From an uncultured bacterium (lineage in GTDB: Bacteria > Schekmanbacteria > GWA2-38-11 > J061), in assembly GCA_964549305.1 (NCBI GenBank), contig CAZJVM010000048.1, positions 7,102 through 20,109 on the forward strand: a stretch of 13,008 nt of DNA. The letters run 5' to 3'. Position numbers and translations under genes: made by a program. Within the stretch, counting starts at the first letter, position 1. Each line of letters starts with the position of its first letter. The notes below the pieces were generated by a model that worked only from the letters and a program-made list of their open reading frames with translations, was not told the DNA's origin and ran no database searches. This document shows positions 1 to 13,008 of this stretch, piece by piece.

Positions 1-416
1 CCGCTCAAAGTTTTGAGAGAAATTCTCAGAGAATTTGAACTGTCGGGGTCTTTCGCGATTCTTTCCGCGAGGGAGTCAAACGCGTCTTCGGGGCGTCCCA
101 TTTTCTTTGCAAGCAGGCGTGTGAATTTCAGTATGTCGTCTCTTTTTGTCAGTCTTTCTCCCGGACCTTCAACTATTGCCGCGCGCCATTTCGTGTGATT
201 CGGGTCTGAATCGCATATTTTGAATGCCACATTGGGATTTGACCTTACGCAGTTTGCCATTCTTCCTCCCGGTCTTGACCCGCAATAAAGGTATTCGTCA
301 TCGCTTGCATAACTTACTTCAACGGCATAGGGCTTATTGCCGTCAACTGCCATAAGCATTCCCCATCTCCATTCGGCAATAAAATCTTTAATTTCTTTTT
401 CTGTCATTTCCCGCAT
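1..416 (-). CDS. Pyridoxamine 5'-phosphate oxidase-like (NimA-type) FMN-binding split-barrel protein, 3' end runs off the window
   Basis: Not in the ORF track; translated by hand. ATG at 416 follows an AGGAGG SD (424-429), and the frame stays open to position 1: MREMTEKEIKDFIAEWRWGMLMAVDGNKPYAVEVSYASDDEYLYCGSRPGGRMANCVRSNPNVAFKICD...WRAAIVEG...LRISLKTLSG. The PY-x-V, NP-x-V-x-F, W-x-x-x-I-V-x-G and terminal 'SG' patterns match this family. Confidence 0.8.
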   Translation of the reverse strand, partial: MREMTEKEIKDFIAEWRWGMLMAVDGNKPYAVEVSYASDDEYLYCGSRPGGRMANCVRSNPNVAFKICDSDPNHTKWRAAIVEGPGERLTKRDDILKFTRLLAKKMGRPEDAFDSLAERIAKDPDSSNSLRISLKTLS

Positions 417-453
417 AATCTTCCCTCCTGAATTCTATTTATAACTTTAATAA

Positions 454-481
454 AATATTCAAATGATGAACTTTGAATATT
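454..481. promoter_or_regulatory. Perfect inverted repeat, candidate repressor operator
   Basis: AATATTCAAA (454-463), 8-nt spacer, TTTGAATATT (472-481). It is intergenic, about 40-65 nt upstream of the ATG at 416. Confidence 0.5.
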
Positions 482-506
482 AAGTAAATACTGGCTGAAA
501 AATCAA
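477..506 (-). promoter_or_regulatory. Candidate sigma70 promoter for the PNPOx-like gene
   Basis: Minus strand reads TTGATT (506-501), 18-nt spacer, TAATAT (482-477). The region is AT-rich, so a chance match is possible. Confidence 0.35.
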
Positions 507-551
507 ATTTTTTATCGCGTTCCCGGAATATTGGTTGAAAAAGCGTGAAGT

Positions 552-1610
552 TCAGCTTTCCCCGCCCTTTTCTATAAAAAGAGTTTGTGTGGGGTATGCG
601 AACTCTATTTTTTCCTCTGCGAATTTTTTATAGAGGGCAATGTTAATCCTCTGCTGTACATCCATATAGATATTGTAATCCCGGGAAAGCACATAATAAA
701 CGATTTCGAAATTGAGTGAGAAATCTCCATAGTTTTTAAAATGCGCCCTGTCAAAGCGCGCAAGTTCTTCGGCTGTTATAATTTCCCTGATTATGCCGGG
801 AATCAATTCGAGCTGTTCCGCGGATGTCTGATATGTCACTCCGAGAGAAAAGATGATACGCCTTTCCATCATCTGTTTGTAGTTTCTTATTCTGCTGGAG
901 AGCAGGTCGGTGTTTGAAACCACTATCATCTCACCTGAGAGACTACGTACGCGCGTGGTTTTAAGCCCTATTTTTTCCACCGTGCCGAGAATGTCGCCCA
1001 CGACAATGAAATCTCCGATTACAAAGGGCTTGTCGAGGACTATGGAAAGAGAAGCGAAGAGGTCGCCTAAAATATTCTGCACGGCAAGCGCTACGGCGAT
1101 ACCGCCAACGCCCAGGCCTGCTGCAAGGGCGGTAACATTGATTCCGAAGTTGTCAAGTATCATCAGAATGACAATGGACCAGAGGATGAATTTTCCGATG
1201 AATGCCAGAGAATTAAAAAGGGTGAGTTTTGCAGTATCCTGGTCAACCTTCTTTTTCATTATAAAGGGGAAGCCGATTGTTATTATAGCGTTAGACCATA
1301 TTGCCGCCTGAAAGAGAAGTGCCGCGATGGCAATATTCTTCAGGATATTAATCTCCTTTAGCGGAAGGCTCAGAAGGTTTGACGCGATGAAGATGGATAA
1401 AATCAGCATGCAGAGAAATTTTGTTTTTTTCAGGATTTCCACGACCATATCATCTATTTCAGTATCAGTGCTTTCCGCAAAAGCGGTAAGACTTTTGAAA
1501 ACGATTCTTCTCACTATGTATAATGCCCATAGGATAAAAAGTGCCGAAATCAGCGCGATAATCCAGTTTTGAAGAGAGTTCCCGTGCCATTGCATAGCTA
1601 AAAACTCCAT
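552..1610 (-). CDS. Small-conductance mechanosensitive channel, MscS family (YnaI-like, extra N-terminal TM helices)
   Basis: 352 aa with several N-terminal hydrophobic helices, pore helix AGLGVGGIAVALAVQNILGDLFAS, KPFVIGDFI...GTVEKIGLKTTRVRSLSGE...VSN, and C-terminal IEFAYPTQTL. A GGGAGG SD lies at the end of trmJ. Confidence 0.95.
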   Translation of the reverse strand: MEFLAMQWHGNSLQNWIIALISALFILWALYIVRRIVFKSLTAFAESTDTEIDDMVVEILKKTKFLCMLILSIFIASNLLSLPLKEINILKNIAIAALLFQAAIWSNAIITIGFPFIMKKKVDQDTAKLTLFNSLAFIGKFILWSIVILMILDNFGINVTALAAGLGVGGIAVALAVQNILGDLFASLSIVLDKPFVIGDFIVVGDILGTVEKIGLKTTRVRSLSGEMIVVSNTDLLSSRIRNYKQMMERRIIFSLGVTYQTSAEQLELIPGIIREIITAEELARFDRAHFKNYGDFSLNFEIVYYVLSRDYNIYMDVQQRINIALYKKFAEEKIEFAYPTQTLFIEKGGES

Positions 1611-1616
1611 TGTATG

Positions 1617-2339
1617 TTACCTCCCTTTTTTACGTATTTCCCTGCACAGTCCGAGAAACATATTCAACTCAGCGCCGGTAAGACCATTTCGCGCGAAGAG
1701 TTTTTTCATTGTACGCATTATAGAGTGTTTCATATCTTTATTACCTCTTTTTTCGTAACCGAGATATGAAAGTGTATCATTTATTTCCGCAAATAAAAAA
1801 TCAAGTTTTTTTATGGGGATTGATTTAATGGTTTGTGAAGAAGGTGATTTTGTCTTGTATTGAGAAAGCTCATATGCCGCAATCAGCACTGCCTGGGCAA
1901 GATTAAGCGAAGAGGAAATTCTCCCCGTTGGAATTGTAATGAGAAATGTGCACTTTTCGGTTTCTTCATTTGAAAGCCCCGAACTCTCTCTGCCGAAAAC
2001 AAGCGAGACTTTGTTTGTTCTCCCTCTTTCTATGATGGTTTTTATTCCTTCATCAAAGCTAAAAAATTGTCCTCGTTTTTTGCCTTTTCTTCGCGTAAGA
2101 CCTGCGACAAGTGATGAGCCTGAAACTGCATCGTCAAAGTTTTCATAGGTTTTCGCATTCTTGAGAACATTGGTTCCATTCATAGCGAAATTGAGCGCTT
2201 CTTCTTCAAGATGCACTTTGGAGTTCACTATGACAAGGTTCTTGAATCCCATATTGTATATTGCCCTTGCCGAAGCACCTGTGTTGCCCGCCTTCCCCGG
2301 TTCAAGAAGAACGAAGGATATATTTTTTTCAAGTGACAT
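1617..2339 (-). CDS. trmJ: SPOUT-family RNA methyltransferase, TrmJ/LasT (TrmH group 1)
   Basis: Motifs VLLEP..AGNTGASARAIYNMG, LVFGRESSGLSNEE and SSLNLAQAVLIAAYEL, plus the TrmJ-type C-terminal extension (..KKLFARNGLTGAELNMFLG). Confidence 0.85.
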   Translation of the reverse strand: MSLEKNISFVLLEPGKAGNTGASARAIYNMGFKNLVIVNSKVHLEEEALNFAMNGTNVLKNAKTYENFDDAVSGSSLVAGLTRRKGKKRGQFFSFDEGIKTIIERGRTNKVSLVFGRESSGLSNEETEKCTFLITIPTGRISSSLNLAQAVLIAAYELSQYKTKSPSSQTIKSIPIKKLDFLFAEINDTLSYLGYEKRGNKDMKHSIMRTMKKLFARNGLTGAELNMFLGLCREIRKKGR

Positions 2340-2352
2340 AATTCAGAATTGC

Positions 2353-4251
2353 TCAAACAGTTTTCTTCCTCATATCTTTTATCGATGTTTTTGGATACCA
2401 GGTGGATTTAGCTCCAGGTCCAAGGCGCTCGACGACAACATCGAGAAGATACGGTTCGCCGCTCTTTATGGCGCTCTTTGCCCGTTCAAGTGCGGGTTTG
2501 ATTTCATCAGCTTTTTCTATCTTTTCCCCCTGCACTCCGAAACTCTTCGCGTAGCCCGCGTAGTCAACATCGGGATTTCCCAGATAACAGGCAATATCTT
2601 TTCCCATCTGCCCCTGTTTTCTCCCCATTGAAAACATCCTGCTTCTCGGGCCGTCATAGCTTCTGTTGTTATAAACACACGTTAGAAGGGGAACTTCATA
2701 TCTTGCCGCGCTCCAGAGAGCGGAGCATCCGCAAAACATCAATCCCCCGTCGCCTATGAGAGAAACAACCTGCCTGTCAGGTTCAGCGATTTGTACTCCC
2801 ACTGCCGCGCCGTGTCCCCATCCGAGCGCTGAACCCATTGTCCAGCCAATGCATTTCTTTCCCGATGGCGAGAAATCTATTAAATCGGTTGACCCCCAGG
2901 GGTTTTCAACCTCGGGAACGATTATTGCGTCATCATCGAGAGTATTGTTTAGCTCGGAAGTGAATCTCTCCCAGGAGAGCGGAGATTTGTCCCATTTTTT
3001 CTTTATGCGGTCCTTCTGCCTTTTTACCAGTCTTTGCCTGAAGGATAAAATTTTGGATTCCCTCGATGCTTTAATTTTAGCTATCCTTTCTTTTGAGAGG
3101 CGCGATTTTATTTCGTCAATAATTCCTCTTATCGTTTTTTTGACATTCCCGGCAATTCCAATATCCACGGGCTTTACACGCGCGATATCGGCGGTATCGA
3201 TGCGGGCGTGGATTATTTTTGCCCCGTCGGGAAGAGGACCCGGCATGCCAAGCGCCATCATACTCATATCAGGCATCTGAGTGCCGAAGTTGATGAATAA
3301 ATCAATGGCGAAATCGTAGGTCAGCCCTGCCATATATTTTCCGTGAAATAAATTATGCCCCGTGGGAAAATCCTTGTAAACACTTGCGCCCTGAGTCACG
3401 GGTATGTTCAAAAGCTCCGCGAGTTCCACCAAATCATCTGCCGCAAGCGCTCTCGTCACTTCGTGTCCCGCGTGAATGAGAGGCGCTTTTGCGTTGATTA
3501 GCATTTTAGCGGCTTTTTCGATTAAAGCGGAATCGGGCTCCATCTCCGTCGAGAATTCATAGTAATCGGGGAAGGGAATCTGTGCCGATATTTTGTCCGC
3601 GGACATTATATTGCTCGGCACCATAAGGTATGCCGGGCCTCCCGGCGCTATCTTTGACAGTTGAAAAGCCCGTTTAACGAGTTCGGGAATTCTTTCGGGC
3701 CACCTCGCCATCCAGCGCCACTTCGTGAATTGCTCGATTGCTTCCAGCCAGTCGTCTACATCTTCAAAACCGTTTCGCCCCGCGAACCTGCTGTCAGGAC
3801 CGTCAGTCACTATGACAAGGGAGGACTGGTCTTTCCAGGCGTTGTAAAGATTGTTCGAGGCGTGGGGAATGCCTATACGCGACATATTTATAAAACCGGT
3901 TTTACCGGTTGCCAGATGATATCCTTCCGCCATTGCAACCACCTGGCCTTCTTCGGTGCCCAGTATGAATCGCGGTTTGTCCCTTTCCACAAGGGCGTCG
4001 TAAAAAGGATATACGCCCGTGCCGTTGGCGCCGAATATATATTCAACTCCTGCGGCAGATGCCGTTTCAACAATCAATTCTCCCCCCGTGCCCGTAAAAT
4101 CTTTTGTTTTTACCGCTTTGGCGGGTTTATCCTCTATGGATCGGGCAAAAGATGTACTGCCTTTCAAAGTGAGTCCCGCGGCAACGAGCGCTTGTATGAA
4201 ACTTCTTCTTGTAAGGTTTCCGTCAATGTAATCCTTTATAAGTTCTTTCAT
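2353..4251 (-). CDS. Thiamine diphosphate-dependent enzyme (benzoylformate decarboxylase/acetolactate synthase superfamily) with putative Tat signal peptide
   Basis: 632 aa. PYR domain GVEYIFG...GTEEGQVVAMAEGY carries the cofactor-activating Glu, followed by PGGPAYL. The ThDP/Mg motif is GDGG...YNN, preceded by GSALGWGHGAAVG. The N-terminus has TRRSFIQ, a hydrophobic stretch and SFA. Confidence 0.9.
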   Translation of the reverse strand: MKELIKDYIDGNLTRRSFIQALVAAGLTLKGSTSFARSIEDKPAKAVKTKDFTGTGGELIVETASAAGVEYIFGANGTGVYPFYDALVERDKPRFILGTEEGQVVAMAEGYHLATGKTGFINMSRIGIPHASNNLYNAWKDQSSLVIVTDGPDSRFAGRNGFEDVDDWLEAIEQFTKWRWMARWPERIPELVKRAFQLSKIAPGGPAYLMVPSNIMSADKISAQIPFPDYYEFSTEMEPDSALIEKAAKMLINAKAPLIHAGHEVTRALAADDLVELAELLNIPVTQGASVYKDFPTGHNLFHGKYMAGLTYDFAIDLFINFGTQMPDMSMMALGMPGPLPDGAKIIHARIDTADIARVKPVDIGIAGNVKKTIRGIIDEIKSRLSKERIAKIKASRESKILSFRQRLVKRQKDRIKKKWDKSPLSWERFTSELNNTLDDDAIIVPEVENPWGSTDLIDFSPSGKKCIGWTMGSALGWGHGAAVGVQIAEPDRQVVSLIGDGGLMFCGCSALWSAARYEVPLLTCVYNNRSYDGPRSRMFSMGRKQGQMGKDIACYLGNPDVDYAGYAKSFGVQGEKIEKADEIKPALERAKSAIKSGEPYLLDVVVERLGPGAKSTWYPKTSIKDMRKKTV

Positions 4252-4349
4252 TTTTTACCCCCCCCGCGGTAAGTGTTTTTAAAGAATGCAAAAGACGGCA
4301 ACGGCAAATATCTGTCTTTTAGAGGCAGACACATTTGAATCGGACATTG

Positions 4350-5306
4350 TTAAAAGTGAATCTTGAAAGCTATGGATTTTAAATCCTTATCTTCTTTTAA
4401 AAAGTTTCTTCCCTTCATCGTGAGCGCCAGGGCATTGTCCAGATAATTGTTTTGAAGTTTTCTATTGTATTTGTGAGTGTTGGAGACGGCATTGTATATG
4501 TTTCCCGTGTACCATCCGAATTCGAAGAATGAGAGAATTGCCCCTGCCACATAAATATCGCGGTTGAAAGATTCAATTGCGCCCCAGGCGAAAAGACCGT
4601 TTAGCAGAAAAGCGAATACAGCATCTTTTTTTCTTCCCGAATAAACCTGTCCCGCGCCGGGAAGCACCGAGGACATTAATCCCGCAAGCATAGGGGATTT
4701 CAGCTTTAACTCTTTCACGCCTTTAAGATTTTCGAGAAGTTTATCGGCGTCTTCCTTTTCCCCGCTTTTTTCTTTGATATTTCCGAGTTCTCTTTCAGCG
4801 TCTTCATAGCGTCCTTCCCTGATGAGATTTTTTCCCAGCAGAAGCTTGAGCTTTTCCGCCACATCGCTGTCAGGCATCTCCTTTTCTATTTCGTTGAGAA
4901 GTCTCATCGCCGAATCTCTGTCCTTTGTTTTTATGAAGGAATTCGCAAGGTTGAGGATGGCTTCTTCGAGTCTCGCGTTTTCGGGATATTTGTTCAGAAA
5001 GTCCCTGTATGAATCTATTGCTTCGGAATATTTTTCCGCCTTGTAGTAGGAGTTTGCGATGCCGATTCGCGCGTCCGGAATTTTCGGAGACAGGGGGTAA
5101 TAGGATATAAACCTTTTGTATTCCGTTATAGCTCTGTAATAATCGCCTTCGCCAAGAAGGTTGCCGGCAAACTTCAGAAGGCGCTCAGCTTCCTTTTCTT
5201 CGCCGCTTTGGTTTTGGGCGGGCGATGAGGCAGGGAAAAATGCAAGAAAGAGGAATAAGAGAATAATTGGAATCAGGTCATAAGATAGATTGTTATTTTT
5301 TTTCAT
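4350..5306 (-). CDS. Secreted/membrane TPR protein (BamD/CpoB-like TPRs) with a C-terminal hydrophobic PGxGQ domain
   Basis: Sec-type signal (LIPIILLFLFLAFFPASSPA). TPRs include GDYYRAITEYKRFISYYP and EKYSEAIDSYRDFLNKYP. The C-terminal part has KSPMLAGLMSSVLPGAGQVYSG and two more hydrophobic segments. The start overlaps the upstream gene by 14 nt. Confidence 0.8.
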   Translation of the reverse strand: MKKNNNLSYDLIPIILLFLFLAFFPASSPAQNQSGEEKEAERLLKFAGNLLGEGDYYRAITEYKRFISYYPLSPKIPDARIGIANSYYKAEKYSEAIDSYRDFLNKYPENARLEEAILNLANSFIKTKDRDSAMRLLNEIEKEMPDSDVAEKLKLLLGKNLIREGRYEDAERELGNIKEKSGEKEDADKLLENLKGVKELKLKSPMLAGLMSSVLPGAGQVYSGRKKDAVFAFLLNGLFAWGAIESFNRDIYVAGAILSFFEFGWYTGNIYNAVSNTHKYNRKLQNNYLDNALALTMKGRNFLKEDKDLKSIAFKIHF

Positions 5307-5745
5307 CTGTCCACCAGAAATCGTTGTTTGAAAGAGGGTCAGCGATGTAATAGCGATTACCTTTTTTTATGAGCTTTCCCCTTTCAAGCTCTTCCGCTTC
5401 GTGCATCAGGCGGTCCGTTGTCATCATCAGGCCGATTATGGCGCCGTGTTTTTTGAGCGCTTCTCTCGAGTAATGTGAGCAACTTGGATACATACTGCAG
5501 TTTGTGGAGGTGAGGTTGGACGCTCCGTACTGATAAACGGTCAACCCCGCGTTGAGAAAAGCGAGAAAAGGGTTTTTCAGGGCGTTCAATATTCTGCTTT
5601 CCGTTTTATCGGAAGAGGAAGTTGAAAAGGTTTTTGTTTTGTAAAATTCATCGGGACTCTTCAGTCCTTTGGAATGAGAAAGCGGGGCAATCAGAAGAAG
5701 TGCGGCAACTGATAAAACGATATGCCTGCTGAAATTTAATTTCAT
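5293..5745 (-). CDS. YidD-like (membrane protein insertion efficiency factor / 'haemolytic' domain) protein with N-terminal signal peptide
   Basis: Core YQ...NCSMYPSCSHYSREALKKHGAIIGLMMTTDRL...DP matches YidD C-x-F/Y-x-P-T/S-C-S-x-Y...HG...G...R. The ATG lies 1 nt after the mobA TGA. Confidence 0.8.
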   Translation of the reverse strand: MKLNFSRHIVLSVAALLLIAPLSHSKGLKSPDEFYKTKTFSTSSSDKTESRILNALKNPFLAFLNAGLTVYQYGASNLTSTNCSMYPSCSHYSREALKKHGAIIGLMMTTDRLMHEAEELERGKLIKKGNRYYIADPLSNNDFWWTDEKK

Positions 5746-5746
5746 A

Positions 5747-6382
5747 TCAGGAATTCTTTTTACTTAAAAGTGTATCTCTCGCGAAATCAAGGTCTTTTGA
5801 TGTATTGATATTCAGGAACATTCTTTTTTCCACGTCAAAACTTTCCCACGATATTTTCTCTATATATCTTACATTAACTTTCGGGAAAAGGTCTATAATT
5901 TTCAGGTTTCCCGACGCGAGAAGGTCTCTTACAGTGGGGAGGCAAGCCTTGGAGTATATTGCGTGAAGAGGCTGATAATGTCTGCCTTCGCGGGGAAGGA
6001 GAATGTCGTAATTTTTATTCTCCGAAATCATTTTCTCTATAAAAGGCAGTTCAATAAAAGGCATATCGCAGGATAGAAAAAAGTTGTAAAAGGTGGGAGA
6101 TTTTACCAGTCCCGTATAAATTCCTCCCAGCGAACCGCTTTCGGGAATAAGGTCATAGAGCACTTCGTTTTTTATATCCGGAAGCTTGCTGTCCCTTCTT
6201 GATATTATGACCACATTTTTAAAAACAGCGGAGACTTTTCTTATCATAAGTTCAAGAAGAGATTCGTCCCCTATCATGGTGTTTACTTTATCTTCGCCGA
6301 GTCTTTTGCTCCTTCCTCCGGCAAGAATGAAGCAAAACATATCGTCGTAATCCCATTCTCCGGGCGTGTTGAAAAAATTCAA
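5747..6382 (-). CDS. mobA: Molybdenum cofactor guanylyltransferase
   Basis: Motifs ILAGGRSKRLG.DK, GSLGGIYTGL, SCDMPF, QPLHAIY and FLNINT. The TTG start has an AAGGAG SD 7 nt upstream. It is adjacent to mobB and moeA. Confidence 0.92.
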   Translation of the reverse strand: MNFFNTPGEWDYDDMFCFILAGGRSKRLGEDKVNTMIGDESLLELMIRKVSAVFKNVVIISRRDSKLPDIKNEVLYDLIPESGSLGGIYTGLVKSPTFYNFFLSCDMPFIELPFIEKMISENKNYDILLPREGRHYQPLHAIYSKACLPTVRDLLASGNLKIIDLFPKVNVRYIEKISWESFDVEKRMFLNINTSKDLDFARDTLLSKKNS

Positions 6383-6411
6383 AAACCTTCTCCTTTGTAA
6401 TTTGAAAAAAT

Positions 6412-7077
6412 TTATTTTTTGTTTTTTATCTCTACCCTGATATCTCTGTTTTCTTCAATACCGTTTAATCCCTTAAGATAACCTTCTATCATCCCCTTAA
6501 GGGTTGTTTGAATAAAGGGCTTAAGAGATATCTCCTTGTCGTTTACGAAGAGTTTTACGGAAGGCGAATCACCGTTCTTTTCCTTGAGAAACTTTTTTTC
6601 GATGAGCGCCGCGACGCCTTGCGCGTCGTCGAGTCCGAATTTCGGCACATTTACCGGCAAATCAACATCAGTGACCAGTGCCACGAGCTTGTCGTCTTCT
6701 TCACAGAGCATCGTGTCGTGTACGCCTTTTCTGAATATCTCGATTTTCGGGAAGTTTTCCCTTTTGTAACCTTCCGTTAGAATGAGGTCGAGATTGTGAA
6801 AATATTTTGACCTTATTTCTTCAATGCAAAGGTCTGATTCGGAGTTTCTCACCAGCGCGAGTTTGTTGGGAGAGGACACGATAACCTGATAGGCGCCTGC
6901 CTGCTTGTGCCTCCAACTGTCTTTTCCCTTTACATCGAATTCAAAATCCTGATGGGAATGGTGCTTTACGGTGCCTACCGTATATCCGAGCGCGGTTAAT
7001 TTCGGTAAAAGTTTCTCAACGAATGTTGTCTTTCCCGAGTTTGATTTTCCTACAATAGAAATAACCGGTGGTAACAT
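6412..7077 (-). CDS. mobB: Molybdopterin-guanine dinucleotide biosynthesis protein B with C-terminal extension
   Basis: P-loop VGKSNSGKTT, GTVKHHSH, GKDSWRHKQAGA, DLILTEGYK...PKIE. Confidence 0.93.
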   Translation of the reverse strand: MLPPVISIVGKSNSGKTTFVEKLLPKLTALGYTVGTVKHHSHQDFEFDVKGKDSWRHKQAGAYQVIVSSPNKLALVRNSESDLCIEEIRSKYFHNLDLILTEGYKRENFPKIEIFRKGVHDTMLCEEDDKLVALVTDVDLPVNVPKFGLDDAQGVAALIEKKFLKEKNGDSPSVKLFVNDKEISLKPFIQTTLKGMIEGYLKGLNGIEENRDIRVEIKNKK

Positions 7078-7098
7078 TATTTTTTGCCTTTCATAATT

Positions 7099-8313
7099 TT
7101 AGATGGATTCATCGATGAGGATTACATCTGCCTCTTCGCCTTTCTTGAGAAGCGTTGCCTCTCTTTCGACAACGGCAATGCTGTTTGCTTTTGACATTGA
7201 TGTAAGTATTCCGGAACCCTGTGCTCCGGTGGTGCGGAAAAAGTATTTCCCTTCTCTATTTTCGGTGATTGCGCGGATAAAGTGCTTTCTTCCCGCTTTT
7301 TTCTTTATGTCTTCCAAAGCTTCCGCTTTAACGCTTTTTCTGTGTAAATTCGAAAATCCCTGAATCATCCTGATCATAGGCCGCACATAAATTTCAAAGC
7401 AGAGCATCGTGGCAGTGGGATTTCCGGGAAGCCCGAATACGAGCGATTTTCCGAGAGTGCCGAAGAGCAGGGGTTTCCCCGGTTTTTGGGCGACCTTCCA
7501 GAACTTTTTTTCAAATCCGAGTTCTCCGAGGATATCCTTTACAAAATCATAATCGCCGACGGATACGCCTCCCGTGGTAAGGATGATATCCGCAGATGAC
7601 GCTTTTTTAACGGCGTCCCGCAGTATGTCTCTGTCGTCTTTGATGATTCCCATCTGAAGGGTCAGGGCACCGCTTTCGTTAATCTGCGCTTCGAGGGCGT
7701 AATTGTTGCTTGTTACAATTTTTCCGGGCTCGATTTTTTCATCCAGGTCGACAAGCTCGTCTCCTGTGGAAAGAACTGCAACTGTCGGTCGCCTGTAGAC
7801 ATTAATAGCGGATGCCTGCACTGATGCCATCACTCCAATGTCTGCAGGTGTGATTACTTTTCCGCGCGGTACTACGATATCGCCCACATTTATGTCTTCT
7901 CCCTTTTTCCTGATGTTTTCACCCCTTTCAGCGCTTCTTTCAAGCACTACTTCGTCTCCGCTGTCATGGGCGAACTCCCGCATTACAACCGCTTCGGCGC
8001 CTTCGGGAATGGGCGCGCCCGTCATAATTCTCGCGCATTCCCCCTTTTCGATTTTCCCTTCGTAGAAACTTCCCGCGGGAATATCTGTTTTTACTTTCAA
8101 CTTAACGCCCGAGGTCTCAGACGCAGATTCCACATCCTCTGTCTTTACGGCAAAACCGTCCATTGCGGAATTGTCCCATGGAGGCACGGTGATTGACGCC
8201 TTGACATCTTCGGCGCAGACTCTGTTAAGGGAGTTGAGAAGCGGAACTTCCTCTATATGTGAAGAAACGGGAGTTTCCAGGACTATGGACAATGCTTCTT
8301 CAACTGTAATCAT
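7099..8313 (-). CDS. moeA: Molybdopterin molybdotransferase MoeA (gephyrin-like)
   Basis: Motifs PPWDNSAMDGFA, IMTGAPIPEGA, STGDEL, TTGGVSVGDYD, KPGKP, LPGNP and QGSGILTSM. An AGGAG SD precedes the ATG at 8313. Confidence 0.96.
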   Translation of the reverse strand: MITVEEALSIVLETPVSSHIEEVPLLNSLNRVCAEDVKASITVPPWDNSAMDGFAVKTEDVESASETSGVKLKVKTDIPAGSFYEGKIEKGECARIMTGAPIPEGAEAVVMREFAHDSGDEVVLERSAERGENIRKKGEDINVGDIVVPRGKVITPADIGVMASVQASAINVYRRPTVAVLSTGDELVDLDEKIEPGKIVTSNNYALEAQINESGALTLQMGIIKDDRDILRDAVKKASSADIILTTGGVSVGDYDFVKDILGELGFEKKFWKVAQKPGKPLLFGTLGKSLVFGLPGNPTATMLCFEIYVRPMIRMIQGFSNLHRKSVKAEALEDIKKKAGRKHFIRAITENREGKYFFRTTGAQGSGILTSMSKANSIAVVEREATLLKKGEEADVILIDESI

Positions 8314-8383
8314 TATTAACTCCTAATTTTTTTAGTTGAATAATCATTTCGCAACGATAAGGCGAAGATGAGATTAAAAGATT

Positions 8384-8426
8384 AAAAAAATATGACTATA
8401 TTTAGAAATATTCTTGCCCATAGTCA
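8384..8426 (-). terminator. Possible intrinsic terminator (or operator) downstream of the receiver gene
   Basis: Minus strand reads TGACTATG-N18-TATAGTCA followed by TATTTTTTT, with an inner mini-stem AGAA/TTCT. The stem is AT-rich and the loop long, so this is weak. Confidence 0.3.
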
Positions 8427-8469
8427 ACCTAAACAAAAAAATTTGGGGTATGGTTTGAATAAAGGAAGT

Positions 8470-8841
8470 TTATGGCTGAGTCTGAATCTTCGTTGCTTTT
8501 ACGATGGCATCCATAAGGGTGGAAATCTTAAGCGGTTTGCTGAAATACTCGAAAGCGCCTGCCCTCAGGGAGTCCTCCCTGAAATTTTTATCTCCAAATG
8601 CAGTTGTAATGATAACCGGTGTTTTAGGAAACCTCTTTTTTATTCCTCTGATTACATCGATTCCGCATATCTCGGGCATATTTTTATCGGTGATTACAAG
8701 GTCGAATGTTTCCTGCCCCATCATTGTAAGCGCGTCTTTCCCGTTAAAGGATTTAGATACAGAATATCCCTTGAGGTTGAGGATGTCTTCAAGCATCGAG
8801 CAAAACTCAGTGTCGTCATCGATTATAAGTATTTTTTTCAT
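8470..8841 (-). CDS. Single-domain response regulator (stand-alone receiver)
   Basis: 123 aa: ILIIDDD, phospho-acceptor Asp in VITDKNMP, IITTAFG and YFSKP. There is no output domain. Confidence 0.92.
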   Translation of the reverse strand: MKKILIIDDDTEFCSMLEDILNLKGYSVSKSFNGKDALTMMGQETFDLVITDKNMPEICGIDVIRGIKKRFPKTPVIITTAFGDKNFREDSLRAGAFEYFSKPLKISTLMDAIVKATKIQTQP

Positions 8842-8892
8842 AGCTGATTATAGTTAAAAATTAAGAAAAACAATTAACTGTCTGAAATGGTA

Positions 8893-8909
8893 AGCAGAAA
8901 TCGTGCCAA
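8893..8909 (-). promoter_or_regulatory. Sigma54 (-24/-12) promoter
   Basis: Minus strand reads TTGGCACGATTTCTGCT, with exact GG-N10-GC spacing and one mismatch to TGGCACG-N4-TTGCW. It lies about 50 nt upstream of the ATG at 8841 and directly downstream of a GAFTGA activator gene. Confidence 0.85.
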
Positions 8910-8935
8910 AGTTGAAAAAATGATTATAAGCGAAG

Positions 8936-8948
8936 TATCTTATTGATA
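8936..8948 (-). promoter_or_regulatory. Candidate IHF binding site
   Basis: TATCAATAAGATA against WATCAANNNNTTR (one mismatch), in an AT-rich tract between the sigma54 promoter and the upstream palindromes, which is the usual position. Confidence 0.45.
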
Positions 8949-8989
8949 GATAAGGATGATTTGTTTTTTTTAGAGGGGTTTTTAATAAA

Positions 8990-9028
8990 ATTGCCGCAAT
9001 TCAGAGGTCATTGATATGACATTTTGTC
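8990..9028. promoter_or_regulatory. Candidate upstream activator sequences for a sigma54 enhancer-binding protein
   Basis: Three clustered dyads: ATTGC-C-GCAAT (8990-9000), GTCAT-N4-ATGAC (9007-9020) and GACA-N3-TGTC (9018-9028). They sit about 110-145 nt upstream of the predicted start site. Confidence 0.45.
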
Positions 9029-9029
9029 C

Positions 9030-10394
9030 CTATTCCTTGCCTTTATTGCTTAAATTGTACTGTTTTTCTTTCCGGTATAAAGTTCTCGAGCTGATTCCGA
9101 GAATCTCTGCCGCTTTTTGTTTGTTGCCTCCCACCTCTTCAAGCACGGCATTGATATAGTCCTTTTCAAAATTATCGAGGGTCATTCTGCTGCCCATAAC
9201 TCTGGAAAGATTGAGCCCTTTCCTGTCTGTGGCAAGGTGTAAATCTTGCGCTTTGATTGTTGACTTTCTGCAGAGCATTACTGTTCTTTCGATAGTGTTT
9301 TCAAGCTCCCTTACATTTCCTTTCCAGTCAAGCGAGCTGAGCGCGCTTATAGCGTCTTCGGAGATATTTTTTTTAATCCCCTGTTCTGTGGCTATTTTAT
9401 CGAGGAAATGATTAATGAGCAGGGGGATGTCTTCCCTTCTTTCATTAAGCGGCGGAATGTGCAGAGGTATGACATTCAGCCGGTAAAAAAGATCTTCCCT
9501 GAATGTCTGTTTTTCGATTTCTTCCTCCAGGTTTTTGTTGGTGGCGGCTATAATTCTCACATCAACATTCACAGTATGCACGCTTCCAACGGGTCTTATG
9601 ACCCTGTCCTGAAGTACGCGCAGAAGTTTTGCCTGAAGTCCCAGCCCCATATCCCCGATTTCGTCGAGGAATAATGTTCCCTTGTTTGCTTTTTCGAAAA
9701 GCCCCTGTTTCGAACCCACTGCCCCGGTAAATGCTCCCTTCACGTGTCCGAAAAGTTCGCTTTCGAGAAGCCCTTCGGGAATTGCGGTGCAGTTTATGGG
9801 CACGAAAGGTTTCTGCTTTCTTCTTCCGTTATAGTGAATTGCCTTTGCCACCAACTCCTTACCTGTGCCGCTCGCGCCGTAGATTACAAGATTGCTGTTG
9901 TTTTCCGATACCACTCTTATCATTTCAAAGACTTTCTGCATCGGCGCGCTTTTCCCGATGATGTTAAAGAAGCTGTATTTCCTTTCCACTTCGTTTCGAA
10001 GCTGTATATTTTCAATTTCGAGGTTGCGTTTTTCGATGGCTTTTTTGACAGTAATGAGAATCTCATTCATTTTGAAGGGCTTTGTGATGTAGTGGTAAGC
10101 GCCTTTTTTTACAGCTTCTATAGCGGTTTCAATTGAGCCGAAAGCGGTAATCATTATTACTTCCAATTTTGAGTCGATTTGTTTTATTTTTTTTAAAAGC
10201 TGCATTCCGCTCATCTGCGGCATCTTCATATCGCTGATAACGATGGAAAAGTTTTCCTCGCCGGCGAGCTTGAGGGCGTCGTTTCCGCTTCCGGCGACTT
10301 TCACTTCAAAACCTTCTTCTGTGAGAAAGTCCCTCAGGACTTCCGCCATTTCAAGGTCGTCGTCAACAACTAATATTTGCGTCTTTTCCGTCAT
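9030..10394 (-). CDS. NtrC/AtoC/ZraR-family sigma54-dependent response regulator (REC-AAA+-Fis HTH)
   Basis: REC (ILVVDDD, ISDMKMP, ITAFG, TKP), Walker A GASGTGKE, ESELFGHVKGAFTGA, Walker B LFLDEIG, QAKLLRVLQ, FREDLFYRL, GNVRELEN, and HTH GNKQKAAEILGISSRTLYRK. It has an ATGA 4-nt overlap with the kinase. Confidence 0.96.
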   Translation of the reverse strand: MTEKTQILVVDDDLEMAEVLRDFLTEEGFEVKVAGSGNDALKLAGEENFSIVISDMKMPQMSGMQLLKKIKQIDSKLEVIMITAFGSIETAIEAVKKGAYHYITKPFKMNEILITVKKAIEKRNLEIENIQLRNEVERKYSFFNIIGKSAPMQKVFEMIRVVSENNSNLVIYGASGTGKELVAKAIHYNGRRKQKPFVPINCTAIPEGLLESELFGHVKGAFTGAVGSKQGLFEKANKGTLFLDEIGDMGLGLQAKLLRVLQDRVIRPVGSVHTVNVDVRIIAATNKNLEEEIEKQTFREDLFYRLNVIPLHIPPLNERREDIPLLINHFLDKIATEQGIKKNISEDAISALSSLDWKGNVRELENTIERTVMLCRKSTIKAQDLHLATDRKGLNLSRVMGSRMTLDNFEKDYINAVLEEVGGNKQKAAEILGISSRTLYRKEKQYNLSNKGKE

Positions 10395-13008
10395 ATCCCT
10401 TCCGCCTTATGGTCTGCGGCATTTTTAATCTCCGGCAGTTGTATAAGAAACTCCGTGCCTTTCCCTACCGTGCTTTTAACTTCAATATTTCCTTCGTGGT
10501 CTTTTATTATTCCGTAAGTTACGGCAAGCCCAAGTCCCGTCCCTTTCCCGATTTCCTTTGTGGTGAAAAAGGGATCATAAATTCTCGAGATATTTTTTTT
10601 CTCTATTCCTTCGCCCGTGTCGCAAATTCTGATTTCAACCATTTTTTCACTTTTGTTTATTGCTGTTTCTACAGTAAGTTTACCTCCCTGTGGCATTGCG
10701 TGCAGGGAATTTATAAAAAGGTTCAGGAATACCTGTTGAATCTGATTTTCATCTCCTTCAACAAGGGAGATATTCTTATCCGCTTTTTTTTCTATTACAA
10801 TCTGAGATTTGTCAAGTTTTGTTTCAAGAAGGATAAGGGTGTCGTCTATGACGCTGTTAATGTTTACGCCTTTTATCTCCTTTTTTTCAGAGCGCGTGAA
10901 TTTAAGAAGCTGTTGAATGAGCGATGTTATTCGGTCAATCTGCCTTATTATCGATTTGAGGCCGTCGTTTATTTTAGGATTGTCATCAACAAGAGAAAGT
11001 ATGTATTCCGCTCTTCCGGAGATTATGTTAAGGGGTGTGCCGATTTCGTGGGCAAGTCCGGCAGTCAACTCACCCACCGCGGAGAGTTTTTCCGACTGTA
11101 TTAGCTGTTTTTCGAGGCTTTTTTTCTCCGAAATGTCCCTCACGATAACTGAGCACCCTATTATATCACCGTTGCTGTCTTTAAGGGGTGTGCGCGTCAA
11201 TGCGACATTTATTCTTTTTCCTGACTTCGTGATTCTTTCCGTTTCATAATTTTTGAGTGCTCCCTTTTCGCTGGTGGTGTCTATTATCCACTGCATTTCG
11301 CCCTTGTTTTTAAGGTCTTCAGGTAGAAGTATTTCAAAGGATTTGCCTATTATTTCATCTTTCCTGTATTCATACATATCTTCCGCGCCTTTATTCCATG
11401 TTGTAATGATATTTGAGTTGTCAATACTGATAATGGCGTCTGCTGAGTTTTCTGAAATATTGGCAATATAACTTTCGTGCCTTCGCAGACTTTCTTCCAT
11501 AGCTCTTTTCTCGGTAACATCTTCTATGAAAGCTACCGCGCCCGATATTTCGTCACTATGCCCCTTCAACGGGCTTGCCACAAAATCGAAAAATCCCTCT
11601 CCTATGAAAGGAAGCTTTATATTCGTGCCCTGTCGTGATTTTTTCTCTCTGATTACTTTCTTTATTTCTTCAGCTAAAATGCCTCCATCTTCACGGGAGA
11701 GGAATTCGGAAATGCTTCTTCCGGTAACGGATTTTTCCAATATGCCCGATGCTGACTCAAGATAATCATTCCAGGCGATGATATTCATATTTATATCAAC
11801 TGCCAAAACCCCCACTGATATGCTTTCGAGCATATTTTGCGTGAATGCTATATTTTCATTAAGCTCTCTTGTCCTTTCCTCTACAAGTTGCTCGAGGTGG
11901 GAGTAGGACTCTTCCAGCTTTTGAGCCATTATATTGAATGATTTTGCCATTTCGCCCACTTCGTCTTTTGTGGTGATATTTACCCTTTTATTCAGCTCGC
12001 CGCTTCCGATTTCTCCCGCTGCTTCACTCAGGTTTAAAAGCGGTTTGCTTATGTTAAGCGATATGTAATAAGCCACCGCGGCAATGAGGAAGAAAAAGAT
12101 TATTCCCAGACTTATTGCCTGATTTCTCAGTCTGTTTAAGGGCATGAACGCTTCACTTTCGTCAAGCTCACAGCAGAGCACCCATCCCGTTTCGGGAGAG
12201 AGTCGGTAGGTGCCGACGATTTTTTTTCCATTTTTTCTGAGAAAACTTCCGGTAATGACCTTTTTATTAAATGCCTGAATGATTTCCTCTTTTTTTATTA
12301 CCGCAGATTCCTTTCCTTTGTCATATTCTGTAAGCATCTTGCCTGAATGATTTACAAAATAAAAAATGCTCGTTTCTCCGAGGTTTCTGCCTTCATCAAG
12401 AAGTTCAAAAAGTTTTGCATTGCTCACTTTCCCCGCGACAACACCGAGAAAAGCGCCTCCTGAAGTCTTCAACGGAGAACTGACCGTCATGGTGGGAACG
12501 GCATCGTTATAGGAGATGGTAGTGGAAGTTTTGATAGAACCCTTTTTGAAGTATTTGGTTTTTGACTTGTCCATACCTATGAGGGCGGGATTTACGGCGG
12601 AAATTATTACTCCATTCATGCCGATTACTAAAAGTTCATTGTTGTTTGCGTCCTCCGTTTCCAATTTTTCAAGGTATTTCTTCAGTTCGTTAGCGGATTT
12701 AACTCTTCTCTTTTTGCTTCGTATCGGTTCCTGAACTATTTCCACATTGTTGAGCATATATTGATTACCGGGAAAAATGGAGGATATGTTGATTTCTCTT
12801 TCTCTGATAAAATGACTTATTTTTGTGTTTACATAAAGGGAGACTGTGGCAATCTGGTTAAATATCCTTGATTTGAGTGCTTCTCTGCTGATTGTATATC
12901 CCTGATATATTGCAAGAGAGAAGGGGAGAAGAGACAGAAGGAGAAGCGCGATGAAAATTTTTCTTCCTATTCCGCTGAATATAAGGAAACTTCGTTTCTC
13001 TTTATTTG
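10391..13008 (-). CDS. Membrane sensor histidine kinase (TM1-Cache-like-TM2-HAMP-PAS-PAS-HisKA-HATPase), 5' end outside the window
   Basis: The frame is open upstream of the track's ATG (12757) to the window edge and encodes TM1 (RKIFIALLLLSLLPFSLAIYQ). Also seen: TM2 ISLGIIFFFLIAAVAYYI, HAMP (SKPL...DEVGEMAKSFNIM), two PAS domains ending EDVTE and RDISE, H-box LAHEIGTPL, N-box QVFLNLFINS, DTGEGI, FFTTK and GTGLGL. Confidence 0.95.
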   Translation of the reverse strand, partial: NKEKRSFLIFSGIGRKIFIALLLLSLLPFSLAIYQGYTISREALKSRIFNQIATVSLYVNTKISHFIREREINISSIFPGNQYMLNNVEIVQEPIRSKKRRVKSANELKKYLEKLETEDANNNELLVIGMNGVIISAVNPALIGMDKSKTKYFKKGSIKTSTTISYNDAVPTMTVSSPLKTSGGAFLGVVAGKVSNAKLFELLDEGRNLGETSIFYFVNHSGKMLTEYDKGKESAVIKKEEIIQAFNKKVITGSFLRKNGKKIVGTYRLSPETGWVLCCELDESEAFMPLNRLRNQAISLGIIFFFLIAAVAYYISLNISKPLLNLSEAAGEIGSGELNKRVNITTKDEVGEMAKSFNIMAQKLEESYSHLEQLVEERTRELNENIAFTQNMLESISVGVLAVDINMNIIAWNDYLESASGILEKSVTGRSISEFLSREDGGILAEEIKKVIREKKSRQGTNIKLPFIGEGFFDFVASPLKGHSDEISGAVAFIEDVTEKRAMEESLRRHESYIANISENSADAIISIDNSNIITTWNKGAEDMYEYRKDEIIGKSFEILLPEDLKNKGEMQWIIDTTSEKGALKNYETERITKSGKRINVALTRTPLKDSNGDIIGCSVIVRDISEKKSLEKQLIQSEKLSAVGELTAGLAHEIGTPLNIISGRAEYILSLVDDNPKINDGLKSIIRQIDRITSLIQQLLKFTRSEKKEIKGVNINSVIDDTLILLETKLDKSQIVIEKKADKNISLVEGDENQIQQVFLNLFINSLHAMPQGGKLTVETAINKSEKMVEIRICDTGEGIEKKNISRIYDPFFTTKEIGKGTGLGLAVTYGIIKDHEGNIEVKSTVGKGTEFLIQLPEIKNAADHKAEGI

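Follow-up and report, generated by a model that had tools for sequence, protein, structure and literature searches.

The window, i.e., the whole 13,008-nt stretch of DNA that was analysed, carries a complete gene for a thiamine diphosphate (ThDP) enzyme precursor, P0001, with the following features, all on the minus strand:

2353..4251 (−), complete gene of the ThDP enzyme precursor P0001, 632 aa (ORF list, translation, Pfam TPP_enzyme_N/M/C, AF2)
4258..4265 (−), purine run (G8), Shine-Dalgarno-like, 6 nt upstream of the ATG (read from the sequence)
4213..4251 (−), n-region of the leader, residues 1-13 (MKELIKDYIDGNL), with an AF2 helix at 2-9 (column statistics)
4192..4212 (−), twin-arginine motif T14-R15-R16-S17-F18-I19-Q20 (conservation; sub-threshold Tat HMM matches open here)
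4165..4203 (−), uncharged h-region, residues 17-29 (SFIQALVAAGLTL), with a near-invariant G26 (hydropathy comparison)
4144..4164 (−), c-region, residues 30-36 (KGSTSFA), with a candidate signal-peptidase site S-F-A|R proposed from sequence only
4093..4143 (−), variable linker from leader to catalytic core, residues 37-53 (column entropy, AF2)
3754..4089 (−), PYR (TPP_enzyme_N) domain, residues 55-166, Pfam 81.6 bits
3949-3951 (−), codon of the cofactor-activating Glu101 in the PYR domain; E101 is invariant in 110 of 110 rows
3127..3522 (−), central TPP_enzyme_M domain, residues 244-375, Pfam 71.6 bits; its H299 aligns with the FPTRH histidine of benzoylformate decarboxylase (9v6f) and is kept in at least 90% of rows
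2437..2862 (−), PP (TPP_enzyme_C) domain, residues 464-605, Pfam 93.9 bits
2665-2754 (−), ThDP-Mg motif G500-D501-G502-X25-N528-N529 in the PP domain; D501, G502 and N529 are invariant

The scores of all three TPP_enzyme domains exceed the Pfam gathering scores, and the motifs of the POX/AHAS/BFD-type ThDP superfamily, Glu101 and GDG-X(24-27)-NN, are intact. The AF2 model (mean pLDDT 93.6) gave fold matches at E 1e-39 to 6e-41. By sequence (E 7e-43) and by fold (TM 0.70-0.71 on the query) alike, the top matches of P0001 fall in the benzoylformate-decarboxylase (BFD) group, i.e., benzoylformate and 4-hydroxybenzoylformate decarboxylase (1bfd, 9v6f, 7orx, 6qsi), which share with P0001 the three-domain ThDP fold, the catalytic Glu, GDG-X25-NN and the FPT-x-H histidine (H299). 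Identity to BFD is only 22-25%, however, and the known enzymes have no N-terminal leader. In the alignment, P0001 also has T in place of the Ser of GNPGSNE, and the His of INLHS faces a gap or a Ser; these two BFD positions are taken to be Ser26 and His70. Glyoxylate carboligase (2pan, 8i01), BbmA/HKA synthase (8x3x) and benzaldehyde lyase/formolase (2ag0, 4qpz) have the same fold with similar scores and show that the chemistry of this branch includes carboligation and lyase reactions besides decarboxylation; P0001 lies far below their family cut-offs, and none of them carries a leader. The best NCBIfam match was PRK08327, "thiamine pyrophosphate-requiring protein" (230.2 bits, below the cut-off of 456). 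Membership in the benzoylformate decarboxylase equivalog (PRK07092; 215.2 bits versus a cut-off of 493) was rejected, as was biosynthetic acetolactate synthase large subunit (TIGR00118; 210.3 bits versus 538). P0001 is a ThDP/Mg-dependent enzyme of the benzoylformate-decarboxylase/glyoxylate-carboligase branch of the superfamily, and it belongs to a large uncharacterised clade that is defined by an N-terminal extension. Members of the clade occur widely in metagenomes from soils, sediments and marine sources, and they bear no annotation beyond "thiamine pyrophosphate-binding protein" or "benzoylformate decarboxylase"; a contig scan with the single protein P0001 as query returned two loci only.

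The first-pass annotation of this DNA had described extra N-terminal residues ahead of the family start. These residues are real: the translation of the ORF opens MKELIKDYIDGNLTRRSFIQALVAAGLTLKGSTSFARS..., as quoted there, and residues 1-54 are extra since TPP_enzyme_N begins at residue 55. The nearest leaderless relatives begin at or close to query residue 55, and the four longest ThDP paralogue matches in the host genome (C2 twice, C9 and C146) open at query residue 55-57. Alignments to the listed solved structures open at residue 42-67, mostly 65. A promoter and terminator scan near the ends of the gene found none above shuffled expectation.

The extension had been read as a twin-arginine translocation (Tat) leader on the strength of TRRSFIQ, with conservation of RRxF among homologues proposed as a check. 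Residues 14-20 do fit the Tat consensus, with Q for K and with S or T at position 14 in at least 83% of rows. All 83 aligned rows of the clade have R15 and R16, and F18 and G26 are each kept in 99% of them. Likewise, RR is found in 81 of the 82 N-termini of related loci (L081 is cut at its 5' end), and the pattern [ST]?RR.[FLIVM] occurs within the first 60 residues of 117 of 120 homologues among the matches listed. Inspection of non-matching homologues found SRRDA in P0035 and a motif further in for P0102; only one of the 120 listed, P0016 (593 aa), is without a leader. When the tree is computed from the mature part alone, the leader-bearing proteins fall into a single clade (SH-aLRT 100), comprising 83 leader rows and one leaderless long branch, P0183. 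Pairwise identity is 42.8% in the leader versus 45.1% in the mature enzyme, with a gap fraction of at most 0.01 in residues 1-40, and the hydrophobic residues L4, Y8 and I9 of the first helix are conserved clade-wide (column statistics). The linker is the variable part, with a column entropy of 3.07 bits versus 1.8 elsewhere and a length that differs among homologues. The leader is therefore conserved as strongly as the enzyme itself, which is untypical of a signal peptide.

The earlier annotation had also cautioned that the h-region is weakly hydrophobic and contains a Lys, a concern that is now largely resolved. The h-region consists of 13 uncharged residues directly after RR (mean Kyte-Doolittle 1.76, best 10-residue window 2.06), values that fall between the extremes of 13 further RR leaders encoded in this genome (best window 0.96-2.58; uncharged run median 17, minimum 12). 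The Lys is real, and it lies at the boundary of the h- and c-regions (Lys30). Across the clade, the longest uncharged run after RR has a median of 16 residues and is shorter than 12 in 17 of the 83 members. The candidate cleavage site S-F-A|R has small residues at −3 and −1. Neither Tat-signal HMM reached its cut-off with P0001 (PF10518, 14.9 bits versus 22.7; TIGR01409, 13.2 bits versus 16.7), and a scan of seven other leaders of the family gave no match at all in three. At this position, divergent members of the clade have textbook Tat signals (P0139 and P0152, 26.5 and 17.6 bits with TIGR01409), and the host genome encodes TatC (233.7 bits) and three TatA/B/E genes (62-70 bits). In a protein-language-model comparison, residues 1-45 have Tat-signal fragments of YedY/MsrP and Rieske proteins among their neighbours, a likeness that is weak given its score of 0.90.

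In Tat-exported cofactor enzymes such as hydrogenase small subunits, TorA/DmsA and MsrP/YedY, the cofactor is loaded in the cytoplasm and the leader bears an S/T-R-R-x-F-L-K motif; such leaders are sometimes conserved because a dedicated chaperone binds them. P0001 would resemble these systems but has ThDP where they have a metal centre, and its leader is predicted to fold alone. Signal peptides are usually modeled with low confidence by AF2. In the full model of P0001, the leader has a pLDDT of 83-93, and linker block 41-50 has 67. Modeled by itself, the 42-residue leader reached a pLDDT of 95.2 (pTM 0.70) and formed three helices, the same as in the full model. The extension might, as was raised at the outset, have packed as an integral helix of the enzyme; this seems less likely, as AF2 folds it confidently without the enzyme, and it occurs on unrelated enzymes. 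A complex prediction of the leader (1-45) with the core (52-632) scored 0.25 against a mark of 0.32, which weighs neither for nor against docking. Foldseek with the 42-residue model against the PDB gave nothing better than E 5, and a homologue search by residues 1-45, using a word index ill-suited to the question, returned the query alone among 28 candidates.

The leader class is a short amphipathic helix followed by G-x-[IL]-[ST]-R-R-x-F and a short Gly/Ala/Ser-rich h-region, an architecture common to the ThDP clade, YghX-type dienelactone hydrolases (L105, L102) and a cupin (L063). The leader of L105 passes TIGR01409 (17.5 bits). Members of the YghX family (PF23678; E. coli yghX/yqhI) resemble it in the helix, G-x-I-S-[RK]-R-x-F, the Gly/Ala-rich stretch and the A-x-A-like end, whereas their passenger is an α/β hydrolase unrelated to the ThDP enzyme. 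PF23678, which Pfam names "YqhI-like" (gathering cut-off 27 bits), scores 60.9 bits on L102 and 23.7 on L105; the first 60 residues of P0001 do not match it even at a threshold of E 10, and matches among other ThDP leaders are weak (P0004 to PF23678, 11.3 bits; P0050 to the YghX model, 11.3 bits). E. coli YghX has K-R in place of R-R. YghX folds without the leader, since the E. coli-type chain that has been solved (4zv9, 238 aa) starts immediately behind it. Homologues of the L063 cupin have ordinary Sec-type or plain Tat signals in place of the leader; one, L026, keeps the module with S-R and a charged "h-region". The accessible part of the literature on YqhI and YghX yielded no localisation or function data, with YqhI described as a putative soluble small protein (PMC11429745). 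Judged by their titles, the listed papers that name YghX are strain-engineering and genomics studies.

Among related loci, a CxxCH cytochrome gene adjoins the enzyme gene on the same strand in at least 33 of 82; where each flank spans at least 700 nt, this is so in 25 of 49 loci. On the downstream side, a separate scan pointed to four further loci (L001, L043, L082 and L092). The cytochrome gene often lies only 3 nt upstream of the enzyme gene, and the example at L079 has a Sec-like N-terminus. TonB-dependent-receptor-like outer-membrane proteins are encoded in 21 related loci, and some related clusters include genes for CoA-transferase III and UbiD, presumably cytoplasmic enzymes. As a Sec-exported c-type cytochrome gene adjoins the enzyme gene, the enzyme of these relatives may pass electrons to the cytochrome. 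Electron transfer from a ThDP enzyme to the respiratory chain is known from PoxB-type pyruvate oxidase/dehydrogenase ("pyruvate dehydrogenase (cytochrome)"), which is cytoplasmic, membrane-peripheral and uses FAD. That comparison is relevant only to the cytochrome-paired relatives, and the present clade is nearest to FAD-free enzymes.

Beside the gene of P0001 itself, no cytochrome or other periplasmic partner was found, either in the window or in the two further genomes of the phylum that carry this gene; the chemistry of P0001 may therefore be non-oxidative. The host genome encodes many multihaem cytochromes, and tblastn with a c23-type (~206-aa) monohaem cytochrome of the relatives gave a best match at E 4e-12 (61 bits, 122 aa, contig C145); the main c0-type gave E 3.6e-5 over 63 residues. 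None of the matches lies on the contig of the window. Across 84 loci, small ORFs of 35-130 aa lying within 1.5 kb were clustered in search of a conserved partner; only antisense shadows of neighbouring genes and small cytochrome-c ORFs (7 loci) formed clusters, and no chaperone gene was found beside the enzyme gene.

Taken together, we favour, at a probability of about 0.65, a reading in which P0001, a relative of benzoylformate decarboxylase, is exported to the periplasm by Tat and bears an unusual, structured leader. P0001 would be made as a precursor with a twin-arginine leader of roughly 36 residues, bind ThDP and dimerise in the cytoplasm, and be exported in the folded state upon recognition of the invariant S/T-R-R-x-F by TatABC. 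Cleavage of the leader near S-F-A|R would then release a soluble periplasmic decarboxylase, lyase or carboligase that would act on a small 2-oxo acid or an α-hydroxy-carbonyl compound. P0001 thus probably works outside the cytoplasm, which is unreported for this enzyme class; in agreement with the first-pass annotation, which knew of no characterised exported ThDP enzyme, our literature search found no paper on one. The conservation of the leader and its predicted three-helix fold suggest that it may also have a specific binding partner before export, for instance a chaperone, a proofreading factor or itself. Much more tentatively, and with the odds against it as a whole, the leader may represent an undescribed type of structured Tat leader, an autonomous three-helix unit of ~40 residues that serves ThDP enzymes, YghX-type hydrolases and cupins as both export signal and checkpoint or docking element, with P0001 as the first periplasmic ThDP enzyme and the cytochrome-paired relatives as ThDP:cytochrome c oxidoreductases.

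The sub-threshold HMM scores, the enzyme-level conservation and the autonomous AF2 fold keep a non-export reading alive, in which the N-terminal 40 residues are a YqhI-like three-helix domain on a cytoplasmic enzyme, used for docking, oligomerisation or regulation, and the likeness to Tat signals is partial or vestigial. The fixed length of the leader and the treatment of the equivalent YghX region by Pfam as a domain (PF23678 on L102) suit such a domain, as do the K-R of E. coli YghX, the S-R and charged middle of L026, and the CoA-transferase and UbiD genes in some related clusters. S/T-R-R-x-F with an invariant RR is hard to explain on these terms, however, as is the succession of an uncharged run, small residues at −3 and −1, and a variable linker. 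Clade members and cupin homologues have ordinary Tat or Sec signals in the same position, the module is found on three folds that are unrelated to each other, the solved YghX chain lacks it, and cytochrome c genes adjoin many of the enzyme genes, often at a spacing of 3 nt. We consider this main rival, a cytoplasmic domain, unlikely on this balance.

Less probable still is an uncleaved Tat signal that keeps the enzyme tethered on the outer side of the cytoplasmic membrane, as in Rieske proteins. A leader that is strongly conserved along its whole length and followed by a variable linker would suit such a tether, and the Rieske Tat-signal domain PF10399 is among the language-model neighbours (weak, at 0.90). 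The uncharged run, at 13 residues here and a clade median of 16, is nevertheless short for a membrane-spanning anchor, and the small −3 and −1 residues (S-F-A here, V-A-x-A in many relatives) fit cleavage. That the leader is an annotation artefact, with the true translation start downstream of the RR motif, can be practically dismissed: a TTG codon is present at residue 29, but the upstream peptide is conserved at the protein level from Met1 in homologues down to ~30% identity, a G-rich ribosome-binding run precedes the ATG, and the next ATG is codon 106, within the PYR domain.

To our knowledge, ThDP enzymes are regarded as cytoplasmic or organellar. If P0001 is indeed a Tat-exported periplasmic enzyme, the making and breaking of C-C bonds by thiamine chemistry would extend to the cell envelope, and ThDP would join the cofactors that justify Tat export. 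The leader itself, with its enzyme-level conservation, predicted fold and unrelated carriers, has implications for the recognition and proofreading of Tat signals. The pairing of many relatives with a c-type cytochrome and a TonB-dependent receptor suggests that the degradation of small organic acids or aromatics includes an unrecognised extracytoplasmic step.

The minus-strand gene at 2353-4251 is an unbroken reading frame of 632 codons in both the ORF list and the translation, starting with ATG at 4251; a run of eight G (4258-4265) lies six bases 5' of this codon. The encoded protein (P0001) starts MKELIKDYIDGNLTRRSFIQALVAAGLTLKGSTSFARS, exactly the N-terminus quoted in the first-pass annotation, which had described a ThDP enzyme with an extra, twin-arginine-bearing N-terminus. 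That description is confirmed; residues 1-54 precede the TPP domains:

Residues 55-166: TPP_enzyme_N (Pfam, above threshold)
Residues 244-375: TPP_enzyme_M (Pfam, above threshold)
Residues 464-605: TPP_enzyme_C (Pfam, above threshold)

Residues 1-54 are extra relative to the catalytic domains: the four longest matches to ThDP paralogues of the same genome begin at query residues 55-57, and alignments to solved structures among the matches listed begin at residues 42-67, mostly at 65. Since the Pfam domains score above threshold while all NCBIfam matches fall below it (PRK08327 at the top, 230 bits versus a cut-off of 456; benzoylformate decarboxylase, 215 versus 493; acetolactate synthase TIGR00118, 210 versus 538), P0001 is, judging from these profiles, a genuine ThDP enzyme outside every named equivalog. 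Glu101 is present in all 110 aligned sequences, the G500-D501-G502-X25-N528-N529 motif is intact, and H299 aligns with the FPTRH-motif histidine of benzoylformate decarboxylase. The nearest solved structures are 4-hydroxybenzoylformate decarboxylase (7orx), BbmA/HKA synthase (8x3x), glyoxylate carboligase, benzoylformate decarboxylase, and benzaldehyde lyase, all at 22-25% identity and TM 0.70-0.77 on the query. By analogy with the reactions of these enzymes, P0001 most likely acts on a small 2-oxo acid or hydroxy-carbonyl compound by decarboxylation, carboligation, or acyloin cleavage.

The leader is a persistent feature of the family. A twin-arginine regular expression matched the first 60 residues of 117 of the 120 homologues listed (from 545 matches with E ≤ 1e-3); P0035 and P0102, missed by the expression, also carry S-R-R-D by eye, and P0016 (593 residues) is the only leaderless protein among those 120. 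In an exhaustive representative search, the leader was present down to ~30% identity, beyond which relatives of ~555-565 residues lack it and align from residue 55. We aligned 83 leader-bearing sequences, 61 from the listed homologues and 22 from the representative search, leaving out P0127, P0129, P0134, and P0136, whose ends are odd or truncated, although all four have RR in their first 50 residues. RRxF proved conserved across these homologues, with Arg15 and Arg16 invariant and Phe18, like Gly26, at 99%. Met1, Leu4, Leu9, and Ser14 each occur in 82-94% of rows, Ala31 and Ser34 in 83-87%, and Ala24, Phe27, and Ser28 in 75-78%. Mean pairwise identity is 42.8% in the leader versus 45.1% in the enzyme, and indels are nearly absent from the leader (gap fraction ≤0.01). 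The linker between leader and core is variable in sequence (entropy of 3.07 bits versus ~1.8 elsewhere) and in length. In a tree built from the mature part only (quick method, LG+G4), the leader-bearing proteins form one clade (SH-aLRT 100) comprising the 83 rows and P0183, a single long branch lacking the leader. Because they form one clade, a single origin of the leader followed by retention is indicated.

Its likeness to a Tat signal is partial. T-R-R-S-F-I-Q matches the S/T-R-R-x-F-L-K consensus, and the twin arginines are followed immediately by 13 uncharged residues, then Lys30, then S-F-A followed by R. The first-pass annotation had cautioned that the h-region was weakly hydrophobic and contained a Lys; the Lys is there, after the uncharged stretch, whereas the best 10-residue hydropathy of 2.06 lies within the 0.96-2.58 spanned by 13 other RR leaders of the same genome. 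The Tat machinery of that genome comprises TatC and three TatA/B/E proteins. The leader scores below the cut-offs of both Pfam TAT_signal (14.9 versus 22.7 bits) and TIGR01409 (13.2 versus 16.7 bits), and for several relatives the leader gave no Tat-signal HMM match. Two divergent members of the ThDP clade carry ordinary Tat signals at the leader position, scoring 26.5 (P0139) and 17.6 bits (P0152) on TIGR01409.

AlphaFold2 models the leader within the full protein (110-row alignment) as three helices, residues 2-9, 15-24, and 29-40, with pLDDT of 89, 93, 93, and 83 per ten residues and 67 for the linker. The 42-residue leader folded alone (23-row alignment) yields the same three helices (mean pLDDT 95.2, pTM 0.70), so the high confidence is not due to contacts with the ThDP core, and the model predicts a leader that folds as a unit of its own.

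The first-pass annotation had interpreted the protein as an exported, periplasmic ThDP enzyme. This interpretation is partly supported. Leader conservation, the Tat consensus, the uncharged stretch with its in-range hydropathy, the Tat components of the genome, and the variable linker speak for it; sub-threshold Tat HMM scores, conservation at the level of the enzyme itself, and the predicted fold speak against it. We favor a soluble enzyme that Tat exports to the periplasm and that is processed, with a probability of roughly 0.65. The same three opposing observations leave some room for a cytoplasmic helical N-terminal domain, which we consider rather unlikely given the Tat consensus. That the leader is a Tat signal but stays uncleaved and tethers the enzyme is quite improbable. 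An annotation artefact is barely credible for an extension conserved throughout a clade. A full-text literature search, judged from its listings and the beginnings of abstracts, yielded no report of a ThDP enzyme being exported.

The minus-strand gene run in the window encodes MoeA, MobB, MobA, YidD-like, TPR/YbgF-like, the ThDP enzyme, a TrmJ-like methyltransferase, and MscS; these neighbors offer no hint of a substrate. Other features of the window are:

4350-5745, minus strand: 150-aa YidD-like protein with an additional 65-residue N-terminal part and signal-like start; its gene overlaps by 14 nt that of a TPR/YbgF-like protein of 318 aa with a hydrophobic C-terminal third
5747-8313, minus strand: MoeA-MobB-MobA, a molybdenum-cofactor finishing cluster upstream of the ThDP gene
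8470-13006: apparent two-component system of single-domain response regulator, sigma-54-type activator (GAFTGA readable in translation), and PAS/HAMP histidine kinase running past the window end

The bis-MGD enzymes that the molybdenum-cofactor cluster would supply are Tat substrates in their own right; the only tie we saw between this cluster and the ThDP gene is synteny within the phylum. Among the five genomes of the phylum in the collection, the ThDP gene occurs in all three from one family; a search of the two from the other family (one 70% complete) did not find it. Synteny is retained in a sister genus (G004), including the YidD-like and TPR/YbgF-like pair, with a 1022-residue LVIVD-repeat beta-propeller protein inserted between the TPR and ThDP genes (L012:5815-8883) that is not in the window.

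Elsewhere, the ThDP gene often neighbors cytochromes. Across 82 related loci (80 from metagenomes, two from genomes), a same-strand CxxCH cytochrome gene lies ≤400 nt away in at least 33, and in at least 25 of the 49 loci with ≥700 nt on both sides; a separate downstream-side scan added L001, L043, L082, and L092. Read by eye, a dihaem (L001:11905-12476) and a trihaem cytochrome (L002:6131-7126) lie directly 3' of their ThDP genes, built from two or three copies of a C-x-x-C-H ... RKS..W...V..M...GA.L unit. Both match Pfam Dehyd-heme_bind, the domain that binds haem in quinohemoprotein amine dehydrogenase. Within the main cytochrome cluster, one example (L079) begins with a Sec-like sequence. 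TonB-dependent-receptor-like outer-membrane proteins occur near the ThDP gene in 21 loci, and UbiD, CoA-transferase III, Zn-dependent dehydrogenase, Rieske/VanA-type oxygenases, and GntR regulators also recur. Among small ORFs (35-130 aa) within 1.5 kb at 84 loci, no conserved helper gene emerged for this subfamily other than small cytochrome c ORFs in seven loci. The window copy is a plain clade member with no cytochrome neighbor, and none was seen in the short flanks of its nearest metagenomic relatives (L013-L017, L019; 44-48% identity). Partner-type cytochromes matched the window's genome weakly by tblastn, the top hit (E 4e-12 over 122 residues, contig C145) being obtained with the c23 type (monohaem, ~206 aa), whereas the main type reached only E 3.6e-5 across 63 residues. 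Large cytochromes with multiple haems are numerous in this genome (contigs C14, C42, C57, C88), one frame holding as many as 25 CxxCH, an indication that much electron transfer takes place in the periplasm or outside the cell.

The leader also occurs on other passengers. A cupin encoded beside a ThDP gene (L063:10990-12303) begins MRGLLAKLVNGEITRRQF, the same leader architecture, while its homologues start with a Sec-type signal in L049 and a plain Tat signal in L050. Another homologue (L026:1938-3191) keeps a leader-like module with degenerate S-R for R-R and a charged middle segment; this module may have been left behind when the protein was relocated, or may point to a role other than export. 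An HMM built from leader alignment A3 found acidobacterial dienelactone hydrolases (L105, L102; ...HG-x-ISRR-x-F...), whose leader region is PF23678 "YqhI-like" in Pfam (60.9 bits on L102). Escherichia coli K-12 yqhI (47 codons) overlaps, in frame, the 5' end of yghX, a disrupted dienelactone-hydrolase gene (L106:16857-17741, NC_000913.3 3146856-3147740). "YqhI" is therefore the leader fragment of that gene's product, and it is this leader that PF23678 describes. In E. coli, K-R takes the place of the acidobacterial R-R, and the solved E. coli-type YghX chain 4zv9 (238 residues) begins just past the A-x-A-like end of the leader. Titles and opening lines of abstracts revealed nothing relevant on twin-arginine dienelactone hydrolases. 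Because the module is interchangeable with ordinary export signals and found on three unrelated folds, the best interpretation is that it serves targeting, as an unusual device that is structured and strongly constrained. What this analysis adds is that YghX hydrolases and cupins share the leader, a conserved module with a predicted fold.
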